NCBI GenBank assembly: GCA_964016885.1
Contig: OZ024741.1
Location: 287,928,001-287,992,000 of the forward strand
Length of the DNA stretch: 64,000 bases
Reading direction: 5' to 3'
Source of the DNA: Eledone cirrhosa
Lineage: Eukaryota
Part shown: positions 1 to 64,000 of the stretch, piece by piece
Numbering within the stretch: position 1 is the first letter of the stretch
Layout of the letters: the number at the start of each line of letters is the position of its first letter
Program-made: the position numbers and the translations under genes
The notes under the pieces: generated by a model
The model's database searches: none
The model's input: the letters and a program-made list of their open reading frames with translations, nothing else
Told to the model about the DNA's origin: nothing

Positions 1-759
1 ACCCTCACCTTCCTTTCCAAATGAAATTTGAAAATCCCTCATCAATAATAATAATAATTGTTTCTTCTATTGGCACAAGGCCAGCAACTATCCCAGTGCA
101 TTACTGGTACTTTATTTTATCGACCCCGTAAGGATGAAAGGCAAAGTTAACCTCGGTGGGATTTGAACTCAGAATGGCAAGGGCCGTAACTCCATGCGTC
201 AAAGCATGACGTCCGACCCTCTACCAATACTGCCAATTCACCGCCCAATAATAATAATAATAATGGTTTCTGATTTAGGCACAAGACCAGCAATTGGAGG
301 GGAAGTCAATTAAATCGACCCAGTGTGTGACTGGTACTTTATTTTATTGACCCCGTAAGGATGAAAGGCAAAGCTAACCTAGGCAGGATGTGAACTCAAT
401 GTAAAAGCATGGTGTCCAAAGCTCTACCGATACGATACTGCCAATCCACTGCCATCATAAATATTAATAATAATGGTTTCTGATTTAGGCACAACACCAA
501 CAATTGGGAGTGGTGGGGAGTCAATTAAATTGACCCCAGGGAGTCTTTATATTAACTCTGTAAGGATGAAAGGCAACAAAGAGCTGTCTGTTGATCCCAT
601 ATTCATGCAGAGCCTTCCACATTAAGACTGTGGAATATGGTCATATGCCTTTCTGAGGTCCATGTAACAAACATCTTAGCAACACTCCCACGATTTCTCA
701 AAGATCTGCTGCAGAAATTAAAAGAAAGGCACTGCCTATGTTTTTTTCAAATGTTTCTG

Positions 760-1255
760 AAAGTTGATAGCTTTTGTTATCTAGGTGTTCTCATTTATTT
801 ACAGTGGAGGAAGGTGCTTCAAAAACATAACCAGAATAAGAACAAGATGGAAAAGTTCAGAGAGCTACTACTTCTGTCAACAACAGAAGGGTTCTCCCTC
901 TCCCTGAGTATATTGTATGATACCCATGTACATAGTAGTGTTACAGGGGAGTGAGATGTATGCATTAAATGCAAAGGATGCATGAAGGTTAGAAAGAAAT
1001 TAATTGAATATGCTCCGTTGAATGAATGTGAAATGTTAGTATGCATGAATGACAAAGCACATATGAATTAAGAGAAAAAACTGATTAAATGATGAGTCAG
1101 ATGTCATATGTAGGAGAGAAGGTTGCAATAGTATAAACATGTAATGTTTGTGGATGATGACCATTGAGTTAAGAAGTGTCAGGAGTTGCAAATGGAAGGC
1201 AGATGTGGTAGGGAAGGCCAAGAAAGAGTTAAGCAGAAGTGGTGAAAGCTGAACC
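760..1255 (+). mobile_element. Degraded RTE C-terminal fragment
   Basis: VDSFCYLG and KFRELLLL peptides. Confidence 0.8.
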
Positions 1256-2639
1256 TCTCTTATTCCTGTGAATCATGAAGGTAGAGTATTCTGACATGCT
1301 TTCCAGGGGGTCCTTACTGGAAGCAACCATCTCCAAATGATCTGGCAGAATCCCTAAGTGAGACCAACAAAGATTATAGGTGTTATCCAGCCAACCTTCT
1401 TATGGTCTACCTCTGGATCTCCCCATAAAATCTGTCTTGCAATTCTTTTCTTAGACATTATAACCACATGTCCATAGTATTGGACATATTAGAAATAACC
1501 CCTATATCTCTTTCAATTTATATCATGCTGTCTTTGAAGGTACAAGACATTGGATAACTGTATTTGATGCAATGTCTAAGAAAAAAGATGATATGGTTAT
1601 AGCTGGAATGTCTGATTATAGGTCTGCACAACTAGGACTGACCTGGTGCTAAACTACAACTTCACCCATTTATTTCTGTATAAAAGTCTAACTTCAATAA
1701 GAGGAGTTTGTAGTTTGCTTGAAGCATTGTGGAAAGTATATAAGTTAGTGTGGTTTATTAAAAGGCTACAGCAATGCAAATGACTCATTAAATGTTAAAA
1801 ATGTTATCTTGGAGGTGCTTAATAAGTCCTTAATATTTCGGGATACAAATCTCTTTGTCAAAAGAGTTAACTTACATATAGTGAGAGAAAAAGGCAATGC
1901 ATTACCTATGACCTTTGTTGATCTGAACTACTCACAGGTTGGTGAAACTCATACAGTTAAAGGCTAACCTGAACATCTGAAGGTTAATGACTATAGAAAG
2001 AAAAAATGTGAATAGGTAATTTGAGGTAGATTTGACTTATTTCTAGGTCAAGCCATTACATAGAGGTTGACTCAAGCTTGAACAATGTGTGTGAACTATA
2101 TATATACATTGATGTATTGGCACAAATAACCGTGTGTGTGTTAAAAGAAATGTAATCATAAGTGTGTGGTGGGAAGAGTTGAGAGAGGTTACTTAAGTAA
2201 GGAACAATAAACAATGAAATAATATCTGTTACACTACAATGGTTATCAAATGACTCATTAGTAACAGAGCGAATTGTATGGTGAAATGATAATTATATAA
2301 TTAAATTAGTGATGACTGTGGGATTAAGAAGTTCACTCGCAAGGCATTAGTCTTCCTGATGCTATAGAGGAAACTGTCCAAGGTCTCACAATAGTACCGA
2401 ACCCGAAACTATGTGGTTGTGAAGCAAATGGCTTAACCACAAAGCCATGCCTGTGTTTAAGTTGAAGACTGACTTGTTTATGATATGTACTTATTTATAT
2501 CTCCTAACTTAAGGAGTAATAGAATGATATATTAAGGATTTGGTTGATGAGAACAACTCAATGTTGAAGACAATGCTTTAGTATGCCCAGAGTCCAATGA
2601 CTGAAAGCAGTAGCAAAAAAAATGGGAAATTTATAGAAG

Positions 2640-3198
2640 ACTCCTCTCGATTTCAGTGGGAAATCATGTTTTCCTTCTTAACTTTTTTTTTTTTTTCGTG
2701 TATTAATTTGACCTCCACCATGCTTGCAATCGACTTTTTTCCGGGAAAATGGAAGGGGGTAGTCCAGATCACCTTAACCTCCGATCACTCTAACCCTAAC
2801 CTCCCACCCCGTTATCTTGGTAAAAAAAAATACCTTTGCGAGAGGTTCAGAAGTCCGATTAGTTGATAGAACACGGGGGAAAAAAAAAAGGAAAAATAAT
2901 TGTTTCTCAACCAACGCGAGAGGGGTGTAGAATGAGAAACTCCGATGGTCTTTCCGCTTCCATTCGCCCTCCTTTTTTTTCTTTTTTTTTTTTTCTATAA
3001 AGCTAGTCTTTTCCGACTAATTTGGATGTCGTATTCGTTGATAACGCGCAAAAAAGGAAAAAAAGAAAAGTGTTAGTAAAGAAAACTTCGGATTGGGGGA
3101 AGCACCGCCCATCCATCTGTTTTCCGAAGAAAAGCCCATTGCGAGCATGTTAGTTGAATAGAAGGAAAAAAAATATTTTCCACTGAAATCGAGAAGGG
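2640..3198. mobile_element. MITE with long imperfect TIRs
   Basis: ctcgatttcagtgggaaat pairs with attttccactgaaatcgag; subterminal catgcttgcaat pairs with attgcgagcatg. Confidence 0.7.
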
Positions 3199-3963
3199 TA
3201 TGCTATAATAATTGTTTCTATTTTTGGCACAAGGCCAGCAATAACCCAGTACATTACTGGTACTTTATTTTATCGACCCCGTAAGGATGAAAGGCAAAGT
3301 TAACCTCGGCGGGATCAAATAATAAGAAAAAATGTGGTGGCCCGCACACTCAATCACACGTCATAAAGTGCGCTGGAGCTTCCTTCTAATTATTTCTGAG
3401 ACAAACCAACACACTGGCAGCATTACCTTCAATGATAGTGAGACTAAGGCGCTTGAATAATCAAGCACCCTCGCAGGCATTACCTGATATCCCCGAAAGG
3501 CGAAACTATACAAACATACAAGCACCTTGTGGGCACACACTTCATATTCTTGGATCTTTCAGCTTCCCAGTGACAGGCAGAAATGACTTTAAGAAGAAGG
3601 AAAGAGCATGATGGATAAAAGAGCGAAAGAATATCAGAGAGAAATGATAAAATGGAGAAAAAAATCAAAGAAGGAGAGAGAATAATTGGTAGAGTGAAAG
3701 AAAAAATGCAAAATATAGACGATATAGAGTTGCGAAAAGACGAAAGGGTAAAAAGGACAGAGAGGAAGATAGAAAGAAAGAGCACCTACAAACACACACG
3801 CATCGAGCGTTAACCTAATATATCTCTTCCACATACTGAACCGAATGTGTTGTTATTTCTGTTTACATACATACATACATGCATGCATGCATACATACAT
3901 ACATATACATACACATATATACACATACATACACACACGTACATACATACATACATACATACA

Positions 3964-3995
<32 letters not shown>

Positions 3996-4014
3996 CATAC
4001 ATACATACATACAT

Positions 4015-4190
4015 GGTGGCTGCCAACTCGTTTTCGAGTATGGCCACTACTTTATATCCATGTAGGAGAACTCCTACCGATGCGCTGAACGAATGTGACC
4101 TTAGTCCAGCCAGCGACTTGAAAACTCTGGTACAAACACTACACTTGTGACAATTATTGACACATAGTGCTAGGCCCATGGTACCATGTG
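4015..4190 (-). mobile_element. RTE/BovB-like 3' end with C2H2-like finger and (TATG)n tail
   Basis: CSVCTRVFKSLAGLRSH followed by a microsatellite tail. Confidence 0.6.
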
Positions 4191-4619
4191 ACGACAAGTG
4201 CAGAGAGATCTCCAGATATAAAGCAATGCCTGTGCCGTGAAGCTTTTATAGTGAGCACAGGCACTGCACAAAGCCAGTCCCACTCTCTTAACCAAGATGA
4301 TATTTACCAAAAAGAAGAACAAGTCAACATCATTGGATACCATCAGGGTTGCAGGTGTTATATCAGAGTTTTCCTTCTCCTAGAATTCTGCCTTGACAAA
4401 GGCTAAGGGGTCATCTCTCCCGGTAATTCTGGATGGCCATTGACTCTTAAGAGTTCCTTTGCCCTTTGACAGGTTTTGTTTTTAGTCCTGCAGGATGTCC
4501 AAAGTCACCCTCCTCACCAAGAAACCTTAGTGGGGTTGCCAGTTTAGTCGCCAACGGCCCGACCATTGGACAGGTTGTACTGGGATACATGTTACCAGTA
4601 GCACCAAGTGGTGACCTGA

Positions 4620-4853
4620 CATACATACATACATACATACATACATACATACATACATACATACATACATACATACATACATACATACATACATACATAC
4701 ATACATACATACATACATACATACATACATACATACATACATACATACATACATACATACATACATACATACATACATACATACATACATACATACATAC
4801 ATACATACATACATACATACATACATACATACATACATACATACATACATACA

Positions 4854-4882
<29 letters not shown>
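4620..4882. repeat. (CATA)n microsatellite; another at 3865-4013
   Basis: Perfect tetranucleotide run; source of the spurious YIHT/MYVC ORFs. Confidence 0.98.
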
Positions 4883-4889
<7 letters not shown>

Positions 4890-5224
4890 CACACACACGT
4901 GTATATGTGTGCGTTTTGGATTAATACTATATTGTTTTATTGGACATCGACGTTTATTTCAAAAGATGAAATAAAGTGTGACCTTCACGATGAACCAATT
5001 AGTACCATAGGTGATATAGAGTAAAATCATTGACGATGAATCATTATTATACATTTATCTTTGGCGTAATAAAGTGTTAAATTTATTAGCGTGTGGGTAA
5101 CTAGCTTGAAGTGGCATATAACGATATATAAATATATCTATAGCGATAGGAAAATGTAAAATATCATATAAACCTTATGTTTACATATCTCGGGTAGACA
5201 GATATATAAACATATACAGGAAAC

Positions 5225-5263
<39 letters not shown>

Positions 5264-5269
<6 letters not shown>

Positions 5270-5647
5270 ATTAAATAAATGGAAACTATATTTATAAAAC
5301 CATATTTATTTCGTTATATATATTTCAGGGATATCATATTAACAATATGTTATGCCATCTTCAGACAAAATACAATATGCCAAATCAACCTCACAAATGC
5401 AAGGTGATTGAAAGGTATGTCGTATCTATTTATTTATAAGACTGTTTATATTGTATTTTGTCTGAAGATGGCATAACATATTGTTAATATGATATCCCTG
5501 AAATATATATAACGAAATAAATATGGTTTTATAAATATAGTTTCCATTTATTTAATATCATAAATATACTCCAAATACTTGTTGAGTGCTTTTATATCAG
5601 TTATAAATATTTACTCGTTGTTAACCCAACAATTTAAATATAACTTT

Positions 5648-5650
<3 letters not shown>
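5264..5650. mobile_element. Foldback hammerhead-bearing element A between (TA)n tracts
   Basis: Inverted arms 5264-5378 and 5448-5562 (about 115 bp, apparently identical), each containing a hammerhead; unpaired tail 5563-5650; (TA)n on both sides. Confidence 0.8.
5454..5519 (+). ncRNA. Type I hammerhead ribozyme (mirror copy on - strand at about 5307-5372)
   Basis: Stem I UAUUUUGU/ACGAAAUA; core CUGAAGA at 5462-5468; stem II includes CAUAUU/AAUAUG; GAAA at 5500; palindromic stem III AUAUAUAU; cleavage triplet AUA. Confidence 0.72.
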
Positions 5651-5686
<36 letters not shown>

Positions 5687-5801
5687 TACATACATACACA
5701 CACACACATATATACACACACGTACATATATACATACACACACACATATATACACACACACATACACACACGTACATATATACATACATACACACACATA
5801 T

Positions 5802-5834
<33 letters not shown>

Positions 5835-5927
5835 CACACACATACATATATATATATATTAAAAATCTCAATGGCATTGAAGGACAAAGTATTTTTCGTT
5901 CAACCACTATTCTGCCGATACGTGTAC

Positions 5928-5984
<57 letters not shown>

Positions 5985-7164
5985 AATATTTATATATATA
6001 TATATATATAATTAGAATATGTGTTTAAAATATCGTAGTATTTAAAACCTTCAAACATTAAATAAATTACCACTCAATACTGGGGTAGAGTGTAGAAATT
6101 TATTTTCAAAGTAGAATATGAAAATAAATGATAATTGACTATTAATGGTCATAAAATCTTGCAGAGGTCAGCTTTGTCTTCTCGTCCTTCCACGATCGAG
6201 TACCACTACCAGCTACAAATATATTTTTGGCCTTGTGTCTGTCTGTTACACAGAATAATTATTGTAAATTACGTTCCGATTAACGACATAACCTCTTCAA
6301 TGTGACTCCTGACAAGTGTACATAGAAAAATTATAGCTATGTATTTCAAAGAGCGGCACTACAGTAGAAAACTAAAAAGACTATGAGACGACGATGGAAC
6401 CAACCGCTGCATGGTCACCCGACAGGCTAATAATATGAGCCAGATCTAACTCCACACACACACCTTCCCTAAACACATCACACACTACTGTCTTAAAAAT
6501 GACACATAAGATAATGTAGTCCGAGATACACTTATTTGGCTAAAAGACGAGATAGTCATGGCAGGAACACCTTTTGAGCATTAAATATATGGATGGCTGT
6601 TTATCCCAAGGTAGGCGCTGGTGCTGATAAAGCAAAACCATGATCAGAGACATTCCATTCGTGATCATTTCGTCATATTTCTATATACAAGGAAGCCATG
6701 ATTACATTATTCAACGTATACATTTTTTTTAATACGGTAGTGTAATTTAAGAAAGATTTGGTTGCTATTTCTAAAAGTCGAGCCACCAGTAAAGGCTTTC
6801 TCGTTTGATTGGTTTCGGTGAATGAATGGCTCAGATACCAAATATCAACCCAACTACTTGGTTGTTGAAGATATATTTTATTGATTCCTGAGAGGTGAAT
6901 GAAGGGCAAACATAATTATTATAAAAATACGAATAGTAACATGGAAATGAAAGAATACACACTCACTAGGTGAGGAGAGGCAGGCGAAACTCCAGAGTAA
7001 CAAGACTCACTATTTAGCCTTAAAAACACACACACACACACACACACTCTCTCTCTCGAAAGAGTCGGGATCCGACGGTTGAATTCTTGCCGTTTCGACA
7101 GCTAATCCCACCCTTTACTATCCCAAATAACGAGTAATCTGTTGAATGATGACCTCACTAGTTT

Positions 7165-7243
7165 ATGGCTTCTACAGGGCTAGAACTGTTTCATTCCTGA
7201 TTATTTCTCCCGAATGAAACAGTTCTAGTCCTGTAGAAGCCAT
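7165..7243. repeat. Short foldback with 32-bp arms
   Basis: atggcttctacagggctagaactgtttcattc pairs with gaatgaaacagttctagtcctgtagaagccat (one mismatch). Confidence 0.8.
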
Positions 7244-7382
7244 TTCTATATTAAATATTTATACTCTACTATGTATTGAGTAGTTACCTCCCGATTGGAC
7301 CCGGGATAAACAATATATATATATAATTGTAATATATATATATATATATAATTGTAATATAATATATATATATAACTTGGAT

Positions 7383-7722
7383 GGAGGAACATGGCTTAGT
7401 GGTTAGAGCATTGGCCTTGCAATCGGAAGGTTGTGAGTTCAATTCTCAGACCGGGTGATGTGTTGTTTCCTTGAGCAAGACACTTTATTTCACATTGCTC
7501 CAGTTTACTCAGCTGTAGAAATGAGATGACAGGGACTGTGGTCCATATCATTCCACTGTAAAGTGGTCGTGTAGGTGCCACGGAAAAAAGCACCCAGCAC
7601 TTACTGTAAATGAGGTTGGTGTTAGGAAGGGCATCCAGCTGTAGAAATCGAGCCAGAATCAGTTCCCGTCCCACCCTTGCAAGCAGGGAAAAGTGGACGT
7701 AAAATGATGATGATGATGATGA
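7383..7722 (+). mobile_element. tRNA-derived SINE with an RTE-derived 3' tail
   Basis: A-box tggcttagtgg, B-box gagttcaattc, central ttccttgagcaagacacttt, and the tail aggaagggcatccagctgtagaaa...(GAT)n shared with the RTE 3' UTR. Confidence 0.85.
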
Positions 7723-7742
7723 ACTTCAAAATATTAATAAAT

Positions 7743-8036
7743 ATAGACATTCATGTGATCAAATATATTTTATTATACATATTTCAGAGGTACTGAGCTA
7801 TTTCATCAGTACGTCCTCATCAGATAAAATAGATTGATGCCTGACATACCTCAACTGTGCTGATGGTTCAATTCCAATCTTAGCAGCATTCCTGCCAAGA
7901 TTGGAATTGAACCATCAGCACAGTTGAGGTATGTCAGACATCAATCTATTTTATCTGATGAGGACGTACTGATGAAATAGCTCAGTACCTCTGAAATATG
8001 TATAATAAAATATACTTGATCACAAGAAGTTCTATT
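7743..8036. mobile_element. Foldback hammerhead-bearing element B (near-perfect hairpin of about 290 nt)
   Basis: Arms about 7743-7886 and 7892-8036 with a 5-nt loop (cattc); followed by (TA)n. Confidence 0.82.
7947..8012 (+). ncRNA. Type I hammerhead ribozyme (mirror copy on - strand at 7766-7831)
   Basis: Stem I UAUUUUAU/AUAAAAUA (8 bp); CUGAUGA at 7955-7961; stem II GUACUGA/UCAGUAC; GAAA at 7993; self-complementary stem III AUAUGUAU; AUA triplet. Confidence 0.78.
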
Positions 8037-8984
8037 TTTGTATTAATATATATATATATATATATATAATTGTAATATAATATATATACAATTATAATAT
8101 AATATATATATGTATGTGTATATATATATATAAATAATTGTAATATAATATATATATGTATGTGTATATAAATAATTGTAATATAATATATATATGTATG
8201 TGTATATATATATATATAAATAATTGTAATATAATATATATATGTATGTATATATATATATTTATAAATAATTGTAATATAATATATATATGTATGTATA
8301 TATATATATATATTTATAAATAATATAATGTATATATATATATATATTTCATTTATATATATATATATATATATATATTTCATTTATATATATACACACA
8401 CACACACACGCGCATCAAAACTATTTGTTAAGTACAAATAAATAAATTAAACTGTCATCCCTGATTGAACACACCCTATCCCCAACACTGCTGTTCCAGC
8501 TTTGACCATGTTGGGGTTTTTTTTTTTTTTAGTTTTTACATCCAACTTTCATCTCGGACTATATTATTCAATGTAACCGTCCTTTTGAGAATACAATAGG
8601 GTATATGATTTACGAGAGATTTGACTTATTTTCAGCATATCAAGTCACCATATAAAGGCTCTCTCGTTGACTACTGTCATATGTAACCCATTCATACTTT
8701 CTGAATAAACAAGCGAATTATGTGAACAAAACGGTAAATTCTTATATTAATATTTACACTCTACTTTTCTAAAGTATAGAATACGAAATTGAATAATGCT
8801 CTTCCAAGTGTTAAGTAATAACATCTAATCCGTATATATATATGTTTAGTCCAGAATTAGCCGTCGAAACGGCTTGAGCTCAGCCGTCGGAGTCCTACTC
8901 GTTCCTATTACCCACTCTACTACCCTAAGTATTGAGTACTTTGGTGCGTTATGGTCCATCTGGTTCCTTACCACATCTCCTTCG

Positions 8985-9034
<50 letters not shown>

Positions 9035-11707
9035 CGAAAGGTTTTACCCGTTGATGGATACGTTTCATTATCGTACAAGGTCAACCAAATGACATTAACC
9101 ATTAGTAATGTATTAAATAAATAATGTATCACATAAATATACACATATTTCTATAATAAACACATTCTTTAAACAGAATGGTTGCACAACATTCAATGTG
9201 GTACTTTGCATATTATCATGTTGAAGATAATGGCATTTGTACGAGGTAGGTGTTCGTTCATTAGTAGCTACTACGATCTTCAGTGAATACGAAGGACTTT
9301 CATTAACTCTATACAGGTACAACTGTAAACAAGGTAGGCAACTATACATGCATAAATATAACTGCTGCTCCACATACTTTCCATATACAAATATCAAGTC
9401 AGAGAGAGGAGGAGGGGGTCCCACAAAGGTCACTAATAACAATCAAGCCGAGGTTAACTTTACCTTTCATCCTTACGGGGTCGATAAAATAAAGTACCAG
9501 TAATACTGGTAATTACTGGTCTTGTGCCAAAAAGTAGAAACAATTATTAAGATTTTATTAACTTGTAAAATAAATACATGAATTTACCATACTTTTTCCC
9601 ATATATATATAAAATAAAGTGTAGATGTTATAAAGATTCTCTGCTCTAAGGTTAAGCTTTTGCCGTTTCGATAGCATCGAAAGAGAGTGGGGATTAGTGA
9701 GTGCATACATACTTTCATGAGTTCATAGGTAGTGCATATGAACGTAGATGCTATCTATATTACATAACAATATATATTACAAAATTAGCTTCAACATAAA
9801 TATTAGCTTTCGAAACGATGAAAATTATAAAGATAATTAAAAAATAAAGATATCTACCTTGAGGAGACCAGACCGAAGTAAATTAGCCATTATATATGTA
9901 TATACGGTATACAAAGGTTGGTGGTAGTATGTAATATGGGCCAGACACTGCTGACTGCCAATACAAATTGAAGGATTGGAGCTTTTTGATTATGAAGTTA
10001 AAAATAGGATTTTCTGAAAGAAGAGCGTTTATAATTCAGGGGAGAGAACTCATTGTTCTTTTTCGGATTAGGATTTATTTTCATTTATTTATTTAACAAT
10101 TCAAGCGTAATCGGACGAAATGCTTAGTGATAATTTTCTGACTCTTCGATTCAACATGTTCGGCAAAATATATTACCTGTCAAGTACTTGTGTCGATGTA
10201 ATAGACTAACTCTACCCACTAACTGCTGGCCTTTGCCTATGTTGGACATAATTAATAATTCCATATTACCAATTTCATGGAACAGAAGACCGCTGATCCG
10301 TTGCCGGGTTAAGGTGGGGCTGGATGGCACTGCCACCACCCAACCCTACTTTACAATGGTGCACCCTCAGATTTAGAAAAAAAATTGCAGTAATGTTTAT
10401 GCCGAAGCTTCGCCTTAGAATTATTGCGAATTAAAATACCCACTTAAATGTTTTTTAAGCCCCCCACTCCCCTCACCGAAGTCTGGCGATGGGCCTAAAG
10501 CAGAGGTAGAGTGACAGGCGAAATACCGTGAATAGTTTTGTTCCTTTACGTTCTGAGTTCAAATCATGTCGAGATAGATTTTCACTTTCATCCTAACATC
10601 TTATCTGCCGTGGGGGACAGAGTTCTGAAGCACACCTTCTGGCGAGTTGCGTCAGAAGCAACTGTCTCCAATTGATCCCGTTGAATCCCCAAGCGAGACC
10701 AACCAAGCGCATGGTTGTTATAGAACCATTTTGGTCGGGGTCTCATGCCGGTTGATTTTGCTCGTATAATCTGCCTAGTGATTTTTTCTTATACATTCTG
10801 ACAACATCTAACTAATGTCTCTCAAGACAGGTCGCAGGTCCATCACCAGTCATGTGATTTCGGCATTAGATGGAGACTGGAATATATTTTTCGAACGGGC
10901 CCTTCTACCTAAAGCTTGTTGTTTTTCGAACGGGCCCCTCTACCTAAAGTCAGGACGCATCCCTTGTTACATCGCATGAAGAACGATGCAGTGTGATTGC
11001 TTTTATTCAATCTGTCCATACTACAGGCTTTGCGCCAGTCAGCTATTTTAGAGGCACCCTTTACCTGCCTCGCCGTAACAACATCGCTGGGTTTCCCAAG
11101 AGACAACAGTGTCACCCCCATTACTCCATCTCCCCTCGTAGCGTATTGTTATTTGGTTCAGGGATATTTATTCTTCCGGTAGGAGCCCACATATTGCAAC
11201 TAGCCACCATATCTGGTGATCGTATCGCTATCCACTACCTGCATCTAGTTCTCATACAAAACAGTTCTACCCGATTCTTGTGTTTTTTCTCTGAAGGGAG
11301 CGGACAACCAGAGCAAAAACAAAAACACAATTTTTTTTAGTCCGCTCCCTTCCACATAAAATTGCCTCAGAAATGTTACCTTTTAATCAATTTTTGCTGC
11401 CTGAAGAGATCCTGATCTGTATCGTCATTGAAATAGATCGAGGGACCTTCTTTCACGTCTATGTCGACAAGACAATCCAACGAGGATACTATCACTTTAC
11501 CACACTGTGACCACTGGCCACAGCTACACTGGACACTGTCAACTCACGACTTCATACTGCTACACTGCTAAAGACTCTAACATTTTCAACTTCGCATTTT
11601 CATCTTTATATATATTTCAACATGAATAGACCTGTTATTTTTATCTAAAGATATTTTTTCCAATTCCAACCCGCCCATCCCCTCAATCTATCTTATTTCT
11701 CATTCTT

Positions 11708-11743
11708 TCTTCTGATGAAGGAATAGCGTCCGAAACGTTAAGC
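11708..11743 (+). ncRNA. Minimal Penelope-type hammerhead motif in a pLTR-like tail (11580-11830)
   Basis: CUU-CUGAUGA-A-GGA auagcg UCC-GAAAC-GUU-AAG, the typical ctgatgaagg...ccgaaacgtt PLE form. The downstream tail ends at (TA)n and recurs at about 3800-3866. Confidence 0.65.
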
Positions 11744-12234
11744 CCCTCTTCCTGCTATATCAAGCGTTAACCTAATATATCCCTTCCATATACTGTACCG
11801 ATTGTGTTGTTATTTCTGTTTACCTTTTACATATATATATATATATATACACACACACCTGGGTATATGCACACGTTAAGTGTTTGTATTTGTAACAAAA
11901 ACTTTTAATGTAAATTTGCAAAAAAAAAGGTCAATTGTTTTTCTTCAAGGACAAGTATTGATATTTAACTTGGTTTAAAACTTAGAATTCCAGTGGTAGC
12001 CGAGTATATAAAGTTATAATGTTTATGACTTGCCTGGGGTTGTTAGAAAAGGTAGACTAAATAAATTATTTATTAATTTCTAACTAGGAATCGAAACTTA
12101 GTCTAAGGTTCGATAGCCCGACACTTAACCACGCTAACACGCGACGTTTTCCAAGGGTAAATAATGACAAGATAAAAAAATAATTTAGCAAGGGAGATCA
12201 CTCTATTTCATCACTGCTACCCTCTTTAACAAAG

Positions 12235-13500
12235 ATGGCCTCCTCTATATTGTGTGCGGTACGTACTTCGTTTTCTATTTTGCGTCCTTTACATTTATGT
12301 CACAATCCGTCTGTATTACCGCTGAAGAATACACGGTATCTTCCGATCCTAGGAAGCATTACCGATATCCGTTTCACTTCTTTTTTCAAACGTGTTCCCG
12401 CTGATCGTCTCTGGGAGAGTGTCGGTGGTGTAAGTAATGCTGGTAGGAAAAAAGGTAGAGGTCGTGGCCGAAAAAGAAAATTTGATCTGCACATCGGCCA
12501 AAATATCGGCGACGGTAAACAAAATATGATGTGGCCCGGACTCAATGCCCCTATCATAAAAGGAAGGAAACTGTTGAATGTAGAACATTTACCACCTAAT
12601 CCTGACAGACTGGAAAAAATACAGAAAGTGAGGGATCGCTTTCAAAGATCTCGTTTTTTCAAAGTACCGGCTATGCAACGTGGATGGACTGGGAGGCGGA
12701 TGCCCGGTATGAGTATAGGCCCTCCAGACCCTTTAGATGATTATAAATTTGAAGGGTTTGATACGAGAGTGTTAGAGCTGAAAACTGTAGCCAATATGAC
12801 ATCAACTCTGGGACGAAAACAAAGCTATAGTGCATTTGTTGTGACCGGAAATAAAAACGGTCTAGCTGGATTTGCTAAGGGTAGGTCAGCCTCGGCTAAA
12901 GATGCCCTGAGGAAGGCGAAAAATAAGGCGGCTCTACGATTACAATATGTTGAACGCTTCCAGGAACACACTCTTTGGCATAATATTTTTTGCCAGTATC
13001 GTGCAGTGAAATTTTTCGCTAAAAAAAAGCCACAGGGCTACGGTTTAACTTGTCACAGAGTCCTGAAAACTATCTGCGAAGTTATCGGCATTAAAGATTT
13101 GTACGCCAAGGTTGATAGCCACTCTAAAAATACTCAGTGTATGACTAAAGCATTCTTTGAAGGTTTGGTGCAGCAGGAAACACACCAGGAACTTGCAGAT
13201 CGAATGAAAATGCATCTTGTGGAATTTCGGAATGAAAGCGAATATTTTCCAAAGATTGTTTCTTCGCCTTCTGATGGAGAAATTTTGGATACTAAACCAA
13301 CAAACATTGACTTAGATTTTGAACATTTGTACTATAATGGGAAAAGACAATTAATAAAGAAAAAATCCAGCAAAACGAATCCATTAATGAAAAGGAGATT
13401 GTGGCTGAATTATAAACACAGAAACCAACAACAATCTAGATTGCAAAGAATTGTCTTTGGATTTGAAACACCCTGGGAAAAAAAAAACCAAGATATTTAG
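12235..13500 (+). CDS. MRPS5: Mitochondrial small ribosomal subunit protein uS5m, single coding exon
   Basis: 421-aa ORF. It has an N-terminal presequence-like region, LWESVGGVSNAGRKKGRG, RGWTGRRMPGMSIGPPDP, GFDTRVLELKTVANMT, VVTGNKNGLAGFAKG and GYGLTCHRVLKTICEVIGIKDLYAKV, matching the S5 N- and C-terminal domains of metazoan MRPS5. Confidence 0.96.
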   Translation: MASSILCAVRTSFSILRPLHLCHNPSVLPLKNTRYLPILGSITDIRFTSFFKRVPADRLWESVGGVSNAGRKKGRGRGRKRKFDLHIGQNIGDGKQNMMWPGLNAPIIKGRKLLNVEHLPPNPDRLEKIQKVRDRFQRSRFFKVPAMQRGWTGRRMPGMSIGPPDPLDDYKFEGFDTRVLELKTVANMTSTLGRKQSYSAFVVTGNKNGLAGFAKGRSASAKDALRKAKNKAALRLQYVERFQEHTLWHNIFCQYRAVKFFAKKKPQGYGLTCHRVLKTICEVIGIKDLYAKVDSHSKNTQCMTKAFFEGLVQQETHQELADRMKMHLVEFRNESEYFPKIVSSPSDGEILDTKPTNIDLDFEHLYYNGKRQLIKKKSSKTNPLMKRRLWLNYKHRNQQQSRLQRIVFGFETPWEKKNQDI

Positions 13501-15674
13501 TAACATAACTGCTATAATGGAACAAATGAGACTAATCATTTTTTCTACTTTTTGGCACAAGGCCATCAAATACTCAGTGCATTACTGGTACTTTATTTGA
13601 ACTCAGAATGGCAAGGGCCGTAACTCTATGCGCCAAAGCATGGCGTCCGACCCTATAATGATGTTATATTTGTGTGATATTAAAACAAAAGTCTTTATAT
13701 CTCTGTTGAGATCTTCGGAAATTCTTTGATTACTGTTCTTTTTAACAGAAATTTACATTATATGGCTTTCTAGTATTCTTTTATTATTTGTTGTTGTTTT
13801 TTTTTATTTTACCTTAACCATTCAAGTTTAATTTACTTTAATGTATGTATGTAGCCATAATTGCTAGTGGGGTTGTAGGAGTGCTGTCGTGACATACAGC
13901 GCATCAATGGCACTTTAAACCTTGCAGAGCACCTTCTCTCTCCATGTCTGAACACAACCGATTTCTTACAGAGAAGGGGAAAGAGATATAGAAGAAAAAT
14001 TAAGCCCAATAGATAAAAGTTGACCTCAACAGGATTAACACTCAGAGAGCCAGAATGAATATCACAAAGCATTCTATCCGATGTTCTAATGACTGCCAAA
14101 CAGTACCCAACCAGATATATTTTAGATCTTTCTTACGGGACATTGTGACTCACCCTTCTACAAGTAGTTTGGTAATTAAATAAGATTGATTCAAAATAGC
14201 TGTACCATTTATCCACTCAAAACAGCTGTGCTATTGAAATGTTTTGTCATGGTTTTAAACCTTACTACAAACTGTATTGAAATGTTTATCTGCTCAAAAT
14301 AATTGTGTTAAAATATTCAGTTTTTGAAACAAGGACACTCATAGCAATCAGCAGAGGTTAACTCCATTCCATATGTGTGTGCATATGCATGCAATACAGA
14401 AGACCCGACTTCACACTGCCACAGGCCGAAACTGAAGCATATATACAGTATGTCCCCCACCCCCCACCCCCGTTTAGTGTTCGTGGTATCACAACAAAAA
14501 GCATCCAGCCCACACTATAAAGTGGTCATGTAGGCATCACAACAAAAAGCACCCAGTGCTCACTGTAAATGAGGTTGGTGTTAGGAAGGGCATCCAGCTG
14601 TAGAAATCAAATCAGTTCTGTATAAGCAAGGCATGGTCACCTGAACTAGCATTGCCCACAACAAGACAACTCCTCTAACCCATGCTAGCGTGGAAGAATG
14701 GACGTAAAACGGTGATGATGATGATATATATATATATATATTGATAGTCTGCAGTTGGGAGGACCACAAATCAAAGAAGTACTCAATATATGGTAAGATG
14801 CAGAGTGGATATATTAGAAGAGGTAACCAGCCAAAACTGCCAAGCTCACAGTCAATCGTCTACTTCCCCTAATATATGTGTGTGTGTGTGTTCTACCATG
14901 CTGGCATAGGTTGCAATTTCAAATCCTCCTAAAGTTAGTGTGGTGTGTTGTGTTGTGTATCCCTGTCTACCAGATACAGAATGGAAGAGCCCTGAAAGAG
15001 TTGTTTTCTGAAGATTTAGAGATATTTTTAAAAAACCTATCTACTACTTTCTTTTCCTTCAACTAAAATAGATGGTTTCATATATGTTTACTGAGGCCAA
15101 TTGGATCATTACAATGGTCTTGTCTAGCTGCTGTGCATATACATGCATATAAATAGATATATGATCGTGACAAGTGATGATAATAAATATACACATATCT
15201 CATTGTACGAGGACCCTTCAGTCAAGTCAAAGACATGACAGCTTCCCTAGTGTTGGTGATCTACACAATAAACACACCTAGTACACTCTGTAAAGTGATT
15301 GGTGATAGAAAGAACATTCAGCTGTAGAAAGCTTGCCAAACAAAGGGTTGGGAGAACCCCTCAGTCATGTCAAGGAAATGACAGCCTCCCTGATGTTGGT
15401 GATCTACATGATAAAGACACCCAGTACATGCTGTAAAGTAATTTTTAATAGGAAGGGCATCCAGCCTTAGAAAGCTTGCTGAGCAAAGGGTTGGGAGGAC
15501 CCTTCAGCTGTGTCAAAGACATGACAACATCTCCTATGCACTCAGTTGAACATAATCGAGATCCAGATCCCTGTCGTGTCTGGGCGGTCAGGAGGCCTGC
15601 TTCAGTACTGACAGTCTATGTAGGCCCAACCAACCCTTGCTTTCAGGGAAAGCAGACTTAAAACAATGATGATT

Positions 15675-16215
15675 CTATTTAAAGCTGTATATAGCTATGG
15701 TGCGGCCACACTTAGAATTTGCATCACCAGTCAGGAACCCCTATTTTGCTCAGAACATTGACCTGGAAACTGTTCAGAGACGTGCAACCATGCAAATACC
15801 CTCCATCAGGCATCTACCATACTCTGAACGCTTTGCTTCCCTGCACATAGATACATTGAAGCTCCAACGTCTGGCAACTGACTTAGTAAACACAAAATTA
15901 TTAACCATCTTGCCAATAACAACCCTGAGCACCTTTTTGAATTCCATTTGTCTAACACTGTGGGCATGCCTACAAAGTCAGAAAACAGCACAGCTCCCAT
16001 GACTTTCAGAAACATTTTTCCTCAGAGTTGCTGAAGCATGGAACAAACTACCTGCATCAGTTGTTAGCTGCCAAGACACTGCATCCTTTAAAACCTTCAT
16101 GCTTCCTGAAATTCGCCAACACTATACCTGATATCCCCCCTCCATACACACGCGCACATGTATATCATGACTCATACACTGTTCACTTTCCTGACATTTG
16201 TACATTATTCTATGT
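15675..16215 (+). mobile_element. CR1/Jockey-type LINE 3' fragment
   Basis: VRPHLEFASPVRNPY...LETVQRRAT...LPYSER. The 3' tail (gactcatacactgttcactttcctgac) recurs at about 32720 and 40160. Confidence 0.85.
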
Positions 16216-16219
16216 ACAG

Positions 16220-16395
16220 TGTTGGTAGAGGGTCGGACGCCATGCTTTGACGTATAGAGTTACGGCCTTTGCCATTCTGAGTTCAAATCCCGCCGAGGTT
16301 AACTTTGCCTTTCATCCTTACGGGGTCGATAAAATAAAGTACCAGTAATGTACTGGTTAATTACTGGCCTTGTGCCAAAAGTAGAAACAATTATT
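16220..16395 (+). mobile_element. tRNA-derived short SINE (dominant family)
   Basis: gagttcaaatcc B-box, core ctttgcctttcatccttacggggtcgataaaataaagtaccag (Meta-domain-like), ATT tail. Many copies, e.g. 50-455, 28828-29045, 38045-38262, 50080-50250 and 58130-58317. Confidence 0.85.
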
Positions 16396-17899
16396 CTATG
16401 TACTATACACCTTTGATGAGTTGTAGTACACCTGAGCACTGTACACAATAATTGTGTTGTACATTATTCTATGTACATGCACCTTTGATGAGTTGTAGTA
16501 CACCTGAGCACTATACACAATAATTGTATTATTATTATTATACTGTATAATTCTCCAGTGTTTTTCCTCATTCACTTTTCGCAACTTCCCCATATATATA
16601 CATTGGTTTTAACAAACAGGAGAAAAAATACTCAATATCGGAGTGTAATTGTATATTTAGGCAGATTTGGGGCCTGGTTACTCTGGAGTTACCTGAAATG
16701 TTTACATATGATAATAAGTGGGTAGAGAGCAGCTGAACTGGATTGGAGGGTGGGTTTATAGCTGTGAGTAGGTAAATAGTGAGATAAAAGGAGAAAACAC
16801 AAAAATAACTCAGAAATATTTGAATATATTTTATTAAAGCTTTTATACAATTATATTTTTTTTCAATTTTTACAAGAAGACCAGAGGTCATTTATTCTGT
16901 TGAGGGTCACTTAAATATGGAAATTTGTGTCAACGATGATGTATTTATGTAACTCTGTAACTGATGAAGTCACAAGGATGCCATCATAACATAAGGTTTG
17001 TCTTAGGCACATTAAACCTGGTGGAGCCCATCCCCGCTTTAGGTCTGAACACATCTGATTTCCTTCAGAGAAGGAGAAAGAGATATAGAGGGAGAAGGGG
17101 AGGGTGTGAGAAAAAGATATAGAGCGAGAATCAACCACAGTATTGAACTGTTACTTTTTGTATTGACCTCGAATGGATGAAAGGTAAAGTTCACCTCAAT
17201 GGAATTTGAACTCAGAAAACCAAAACAAATGCCATAATACATTCCATTTGCTAACAACTGCTAATTTGTCACCTATGTGATGATGATGATAATGGCTGTA
17301 ATGGTTACTTACAGGGGCACAAAGCCATGATGGTCTAGCTATAAGTTAAGTTGATTAAATTGACTCTAGTATTTCACTAGTGTGCATTTTAACAATACCC
17401 TGAGGAATGACGAAGTCAACATTATCAAAATCATCAAATTATAATAGTTTCAAATTTGTCACAAGACCAGGAATTTTTTATTTATTTGAAGGTGGTGGGG
17501 GCATTAAATTGACTCCAGTACTTGACTGTAGAATGACAAGCTAACTAGGATATTACTGAGAATAAATACTACAAGGTAATACTTATTTCATTGAACCAGG
17601 GTGAATGTGTGGATAAAAGCTAAAGTTGATGCTAGCAGGATTTGAACTCAGACAATAGAGATATAACTACTTACTGTGAAATTATTTAACTCAACATTTC
17701 ATTATTTTAACAGAAATGTAGTCAAAAACTACTGCAATTTCTGACTGAGCTACCATCATCATAATCGTTTAATGTCCATCTTCCACACTAGCATGGGTAG
17801 GACAGGCTATCACATGTGAGGAATCAGGTCTGGGACCGTGATTCGCTCACACTGAACTGCTTTTGGCTTGGTTCTACTCCAATAGCCACCAAGCAATGG

Positions 17900-19290
17900 A
17901 TATTGAAGTAGTAGTATTAGTCAATTAAATTGACTCCAATAAATGATTGATAGTTATTTTAGTGACCATCAAAAGGATAAAAGGAAAGGGTACCTTGGTG
18001 GGTTAATTTTGGTGAATTCAGAACCTAAAGGGACATTACTTAAGACTGCAAGAAATTTTCTCTGATGCTTTACTGATTCTGCCATCAACACCCAACCCAC
18101 AGCAGTCATAATAGTATTTAGTAATAATAATAATAATGGTTTCTGATTAAGGTAGAAGTCTAACAATTTGGGGGGAGGGGAAATTTGATTAAATCGACCT
18201 CAGTGCATTTCTGGTACTTTATTTTATCAATTTGTAAGGATGAAAGGCAAAGCTAACCTTGGCAGGATTTGAAATCAGAACCTAAGGACCATAATTAAAC
18301 ACTGCCAAGCACTTCATCCAATGCCCTGACAATTCTGCCAACTCAATAATAATTCTAACATAGGCACAAGGGCAGTAATTTGAGAGGAAGGGAAAGTTGA
18401 TTAAATTGACTACAGTACTTTACTTGTACTTTATTTTAGTGACCCTGGAAAGCTGAGAGACGAAGCTGACTTGGCAGGATTTGAACTTAGAACATAAAGG
18501 GTTGTAACTAAATGCTACAAAGCTTTTTGTACAACACTATCAATTCTGCCAATCCATGATCCTTGATAATAATGTTGATTTCTAATATAGACACAAGGCC
18601 TGCAATTTGTCAGGAAGAGAAAGTCAATTGTCAGGTCATTAAGTATGAAATGTTCGATTTTGAATTGAAAGTACTTAAGGAAATCGAACATTTCATACTT
18701 AATGACTTAATATATCAACCTCAGTATTTAACTGGTACTTTATTTTATCACCCCCCAGAAAGATGAAAGACAGGATTTGAACTCAAAATTTAAAAGGCAG
18801 GAACAATGCCAAAAACATATTATCCAACACTAATGATTTTGCCTTAATGATTTCTAATTTAGGCACAAGGCCAGCAATTTAGAGGAAAGGGGAAAATTGA
18901 TTAAATCGACCCAGTACTACACTGGGACTTCATTTTATCGACCCTGGAAAGATGAAAGACAAAGCTGACTTGGGAGGATTTGAACTCAAAACAATGTTAC
19001 AAAGCATTTTGTTCAGCACTCTATTGATTCTACCAATCCACCACCCTCTGTATTAATTATAATAATAATCGTTTCTGATTTAGGCACAAAGCCCACAATT
19101 TTATGTGAGGGGAAAATTGATTAAATCAACCTCAGTGCATTACTGGTGCTTTATTTTATCGACCCCGTAAGGATGAAAGGCAAAGCTAACCTCAGTGGGA
19201 TTTAAACTCAGACCATAAAGGGTCGTAACTTTATGCTACAAAGCATGGTGTCCAATGCTCTACTGATACTGCCAATTCACCACCCTTAAT
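17900..19290 (-). mobile_element. Head-to-tail cluster of about 6 SINE copies
   Basis: Repeated aggcacaagg...gaccc...gatgaaaggcaaag...atttgaactcag units separated by (AAT)n. Confidence 0.8.
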
Positions 19291-19668
19291 AATGATGACA
19301 TTAATCACAATCAAGCCAAAACTAGAATTTTCAATATAGATCGGGAAGACATTATGTTAAAATAAAATATTTTATGTTTTGAAACTTAATGTGGAAAATA
19401 TCTTATTTCAATGTGGAATAGCAACATATGGAGAAAAGGGAATTGATTCTCAAAAGTACAACTAATCAGGATGACTTGCCTTTCCAATCTCTGAATCATG
19501 ATTAATTATTCAAAGTCAGACATGGTTACAATCTTATATTAGGTCTTGTAGAAATATCAAAATCATTATATCAATAACGGAACTGTTTTTTTTTTAAATC
19601 ATTTCTACATATTTCCAGCATCAGATTCAATGAAAAATCTAAGCTGTTGCTTCAGCTTCCAAATAGTA

Positions 19669-19770
19669 TCAGGATTGAAACTCTAATGATATTTTATTAG
19701 CCAGGTTGCACAAAGCCTTGTTGGTTATGTTGTTTTTGGCTTTTAACTCTACATAATGCAATGTTTGAGT
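19669..19770 (-). CDS. VPS35L: VPS35L last coding exon (TQTLHYVE...EFQS*)
   Basis: Polypyrimidine tract plus cag acceptor, 33 codons then TGA; aligns loosely with the C-terminal TLEYI...LA. Confidence 0.8.
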   Translation of the reverse strand, partial: TQTLHYVELKAKNNITNKALCNLANKISLEFQS

Positions 19771-22700
19771 CTGAAAATAAAAAAAAAATTATTTTATCAA
19801 TTCAAACATCTGTATAGAGCTAATTAAGCATGATAGGTTAAGAGCGGTATCTAAAACTTCTTATAATTAAGAAACAAAAAAAAAAGAGAAAAGGAAAAAG
19901 GAAACAAAAAAATAAGAAAAGATGTAGAAACAAGGAGTTATATATATATCACCAGAAGTGAAAAATTGAATTGTTGATGTTACAAAACTTGTATGGGATC
20001 CTACAGCAAGCACTATGCATGTAGTTATAGGCATGGCTATGTGGTTAAGGAGTTAGTTTGTAAACACATGGCACTAAGTTAAATCCCATGTATGGCACCT
20101 TGGCCAAGTGACTACTACAGCCTTGGATTGACTAATGGCTTGTGAATGGAAATTTGGTAGATGGAAACTGTGGAAGTATATATGTGTATATGTATGTGCA
20201 TGATGAGGTCCACCAGAGATCTGTCCTCGGTCCACTCATGTTTATCATTTATCCTTCAGGCCATCACTGAGAAGTTTAAAATTGGCACTCCATATGCTGA
20301 ATCGATAAGAGGTTTAGAGGCAAAATTTCAAGCATAAAAGAAGAACCTAAAGTTGAAAGAAGACAAGATGGAAAGTGGCTTTGTTCAATATGTGAGAAAG
20401 GGGTGGGTAGTAATTCCATCAGATGCACAGAGTGTAATTTATGGATACACAAGAAATGTACTGGGATTGCAGGCAGGCTAACAGAAAAGATAAACTTTAT
20501 ATGTGGCAGATGCACAGAAGTAAGCACTAAGAATACATGTGAAATAAATTCCTTCAGTTGACAGCTTTTGTTACCTAGGCGATCAAATTAGCAGTGGAGG
20601 CAGATGCGCTGAAAGTGTGATAGCTAGGATAAGAACAGGCTGGAAGAGGTTTAGAAAGCTGTTACCACTATTAACAACAAAGGGCTTTTCTGTCAGAGTG
20701 AAGGGTAGACTGTATGATATCTGAATGCGATCTGCAATGTTATATGGCAGTGAAACATGGGCTTTGACTGCAGAGGCTAGAAAGAAATGAATTGAGTATG
20801 CTCCAATGGATGTGTAATGTTAGTGTGCATGAGCGATATAGCATAAGCAAACTGAGGGGAAAAATTAGCTGAGTGAGTCAGAGAGAAGACTGCGTTGGTA
20901 TGGACATGTGATGTGATTGGAAGATGGCAGTGGCATTAAAAAATGGAGGGAAAGCAGACATTAAAATGATGATGATAAAGAAGACACTTTCTCCTCTTAC
21001 AATTTGTTTCTTATCCATACAGCCATGTTTCAGTGATAATCCCCACAAATTAGTGGCTAATGTAAACATATTGGCTTCTGACAACTGTCCATGAGCAATG
21101 ATTGTGTTGAAGAGCTCCAAAGCCAAATAACTTTGTCTTCTGAATGCCTGCACAAGAAAAAATAATTTAAAATTATAATTTAAAAAAAATAAATAAAAAA
21201 TCACAATTAATTTGTCACTACAATCGTCATTAAGATTTGCAACTGACTTAGTCAGAGTATTAGTGAGTGGAAGATAAAGCTTGCTAAAAGTAGCAGCTAA
21301 ATCTCTCAAAAATCATACATGACCTCTGACGGTTTTCTTGGCCCATTGAATTACAGGTCAACTCATGGTTAAATGAAACTTGACAAAGATGTCCTGTAGT
21401 GAGTTCGAACCCAAGACATAATGATTGCAAAGTGAATTTCTTAACCATTCAGCTGTGCTGTGTCAACTAAGAAACCCTGCGAGGTAATAATAAAGAAGCA
21501 CCAATGTGCTGTCTAATCTTGTTTTTGTATTTTTTTTTACTAGTCCTGTTCATCGAATTGCAACCTTGCTGATTTACAGCCTTCAATGACCTTATTCAAT
21601 CATACCAAATCAACTCAAGCCCGGTAGTATACAACACATTAGATAACATAGTCCCAGATACACATTGTCTGAATAAAATAAGAGATGGTCATAGTAGGAA
21701 CAAACTTCAATAATAGGTCTGTGTTGAATTAAAGCTGGTCTAGAGCTTAACAAAAGTAACAACTCCCAGCTGCCTACATCATTACTGTTGGACAAGCTAA
21801 AAGGATATTAACTCTTTTGATAGCAAACTTCCTGAAACTACCCCAGGCTTTACGATACAAAGCTATTTTAGTGTTTATATTTATCTAAAAACCTTTCATG
21901 ATAATTTTATGTAAGAACCTTTGTTAAATTATGTTCCACACACCAGCTTAATAATGAGAAAGTTAGTTGTATAACTAAATCCATCCAAATTCTTGACTAT
22001 TTGAAAATCATAGACAGTGTCTTTCATTAGAAATATGGTAACAAAAGAACTAACAGACATGTAGCATTATGTGTACTGCACAACAATGCATCTCTACACA
22101 ATCATTGGAAAATATACTTCACTCTTAATCCTTTAGCATATCCGGCAAGAATTCTCTCACCTCCTTCGATTCAAACCAGCTCTATCTGGCCACTCATACT
22201 AATGTTAAGGTATTGTTCTCAACATAAATAATATCAAAATCTCAGATTCGATATTATGTGAGGTAAACCTTTACCCTGAAAATATAATAGTATATATAGA
22301 GTAATGTAAATGCTAAAGGGTTAATGCAGCAATTCTTGCATTTAATTCAGCCTCCTGCCTTCCATCACTTCTGGAAACAAGCAGAGATATTTGAACTTCA
22401 CCTGCTACAGTGTAATTTCACTCATATGCAGAGCAGACTGGGAAGATTTTTTCAAGAGGATGAATGTCTCAGTCTTTGTAACACTGATTTTTATTCCTGT
22501 TGTGTGGCACTTGGCAGCAAACCTATCCAGTGCATGTCAGATCACTTTCCAATGGGTTAAGAAGCACTATGTCATTTACAAATATCAGCCAACTGATCCT
22601 ACATCCACCAGTTTTTATATCACTTCCAACCTGGCTGCACATGTCAATCCTGCTTGTAAAGATTATGAATAGGAGAGGTGACAATACACATCTTTGGTGG

Positions 22701-25700
22701 AATCTGATACCCACATTGAATGGTTTCAACTTAGCATCATTCATCAGAGCACAAATACTAAGACAATCCTTCCAATCACGCCTTTCCATATTAGGTGATC
22801 AGTGCCAACATGTACAGTCTTTCAATAGGATATATGACTCAATCTTAACTACATCTAACTCTGCAATGGCTTCAACAAGGAAGGATCTGTATTATGGCTC
22901 GCTGTTTGGCACATAAACTTGCACCATCCACAGAGGCCTTTCTTTCAGCTTCACAATGGGATCCATTCCATAACACATTCTGATAGCCGGGGACTTCTAA
23001 GTATCCCCACTCCTACCTGTGCAGTCATTTCTGGCACCACATATGAATAGTGGATTTTTTTATCCTCCATCCAAATCTACAGTATCAGAGCTATGGAACT
23101 TTGTTGAGGAAACCCTGACTATATTTAGATGATAGCATCTGACCTCTTCCACTAGTCCCTGCTCTTTACTATTAAGGATTGTAATGTTCCAGTTGCCAAT
23201 TGTTAATGACTGCTCCCTTCTAGACCCTTTTTGGGGGATTCAGGATATGCAACCTTTGTGCATCCATCCTACACCTCCCAGAACATGTTGTAGGCCTATC
23301 ATTTTGGCATTAGATGGTGACTGTGGTATATTTGCTGGAACTGGTGCAGTAATGTGCCAGCTTCAGCACTCAGTCATCAGAAGAAGGGAGGTAGAGACAA
23401 AAGTCAAACTCACAATCTTTAATGTGAAGGTAATATATAGCTAGTTAAAACAGAACCATCAATTTGACCTGCAAGAATGACCCCAAAAAGACAACAGGTT
23501 TGTAAGAACTATAAGTTATGGAACAACAATAAATATATTATATTGCAATTTACCAAACCTAACCCATCATTATATGCTGGATGTTAAGAAATTCTACCTT
23601 ACCTCTTGTGATGCGAGGGTTTTTAAGTGTCCAAGAATTTCTGTGATTAAGCTGTCACATAAGGTTTGAATTTCTTCAATAAATATTGGATCTGAACCAT
23701 AAAGGTTATCGTTAGAATCAACTGCAAAGACAAATAAAGTACATAACCCTTTTATATTATATATATAGATATACACACAAACACACATTCATATACACAT
23801 GTACATATACACTCCCGACAGAGTCGTAAGAGTGCCGTATTGCATATGATGTTTCTAGGGCTTTTTTCTTTAAACCTCTCCAGGTCTGAATGCACCAGAT
23901 TTCTTTAAGAGAAGGATAGAGAGGTAGAGAATGAAAGTGAAAGGAAGAATTGACCCCAGTACTAGACTGGTACTTTTTTTTATCAACTTTGAATGGATGA
24001 AAGGTAAAGTTGAACTCGGTGGGATTTGAATTCAGATATAGATCCGAAATGGATACCACAAAACACTCTATCTGACGTTCTATATACATATATATATGTA
24101 AGGCGTATGGCTTGGCTAGAGTGTCGGGCTTACAATCTTGAAGTTGTGAATTCAATTCTTGGACCGGGCTTTGCGTTGTGTTCTTGAGCAAAATACTTTA
24201 TTTCACGTTGCTCCAATTCACTTAGTTGTAGAAATGAGTTTACGCAGCTATGGGTTAAATAGCCTCACCAACCCGCTATTGGCCAAGAATGATGAGTACG
24301 GCTACACCCCTGACATGGCCAAAACCAAAATAGAAAACGGTGGAGGTCAATCAGGGAGGGGTTCCTCCGGTAGGAGTGAAAAGACCCTAGATTGAATATA
24401 TCAAGAGTACCACTAACACAGGATTGTAGAAATTAGAAGCATACATAAATCTATATACAATAGGTTTATATAAAAAAAAAACATATACGGTCTAGCTGTA
24501 TTTATTTCACTGTGTGGTCATTTTATAGCTACCTCTATATCCATAGAAGAACAGGATATATATATGTACTTCATAATTATTATCAATTATTTACTGACTG
24601 TCAAAGTTCATGACATTCTATAGATTTTGTAAATCAATCATTCTCATGATGGCTTATTTACAATATATGACCACAGCTTGAAATACATTATTTCTTTCTA
24701 ACCTTCACAGATCTCTTCAGTCCATGCTCATATCTTACTACCAAACAATATCACATTATATGTGCAGGCATCATACACACACACAAACGTACATACACAC
24801 ACATATACATGGTGGATCTGTACAGTTTCTATCTATTAAATTCTATACACAAAGTATTAATCAACCTGAGGCTATGGTAAAGCACACTTGCCCAAACTAT
24901 TGCACAGTGGGATCAAACACAACACCACATTATTGTGAAAAGAACTTATTAACCACACAGCCATACCTACACCTATGTAGAACAAGGCTAAAAATAAATT
25001 TTTTTCTTTCTTTTTCAACATATAATTCCCTATACACTAAGGTGGGTTACATAATTTTCATCATGTGCTAATTATGACTTTCTAGTAGCTTTACCTTTGT
25101 AAACATGGTACAAATAGTCTTCCTGGCAGGTTGCTGATAACATGCCTAACACTCGGATATAAAGCAGTATTTTGCTATCTGTGTTAGACTCTGTGTTGTA
25201 ACCTTTCAACACATTTAGCATCCCTTTTAACACATACATTACTCCAGCATCAGGACTGTCCTGAAAGAACAAAGAAAAATATTATTATTATTATTAGGAT
25301 TGACAATGTTGGTAGAACATCGGACAAAATGCTTTGCAGTGTTTAGTTATGTCTTTCTACATTCTGCGTTCAAATCACCCCAAGGTCAACTTTGCCTTTC
25401 ATCCAGGGTCAATAAAAGAAAGTACCAGTTAAGTATTGGAAAGTCGATATAATTGACTTTCCACAAAATTTCTGGCCTTGCACCAGTTTAAAAAGGAATT
25501 ATTAAGGTTAATGACAGGATTGTTAGAATATTGGAGAAAAGTATTTGTACCAGCTGTTTATGAGGACTTGGCCTGATATGAGAAGATCTGTCTTCAGAAC
25601 TTTTGACTGCATCTACCATACAACTTTCTTCACAGGAGAAAGAATACTTTCTTTTCCTTGCCAATAGAAGACAGTAGTTTGATCTCCACAATTAACTCAG

Positions 25701-28700
25701 CTGATATCAGGTGCAAGATGAATCTGGCTAACTGTTTGACATAAGCCCACAAATTTCTAATGTACATACACCATATGAGTGTGTGTTGGGTGGTTTCATT
25801 CTCCCATATACTCCCATATGACTCCAACATAGCCAAGCATGTAGAGTATATCCTGAACAGGCAACACTGTACTGTAGCATTGTTAGGCCAAGGACATCTG
25901 GAAACTGGCCATAATTTCCAACTTGAAAAGACTCCCCAGACTGTCCTTGTCAACACTCAGAATCTTTCCTAGGTTGTCATTATTCATATCCCTCTTTAAA
26001 ATACAAGAATTGACATTCCACCAGCCCCATGGTCAAGCTGGTAGAGTGCAGTGAATACCTGGCAGAATTCTTGATGTCAAACACTTAAACTAGGTCTGTA
26101 CTTGATCCAGGAATGCAGCATGGACTTTAGTTTTCTCTTGTCATCATATTTGGACTTCACAGATATATATAGCTAGTTTTTATTTAAATATTGATTTCTA
26201 ATTTAGGCACAAGGCCAGCAAATTTGGAGGAAGGGAAAAGTTGAAGAAATCAACTCCAGTACTTGACTGGTATTTTATTTTATTGACCCTGGAAGGATGA
26301 AAGGTAAAGTTGACCTCAGTGGGATTTGAACTCAGAATGTAAAGAGCTTAAACAAACACAGCAATGACATTTTCTTTAAAATATTAATAGAAATATGGGA
26401 AACTTAGGGAGAGGAAGAGAGAGAAGTTTATTGGCAACACTCACTGGTACTACAAGAAGAGTTGAGATGAAGTTACTCAAGAACTCAACAAGTAATGGTT
26501 CCGTCTGTCGGACAACATTGTCAATCTTTAAAGTTCGAGGAATTTCTTGGATCAGAAGCACGATGGTTTTGAAGAATTCATCAGCTGGAAGAATTGGCCA
26601 GATAGAAGAACATTATTGAAAATGTTACAAGAAATTTTAAAAAAGACATTATTGCAAAGAAATATCTCCATCACTATCATCCTTGAATTCCAAACTTTTC
26701 CAGAATCCAGATAACTAAATTGTATTTACTTATTATTATAGTTCACAGGAGGTGGTTGAGGGGTTGCTACTGTGTGTACTATAAACAAGAAGAGCCACCC
26801 CACTCTGACTTGGTGCACTATCATTCTATCACACATACTTTTGATATTTTAAAGGTAATGGAGACAGCTATTAATTTTAAATCTCTCTCCCTCTGTAACG
26901 ACCGTCAGTACGGCTTTATAAAGTCAGATATACTGGAGATCTACTCTCCAATGTCACTCGTCAGTTGGACCCCATCCTCGAGAAATTTGAACCAGCAAAA
27001 CATTCATCTATAATTGGCATGAGAATCTCCAAGTAAAACTTGCCACCTACCATCTTCAACTGTTTTGCATCTCTTAGATGAGGAGTTTCTTGTCAGATGC
27101 CACTACCATGGTGTCCACCAATGTAGCTCTATCTAATCCACATACAATCAAACCAGATGTGCCCCACACACTTTTTCCTTCACATCAATTATCTATTTTC
27201 TGTCACCCTCTCACACACACAAACAATACCCTATCTGACACATGAAACCAGCCTTCATTCATCCACACACAAACAATGCCCTGTCTAACACATGATAACC
27301 ACTTTTATTCATTCATACATACACACACAACATGCCCTGACACATGATACCAGCCAACATTCACCCACACTCATGCACACAATACCCTGTCTGGAACATA
27401 TGATACCAGCCTTTGTTCATCCCTAATTATTAATTATTTTCAGTTAAAATAACAGAAAAATTAAAGAACAATAAGAAAGAAAACAAGAAACAAAAACAGA
27501 AATGAAAAAAATCAATAACTGACCAACCTTGACCAAGACATTGGTTTAACAGTGCCACCTGTCCAGAGATCAGGTACAGGTTCAACTGACTGAATGCAAA
27601 CCTTAGTGATGGAATTGTAATGAAACAATATGCAGCACAAGCCTGCAATTGAAGAAAAAGTAGTAGTTTAGCTTAGTGTTGTTGTTGTTATGTTATTTAG
27701 CCCCAAGTAAGCAGCATAATAAATATACTATAAGGTATTTGTTCTGACTATTCTGAGTTCAAATCTCATCAAGGTCAAATTTGCCTTTCATCCTTCTGGG
27801 TTGATAAAATAAAGTACCAGTTAAATACTAAGGTTCATGTAATCAACTTATCCCTCCCCACCTGAAACCACCATTGGTTTTATGATACAAAACTGTTTAA
27901 CCCTTTAGTATTCACATTACTCTATATTTACTCTTGTATTTTTGCAGTAAAGGCTTTATCTCACATAATATCGAATCTATGTGATTTTGATGTTATTTAT
28001 TTTAAGAACAATACTTTAACATCAGTATGAGTGGCCAGTTATAGCCAATTTAAACAGCAAGAAGTGAGAAAATTCTGGCAGGATATGGCCGGGTTAAATG
28101 CTAAAGGCTTAAACAAAATTATCTTGAAAATCAAGTTTGAAGCACGAGTGTATTAGAATTCATAGAATAATAGGAAGTAAAGAAGCTGTTAAAACAGCAA
28201 AATGCTGTCAATGACAACATCGGGTAAAATTTACCTCAAAGGATAGAAATCAGCAGCTAGAAATGTGTTGGCTCACAGAAGTGATAGAAGTTTTGTTTTC
28301 AAGCATTTATATTTAACTATAAACCTTCTATTATGTAAGCACCTTTATTAAGTTGTGTTCCAAACACCACCTTAATAATTACAAAATGAGTTATATTATT
28401 AAGTCCTTTCAAATTCTTGATTATTTTCAGAATCATTTGAGAATCATAGTTTGTGTCTCATTAGAAATATAGTAATGAAAGGGTAAAACACAATGTTTTC
28501 TCACCTTCACAAAGGCAGCAGTCTTTTTAGTGTGTTTCCCCTTGACAATCTTGTGAGTGGCCATAGCAAGCTGGTTGACAGACTGAAGACAAAAATGATG
28601 TAATGATATGAAAGAGAGGAGAGGAAAAGTTACAAAAGGGTGAGAGGGAGAAGTGAGGCATTCAAGGGTTTCACCCATTGTTTACAGGGGTGCATAGTGA

Positions 28701-31700
28701 CCCCATAAACCTGTACATGATGATGCATATGTGTGAGGGTGCATGTGTGTGCATCAAAAATTCACATCAAATACATACCAGCATGAACAAGCAAACATAA
28801 AATGTTGGTAATACTACTACTACTATAAGGGCGTTGGATTGGCAGTATCGGTAGAGCGTCGGACAACATGCTTTGCAGCATAGAGTTATGGCTCTTTATG
28901 TTCTGAGTTCAAATCCCGCTGAGGTTAGCTTTGCCTTTCATTCTTATGGGGTCGATAAAATAAAGCACCAGTAATGTACTGGGGTCGATTTAATCAACTA
29001 TCCCCCCTCGCCAAATTTCTGGCCGCGTGCCTATTGTAGAAATCAAAGGCTACTCTACCAAAGACGACGATGCCTTCACAGTGATTACTCCTCAGTCAAG
29101 AGAATAAGAGCAAGTAAAGGTATGTCTCTAGCTGGAGGTGTACAACATAATGGCTGTTGTAATGGGGTTCGAACTAAAACTAATGATCATGTGATCAATA
29201 GCTTATCCTTTTAACCTCTCAGCTATTGGATAATATAATCTTAGATACACTACATATTAGATAATTTAGTCCCAGATGCACTACATATTAGATAATGTAG
29301 TCCCAGATGCACTACATATTAGATAATGTAGTCCTGGATACACTACATATTAGATAATGTAGTCCTAGATACACTACATATTAGATAATGCAGTCCTAGA
29401 TACACTACATATTAGATAATTTAGTCCCAGATGCACTACATATTAGATAATTTAGTCCTAGATACACTACATATTAGATAATGCAGTCCTAGATACACTA
29501 CATATTAGATAATTTAGTCCTAGATACACTATATATTAGATAATGTAGTCCCAGATACACTACATATTAGATAATTTAGTCCTAGATACACTACATATTA
29601 GATAATGTAGTCCCAGATACACTATATATTAGATAATGTAGTCCTAGATACACTACATATTAGATAATGCAGTCCTAGATACACTACATATTAGATAATT
29701 TAGTCCCAGATGCACTACATATTAGATAATTTAGTCCTAGATACACTACATATTAGATAATTTAGTCCTAGATACACTATATATTAGATAATGTAGTCCT
29801 AGATACACTACATATTAGATAATGTAGTCCCAGATACACTATATATTAGATAATGTAGTCCTAGATACACTACATATTAGATAATGCAGTCCTAGATACA
29901 CTACATATTAGATAATGTAGTCCCAGATACACTATATATTAGATAATGTAGTCCTAGATACACTACATATTAGATAATTTAGTCCTAGATACACTACATA
30001 TTAGATCATTTAGTCCTAGATACACTACATATTAGATAATGTAGTCCCAGATACACTACATATTAGATAATGCAGTCCTAGATACACTACATTGGTCTTC
30101 TTAATCAGAACTGACCAGGAGCTCAAGAACATCAATAATTCAAGCTACTTACATGAATGAGAGCCACAAGGACTTGGTCCAGGTTACTGAAAGTGGCGCG
30201 GGCCTCCACAAAAAAACTGAGTTGTTGCTCAAAATCCTGACCAAATGTGACCTTCCGCAGGAAACCAATTATCAAATTACTGATTAACTTCTTCTCATCT
30301 TCAAGAGTCAAGGCACTGGAAATAGAGAAAAAGAGACAAAGACATAGATGTAGCAAGAAAGGAGAAAGAGCTAGAGATAGAAAGAAATAGGCAGAGAGAA
30401 ATGGCTAGGTAGATAGAGAGATTGATGGTAAAAGTAGAAGAGGAGAATAAGTCAAGAAAAAGTTATCAATTAACCCTTTAGCATTTAAACCAGCCATATC
30501 CGACTAGAATTCTCTCACCTCTTTCTGTTCAAACTGGCTGTAACCAGCCACTCATACTGATGTTAAGGTATTGTTCTCAAAATAAATAATATCAAAATCT
30601 CATAGATTCAATATTATGTGAGATAATTATGTGAGGTAAAGCCTTTACTGTGAAAATATAATAGTATATATGAAGTAATGTAAATGCTAAAGGGGTTAAG
30701 TAAAAAGTGATTAAATCAAATATTAAAATTACAAAATAAATCCCTCAAAATTCTAGATTATTTTCAAAATATGAAAGAGAAAGGATTAACTGTCTTGTAA
30801 ACATAATTAACAAAGAGGCACTCTAATATAACTGTATCTTTGCAGTTTTCATGTCTATTTGAAATATAGTGAAAAACTTACTTGACAGAGTCATGGGCGA
30901 TTTTACACAGAAACATCATGGTGTTAATAATTACTGGGTCATCAGTAGGGTCTGCCTGGTACCTGTGGAGAGATAGAGATGAGAAGGAGTGAGAGAATGA
31001 GAGAGAGAGAGAGAGAACAATGACAGAAACTAAGAGAATAGTTAAAACAAAAAAGGGTAAAGTCTGTCCTAACCCCAGAGGCTCACCCCTGGACAGGATA
31101 CCAGTATATTGCAATGATAAATTCTGTCCCAAACCTGGAAACTCATCTACCCAGAGCTTATCCTGGTTTCACTGGTGTTTTGTGATGAAAGTACAAAACT
31201 CCACCCTGGACAGGATGCCTGTCCATTGTATTGTTAAAGTCTGTCCCAAAGCCACAGACTCATCAGGTTGGTACTTATTCCAGGTTTATTGGCATTAAAT
31301 AACTACGAGTACAAGGCTCTCTCCTGGATAGGACATCAGTCCATTGCAGGGTTAATTCCAACTGCTGCAGGTATTTATTTCAGCAGAGTGAACTGGAGCA
31401 ATGGGAAATGAAGTGTTTTGCTCAAGAACACAACATGCCACCGTTTTAAAGAATCAAATCCATGACATTAGGATTCTAAGTCAAACACTCTAACCACAGG
31501 GAAGAGGGAAAAAATTATGTGATTTTCACTTCACACACGATTATTGGAAAATGTGGTGGTGGTGGTGGTTGGTGATGTTAGTTGTCGTGGTTGGGATGTT
31601 GGTGGTGATTGGTGGTAGTAGTGATGGTAATATTTGGTGATGGTTATGGTAATGGTGATTAGCTGTAGCCAGCCTATCTGTGCTGATTCTACTGGAATCA

Positions 31701-34700
31701 ATGCCATGGGCTCTTAACTCTTGATAAGAGTCGTAGAGGTACTGGGCACATAAAGCAGGTAAAGCCCATCCTGGACTGGTTGCTTTTTTGTCAAGACACT
31801 AGCACTGAATGTTAATAATAATAATAATATTAATAATAAATAAATACTAACTTAATAAAAGCTTCCATTATAGACTTGCATGCTTCTACCTTCACTGACT
31901 CACGCTGGAACATGTCGAGAAATGGCAAAAATTTATCCTGGAACATAAACAAAAAGATTATCAGACATGTTAACCCATTAATGAACAGTGTCCCCAAAAC
32001 AGGACAGTCAGAAAATATTGATCCATTAAACCTTTCATTACCATACTTCTAATAAAATATGCTGTATTTGAATTAATTGAAGAATTTGGAAGGATTTACT
32101 AAAATTATTAATGCCTTAAGTAATCCCAGTTTTTCATAATAGATACACTGTATCCTTGTGTGTAGTATGAGGCAAATAAAAGAGATGGCATCAAGAAGGA
32201 CATTTGGCTGTAAAATATTGCCTCAAAACAACCTGTCCAACCCATGCCAGTATGGAAAAGTAAACATAAAAACGATGGTGATTTCATTATTAAGATATTT
32301 GTAACATAACATAATAAATGGTTAAAAAATACAAGAAATAGAATAGGTGAAGTAGATGAGAGAAAGGAGTGAAATAAAGGAACATTTTAATTTAAATAGG
32401 AACCATTTAAAATGTATGGTTCTGTTTCATAGAACCAGAGATCTTTTGGGTAGGTTGGTATCAAAAGTTAATGGATAATACCTCCAAAAACAGGACAGTA
32501 AGAAAATATTAGTGTCCACAAAAACAGGACAGTAAGAAAATTATACAGTACAAAGTCTTTATTTATATGATGTATAAAAATGACGGTAGTAGTAGACACA
32601 GACAGACAAAGGTTTTGAGGGAAAGTAGAAGTGTATACACATGATGGTAGTAGTAAAGAGGGAGAGAGAGGAAGATAAGAGGTGTGAAAGGGGTGTATAT
32701 ATGTATTTGTGTGTATATCATGACTCATACACTGTTCACTTTCCTGACATTTGTACATTATTCTATGTACTATACATGCACCTTTGATGAGTTGATGTGC
32801 ACCTGAGCACTGTACACAATCATTTTCATTATTATTATTATAGGATAAGAGGTGTGAAAGGGGGGTATATATCCACTACAGGAAAGAAAGAAGAAAAAAC
32901 CAAGCTTACCAGTCCAAAAAGAACAGAAAAGGAATGAAAGTGAATCAAAACTTTAGAGACAACTGACTGAAGTTGTGGATAGTAGTCTTCATAGGCACGG
33001 TCTGGGGACATGTGTTTGCTGATATCACTTAATACTGTATTGATTTCACGCTTCTGAAAATATATTAACAAATAATAGGGGTATTTAAGCACAGTATACA
33101 GAAAGACATTTTATTTTACACATTGTTTTAACAACAAATAGTACACAATGAAGAGAATAAAACATATTCAGACTACCACACTGGACAGTGGAGAGAGTAC
33201 AACATAGATGACTACAAAGTACAACATACAATTAACAAGCTAATGAGACAGTCTTTATCTGGCCAATTAACAAGCTATCGAGGCAGCCATTACCTAGTCA
33301 ATTAATGATCTATCAAGGCAGTCTTTACCTAGTCAATTAATGAGCTATCAAGGCAGTCTTTACCTAGTCAATTAATGATCTATCAAGGCAGCCATTACCT
33401 AGTCAATTAATGATCTATCAAGGCAGCCATTACCTAGTCAATTAATGATCTATCAAGGCAGCCATTACCTGGTCAATTAATGATCTATCAAGGCAGTCTT
33501 TACCTAGTCAATTAATGATCTATCGAGGCAGCCATTACCTAGTCAATTAATGAGCTATCAAGGCAGCCATTACCTGGTCAATTAATGAGCTATCAAGGCA
33601 GTCTTTACCTAGTCAATTAATGATCTATCAAGGCAGTCTTTACCTAGTCAATTAATGATCTATCAAGGCAGCCATTACCTAGTCAATTAATGAGCTATCA
33701 AGGCAGCCATTACCTGGTCAATTAATGATCTATCAAGGCAGCCATTACCTAGTCAATTAATGATCTATCAAGGCAGCCATTACCTAGTCAATTAATGATC
33801 TATCAAGGCAGTCTTTACCTGGTCAATTAATGATCTATCAAGGTAGCCATTACCTAGTCAATTAATGAGCTATCAAGGTAGCCATTACCTGGTCAATTAA
33901 TGATCTATCAAGGCAGCCATTACCTGGTCAATTAATGATCTATCAAGGCAGCCATTACCTGGTCAATTAATGATCTATCAAGGCAGTCATTACCTGGTCA
34001 ATTAATGATCTATCAAGGCAGCCATTACCTGGTCAATTAATGATCTATCAAGGCAGTCATTACCTGGTCAATTAATGATCTATCAAGGCAGTCATTACCT
34101 GGTCAATTAATGATCTATCAAGGCAGCCATTACCTGGTCAATTAATGATCTATCAAGGCAGTCATTACCTGGTCAATTAATGATCTATCAAGGCAGCCAT
34201 TACCTGGTCAATTAATGATCTATCAAGGCAGCCATTACCTAGTCAATTAATGATCTATCAAGGCAGCCATTACCTAATCAATTAATGATCTATCAAGGCA
34301 GTCATTACCTGGTCAATTAATGAGCTATCAAGGTAGCCATTACCTGGTCAATTAATGAGCTATCAAGGTAGCCATTACCTAGTCAATTAATGATCTATCA
34401 AGGTAGCCATTACCTAGTCAATTAATGATCTATCAAGGCAGTCATTACCTGGTCAATTAATGAGCTATCAAGGTAGCCATTACCTGGTCAATTAATGATC
34501 TATCAAGGTAGCCATTACCTAGTCAATTAATGATCTATCAAGGCAGTCATTACCTGGTCAATTAATGAGCTATCAAGGTAGCCATTACCTGGTCAATTAA
34601 TGATCTATCAAGGTAGCCATTACCTAGTCAATTAATGATCTATCAAGGCAGCCATTACCTAGTCAATTAATGAGCTATCAAGGTAGCCATTACCTGGTCA

Positions 34701-37700
34701 ATTAATGATCTATCAAGGTAGCCATTACCTAGTCAATTAATGATCTATCAAGGCAGCCATTACCTAGTCAATTAATGAGCTATCAAGGTAGCCATTACCT
34801 GGTCAATTAATGATCTATCAAGGCAGCCATTACCTAGTCAATTAATGATCTATCAAGGCAGCCATTACCTGGTCAATTAATGATCTATCAAGGTAGCCAT
34901 TACCTGGTCAATTAATGAGCTATCAAGGTAGCCATTACCTGGTCAATTAATGATCTATCAAGGCAGCCATTACCTAGTCAATTAATGATCTATCAAGGCA
35001 GCCATTACCTGGTCAATTAATGATCTATCAAGGTAGCCATTACCTGGTCAATTAATGAGCTATCAAGGTAGCCATTACCTGGTCAATTAATGATCTATCA
35101 AGGTAGCCATTACCTAGTCAATTAATGATCTATCAAGGCAGTCATTACCTGGTCAATTAATGAGCTATCAAGGTAGCCATTACCTGGTCAATTAATGATC
35201 TATCAAGGCAGCCATTACCTAGTCAATTAATGATCTATCAAGGCAGCCATTACCTGGTCAATTAATGAGCTATCAAGGTAGCCATTACCTAGTCAATTAA
35301 TGAGCTATCAAGGTAGCCATTACCTGGTCAATTAATGAGCTATCAAGGTAGCCATTACCTGGTCAATTAATGATCTATCAAGGCAGCCATTACCTGGTCA
35401 ATTAATGATCTATCAAGGTAGCCATTACCTGGTCAATTAATGAGCTATCAAGGTAGCCATTACCTGGTCAATTAATGATCTATCAAGGTAGCCATTACCT
35501 AGTCAATTAATGATCTATCAAGGCAGTCATTACCTGGTCAATTAATGAGCTATCAAGGTAGCCATTACCTGGTCAATTAATGATCTATCAAGGTAGCCAT
35601 TACCTAGTCAATTAATGATCTATCAAGGCAGCCATTACCTGGTCAATTAATGATCTATCAAGGCAGCCATTACCTGGTCAATTAATGATCTATCAAGGTA
35701 GCCATTACCTGGTCAATTAATGAGCTATCAAGGTAGCCATTACCTAGTTAATTAATGATCTATCAAGGCAGCCATTACCTGGTCAATTAATGATCTATCA
35801 AGGCAGCCATTACCTGGTCAATTAATGATCTATCAAGGTAGCCATTACCTGGTCAATTAATGAGCTATCAAGGTAGCCATTACCTAGTCAATTAATGATC
35901 TATCAAGGCAGTCATTACCTGGTCAATTAATGAGCTATCAAGGTAGCCATTACCTAGTCAATTAATGAGCTATCAAGGTAGCCATTACCTAGTCAATTAA
36001 TGATCTATCAAGGTAGCCATTACCTGGTCAATTAATGAGCTATCAAGGCAGCCATTACCTGGTCAATTAATGAGCTATCAAGGTAGCCATTACCTAGTCA
36101 ATTAATGAGCTATCAAGGCAGTCTTTACCTGGTCAATTAATGATCTATCAAGGTAGCCATTACCTAGTCAATTAATGATCTATCAAGGTAGCCATTACCT
36201 GGTCAATTAATGAGCTATCAAGGCAGCCATTACCTAGTCAATTAATGAGCTATCAAGGCAGCCATTACCTGGTCAATTAATGATCTATCAAGGTAGCCAT
36301 TACCTGGTCAATTAATGATCTATCAAGGTAGCCATTACCTGGTCAATTAATGAGCTATCAAGGCAGCCATTACCTAGTCAATTAATGATCTATCAAGGTA
36401 GCCATTACCTGGTCAATTAATGAGCTATCAAGGTAGCCATTACCTAGTCAATTAATGAGCTATCAAGGTAGCCATTACCTAGTCAATTAATGATCTATCA
36501 AGGTAGCCATTACCTGGTCAATTAATGAGCTATCAAGGTAGCCATTACCTAGTCAATTAATGATCTATCAAGGCAGTCATTACCTGGTCAATTAATGAGC
36601 TATCAAGGTAGCCATTACCTAGTCAATTAATGAGCTATCAAGGTAGCCATTACCTAGTCAATTAATGATCTATCAAGGTAGCCATTACCTGGTCAATTAA
36701 TGAGCTATCAAGGCAGCCATTACCTGGTCAATTAATGAGCTATCAAGGTAGCCATTACCTAGTCAATTAATGAGCTATCAAGGCAGTCTTTACCTGGTCA
36801 ATTAATGATCTATCAAGGTAGCCATTACCTAGTCAATTAATGATCTATCAAGGTAGCCATTACCTGGTCAATTAATGAGCTATCAAGGCAGCCATTACCT
36901 AGTCAATTAATGAGCTATCAAGGCAGCCATTACCTGGTCAATTAATGATCTATCAAGGTAGCCATTACCTGGTCAATTAATGATCTATCAAGGTAGCCAT
37001 TACCTGGTCAATTAATGAGCTATCAAGGCAGCCATTACCTAGTCAATTAATGATCTATCAAGGCAGTCATTACCTGGTCAATTAATGATCTATCGAGGCA
37101 GTCTTTACCTAGTCAATTAATGAGCTATTGAGGCAGTCTTTACCTAGTCAATTAATGAGCTATCAAGGCAGCCATTACCTAGTCAATTAATGATCTATCA
37201 AGGCAGCCATTACCTGGTCAATTAACAAGCTAATGAGACAGTCTTTACCTGGCCAATTAACAAGCTATCGAGGCAGTCTGTACCTGGTCAATTAATGAGC
37301 TATTGAGGCAGTCTTTACTGGGTCAATTAACAAGCTAATGAGACAGTCTTTATCTGGTCAATTAATGAGCTATCGAGACTGTCTTTATCTGGTTGATTAA
37401 CAAGCTAATGAAACAGCAATTAGCTGGTCAATTAACAAGCTATTAAGGCTGTTTTTACCTGGTCAATTAACAAACTAATGAAGCAGCCTTAACCTGGTCA
37501 ACTAGCAAGCTAATGAGGCAACTTTTACTTGGTCAATTAAACTGAAGGAGTCTTTACCTGGTCAATTACCAAGCTAACGAGACAGCCTTCACCTGGTCAA
37601 TTAATATTGGTGATTATGATAATGGCTTCTTTTGTTGACCTCAGAAGAATGAAAAGCAAATTAGAGTGAGACTTGAACTCAAGATGTAAAGTAGTTGGTG

Positions 37701-40700
37701 TAAGGAAGGGCATCAAGCCATAGAAACCATGCCAGATATGGAATATATGAGCAAAACATGGTCACTTGACCAGTCAGGCCTCAGAACATGACAACCTCTC
37801 CAACCAATGGTAGTGAGGAAAGCAGACGTAAAATGACGAGGATGAGAAGCATGAATTGAGCTCAGTAGAGTAGTGATGCTTTATTTATTGACGACAGGCG
37901 TAAAGTGATATAACCAAATACAACAAAGTATTTTGTCTGACACTCTACCAATTCTGCCAACCAGCTACACTGTTCATTTAACAATCACAAATCCAATATA
38001 TCATATCCCAGAAGTAATTTTCTCCAGAGACTTTATGTAAATAATGATTTCTACTATAGGCACAAAGCCAGCAATTTGGAAGGAAGGGAAGTCGATTAAA
38101 TTGACCCCAGTACATTAATGGTGCTTTATTTTATCAACCTCGTAAGGGATGAAAGGCAAAACTAACCTCGGCGGCATTTGAACTCAGAACATAAAGAGCC
38201 ATAACTCTATGCTGCAAAGCATGTTGTCCGACGCTCTACAGATTCTGCCAATCCACCGCCCTTATTTCTTAGAAAATAATGAGGAATATACATTATATTT
38301 GACAACTGTGAATGTTACAAACCAAAATATAGAAATTAGAATTTGAAAAATAATACAAACCCCAAAATGTTTTGCAACATATTCTATCCAAACTTCAGCA
38401 CAGCTAATATAGTCCTGAAATCAATAAAAATACAATTAGATATATGCTTTCGTACACATACGCATAAAAATTTTATATATATAGGGACCGGGTGAATATA
38501 GACGAGATGCGATTTGGGTTTGTACCAGGAAGAGGCACCACTGATGCCCTCTTCCTTGTGAGGCAATTACAGGAAAAGTACCTAGCTAAAAGTAAGCCAC
38601 TCTACTTGGCATTTGTCGACCTTGAGAAAGCCTTTGACAGAGTTCCACGTGCTGTAATCTGGTGGGCTCTTAGAAAACTAGGAGTAGATGAACGGCTTGT
38701 GAAAGCGGTACAAGCCATGTATAGGGGAGCAGTCAGCAAAGTTAGGATTAGCAATGAGTATAGCGAGGAATTTAGCGTACAGGTTGGGGTCCACCAGGGC
38801 TCTGTTCTTAGCCCTCTCCTGTTCATCATAGTCCTGCAGGCAATAACGGAGGAATTTAAGACCGGATGCCCATGGGAACTCCTGTATGCTGATGACCTCG
38901 CACTCATAGCTGAATCTATGATAGAACTAGAGAATAAATTCCAAACCTGGAAGCAGGGACTAGAGAGAAAGGGTCTCAAAGTCAACATGACAAAGACTAA
39001 GGTCCTTGTAAGTAGACGAGAAAACAGAACCCAGATCCCCTCAGGGAAATGGCCTTGCTCAGTATGTAGGAAAGGTGTAGGTAGGAACTCCATTCTCTGC
39101 CCCAAATGCAAACAATGGGTACACAAGAGATGTAGCGGGATCTCAGGAAGCTTAATTAAGAATGTAGGATTCACATGCAGCAGCTGTGCTGAAACAGCAA
39201 GCAGCAAACAGCCACAGGAAACAAGTACCACCAATCTCTGGGAGGGCCCTGTAGAAACAGTAGACAGCTTCTGCTACCTAGGTGACCGAATTAGCAACGG
39301 AGGTGGGTGTTCAGAAAGTACAATAACTAGGGTAAGAACGGGGTGGAAGAAGTTTAGGGAACTACTACCACTGCTAGCTGCAAAAGGCTTCTCCCTCAGA
39401 ATGAAAGGCAGACTGTATGATGCGTGTATCCGAACAGCGATGTTGCATGGTAGTGAGACCTGGGCGCTGAAGGTGGAAGACTTACGTAGATTAGAGAGAA
39501 ACGAAGCCTGCATGCTCCGATGGATGTGTAACAGTAATATACGTGAACGACAAAGCATAAATGAATTGAGAGAGAGACTGAGCATAAGAGGAATCAAATG
39601 CTGTGTGCAGGAGAGGCGGTTGCGCTGGTATGGACATGTGATGCGCATGAAGGATGACAGCTGCATAAAAAGGTGCAGAGCACTAGAAGTTGATGGAAAC
39701 CGCGGAGTGGGGAGACCCAAGATGACCTGGGATGAGGTGATAAAAGCCGACCTCACCCAATTACACCTCTCAAAGACAATGACACACGACCGTGACCTCT
39801 GGCGTCACGCAGTAATACAGAGTACCCGACCTCCCATGAGTACATGCTGAAGCATATAAACAATATGCCCCCACACCCCCTACCGCAAGGTGGTCGTAGA
39901 GGTGCCACGGCAAAAAAGCACCCAGCCCACACTGTAAAGTGGACGTGTAGGCGCCACGAAAAAGCACCCAGCACTCACTGTAAGAAAGGGCATCCAGCTG
40001 TAGAAATCAAGCCAGATCAGTTCCTGTATGAGCAAGGCATGGTCAGCCGACCAGACACTGCACACAACAGGACAACCCGTCTAACCCATGCTAGCGTGGA
40101 AGAACGGACGTAAAACGGTGATGATGATGATGATGATATACACACTCACATATGTATATCAAGACTCATACAATGTTCACTTTCCTGACATTTGTACATC
40201 ATTCTATGTACTATACATGCAACTTTGATGAGTTGTAGTGCCCCTAGCACTGTACACAATAATTCCATTATTATTTTATATATATATATATATGGTTAGA
40301 GTTACATTTTGTTTACAAACCAAAGAATTTAAGAGTTTAAGGCATTTAATAACTGACAATTGTTTCTACCCAGGTTGTGCTACATACAGTAAATAATTTT
40401 ATTCAACAATTTGCCATTAGTGAGCATAGACCTTGGGTGTCATCACAGTTTAATTAAAATACTGATACAAGTCACTCAGGAAAAAAAATTAGAAGAGATA
40501 ATATATATATTACTCATCAAAGTATTAAGATAAAAGTTTACAGTTAGAAATACAGTTCAAAAATATTGTAGTCTGAAAGAAATATATTGTTAGTTGTGTT
40601 TTAGAAACAATTGTCAGTTATCAAATGCCTTAAACCTTTAAATTCTTTGATTTGTAAACAAACTATAAGTATATAACAGCTCTGCATGATCCTATCATTG

Positions 40701-43700
40701 CATTGAGCTAAAATACATCTAGTAAATGAGTAAAATTTACTCTCATTAATATTACCATTATATATACATATAAATTTGAAAAAAGCGTCCTACGTGGCTA
40801 AAAACACATGAATGAGTAAAAAGTATGGGTGAATGGATACAGACAGAAGTCCCATTTCATTAGTCGGCCACTAGAGATACATTAAAGCACCGAAACGCAT
40901 CGCTAGCAGTTGACTTATGGGATGGAACTTCTGTCTGTATTCATTCATTTTCTTGTCTTCACTCATGTTTTTTATTTATATATACACACATATATATATG
41001 AATTTACGGTGTCTTAATTTATTAATAAATTATCTTAATATCTATTTCTTTGATGAAATGAAATCGCGATATAAGCATGAATTTGTAGATGAAATTATAT
41101 TTTTATTTTAAAATGTATTTTTTGCTTGCAATGCTTACTTTTAATATACTGTAAATTTTTACACCTAAATACAATTTTTAGCCTATATATAATATTTGAG
41201 TTATTTAAGGTGTAATATGACTGAAATAATTTTATTTTAGTCTCTTCTTATATTACGCGTATATATATATATATATTAGCTAGAGTGGACTCTTCAGTGT
41301 TGGTACCGCAATAAAATATACACAGTACACACTATAAAGTGGTAGTGCCAGTGTCACAATAAAATGCACTGAGTACACTCTGTAAAGTGGTTGGCATTAG
41401 GAAAATCATCCAGTCATTGAAACCATGCCAAATATGGAACTTATGAGCTAGACGTAATTTCCTGATCAATCTAGTCTCAAACCCTGACAACCTGTATAAC
41501 CCATGCCAGCACGAAAAGCAGGCATAAATAAATGATGACTACATATACTTACCAGTCAAATTTTCTCTCTTGCACACAATGGCTAATTCCTCTTACTAAA
41601 ATCATTCATGCTCCCTCAATGATACATTACATTATATATCCAGCACAGTATGATTGTCTTATTTATAATGGGTTTCCATTCAATTTTTATATTCTAAATT
41701 TCACTCACATGGTATGAGATGATCTGAATCTATAGTAGAACAAATTTGTCCCAATACTTCACAGAACAACATAGTTTTCAAATGAACTTCTAAACCACAT
41801 AGCCCCAGTTCTAGTTTAAGTGCAGTGTCTCATAGCTATAAATATACACAACAACAGAGAGAAGCTACAAACTTCCAGCATTTTGGTTACCCAGGATCCT
41901 ACTGACTTGTCTACAGTTGTTATCAGGTGGACATAACCACTGATGGCTAAGTATGCTAAATATCATTGTCATTGACACAACTGAAGTGTCGTCTATGAAA
42001 CTTAGTGGGGATATATTACTACAGAATTTCAGAAAATGGGGAGGAATAGAAATAGAAAAAAGAACAGTTTACACACCCTAGGGTGTTTCAGCTTCATTAT
42101 ACTTTTCCATACATCATTAAGTATTGATAAACGTTGATTGGTAGGTGGGTCAGACAGAATAAGGCAAGCTCCAAGAGTACGATATAACATGTGCTGAAAA
42201 ATAACAAGAAAATAAAGAAATACTTTTTAGAATTATTATCATCATGTTATTGACCTCTCAAGACACAAGGTCTTGCCTCACCATTGGCTTCAGTACACTA
42301 TCCTTGTGATATGACTAGAAATTGTCATGGGAACCACCCTTCATCTGCTGACTAATATAATAAAAAAAGAAATGCATAAGAAAACAAATTATGCCTGTAA
42401 TTCAAAAGGCCAGCTTTGTCACAGTGAATCTCTCTGTGACAAGGCTTGCCCCTTGTGTCACAGTGAATCTCTCTGGGAATTACATTAACCCTTTAGCATT
42501 TAAACTAGCTGTATCCGGCCAGAATCCTCTCACCTCTCTCTGTTCAAACTGGCCAGAACCGGCTGCTCAATAAGGTAAATAATATCAAAATCTCATAGAT
42601 TTGATATTATGTGAGATAAAGCCTTTACCATGAAAATATAATAGTATATATAGAGTAATGTAAATGCTAAAGGGTTAATTGTAGGAGCAGACTGTTCTGA
42701 TGATCAAACAACTTGACCATGTGCTAATGGCTTTCATGGTGTTACACAGGCTCTAATTATTTATATCTGGAATGTTCTTCTTCAAAGTATAGGCTTGCCT
42801 AAGGTTTTTGAGGTGAGTAGGGCATGGTGGGAAGCCAGCAGTTACCCATGCTTGCAGTTCTCCATCTCTAGACTATTGATATACAAAGGAAAGCCAAAGC
42901 TGATACAGCTTGGTACCAGTGCTGTTTCAGAGGTTGCAGCCAAAACATAAAGAGCCGGAACAGATACCATCTTGTCAGATGGTCAAGCAATTCTTCACAT
43001 CTACCCCTCCATATTGGTACTTTACTAACCCTAAAAGGATGAAAGGTTACATTGACTATGACAGGGTTTGAACTCGGAGCACAAAAGAGACAGAATAAAT
43101 ACTGTAAGCCATTCTATCTGATGTTCTAACGAGTCTGCCAACTCACTATCTTTATATGTGTATATTGCATGAATATTAGTGCATATATGCATGGAATTGC
43201 AGGAACAGTGTGTGTATGTGTGTGCGTGCGCACACAGTAATGAATGGGTTTCACAAAATAGTTATTGCCTGTGGAACAGTAAGTAACCAGAAACATTTAT
43301 GGATCACAGTATAATCAAGTTATTTATTGAACAATGATGTCACACACATACACACCTTTGGAAAACCAGATTCTTCACAATTTTTAATCATTTCCACAAA
43401 CTGAGATGCTCTGTTTGCAATATAACTGGGTTGGAATGCAGAAATTATGGAGTTCAACAGTAGAGCACTGCAACAAAGAGATGATAGAAGAAAAAAATAT
43501 AAATATATTATATACATATACATCATTATTATCCTTATTGTTTTTACGTCTGTTTTTCCACGCTTGCATAGGTTGTATGGATCCTTCTCAGCACGGCATC
43601 TCTGCACTCATCATGTTCCTTTATCTTCCCCTTTACCAGTCTTAGTGATTTGAGGTCAGCTCTCACAACCTCTGCCTAGGTCTTTCTTGGTTTTCTACCT

Positions 43701-46700
43701 TCCACTGAAATTTCCTGGCATTTTTTCCTCCAGCGGTCATTGCCCATGCACATCACATGTCCATACCAATGCAGTTTTCCCTCCTGCATACCACCTTGGA
43801 TTCCTCTTAAACCCAGTTTCTCCCTCAGCTTATCCAAACCTGCCTTTCTCTCACACTGACATTGCACATCCAACAAAGCAAGGTTGCTTCATTTCTCTCC
43901 AGTCTATGCATGTCCTCTGCAGTCACAGCCTGTTCACTACCATGCAGCATTGCACTTCGCACAGAGGCATCATACATACATCCTTTTGTACATAGAGAGA
44001 AACCTTTTGTCAACAGTGGGAGCAGCTCTCTAAACTTCTTCATTCCAATCCTTATTCTAGCTATTATACACTCAGCACACCTTCCTCTGCTGCTAATTAA
44101 GTCACCTATATAGCAAAAGTTAACAGCCACTTCTATGACCCCATCCTATGACTGGAAAAAGTTTATATCATTGGCACTCTTCCTCTCGATTACTCCTGCA
44201 CATTTTCAACAGGTAAAGTTCTCCCTTCCCATTAGTCTACTCATTATCCCACTACATCTTTTGTGTACCCAAGATTTACATTGTGTACATTGTATGGAGT
44301 TTATGCCTACCCCTTTTCTACATATGCAACAGGGCTACTTTCCTGAGGGGATCAAGGTCTTATCTTCTTTTCAATATATCATCATCATCATTTAATGTCC
44401 ACTTTCCATGCTAGCAACGTTGTACAGGTCTACATAGACTAAGTCAGTACTGAAGCAGGATTGCTTACCTCCCAGACAGGATGGGATGTGGGGTCTGCAT
44501 CTCACATTTGGTCTCACACACACATATATATATGTAGTTTAGGGATTGTAACATTAAGTTACTGTTTGTTCACCAAAGGGTGCACTTGATGCATAGTTTC
44601 CTGTACGTACTTAGTGGTTGTACTAGGCAGGGTGTAATAATAAGTATGGACGAGGTGTCAAGTTTTCATTAAGTTTATTCAGGTGTGATATGCATTTCGC
44701 GATTGAGCAGCTCAAAGTTCGATTGCTATCGATCGGACCCAACTCTGGAATCAAAAGCTCATCAGACTTCTGTTTGCTTAATTAAGCAAACATTGAACCT
44801 TGAGCTGATCAATCACAAAACACGCGTCACACCTGAATAAACTTAAAGAAAACTTTACACCTCGTCCAAACTTATTATTTATATATATATACGTCCCTTT
44901 ACGATCCGAGTTCAAATCCCACCGAGGTTGACTTTACCTTTCATCCTTACGGGGTCGATAAAATAAAGTACCAGTAATGCACTGGGAAATTGCTGGCCTT
45001 GTGCCTAAAGTAGAAACAATTATTTATATATATATATATGATGATGATGTATGTATAGTATATTTGGCAATATACCGTATCATTATCATCATCATTTTAG
45101 TCCGCTTTTCCCTGCTTGCAAGGGAATTAAAAACATTTTAAAGACCATACGCTATAAGTTTTAAAGTAGTGACTATGTCACTTACTTACTTTCGGCGAAA
45201 GAAGGGAGAGAAGCTGACAGTCTGTTTCACGCTGGTTGGCCTTCATCAGAGCCACGCACTCCCCTGCTTCTGCCGAAAATTATAGAAGCTGGATTCTTAT
45301 AGAATTCCAGTAATAATCAGGAGCTGATTATACAGAGCGATTACCAGTCCAGCAAAAATTAGGTGTTAGGATTGGTGCTCTGAAATAGCAATGTATACAT
45401 GAATATATGTATAGTATATTTAGGCAATGCTGATTATTACTGGAATTCTAGAAGAATCCAACTTCTATAATTTTCGGCGGAAGTAGGGGAGTGCGTGGCT
45501 CTGATGAACGCCAACCAGCGTGAAACAGACTGTCAGCCTCTCTCCCTTCTTTTGCCAAAAGTAAGTAAGTGATTACTTTAAAACTGATAGCATATGTTCT
45601 TCTAAATGTTTTTAATTAAACATACGGTATATTGCCAAATATACTATACATACATCGCTATTTCAGAGCACCAATCCTAATACCTTATATATATATATTA
45701 CATATATGTATATATATAAAAGGAGGTGTTGTAGCTTGCTTGAAGCATTGTGTAAAATTAAGAAAAAGTTAACCTCAGCAGGATTTGAACTCAGACCGTA
45801 AAGGTACGCAACTCTATGCTGCAAAGCATGGTGTCTGACCCTCTACCGATACTGCCAATCCACCACCCTAAATGTAATAATTGTTTCTACTTTTTGGCAC
45901 AAGGCCAGCAATTATCCCAGTGTATTACTGGTATTTTATTTTATCGACCCTGTAAGGATGAAAGGCAAAGTGAACCTCTGCGAGATTTGAACTCAGACTA
46001 TAAAGGGGCGTAACTCCATGCTGCAAAGCATTGCATCTGACCCTCTACCGATACAGCCAATACAACTCTCTAAATATAATAATAATTGTTTCTACTTTTG
46101 GCACAAGGCCAGCAATTACCCAGTGTATTACTGGTACTTTATTTTATCGACCCCGTAAGGATGACAGGCAAAGTTAACCTCGGTGGGATTTGAACTCAGA
46201 ATGGCAAGGGCCGTAACTCTATGCATCAAAGCATGGCGTCCGACCCTCTACTGATACTGCCAATCCACCTAAATATAATAATAATTGTTTCTACTTTTGG
46301 CACAAGGCCAGCAATTACCCAGTGTATTACTGGTACTTTATTTTATCGACCTGTAAGGATGAAAGGCAAAGTTAACCTCGGCGAGATTTGAACTCATAAT
46401 GAAAAAGGCCGTAACTCTTTGCGTCAAAGCATGGCATCCGACCCTCTACCGATACTGCCAATCCACAATAAAACCCCATAAGGCTCACCTGTTGCAATGA
46501 TCGTTGGTCTTCTTTAGAATTTGTTCCAATGTCTCAGAGGTGGCATCATGAGCCAAACACTGTAGTAGCCAATCAAGAGCAGGAGAATATAGGGTTAAAT
46601 ATTTAGGGGTCTCCAGTTTTTGTCGAGCTAGCACATTCTGTACACCATCTTCATGAATCTAGAATTTTGGGTTCAAATTGAACGAGTAAAGTGAGTGGAG

Positions 46701-49700
46701 AAAGAAATATTAACAACAAATTGATGTTTTTATGAAAATGATTCAAAAGAATGTATCTTATATACCAAATACATATCCTAAACAGAGAAATATATACACA
46801 TACTAACACATACATGTAACTTTATAAACACTTGTCAAAAGTCAACAAACATTACATACATATTTGTACATTACACGCATCTATGTGTATGTGTGTATAT
46901 AAGTTGACATAAAAACGATGATGATGACTATATATATAGTCATCATCATCGTTTTTATGCAAACTTTTAAATGATTGCATGGATTAGACAGGACTTTTTG
47001 AGATTTTGAGGCAATGATTTAGAACCGGATACCTTTCCTAGCACAAACCTTTTTAGTCACTTCTTACAACACAGATATGGGGTACCTATTCTATATATAT
47101 ATATAGAGAAAAATAGGTACCACATACAAACACATGCATCAAAAAATAAAATAAAATCACACATGCACCTAACTTTACCAATGGAGGTGATACTTTACCA
47201 GTATCACATACACACATATTTATGTAAAATCTAGTCAATTACCTGGTGATAAGTATAGAGGAAATCATCAAAGCATGGTAGTAAATGTTCACGGTAACCA
47301 AAAGCTACAGTGGCTCCCACCTGGAACAGAACAGAAATATACTTTATTAACCCTTTCATTATATTTTTTGCTAAATATAGCTTGGAGAAGGTGGTAAATT
47401 AGTAAAGTTATTGGAATGTCAAACACAATACTTTGTACTATTCGTTTCAGCTCTCTGAGTTCAAATCATGCCAAGGTCAACTTTGCCTTTCATCCTTTTG
47501 AAGTTGATAGAGAAAGTACCAGTCAAGCACTGGGGTTCGATTTTTGTTCTATATCTCTTTTTCACTTCCTTTTCCTCACTCTCTTTCAATCTCTGCAAGA
47601 AATCAGCTATGTTCAGGCCTGGAGAGGGATGGGTTCTATCAGGTTTTAAATGTCATGATGGCATCCATATGACTCCATCAAGAAACACAGATTCATACAT
47701 ATATACATATAAATAGCTAGGAGAGAGAGAGAGAGAATATAATAATGCAGAAAATCTTTATACAAGATGAGTAATATGAAAATAAAAGTGGCATTCAAGT
47801 CATTTGGTGAAGTTCTTGTTATCGTTAGTAGCTCAGCTTACTGAGGTGTCAGATGATGCATGTGAGGGTGCTTGGTTGTTTCAGTGCCTTAGCCTTGCCA
47901 TCACCTGCGGTAATGCTGCAAACATGTTGGCTTGCCTCAAAAATGTCCAATGATCTTTGTGGTGTGTGACTTAATGGTTAAATCGATGGGGTTATTTTTT
48001 TCACTTTGATTGTATATTTTTGTGTATTATATTTCTAAAGTTCCTAACAATAATTATTTGTATATATATATAAAAACAATATTTTGTATTTATATGACTA
48101 AAAAAAAACATACCAAATGGTCTAAGCCCTTAAGATATTGATAAAGACGAAGTAGGTATAATAAAATTGTCAAACTTACTCTACATAAATAACAGCGAGC
48201 GTATGCAGCAACCAATGGGTCACCAATTCCTCTTATCATGGATGCAAGTCTCTTCAAAGAATTACCATGTTCTCTGAGAAAGTTAACAGATATAGAAGTA
48301 AATACATCAATAAAATTATGTAGTTGTTTTTTTTTTTTACCCTTTCATGACTATATTTCTAATGAAATACACTTTATTTTCATTATTTTCATTATTAAGA
48401 TAGTAACTTAATCTATCGTTCGTATTTAAATTATGTTGGAAGACAATGGGTCAATGTTTAGAATGGCAGGCCAAGTTGGTAAAATAAAAGCTCCAGGTTT
48501 AGGCTTATATATTATCAGAAGACAATTGGAGCATGACTTAGTGGTTAGAGTGGTTATTGCTTGCAATCAGGAGGTTGTGAGTTCAATTCTTGGACCGGGT
48601 GGTGTGTTGTGTCCGTGAGCAAACTCTATATTTCACATTGTCCCAATTTACTCGGCTGAAGAAATGAGTTGCAACATCACTGATGCCAAGTTGTATATCA
48701 GCTTTTGCCTTTCTTTTGGACATCATCGGTGGCATGGATGTTTATGCAGGTGTGGTGAGCTGCATATGTTCCAGCCATTAGAAAAAGAAAAATAAGTGCT
48801 TCATCTTCAAAAGAGGAATGACTCAAGAGAAAAAAGAAAGAAAAAGAAAAAAAGGAAAAAAAAGAAAAGAAAAGAAAGAAAAAAGAAAAGAAAGAAAAAG
48901 GAAAAGAAAGAAAAGGAAAAGAAAGAAAAGGAAAAGAAAGAAAAAGGAAAAGAAAGAAAAGAAAAGAGAAAAAGAGAAAAGAAAAGAAAAGAAAGAAAAA
49001 GAAAAAGAAAAGGAAAAAGAAAAAGAGAAGAAAAAGAAAAAGAAGGAAAAAAGAAAAAAGAAAACAAAGTAAAAGAAAAAGAAGAAAATCAGAGACCACA
49101 TTATTGATTAACATGTATTTTCTATGCATGCACAGATTATATGGGTCATCACATTCTGAGGCCTGACTGGGCAAATGTGACCACATCTCCCTCATACATT
49201 CCATTTTGGGCTTGGTTTCTATGGTGAGATAACCTTCCTTACACTAACAACTTTACAGAGTATACTGGGAGTGTTTTACCATGGTACCAGCACCTTCCAG
49301 GGTTGACTGGGTGCGTTTTATCATGGCACCAACACTACTACTTTACAGGATAGACTGAGTACTTTTCAGTGTGGTACCATTACTACCACTTTACAGATTA
49401 GGCTGGGTGCATTTTATTCTGGCACCAGGACTACCACTTCAAAGTGCCGACTGGAAGCATTTTATCACCGTACTAACACTATCACTTTACAGAATGGGAT
49501 GAATGTATTTTATTGTGGCTCCAGCACTACCCCATTAAGACATTAAGGAGACAGACAAACTGAAATGATGATGAACAATCAAAATTATTAAACGAATGAA
49601 AGAAAAAAAATCCACCTTATTTTCTTTGTTTAGTTAGGGGAAAAAGTTTAGTGCTCATGACTCTTTTTAGGGCCTCCAACATTGATGACAGGGAGGTAGG

Positions 49701-50971
49701 CTGGCCTATCTAGGAGATCAGTGGCTCGGCTTCAGTACTGACTTGGTCCACCCATCCAACCCTTGCTAGCAGGAAAAGCGGACATTAAAATAATGACGAT
49801 GATGATGATGTATATAACATGCAAGATGAAAGAAACAATACATACTTTGCATCCAGATAGTTGTAACACTTTAGAATAGCCACTTCAACATAGAAACGTG
49901 GAATAAGTTCTCGTATTGAAGCAATCTTGTAGAACCAGTTGTAGCAGATTTCCTTGGCAGCATCAGGTACTTCAGACGGTGAAAAATTGTCTATGGAAAC
50001 AGAAACACATGTAGATTTTAATGTTATATATATATATTTAAAAAGTGTGTGTCCCAATGCAAATGACCATAATAATTGTTCATATGTTAGGCACAAGGCC
50101 AGTGCATTACTGGTGCTTTATTTTATCAACCCCGTAAGGATGAAAAGCAAAGCTAACCTCGGCGGGATTTGAACTCAGAATGTAATGGGCCATAACTCTA
50201 TGCTGCAAAGCATTTTGTCTGGCACTCTACCGATACTGCCAATCCACTGCAAATGACCATAATACGAGTCAATCACTATAAATAGTAATTGAAAGTATTA
50301 AGTAAATTACATCTGAAGTTGGAAAAAAGTGAACAGAGGTGTCTACTCTACCACAACATATTGTACTGAATACATTTGATTGCGACACCAGCACTACCAT
50401 TTTACAGAGAGTACTGGGTGCATTTGATTGCGACACCAGCACTACCATGTTACAGAGAGTACTGGCTACATTTTATTGTAACACCAGCACTACTATTTTA
50501 CAGAGAATACTGGGTGCATTTTATTGTAACACCAGCACTACAACTTTACAGAGAGTACTGGATACATTTGATTGTGACACCAGCACTACAACTTGACAAA
50601 GTATATTGGATATATTTGACTGAGACACCAGCACTACCACTTTACAGAGTGTAATGGATCAGCACTTTACAGTGTACTGGGTGTATTTTATAATAACATC
50701 AGCACTACCACATTATAGATAGTGAAAACAAATATAACAACCAAAGATAAACTGGATGAATTATGTAGAATTGAGAAGACAATGAAATGATTGCAAGAAG
50801 GGAATATAAATTGAAGGTAAAACTATTTTTCAAATACCTGATAATGTAACTGGTTTGGTTCCGGGAGAGGTTACCATGGCTTTTTCTTTCAAACGATCAT
50901 AGACTAACTTTCCTAAAATAAAGAAATGAAAATAGAAAATTATTATTAATGTTCATATAGCTATTGTATGT

Positions 50972-51030
<59 letters not shown>

Positions 51031-54000
51031 GTAGGTATGTGTGTATGTAAGTGTGACTCATCATCATTTTGGAAAGAAATGAAGCATGCATGCTCCAATG
51101 GATGTGTAATAGTAATATACACGAACAGCAAAGCATAATTGGATTGAATTGAGAGAAATTAGGCATAAGAGGTATCAGATGCAGTATGGTAGAGAGGAGA
51201 TTGTATTGGTATAGTCATGTGATGTACATTAAGGATGACAGCTGTATAAAAAGGTGCAGGGCAATCAAAATTGATGGAAGCTATGGAGAAGGAAGACATG
51301 GGATGAGGTGATAAAAGCTGACTTTGCACAATTGCACCTCTCAAAGACAATGACACAGGAATAAGATCTTTGGCATTATGCAGCAATACAGAAGACATGC
51401 CTTCCCATGCGCATGGACTCAAACATAAATCTAGTAGGCACCTCTTAACCGCTATATCCCCTTCCATACACGCTATGGTGTAGGAAGACTTGGGGTGAGG
51501 TGATAAAAGCTGACCTTACACAATTACACCTCTGAAAGGCGATGACACAGGATCAAGATCTCTGGTGTTATACAGTAATCCAGAAGACCCACCTTCCTAT
51601 GTGCATGGCTTGAAGTATACATATGTGTATGTATATATGTATTTGTGTGTTCAAAATGTAACTGTGCATTTTTATATCAACACTTACCAAACGTATCAAG
51701 AATATCTGTAACCAAAACAAATTTACTTGGGTAGAATTGAATAACAGAAGTGTCAGATAACAGCTTGGAACACTACAATATAGATGAAAAGAAACGAAAG
51801 TATGAGAGAACAGCTGGAAAGATGATGTTACCAAATGTAGTGTAGCTGTAAATATATACTTTAGTGTTACCAGTCTGTAGGGTAGATGTAAATATATACT
51901 TTAGTGTCAACAGCCTGTAGTGTAGATGTAAATATGTACTGTAAAGTTGGTGTCAACAGCCTGTAGTGTAGATGTAAATATATACTGTAAAGTTGGTGTC
52001 AACAGCCTGTAGTGTAGATGTAAATATATACTGTAAAGTTGGTGTCAACAGCCTATAGTGTAGATGTAAATATATACTGTAAAGTTGGTGTCAACAGCCT
52101 GTAGTGTAGATGTAAATATATACTGTAAAGTTGGTGTCAACAGCCTGTAGTGTAGATGTAAATATATACTGTAAAATTGGTGTCAACAGCCTGTAGTGTA
52201 GATGTAAATATATACTGTAAAGTTGGTGTCAACAGCCTGTAGTGTAGATGTAAATATATACTGTAAAGTGGTTTATAAAAACACATCTCAAACATCTATA
52301 GAAGGAAAAAAAAAAGTTTACCTGTATGGCTATCTTAAGGGATTTCACCCGTTGGTCTTGGTCCCAGGCATTAATAAGGGCCATGTTGAGTTCATCAATC
52401 CTCTTCACATATTCTTGTTGACTTAAATCCAACATTTCCTGTATAGAACCCTGCAATGACAAAACCCATTGTTTCACAGAAACAATGATGTAATCAAGTG
52501 AAAAAAAACTCTCTATAAAGAAACTACTACACAGACACCCAGTATGCTCTGTAAACAGGTTGGTAATAGGAAGGGAATTCAGCAATAGAAAACTTGCAAA
52601 ACAAAGGGTTAGGAGAACTCTGCTGCTGTGTCAAATACATGACAATCTCCCATGTGCTGCTGTCATGATAAAATGCACTCAGTGTCTGAGATCATGTGAA
52701 AGTGAGGTGCAGGTTGCCAGCTTGTCTGATCACTTAGTAGGGTGCAGGAATGTAAGTTAGATGGAGTGTCTTGGCCAACCATGAGGTCAGTACCTCTATT
52801 TTGAGTACCAACCCAGTGTACAACTCTCACTAGCAGGGACAGCGAATGCTAAATACTGATGACGCTGATGATAACATATGTGGTGAGGGACTTTCTAGAC
52901 AGTCACATAAACAGCTCAATATAGGAGACAAATTTTAATTGCATCAATTTCAACAGAAGTCATTTGACAAATAAATACAATTTCAAAATTCAAGAGGACA
53001 AGGTTGTTGTTTTTTTTTTGGGGGGGGGGGGGTTTCCATGGAGAGGGAATATCAGATATGATATTCATGGACCTCTCCTTTGCTGTTCCACCTCAGACAA
53101 ATGTACTCAAACAATTAACCGTGCTCTTAGAAGCCCTGTTTGCCAACCAAACAACATTTTGTTGTGAGGTTGACAAACCAAATTTAACACTACCACGTTA
53201 CAAAATTTGCTAATTCTAGAATTTATATTATAAAAAGAAAAAAACGAAACTTTCATGCACCTCTTCAAAATCGTCCAACTGCTCCAGTCTGTTCTTTACT
53301 TTATCTGTAACAGTGCTTTGGGTTTTGATAATAACTGCAAGAAATGACAAAGAAAAACAGAAAATTAAAAATACAGTGGAACCTCGGTTCAAGAACATCC
53401 CTCATCACAAACAATTTTTCCAAATATAAAATGTCTTGGTTCTATGATCATGTCCCAAGCAATGAATATGCAAGCTGGCAACAACAGTTAGCAACAAGCT
53501 TGGAGCATCGGCAGGAAAGCATCACTTGCTGTGTAGTTAGTCACTGCGCATGTCAATCCTGTTCATGAAAATAATGAACAAGAGAGGTGACAGTATGCAC
53601 TCTTAGCGTAATATTATCATTTGGAATATAAATGTTGGACTTCCTAGTTACTTATAACTTCCCCTGTATAATCAGGAGAATGTTAATAGCCATTATTTGG
53701 ATTTCATGAATTACCTTTTTCTTTGTCCGATGTAGAAAGAAAACTGGTAGTGATTGATAGCTTTTCAGATGTAGTGTACTTTGAAAGTATCCCAGCTTTT
53801 TTGAGACACCATGGTTCAAAGTTCTCATCTTCAGTTCCAGAGAGAGCAGAAAAACTTCTTTCCTGAAATAATCAAAACCGTTATTCATTATTTTATTTAG
53901 TTAGGATGGTAGATTGACGAAATTATCAATGTATTAGACAAAATACTTTGTGGCATATAGTTACAGCGCTTTATGTTCTAAGTTCACAATTCTACCAAGG

Positions 54001-57000
54001 TCAACTTTGCCTTTCATCCTTCTGGGGTCAATAAAATAGAGTACCAGTCAAGTATTGAGATCCATTTAATCGACTTCCACCTCCCCACAACTTGATGGTT
54101 TTGTGCCTATGATAAAAAAAATTACTGGGGTTAGTTAATCATTGTTCATCAATGTCTACCTCTTCTTAACACCTGTATATTGTCTTCATTAATTAAAGAT
54201 ATGCTGGTCACATTGTGCTAATAGTTTTTACTTCACAATGAATGGTGGGTGGAAAAATGGTAGGTGATGCCAGTGGAAGGAAGCTGTAGTAGAGGAAGAG
54301 CAAGAAAAACCTTCTCAGACGTGATTAGAGCTGATCTTAGAATGCTGAATCTCATAAAGCCAGCAATTTGGAAGAGAAGAAGAAATTTGAAAATAAAGTG
54401 CCCCAAATAGGGGGACTTCATTTTATTGACCCTGATAGGATAAGTAGTATAGTTGAAATCAGAATGCAAAGTCCATAACTCAATGCCACAAAGCATTTTG
54501 CCCGACACACTAATGATACTGCCAATCCACCACCCTTGAACTTATAAAATAATTTTTTTAAATGAATGAAATGAAATGAAATGAAATGAAATGAAATGAA
54601 ACCAATGAAATGAAATGAAATGAAACCAATAAAATGATGTTTTTCAATTTTGGCACAAGGCCTGAAATTTGTAGGAAAGGGTAAATTGATTACATTGACC
54701 TCAGTATTTGACTGGTACTTTATTCTATTGACCCCAGAAGGATAAAAGACAAAGTTGATCACTGCAAGGTTTTAACACAGAATATAAACTAGAACAAATA
54801 TTGGTAAGTGTTTATTTGACACTCTAATGACTGCTAATTCACCACACTGAAAACCAGTAAAATGATTAAAAAATGTTTAAGAAATGTTACCTTGAAAGTA
54901 GATGGCTTCTGTTTCTTATTTTCTGCCTCAGCTTCAGCAGCAAACATTGATAAAGGATCACAGCCATCAAATTCAACATTAAGTGGGTCCAAAATTAAAC
55001 TAAGGGGTTCTGAAAGACCCTTCTGTCCTGTGGCTACAGAGTTTGATCGTGATGGTGTCCCTCTTTTGTCACTAGACTTTATCTCAGTCACCTATAACAG
55101 AGATTAGTATAAAGTAAATAACCAAAATAGAAATAGCTCAACAGTTCTATTCAATAATTAGTTTAAGATAATCATTTAAAATTTCTAAAGAAAACTATTG
55201 TTTAGTACCATGTTCAACCCTTTTGTTACTACCCTGGCCAAAAAACTGGCTCTGATTCTTTGAAATAAAATCCCCCATTTTAAAGGTTTCCAATTTAAAT
55301 TAAAATCTTCCAACATAATTTTATATAAGAACCTTACATTAATTTACTATCTTAGTCATGATGAAATAATTGATAATTTTAGTAAATCCCTCAAAATTCT
55401 TCATTCACTAATTCAAATAATGTGTATTTCATTAGAAATATGGTCATGATAGGGTTATTTCTAGAAAATTTCTGTACAGCAGTTGTATAAATCTTGACAA
55501 ATCATCATCATCATTTTACATCCACTTTCCATGCTGACATGGGTTAGATGGGTCACTATGGTCAGATAACTACGTCTTGCTCATACGCTCCATATTTTGG
55601 CTTGTTGTTTATGCCTTGATTAGAGGAAGAAGAGCTACACACATGACATCTGTTTTGCATGGCCCCCAAGACTGGTTGTGGAAAGGGAGAAAGAAATTGT
55701 AGCCAAATGGTTAAGAAGTTTGCTTCGCAATTACATCCTAGGTTTGATCCCATCATGTGGCATCTTGGACAAGTATCATTTATAATAACCTTGAATTGAC
55801 ACAAGCCTTGTAAGTAAAATTATGAAGACAGAAGCTGTTTGGAAGCCTGTAGGATGGACTGTACCTGTAATTCAAAGGGCCAGCCTTGTGTCACACTGAA
55901 TCTCCCTGTGAATTATAATGAAGGTTCACCTGTCAGTGGAATGCTCAGTCACTTGCATATTAATCTTATGAGCAGGGTGTTTTGTTGACCGTACAACTGG
56001 ACCACTTATTATTGAAATCAACAGGGATCCATTCCATTCCAGTAGCATAGTTTAGTATTTGTAGACAAAATTATATTTCATTATTATAATTTAGTATTAG
56101 TAGACAAAACTATATTGCATAACTATAATTTAGTATTTGTAGACAAAATTATAATTCATAACTATAATTTAGTATTTGTAGACAAAATTATAATTCATAA
56201 CTATAATTTAGTATTTGTAGACAAAATTATAATTCATAACTATAATTTAGTATTTGTAGACAAAATTATAATTCATAACTATAATTTAGTATTTGTAGAC
56301 AAAATTATAATTCATAACTATAATTTAGTATTTGTAGACAAAATTATAATTCATAACTATAATTTAGTATTTGTAGACAAAATTATAATTCAATAGATGT
56401 AAACAGAAACATATATAGACACACTACATATCATTTTATATGGACACCTTTGTTGAAAATGTCTTAATACAGGCTGTTAGCTCCTGGTAAACAGTGTAAC
56501 TCAAATTCAATTCTTGATCATAGCTACTTCTCGTATTCGCCAATACCGGCCACAACTCTTATCTGACCACGAAACCTGACATGAATAGGTCACACTGTCC
56601 ATAGATGGATACCTCTGGTCATCAAAGACCAAGTAATTATTTATTACACTTGTGTACAGAAAAAAATATTTTTTGTTTCTTTGTAGAAATCTGTAAAGAC
56701 AGAATTCTATACAGACTGAATTCATTTCCTATATAAACTCATAGTGAATGTATACATTTTCTATAGAGATCTATAGTGGTTTATTGCATATATAGTATTT
56801 CACAGATAGTCCATAATTTAGACAATTGCAAAATCAGTTGTGGTTAGCTACAGTTAAACTTTACCTTAGTAAGGAAAGAATGCAAAAATACTGAAGCCTC
56901 AAAACTTCCCACGGTACAGCAACAGAACTACAGAGAGTATGCCAGTTCTATTTACTCTTTTAGAAATGAAATAAAAGGTTCACTAACCGTTATAGCTTTT

Positions 57001-57078
57001 AATGGATGATTACTTGTTGATTCAAAACAAATATGCCTCTTTTCTTTCTCTTTCTCATAATTTTTGGGCTGGTGATAC
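19669..57078 (-). CDS. VPS35L: VPS35 endosomal protein sorting factor-like (C16orf62, Retriever subunit); 25 coding exons traced, first exon not located
   Basis: Exons join in frame with GT-AG boundaries, 2914 nt in total (about 970 aa plus stop). Peptides such as [100 protein letters not shown] and VDSNDNLYG follow VPS35L as I recall it. Confidence 0.95.
20200..20980 (+). mobile_element. Degraded RTE fragment
   Basis: Sequence similar to the RT/PHD/C-terminal region of the 38492 copy, ending in atgatgat. Confidence 0.85.
21001..21147 (-). CDS. VPS35L: VPS35L exon (AFRRQS...IAHG...NLW...HGC)
   Basis: cag/gtaag boundaries, 49 codons. Confidence 0.9.
22480..22800 (-). mobile_element. Old RT fragment of a non-LTR element
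   Basis: [22 protein letters not shown] resembles the RT QG.VLSP motif. Confidence 0.65.
23603..23721 (-). CDS. VPS35L: VPS35L exon ([10 protein letters not shown]...HLKTLASQE)
   Basis: cag/gtaag boundaries. Confidence 0.92.
25095..25260 (-). CDS. VPS35L: VPS35L exon (DSPDAGV...[10 protein letters not shown])
   Basis: cag/gtaa boundaries. Confidence 0.91.
26445..26584 (-). CDS. VPS35L: VPS35L exon (DEFFK...FISTLLVVP)
   Basis: cag/gtgagt boundaries. Confidence 0.91.
27528..27642 (-). CDS. VPS35L: VPS35L exon ([13 protein letters not shown]...NQCLGQ)
   Basis: cag/gt boundaries. Confidence 0.93.
28505..28582 (-). CDS. VPS35L: VPS35L exon (SVNQLAM...KTAAFVK)
   Basis: cag/gtgag boundaries. 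Confidence 0.92.
29240..30092. repeat. 31-bp minisatellite (about 27 copies)
   Basis: Unit tagatacactacatattagataatgtagtcc. Confidence 0.95.
30153..30315 (-). CDS. VPS35L: VPS35L exon (ALTLEDEKK...FEQQLSF...LIH)
   Basis: cag/gtaagt boundaries. Confidence 0.93.
30470..30699. mobile_element. piggyBac-type MITE (TTAA target site)
   Basis: TTAA-ccctttagcatt...aatgctaaagggg-TTAA; family copies at 22125-22324, 27897-28112 and 42485-42678. Confidence 0.8.
30882..30962 (-). CDS. VPS35L: VPS35L exon ([12 protein letters not shown]...HDSV)
   Basis: cag/gtaagt boundaries. Confidence 0.9.
31852..31937 (-). CDS. VPS35L: VPS35L exon ([21 protein letters not shown])
   Basis: cag/gttagt boundaries. Confidence 0.92.
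32910..33053 (-). CDS. VPS35L: VPS35L exon (KREINTVL...YPQLQ...FSVLFGL)
   Basis: cag/gtaag boundaries, 48 codons. Confidence 0.92.
33228..37605. repeat. 35-bp minisatellite (about 125 copies, 4.4 kb, intronic)
   Basis: Unit tacct[a/g]gtcaattaatga[t/g]ctatcaagg[c/t]ag[ccat/tcat/tctt]. Confidence 0.97.
38361..38414 (-). CDS. VPS35L: VPS35L exon ([18 protein letters not shown])
   Basis: cag/gt boundaries, 18 codons. Confidence 0.9.
38484..40138 (+). mobile_element. RTE-clade LINE, 5'-truncated, with open RT ORF (38492-39850)
   Basis: RT motifs [36 protein letters not shown] and LYADD; a C4HC3 PHD-like finger; [10 protein letters not shown]...GRPK; (GAT)n tail. Confidence 0.95.
40308..40760. 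mobile_element. Foldback element C with a degenerate hammerhead (- strand, 40346-40458)
   Basis: Arms 40308-40368 and 40602-40662, both carrying GAAAC-AAUU-GUC. On the - strand: AACU-GUGAUGA-ACCCAAGG...CCUGGGU-A-GAAAC-AAUU-GUC-AGUU (C3 to G). Confidence 0.65.
40800..40972. repeat. Diverged foldback element D next to TA-rich tracts
   Basis: Arms about 40830-40874 and 40903-40947 (tacagacagaagt/acttctgtctgta); GAAAU...CUGUC half-motif on the - strand. Confidence 0.6.
42077..42193 (-). CDS. VPS35L: VPS35L exon (HMLYRTLG...DPP...ILNDVWK...)
   Basis: cag/gt boundaries, 39 codons. Confidence 0.9.
42485..42678. mobile_element. piggyBac-type MITE (TTAA)
   Basis: TTAA-ccctttagcattta...taaatgctaaaggg-TTAA. 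Confidence 0.82.
43356..43467 (-). CDS. VPS35L: VPS35L exon ([11 protein letters not shown]...ESGFPK)
   Basis: cag/gt boundaries. Confidence 0.92.
43525..44370 (-). mobile_element. Degraded RTE fragment
   Basis: NFCYIGD...[10 protein letters not shown]...LHGSE...LHWYGHV peptides across several frames. Confidence 0.88.
44636..44880. mobile_element. Foldback element E with a hammerhead that has a long stem II (- strand, 44680-44772)
   Basis: Arms about 44636-44725 and 44791-44878. On the - strand: CUGAUGA-GC...GC-GAAA-UGCAUA-UC-ACACCUG; stem I is partly degraded; ends at (TA)n. Confidence 0.65.
45046..45685. mobile_element. Foldback retrozyme/Penelope-pLTR-like element F
   Basis: Arms 45046-45320 (with a 44-nt SINE/RTE tail insert) and 45430-45656. 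The spacer 45361-45427 is the inverted copy of the right tail. Each arm holds a hammerhead; (TA)n flanks. Confidence 0.85.
45480..45551 (+). ncRNA. Canonical type I hammerhead ribozyme (mirror copy on - strand at about 45200-45270)
   Basis: GGCU-CUGAUGA-ACGC caacca GCGU-GAAAC-AG-A-CU-GUC-AGCC. Stem I extends via GGGGAG/CUCCCU; GUC cleavage site after 45534. Confidence 0.88.
45765..46466 (-). mobile_element. Tandem array of four young SINE copies next to a VPS35L donor site
   Basis: Three full units and one partial unit of about 190 bp, ending about 20 nt from the exon end at 46489. Confidence 0.85.
46489..46658 (-). CDS. VPS35L: VPS35L exon (IHEDGVQN...[12 protein letters not shown]...)
   Basis: tag/gtgag boundaries. 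Confidence 0.91.
47243..47320 (-). CDS. VPS35L: VPS35L exon ([14 protein letters not shown]...YHQ)
   Basis: cag/gtaa boundaries, 26 codons. Confidence 0.87.
48180..48273 (-). CDS. VPS35L: VPS35L exon ([24 protein letters not shown])
   Basis: cag/gtaagt boundaries. Confidence 0.93.
48826..49088. repeat. A/G-rich (GAAAA)n-like tract
   Basis: About 260 nt almost entirely purine. Confidence 0.95.
49846..49990 (-). CDS. VPS35L: VPS35L exon (DNFSP...[15 protein letters not shown]...)
   Basis: tag/gtatg boundaries; conserved peptide. Confidence 0.93.
50360..50710. repeat. 48-bp tandem repeat related to the RTE/SINE 3' UTR motif
   Basis: caccagcactac...ttacagagagtactgg recurs every 48 nt; a similar degenerate array lies at 49250-49530. 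Confidence 0.8.
50838..50912 (-). CDS. VPS35L: VPS35L exon ([11 protein letters not shown]...)
   Basis: tag/gta boundaries; phase 1-1. Confidence 0.88.
51070..51615 (+). mobile_element. RTE 3' fragment with an internal duplication
   Basis: Similar to 39490-39850; the gaggtgataaaagctgac segment occurs twice (about 51305 and 51497). Confidence 0.8.
51688..51772 (-). CDS. VPS35L: VPS35L exon ([28 protein letters not shown])
   Basis: tag/gtaagt boundaries; highly conserved peptide. Confidence 0.93.
51835..52270. repeat. 46-bp minisatellite
   Basis: Unit gtcaacagcctgtagtgtagatgtaaatatatactgtaaagttggt. Confidence 0.93.
52322..52450 (-). CDS. VPS35L: VPS35L exon ([15 protein letters not shown]...KIAIQ)
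   Basis: cag/gtaa boundaries, 43 codons. Confidence 0.92.
53261..53334 (-). CDS. VPS35L: VPS35L exon ([15 protein letters not shown])
   Basis: cag/gt boundaries; phase is consistent. Confidence 0.9.
53715..53862 (-). CDS. VPS35L: VPS35L exon (ERSF...[23 protein letters not shown])
   Basis: cag/gtaa boundaries; conserved FEPW...YTTxEKLSI. Confidence 0.9.
54891..55091 (-). CDS. VPS35L: VPS35L exon (VTEIKSS...[11 protein letters not shown]...STFK)
   Basis: ag/gt boundaries, 67 codons. Confidence 0.9.
56050..56391. repeat. 39-bp minisatellite
   Basis: Unit ataatttagtatttgtagacaaaattataattcataact. Confidence 0.93.
56988..57078 (-). CDS. VPS35L: VPS35L exon (YHQPKNYE...HPLKAIT)
   Basis: cag/gt boundaries; matches the N-terminal RNY...HPLKPIT segment. 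Confidence 0.85.
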
Positions 57079-57350
57079 CTGAAATATTATCAAACACAAA
57101 TTGTATTAACATAAGTTATCACCCCCACCACCTGCTATAATTTAATTACAAATTGATATAGTAAAAACGTTTTGACAGGGGTGTAAAGGGTGTGAGTAGC
57201 TTTTCTTAATGCTGAGAAACATAAAGAGATATCTGGAGAGAAATGTCATCAGTTCCCATCAAACAGGGATTTTAAAACCAGGCCTAGAATATTTCAAACA
57301 CAGATTCATATTGAGGTGACACCATGAGTTAGCGAACATAATTATGAGTA

Positions 57351-57580
57351 TTAACCCTTTTGTTACAATATTTCTAATGAAATACTGTGTTTGAAATAAT
57401 GAAGAATTTGAAGGGATTTACTAAAATTATTAATTATTTCATTATTAAGATGGCATTTGTAACATAATATAACAAAAGCTTCTCATACTAAATTATGTTT
57501 GAAGATATTAATTTAAAATGGGTGGTTTTGTTTCATACAACCAAAGGTCGTTTTGAGCAGGTTGGTGTCAAAAGGGTTAA
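57351..57580. mobile_element. Second TTAA MITE family
   Basis: TTAA-cccttttg...caaaaggg-TTAA; related diverged copies near 21808-22053, 32028-32470 and 55215-55457. Confidence 0.75.
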
Positions 57581-59202
57581 CTCTGGCGTTGTAAATATAA
57601 CTGGGTGTATCTAAAATACTAGATACCACATACAGTATATACATGAGATTCTACAAGCATGTACATTTATTAAACACAAATGACAGCAACCTTTATCACT
57701 ATATATGTATAAACATTGAAATATTGAAGAAATATTATTGTCAAACATTTATTCTAGTACTCTACTAATATGGATTTCTCCACAGCACCAACTATAATGG
57801 TAATTTACTAATAGTCATTTGAAAGACTAGAAAAAATAGCCAAATATGCTTCAAATTACATGCTAATGCATATGAGGAGCTCAAACTGCTTGACATAGCA
57901 GGCAAAATATGAGGAAATTAATGAAATTTCTAACAGGTCACAAGGTATACAGTTATGAGGGGGAAATTATATAGATAATCAGCATTTACTCATCAACACA
58001 TCATTCCTGGTATTTATTTCAAGTTCAGAGATAGGAGTGAAGGGTCAAGTGGTGACAATTGAACTAAATATTGTAATAGATTTAGTTTGGTGCTCTAACA
58101 ATCCTAACAACTACTGCTTTAATAATATAATTGTTTCTACTTTAGGCACAAGGCCAGCAATTACCCAGTACATTACTGGTACTTTATTTTATCGACCCCC
58201 GTAAGGATGAAAGGCAAAGTTAACCTCGGCGGGATTTGAACTCAGACTGTAAAGGGACGTAACTATGCTAGAAAGCATGGCGTCCAACCCTCTACCGATA
58301 CTGCCAATTCACCGCTCTTTTTAATAATATAATGGTTTCTATTATGGTTTCAAGACCTGCAATTTGAATGGAGAAAAAAAATCAATTATATCAAGCCAGT
58401 ACTTGACTGCTGTTTTATTTTATTCACTCTGGGAGAATGAATGGTAAAGTTGACCTTAGCCGAAATTTGAAGTCATAACATAAAAGGACATAACTAAATA
58501 ACACAAGGAATTTGTCCGATGCTCCACCAATTCTGCAATGTACTGAATATATACTAGATAATAACTTTATTTTAGTGATCCCCCACCCACACCCAGAACT
58601 TAAGACCTACCTCAGCAGGATTTGAATTCAAAATGTAAAGCATTCATTTTTTTTTTTCATATATGGAGTTTGGCAGGTAGGTGTAATCAGCTAGCACACA
58701 TCTATTTCTATAGCCGTCTACGGTGGCCTAATGGTAAGTATTGGAAATGGTGGAGATGTTTGGTTGGGGTTCAATCTCGGTCAGAATCTATACTAAGTTT
58801 ACTAATTTCATAATGGCGGTACTCCTGTCGGTTGGTTCATGCAATAGGTAATATAAAATAATTGAAATAATTAATATGAAATTAACCTGATAGTTTAAAG
58901 CAATTTTACAAATTTATGGTTGACCATATCCTTGAGTAAAATTTAGTGGACAGAAACCGTTGTGTATGTGTATTCATTTTCATTTGTGTTTGTCTTGTCA
59001 TTTCTTGAACTACACACACACACATATATATATACACATACATACATACATACATATACAATAAGAAAACAGTAGAAAATGGTAATACAATTTTCTCATA
59101 GAAAAGCAGAAAAACATTTTTTTTAAACTATTTTGTTTTCTTATTTTCCTAATATATATCAACCCGTGTGTCACTTCTCAACATTCTAAATATATATATA
59201 TA

Positions 59203-60760
59203 TCATTATCATCATCGTTTAACATCCATCTTCCACGCTAGCATGGGTTAGATGGTTTTGTTCCATTTGATGTGGGAATGGTCGGGAGACCATGTCTCGC
59301 TCGTACGGAAGCGTCTCTGGCTGGATGCCCTTCCTAACACCAACCACATTTACAGTCTGAACTGGGAGCCTTTTTACCGTGTCTCCTACACGGCCACCTT
59401 ACAGTGTGGACTGTTCTGTCATCGATACAGTGGACGGAATGGAGAGGGAGGGTGGGGTAGGGGGTGTACATTGAGTTAAGAGGTGCCTACTGACTGTAGG
59501 TTTGTATGCAATGGTAGTCACGTCTTCTGTACAACTGCATGGCGCCAAAGATCTCGATCCAGTGTCATTGTCTTAGAGAGGTGTAGGTGGACAAGGTCAG
59601 TTTTTATCCCAGGTTTTTCTTGGTCTACCCACTCCGCAGCTTCCATCAATTTTCATTGCCCTACACTTTTTTATACAGCTGGCGTCCTTCATATGCATCA
59701 CATGTCCATACCAACGCAATCTCCTCTCCAGAACACAACATTTGATACCTCTTATGCTTAGTCTCTCTCTCAATTCATTTATGCTTCGCCGTTCATGCAC
59801 ATTACTATTACACATCCATCGAAGCATGCAAGCTTCATTTCTTTCTAATCTACGCAGGTCTTCAGCACACAGTGCCCAAGTCTCGCTACCACATAATATC
59901 GCCGTTCGTATACATGCCTCATACAATCTGCCTTTCATTTTTAGAGAAAAACCCCTTGTGGTCAACAGCGGTATTAGCTCTCTGAACTTTTTCCCTCCCG
60001 TTCTAACTTTGGCTACTACACTTTCAGAGCACCCTCCTCCACTGCTGATTTTGTCACCCAGGTAACAGAAGGTGTCTACTATTTCTATAGGACCATCTGG
60101 GCAGTTGAAGAGGATATCATCCAGTGGGTCCTTGCAACTTGCTGCACCTGAGCATCGGCCACATATAAAATCTACATTCTTAGATAGCTTACCTCTGATA
60201 CCACTACATCTTTTATGCACCCATATTTTGCATTTGGGACATGGAATAGAGTTTCTGCCTATTCCTTTCTTACACACTCAGCATGGCTATTTCCCAGAGG
60301 GTACCTGTGCCTTATTCTCCTTTCTGCATACTAGAACCTTATTCTTAGACAAGTTGACTCTAAGGCCTTTTCATTCAAGGCCATGCTTCCATGTTTGGAA
60401 CTTCCTCTCTAGTTCAGCCATAGATTCAGCTATGAGAGTTAGATCATCTGCATATAGAAGTTCCCATGGGCAGCCAGTCTTAAACCCCTCTGTTATAGCG
60501 TGAAGGACAATTATAAACAGCAGGGGGCAAGAACGGAGCCCTGGTGTACCCCTACCATTACACTAAATTCATCACTATATTCTTCGTTAATTCTAACCTT
60601 GCTGACTGTTCCTCTATACATGGCTTATATAGCTCTCACAAGCCATTCTTCCACTCCTACTTTTCTAAGAGCCCATCAGATTAAGGTGCGAGGGACTCTG
60701 TCAAAGGCCTTTTCCAGGTCAACAAAAGCTAAGTAGAAGGGTTTACTGTTAGCCAGGTAG
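59203..60760 (-). mobile_element. RTE-clade LINE, 5'-truncated and frameshifted
   Basis: Same RT/PHD family as 38492 (ORF 59597-60277 and flanking frames); (GAT)n tail at 59203-59216; inserted in (TA)n. Confidence 0.93.
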
Positions 60761-60903
60761 TATATATATATATATATGAATGTTGAAGTGATACTATTTG
60801 ATATATTTTAGGAAAATAAGAAAACAAAATAATTTTTTTTTAAATGTTTTTCTACTTTTCTATGAGAAAATTCTATGAATATTTTCTACTGTTTTCTTAT
60901 TTT

Positions 60904-60939
<36 letters not shown>

Positions 60940-60972
60940 TGGAAAATGTGTGAGATCCTTGGTACAGTTAGG

Positions 60973-61082
60973 TATATTTGAAAAAAAGGAAAAGAATGAG
61001 TTCAGTTGTAGCGTTTAATAATTTGAATCAAATTATTTAACACTACAAGTGAAGTCATTCTTTTCCTTTTTTTCAAATATAT
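60973..61082. repeat. Near-perfect hairpin with arms of about 54 bp abutting (TA)n
   Basis: tatatttgaaaaaaaggaaaagaatga...aatttga-a-tcaaatt...tcattcttttccttttttttcaaatata. Confidence 0.8.
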
Positions 61083-61094
61083 ATATATATATAT

Positions 61095-61630
61095 AAGCAT
61101 GTAACAAGAGTTACAGGCAATGCGCCGTTCGAAGCACTCGATGTTGTTATGAGGTTTGTTTGGATTGCATTCCAGTGTTACGGCTGTAGTGGGAAATGTG
61201 TAAATAGATTACAAAGTGTCCAAGTCAGTGTTGCAGCATATGTACAAAATTTATTTGTATATTACAATTGTTTCGATCAGCTCAGGGTGACGGGCACCCG
61301 ACTCTTTTCGACATCTTATCAGATATGCGAGCTTATATGTGCAAAGACACATCTAAACTGTTGACAGAGGTCTCAGGATCTGCTTAATACACTTATTTTT
61401 CATCCTTATACCCCACCCCACCAACAAACCTACCAATAATAAACCGATTTCGGGATTCCTGTCAACAGTTTAGATGTGACTTTGCACATATAAGCTCGCA
61501 TATCTGATGAAATGTCGAAAAAGTGTTGAGCCCTGTCACCTTGATTGCACCCTGAGCTCATCGATATCAAAACAATTGTAGTATGCATATAAAGTTTGTA
61601 TATATGCTGCAACACTGACTTTGACTCTTA
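61095..61630. mobile_element. Foldback element G with two singly mutated hammerheads
   Basis: Arms 61218-61367 and 61459-61625. The + copy reads GCAUAU-CUGAUGA...AAAAC-AAUU-GUA-GUAUGC; the - copy reads GCAUAU-CUGAUAA...GAAAC-AAUU-GUA-AUAUAC. Confidence 0.75.
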
Positions 61631-61884
61631 AATCTCTCTCTCTATATATATATATATATACAGATACACACACAAATAATGAATCAAAACATACCAAATA
61701 TGTTTAGAATTTTGTGTTTCTCAATAAACAAGCTCAATAGACTTTATCTATAGCTATAATTCCACCTGTGTACATATTCTTTTATAGAATATGTATTTGG
61801 TATATACAATATACCGTGTTTCTTGTACGATATATGGCTCTTTCTCTCTCTATATATATGTATATCTTTTCATTTGGTTCTGCG

Positions 61885-62890
61885 ACCTGAATGAATGCCA
61901 TGCGACCCCCAAAACCCGACTTAGGGCGGAACAACACACCATCTTCACGCTACAGACCCACACACTCACTGGCCTGATATCCCTACCCCTCTTCCTCCCC
62001 CTCCCCTATACCCCCTACTAACACCACTAAAACAATCCCAAGATTCGCACACCACTAACCCCCACCCACACATCCACATTCGACCACCCCACCACTAATA
62101 ATACTACACCCCCCTCCCAATACCTTCCCCTCACAACGCACACGCCAGCATATATACTCACCCACACCTATGTACACACACCAGTATATTACACTCAGTC
62201 ATACAGTACCCAGCACCTCTCGCCCCCGTACCCCCCCATACACACACACACATCCTACTAACACCGCCACTCATATATACACACACACCGCTACCCTCTC
62301 CCTCAACTTTTCCCACTGACCCACCTCCTCTCCTGTCCACCGCACCTCCGCACACACATACAGGCCACACCTGCCAACTACCACTGCCTGACTATTCCCT
62401 ACCCTCTTGACTGCTATCTCCTCTCTCTCGCATCCTTCGCCCTGCCTTATCCACCCCCTGGTCAAGGCGACCATCTTGACTACTTACTGTTGCGCGCAAC
62501 TTTCTACTTCCTCCTCACCAATTCCACGGATGCTACACCGCTAGTCACACTCTGGACATCCACCATTTAATACCCGGATTTTCACCATCTGTCCACACAC
62601 TCACCGGAAAAACATTCAGGAACACACCATTTTCGCACACACGCAACCATACATTCTCACATATCCACACCACACAAACACACGTGCGTATCCTCACATA
62701 CACCTACTCTGCACGCTCCCTCTCCACCACTCCATCCGACCCCTCTCCATCCACACGCACACAGACTTCCACCCCACCCCATGTACACACTGGTTTTCCT
62801 AATACACAAGCATGGAACCCCGTTCTCCCCCATACTCACACTCACACAAACACCTAACACACCACCTTCCACCCTCCCCACTCGGACCCC
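61885..62890 (+). mobile_element. Probable Penelope-like (Neptune-type) 3' fragment: ORF end plus C-rich tail
   Basis: The peptide RLRAEQHTIFTLQTHTLTGLI resembles the PLE GIY-YIG C-terminal R..EQ..IF.L.T..P.GLN motif; about 900 bp of C/A-rich sequence follows, ending at (TA)n. Confidence 0.5.
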
Positions 62891-62906
62891 CAATTTATAT
62901 ATATAT

Positions 62907-63303
62907 ACGAGGGCAATCCCAAAAGTAAGGTCTCCTTCCGATATTGCAACTTTTCCGTTAAAATCCTGTGGATGGTGCTTCGGGAAACCTCAGGAACCAA
63001 AATGCAGAGAGCATCCAGAGTGATCCGCCGATCTTTACGCATGTTTTCCTCGGAAGGAGACCTTACTTTTGGGATTGCCCACGTATATAATAACTGCGCG
63101 AAATTCGCACTTGGCGGTAGCGTTCAACGGGAGCTCCATTCTCAACGACTGTCAAGCCAAGATTGAGCATCCCAGCGAAGCGCGCGCATGCTTGTTTGGG
63201 AGTGAAGGAAGCACCAATCACAACAGTGTTGCCAACAGCCGTACGAACAGTTTCTCTGCGTCCCCATCGCTTTGGAGACCTTACTTTTGGGATTACCCAC
63301 GTA
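62907..63303 (-). mobile_element. Mariner derivative: 5' end plus a nested mini-element
   Basis: Three copies of the TIR tacg(a/t)ggg(c/t)aatcccaaaagtaaggtctcc, TA-flanked. Transposase pieces MELPLNATAKCEFRAVI (ATG at 63139) and RKDRRITLDAL...VSRSTIHRILTEKLQYRK. Confidence 0.85.
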
Positions 63304-63312
63304 TATATATAT

Positions 63313-63790
63313 ATATTTGTTGTAAGGTAGCAATAAATGCGCCCGTTGGCGGTATGCCGTTTGAGCACTCTATGCTCACGCGGAACAGAGTATATTATTA
63401 TAGATAACGATGTTGACTTTGCCTTTCATCCTTACGGGGTAGATAAAATAAAGTACCAGTAATGCACTGGGTAATTGCTGGCCTTGTGCCTAAAGTAGAA
63501 ACAATTATTATAGATAACGAGGAATCAGTGATGCATTAAAACACAATTTATTAACATATTACATGTTTCTCCGACGATCAGCTCAAGGCAGAATCTATGA
63601 TAGATCGAACCCGACTCTGCACTCTCAAGGTTCTCGGATATGTTTATCGTTTTCAAGGCATTTCTTCATATGTATGCAGAGTCGGGTTCGATCTATAATA
63701 GATCCAGCCTTGAGCTGATCGTCGGAGAAACATATGTAATATGTTAATAAATTGTGTCTTAATGCATCACTGATTCCACGTTATCTATAG
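63313..63790. mobile_element. Foldback element H (degenerate hammerhead) interrupted by a SINE
   Basis: Arms 63509-63621 and 63675-63789; GAAAC-AUAU-GUA-AUAUGUU on the + strand; AACAUAU-CCGAGAA on the - strand; (TA)n flanks. Confidence 0.7.
63411..63510 (+). mobile_element. 5'-truncated SINE with target-site duplication
   Basis: attattatagataacga at 63394-63410 and 63504-63520. Confidence 0.85.
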
Positions 63791-64000
63791 TATATATATA
63801 TATATAACTCAATGTAAAAAGATATCACACACGAAAAACAATGCAAAAGGAAAAAGAATGTGTGTGTATGTGTTTCGGATCTAAACAAATGTTTTGCTAT
63901 CTTATTATTGGGGCGTCGCCAACATTAAACAAAGTGCCGCAGTGTTGTCAAAATTTGAAACGAAGATATCTTCAAGAAGTAAAAAACTTCTAAAAATTGT

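Follow-up and report, generated by a model that had tools for sequence, protein, structure and literature searches.

What kind of element places two hammerhead ribozymes on opposite strands of one short interval, and from what sort of RNA was it copied? The question is raised by element F, which occupies positions 45046..45685 of a 64,000-nucleotide stretch of the Eledone cirrhosa genome (GenBank assembly GCA_964016885.1, contig OZ024741.1, forward-strand positions 287,928,001 to 287,992,000), here called the window. The original prediction described F as a hammerhead monomer with a tail-to-head junction, such as reverse transcription of a circular or tandem RNA would leave, and offered non-LTR retrozymes or the partial tandems (pLTRs) of Penelope-like elements (PLEs) as its alternatives. 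Its text omits the head-to-head inversion: F consists of two inverted copies of one sequence, joined at 45429. We conclude with good confidence that F is a head-to-head copy of a dispersed 316-nt hammerhead repeat, likely inserted in trans by a PLE reverse transcriptase (RT) and GIY-YIG nuclease. The features of the locus are as follows, with family positions (+) counted from the ribozyme cut site.

45046..45428, minus strand: left arm, some 1.1 monomers long, its 5' truncation falling at +105
45430..45685, plus strand: right arm, about 0.87 monomer, 5'-truncated at +212, with its 3' end at the second preferred site, about +170
45429, no strand: head-to-head junction, one extra base separating the two truncated 5' ends
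45497..45538, plus strand: right-arm type I hammerhead, core CUGAUGA at 45501-45507, stem II at 45508-45521, predicted cut after 45534
45212..45253, minus strand: left-arm type I hammerhead, core CUGAUGA at 45249-45243, cleavage predicted after 45216, stem II interrupted by a G-G mismatch
45358..45428, minus strand: the 3'-end region in its upstream copy (the first "tail"), continuing into the monomer that follows
45081..45124, minus strand: later insertion of 44 nt, the ATG-repeat 3' end of another dispersed repeat, with 4 bases replaced
45657..45685, plus strand: "tail" of about 28 nt, corresponding to the interval from the first preferred 3' end to the second and seen only at the right end
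45025..45045, no strand: left target flank, TA and ATC microsatellite
45686..45719, no strand: right target flank, TA microsatellite

The 3' end of the left arm falls in the first of the two preferred zones (here +129 to +142, the microsatellite blurring the exact point), and the right arm carries deletions of 8 nt and 12 nt. As had been predicted, the minus-strand arm runs past one monomer, through the hammerhead and into the same tail again, and the direct repeat expected at about 45053-45070 and 45408-45427 was found at 45047-45071 and 45403-45428 (92% over 26 nt). The monomer, given earlier as about 310 nt, measures 316 nt; the repeat spacing is 356 because a net 40 nt of later insertion is added to it. 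The inserted 44-nt repeat piece has four more matches in the window. Copying from a circular or tandem RNA is supported, but the junction is not evidence for a circle, because it lies about 105-140 nt past the cut, at a preferred 3' end, and a linear tandem gives the same DNA. It is the preferred 3' end region read twice rather than the ribozyme junction, and thus cannot separate circle from tandem. Since the target is microsatellite, target-site duplications are unreadable in F.

We considered the possibility that the palindrome is an assembly artefact. Short-read contigs from three runs of one sample hardly cover the junction, if at all, and no contig crosses the whole stretch, although this is uninformative in a repeat. 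The two arms differ at 18 of 237 positions, plus indels, their flanks differ too, and the same architecture recurs at 36 of 85 family loci. That the palindrome is an artefact, or that the hammerhead is a chance motif (considered below), is in our estimation very improbable.

F is bordered on either side (44883-45034 and 45714-46466, in tandem on the right) by copies of an abundant repeat some 200 nt long, which has 39 matches in the window. At 44636-44879 there is a MITE-like element of 244 nt, single in the window, with 88-nt inverted ends (85% complementary) and TA-rich flanks. Elsewhere in the window are an intronless 438-aa frame for uS5m, mitochondrial ribosomal protein S5 (12184-13500, plus strand), whose best named matches, from Octopus sinensis (82%), Callistoctopus minor and Argonauta, place the host among the octopods, and two LINE-type reverse transcriptase fragments (38468-39850, plus strand; 59597-60277, minus strand) that are related to each other and include a cysteine finger of PHD-like type.

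A loose hammerhead core pattern matches the window exactly twice, compared with 0.03 matches expected, and none of 100 shuffles reaches two. F has the CUGANGA, GAAA and NUH core elements, three stems and an open stem I that define type I. The predicted cut positions in F follow from standard hammerhead numbering and cleavage rules. The right-arm motif had been called a textbook hammerhead, at 45480-45551. Its core and the pairing of stems I, II and III bear this out, stem I reaching about 45470-45562; the description is too generous in other respects, as stem II begins with A-U and not G-C, stem III has just 2-3 bp with a near-palindromic loop, and the minimum-energy fold is predicted to sequester the core away from its active shape. 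In the left arm, stem II has the G-G mismatch noted above. The chance-motif explanation draws on the Rfam results: the sole hammerhead match in a local scan, Hammerhead_HH9, scored 27.2 bits, below the cut-off of 52, and a scan of the whole window reported no hammerhead. MicroRNA matches from Rfam were rejected, as they reflect only hairpins and TA repeats.

Against a chance motif we set the covariation of the stems. Among eight sequences, a small related set of distant sister repeats plus one unrelated hammerhead repeat, seven of 11 stem pairs change on both sides, including a swap of C3-G8 for U3-A8, and the covariation score in this set exceeds all 500 shuffles and all slid controls. Because the stems have been kept by compensatory changes, we conclude that selection has acted on the ribozyme fold in source copies. 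Within the F family the ribozyme is conserved no better than the rest of the monomer, as expected since the copies are decaying.

The family monomer is non-coding, with a GC content of 0.396 and one type I hammerhead per unit. By eye, an ORF from the AUG inside the ribozyme core meets a stop after 22 codons. A first look at the genome gave 2753 candidates and 70 scored matches. The family is dispersed, with 444 exact matches to a 25-base ribozyme core, 90 to a 41-nt sequence and 158 to a 52-nt motif downstream. At about 4% divergence, the 444 core matches suggest some 1200 ribozyme copies in the genome. Copies differ from the family majority at 3.8% of positions outside CpG and 9.7% at CpG. 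A metagenome scan with the ribozyme core returned no matches.

Related and unrelated hammerhead repeats were also seen. Sister families (seen at L002, 1170-1565, and at L175, L228 and L230) are 78-87% alike, with rewritten hammerheads (the U3-A8 core) and similar 3' end sites; at L002 a sister unit is in tandem with an F unit. In a subfamily, L232-L237, stem II starts from a mismatched U-U pair at its base, and the cut site reads GUU in place of GUC. L101 (6900-8200) holds a second, unrelated type I hammerhead repeat with a spacing of about 511 nt, TA tracts inside the unit and an inverted piece at its 5' end.

Loci were chosen by the motif downstream of the cut, so as to avoid selection by ends. 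Of its 158 matches 100 were listed, and 90 loci were examined, leaving 85 after removal of five duplicates; the 10 listed matches left out were eight rows in loci of an earlier set and two second matches in one region. The resulting sample favours less mutated copies and covers five contigs. Among 129 arms, with class limits drawn after inspection of the histogram, 68 end at +116..143 (mode +138; ends near +129 are common), 48 at +158..180 (mode +168) and 13 elsewhere, while none ends at the ribozyme cut. Of the 116 classed 3' ends, 86 are followed by a TA run and 99 by a microsatellite of any kind. The 5' ends are evenly spread: of 116 arms, 82 cross the cut, 31 fall short of it and three have their 5' end no more than 5 nt away.

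Head-to-head inversion occurs at 36 of the 85 loci. Where both ends could be classed, 25 of 27 head-to-head loci have one arm at each 3' site (p about 3e-6), the other nine of the 36 inverted loci having an unclassed end and standing outside this count. Adding three inverted loci among the skipped rows makes the count 27 of 30, and in the earlier set, the first 60 loci, eight of nine inverted copies had one arm at each site, F included. The tail is borne by either arm, in a 14 to 11 left/right split. In one exception to the two-end rule, L004, the second site is used by both arms, and an identical 147-nt piece of flank is present as an inverted duplication. At L231 (1171-5325) about 4.2 kb of non-coding DNA separates two family arms that obey the rule; this DNA was either captured in trans or inserted later.

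Could the inversion instead come from the snap-back of a single cDNA, or from a later duplication at the DNA level, with F moving as a DNA hairpin or MITE? Overlaps of 1-6 nt are present at some inversion junctions, in-register arms share more variants than unrelated loci do (22% vs 6%), and one locus includes 147 nt of flank in its inverted duplication. A snap-back, however, predicts that the second-site arm always extends further upstream, whereas in 17 of 25 loci it is the first-site arm that extends further. Nor do the lengths of the two arms correlate (rho -0.22, p 0.30). For these two reasons a single snap-back cDNA is disfavoured. In addition, 49 of the 85 loci are not inverted, and the 5' ends are random. 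We regard this whole class of explanations as improbable.

The marks of F and its family, namely partial tandems, random 5' truncation, an inverted truncated copy, a one-sided tail and TA or AT-rich targets, are those of PLEs, and F is therefore likely to be moved by PLE enzymes. Earlier descriptions of PLEs give partial tandems, copies that are inverted and truncated, and a one-sided tail of 30-40 nt among their marks (PMC8557442, PMC3846280). In a study of a purified anole PLE, the protein, a predicted dimer, cuts both strands at AT-rich DNA and has no need of hammerhead cleavage; it starts copying the RNA at either of two neighbouring internal sites, by which the genomic tail is defined (PMC11167929).

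Mobilisation of F might then proceed as follows. A PLE protein, probably a dimer, would cut both strands in TA-rich DNA. Each cut DNA end would then prime cDNA synthesis from within the RNA, with the first site serving one end and the second site the other. Both cDNAs would stop at random points and be joined 5' to 5', that is, head to head. We put forward tentatively, at somewhat less than even confidence, a broader proposal in two parts: that PLE integration is two-ended and asymmetric, a dimer priming the two ends of a cut microsatellite from two different start sites, separated by about 30 nt and often lying on one tandem RNA; and that animal hammerhead retrozymes parasitise this process, having retained nothing but the ribozyme and the structure of the start sites, so that they would require neither a monomer circle nor homology to any living PLE. 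Against two-ended priming from distinct sites, the purified anole PLE showed no start-site difference between strands (PMC11167929).

Autonomous elements of the same genome served as a control. The host genome is rich in PLEs, with many ORFs that have RT and GIY-YIG domains. In one abundant autonomous RT and GIY-YIG family, a 40-nt tail is found on one arm only in eight of eight head-to-head pairs, and both arms of these pairs run into TA repeats. The tailed arm is the left one in all eight. A second autonomous family yielded one pair with unequal ends (L106), and a third one pair (L096) with apparently equal ends on both arms in the sequence stretch inspected. A very abundant young PLE family (L111-L140, L251-L266), with ORFs of about 900 aa that are 94-96% identical, inserts into TA targets, has a tail of 40 nt on one side and contains a hammerhead-like motif of the minimal form.

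Sequence comparison gave no partner for F, and this counts against the PLE model. Among 80 PLE loci, a small part of the PLEs in the genome, no sequence was common with F except for independent F copies nearby, and six PLE 3' regions scored against F within the range of shuffles. F has no ORF with RT and GIY-YIG domains, and none of 170 family loci has a PLE ORF placed upstream of an arm as a parent would be; four of the 170 have unrelated PLE pieces in their flanks. F is non-autonomous. Two parent candidates were rejected: at L062, where a GIY-YIG ORF ends 670 nt upstream of the family copy, that copy is a separate inverted insertion in the TA run of the PLE, and the inverted pair at L231, 4.6 kb apart, has no PLE ORF inside.

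A different relationship would make F only the pLTR of an autonomous PLE, the short partial tandems being 5'-truncated copies of such an element. Every insertion mark is PLE-like, the genome has PLEs in plenty, and Xenopus retrozymes match pLTRs, according to the accessible text of a preprint (bioRxiv 10.64898/2026.07.22.740005). An autonomous source, however, would place an ORF upstream of the repeat, and upstream of the arms there is only further monomer, up to about 2.6 units, and never coding sequence. This largely refutes the pLTR explanation for the present copies, and we consider it unlikely; a distant pLTR ancestry of F is possible.

If a PLE moved F, as we favour, was the template a circle or a tandem? 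Since the template must have been intact across the cut, with more than one unit read, it was either an uncleaved tandem transcript or a religated circle. An arm exceeds one monomer at 36 of the 85 loci, so that the proposed refutation, other copies lacking the tail-to-head junction, did not materialise. Two or more hammerheads in the same direction, head to tail, are present at L008, L026, L036, L047, L232 and L233; F itself has two on opposite strands and no same-direction pair. The tandem arrays that the original prediction had suggested seeking did not turn up as long arrays in the loci inspected, the longest arm being about 2.6 monomers.

A template that was strictly a circular monomer, cut out by two hammerheads, ligated and then read by rolling reverse transcription, would be compatible with PLE mobilisation. 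Arms pass the cut freely, successive units agree at one polymorphic site in eight of eight cases, and mussel repeats of the same type form circles (available text of PMC7229834). At a second site, however, tandem units disagree in three of nine cases. The circular monomer folds far better than shuffles (z -7.3, reached by 0 of 100), but the linear form folds equally well (z -7.3), and the predicted fold would block the catalytic core.

Shared mutations were compared in a three-way test over 1740 triple-covered positions. Fifteen variants are common to two tandem units only, as a circle would have it, although 11 of these come from L233, apparently a recent local duplication; six are in terminal units only, one shows another pairing and seven are in all units. 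Five of the six terminal-only variants come from L231 and L232, where the terminal units of both arms share changes absent from the upstream unit, and a single-unit circle cannot give this unless there was later conversion. Taken together, the shared mutations suggest that two loci were copied from a mixed tandem template and that in two further loci the units were identical, although gene conversion after insertion could mimic either pattern. We slightly favour a linear or multimeric tandem template, and judge the strictly monomeric circle somewhat less likely than not.

The choice between retrozyme and PLE partial tandem turns out to be no choice: both labels are supported, and they are not alternatives, because F combines retrozyme anatomy with PLE insertion marks. 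F has a unit in the 150-400 nt range, GC below 45% and a type I hammerhead, the DNA-level signs of a retrozyme. At this level F works like a non-autonomous PLE and fits the definition of a non-LTR retrozyme; it is one copy of a known kind of element.

Metazoan non-LTR retrozymes have been described from mussel, coral and axolotl (Cervera and de la Pena 2020, PMC7229834). As far as the accessible text of that paper goes, F resembles them in having a unit that codes for nothing, measures about 300 nt at 40% GC and includes a single type I hammerhead; read-through from head to tail, an RNA that folds strongly (predicted in F) and PLEs in the same genome are also shared. F differs in occurring mostly as dispersed fragments of 0.3-2.6 units and not as long arrays and in its predicted core-blocking fold, and the frequent head-to-head inversions and two fixed 3' ends are not in the description given in those parts of PMC7229834. 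With EN+ PLEs of the Penelope/Poseidon and Neptune types, as described in the available text of PMC8557442, PMC3846280 and PMC11167929, F shares partial tandems, the inverted 5'-truncated copy, a 30-40-nt tail at one end, AT-rich or TA targets and two adjacent internal start sites downstream of the hammerhead. Unlike them, it has no ORF and has an extended stem I instead of a minimal hammerhead; nor does it match in sequence the PLE families sampled.

The 2026 preprint argues, in its accessible portion, that animal retrozymes are non-autonomous PLE derivatives (bioRxiv 10.64898/2026.07.22.740005). The Xenopus retrozymes there have the same proposed relationship to PLEs and a similar unit size, but that link rests on co-occurrence and pLTR homology in vertebrates, while ours rests on insertion anatomy in a cephalopod, with no pLTR homologue of F found among the PLEs sampled. 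MRC1 and other non-autonomous Chlamys PLEs of Chlamydomonas are likewise non-autonomous and make head-to-tail multicopy insertions with pLTR-like ends; as far as the available text tells, they resemble autonomous families at the 3' end, unlike F, and their clade is without a canonical hammerhead (PMC8557442). A squid genome paper includes, in its accessible text, 235 hammerhead annotations without analysis (PMC6962438). Our search of openly available papers found no description of an octopod retrozyme or of the F family, and no count of two-end pairing.

As the element type is already known, the value of the F family is mechanistic: the earlier proposal linking PLEs and retrozymes, as its available text presents it, came from co-occurrence and homology, and F adds evidence at the level of insertions. 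The PLE tail, described in the accessible literature as optional and often one-sided, is here nearly a rule in inverted copies, both in a non-autonomous and in an autonomous family. This two-end rule likely records how PLE enzymes prime both broken DNA ends, and it predicts a specific two-ended priming reaction, testable in the existing in vitro PLE system. In addition, the 316-nt RNA offers a compact natural substrate for finding the RNA features recognised by a PLE enzyme.

One further feature of the monomer is a splice-donor-like motif at +31, 30 nt past the cut, with an acceptor-like motif at +152, between the two end sites. Splicing from one to the other opens no long frame in the monomer, as judged by eye; the two motifs are possibly a retained PLE-type intron.
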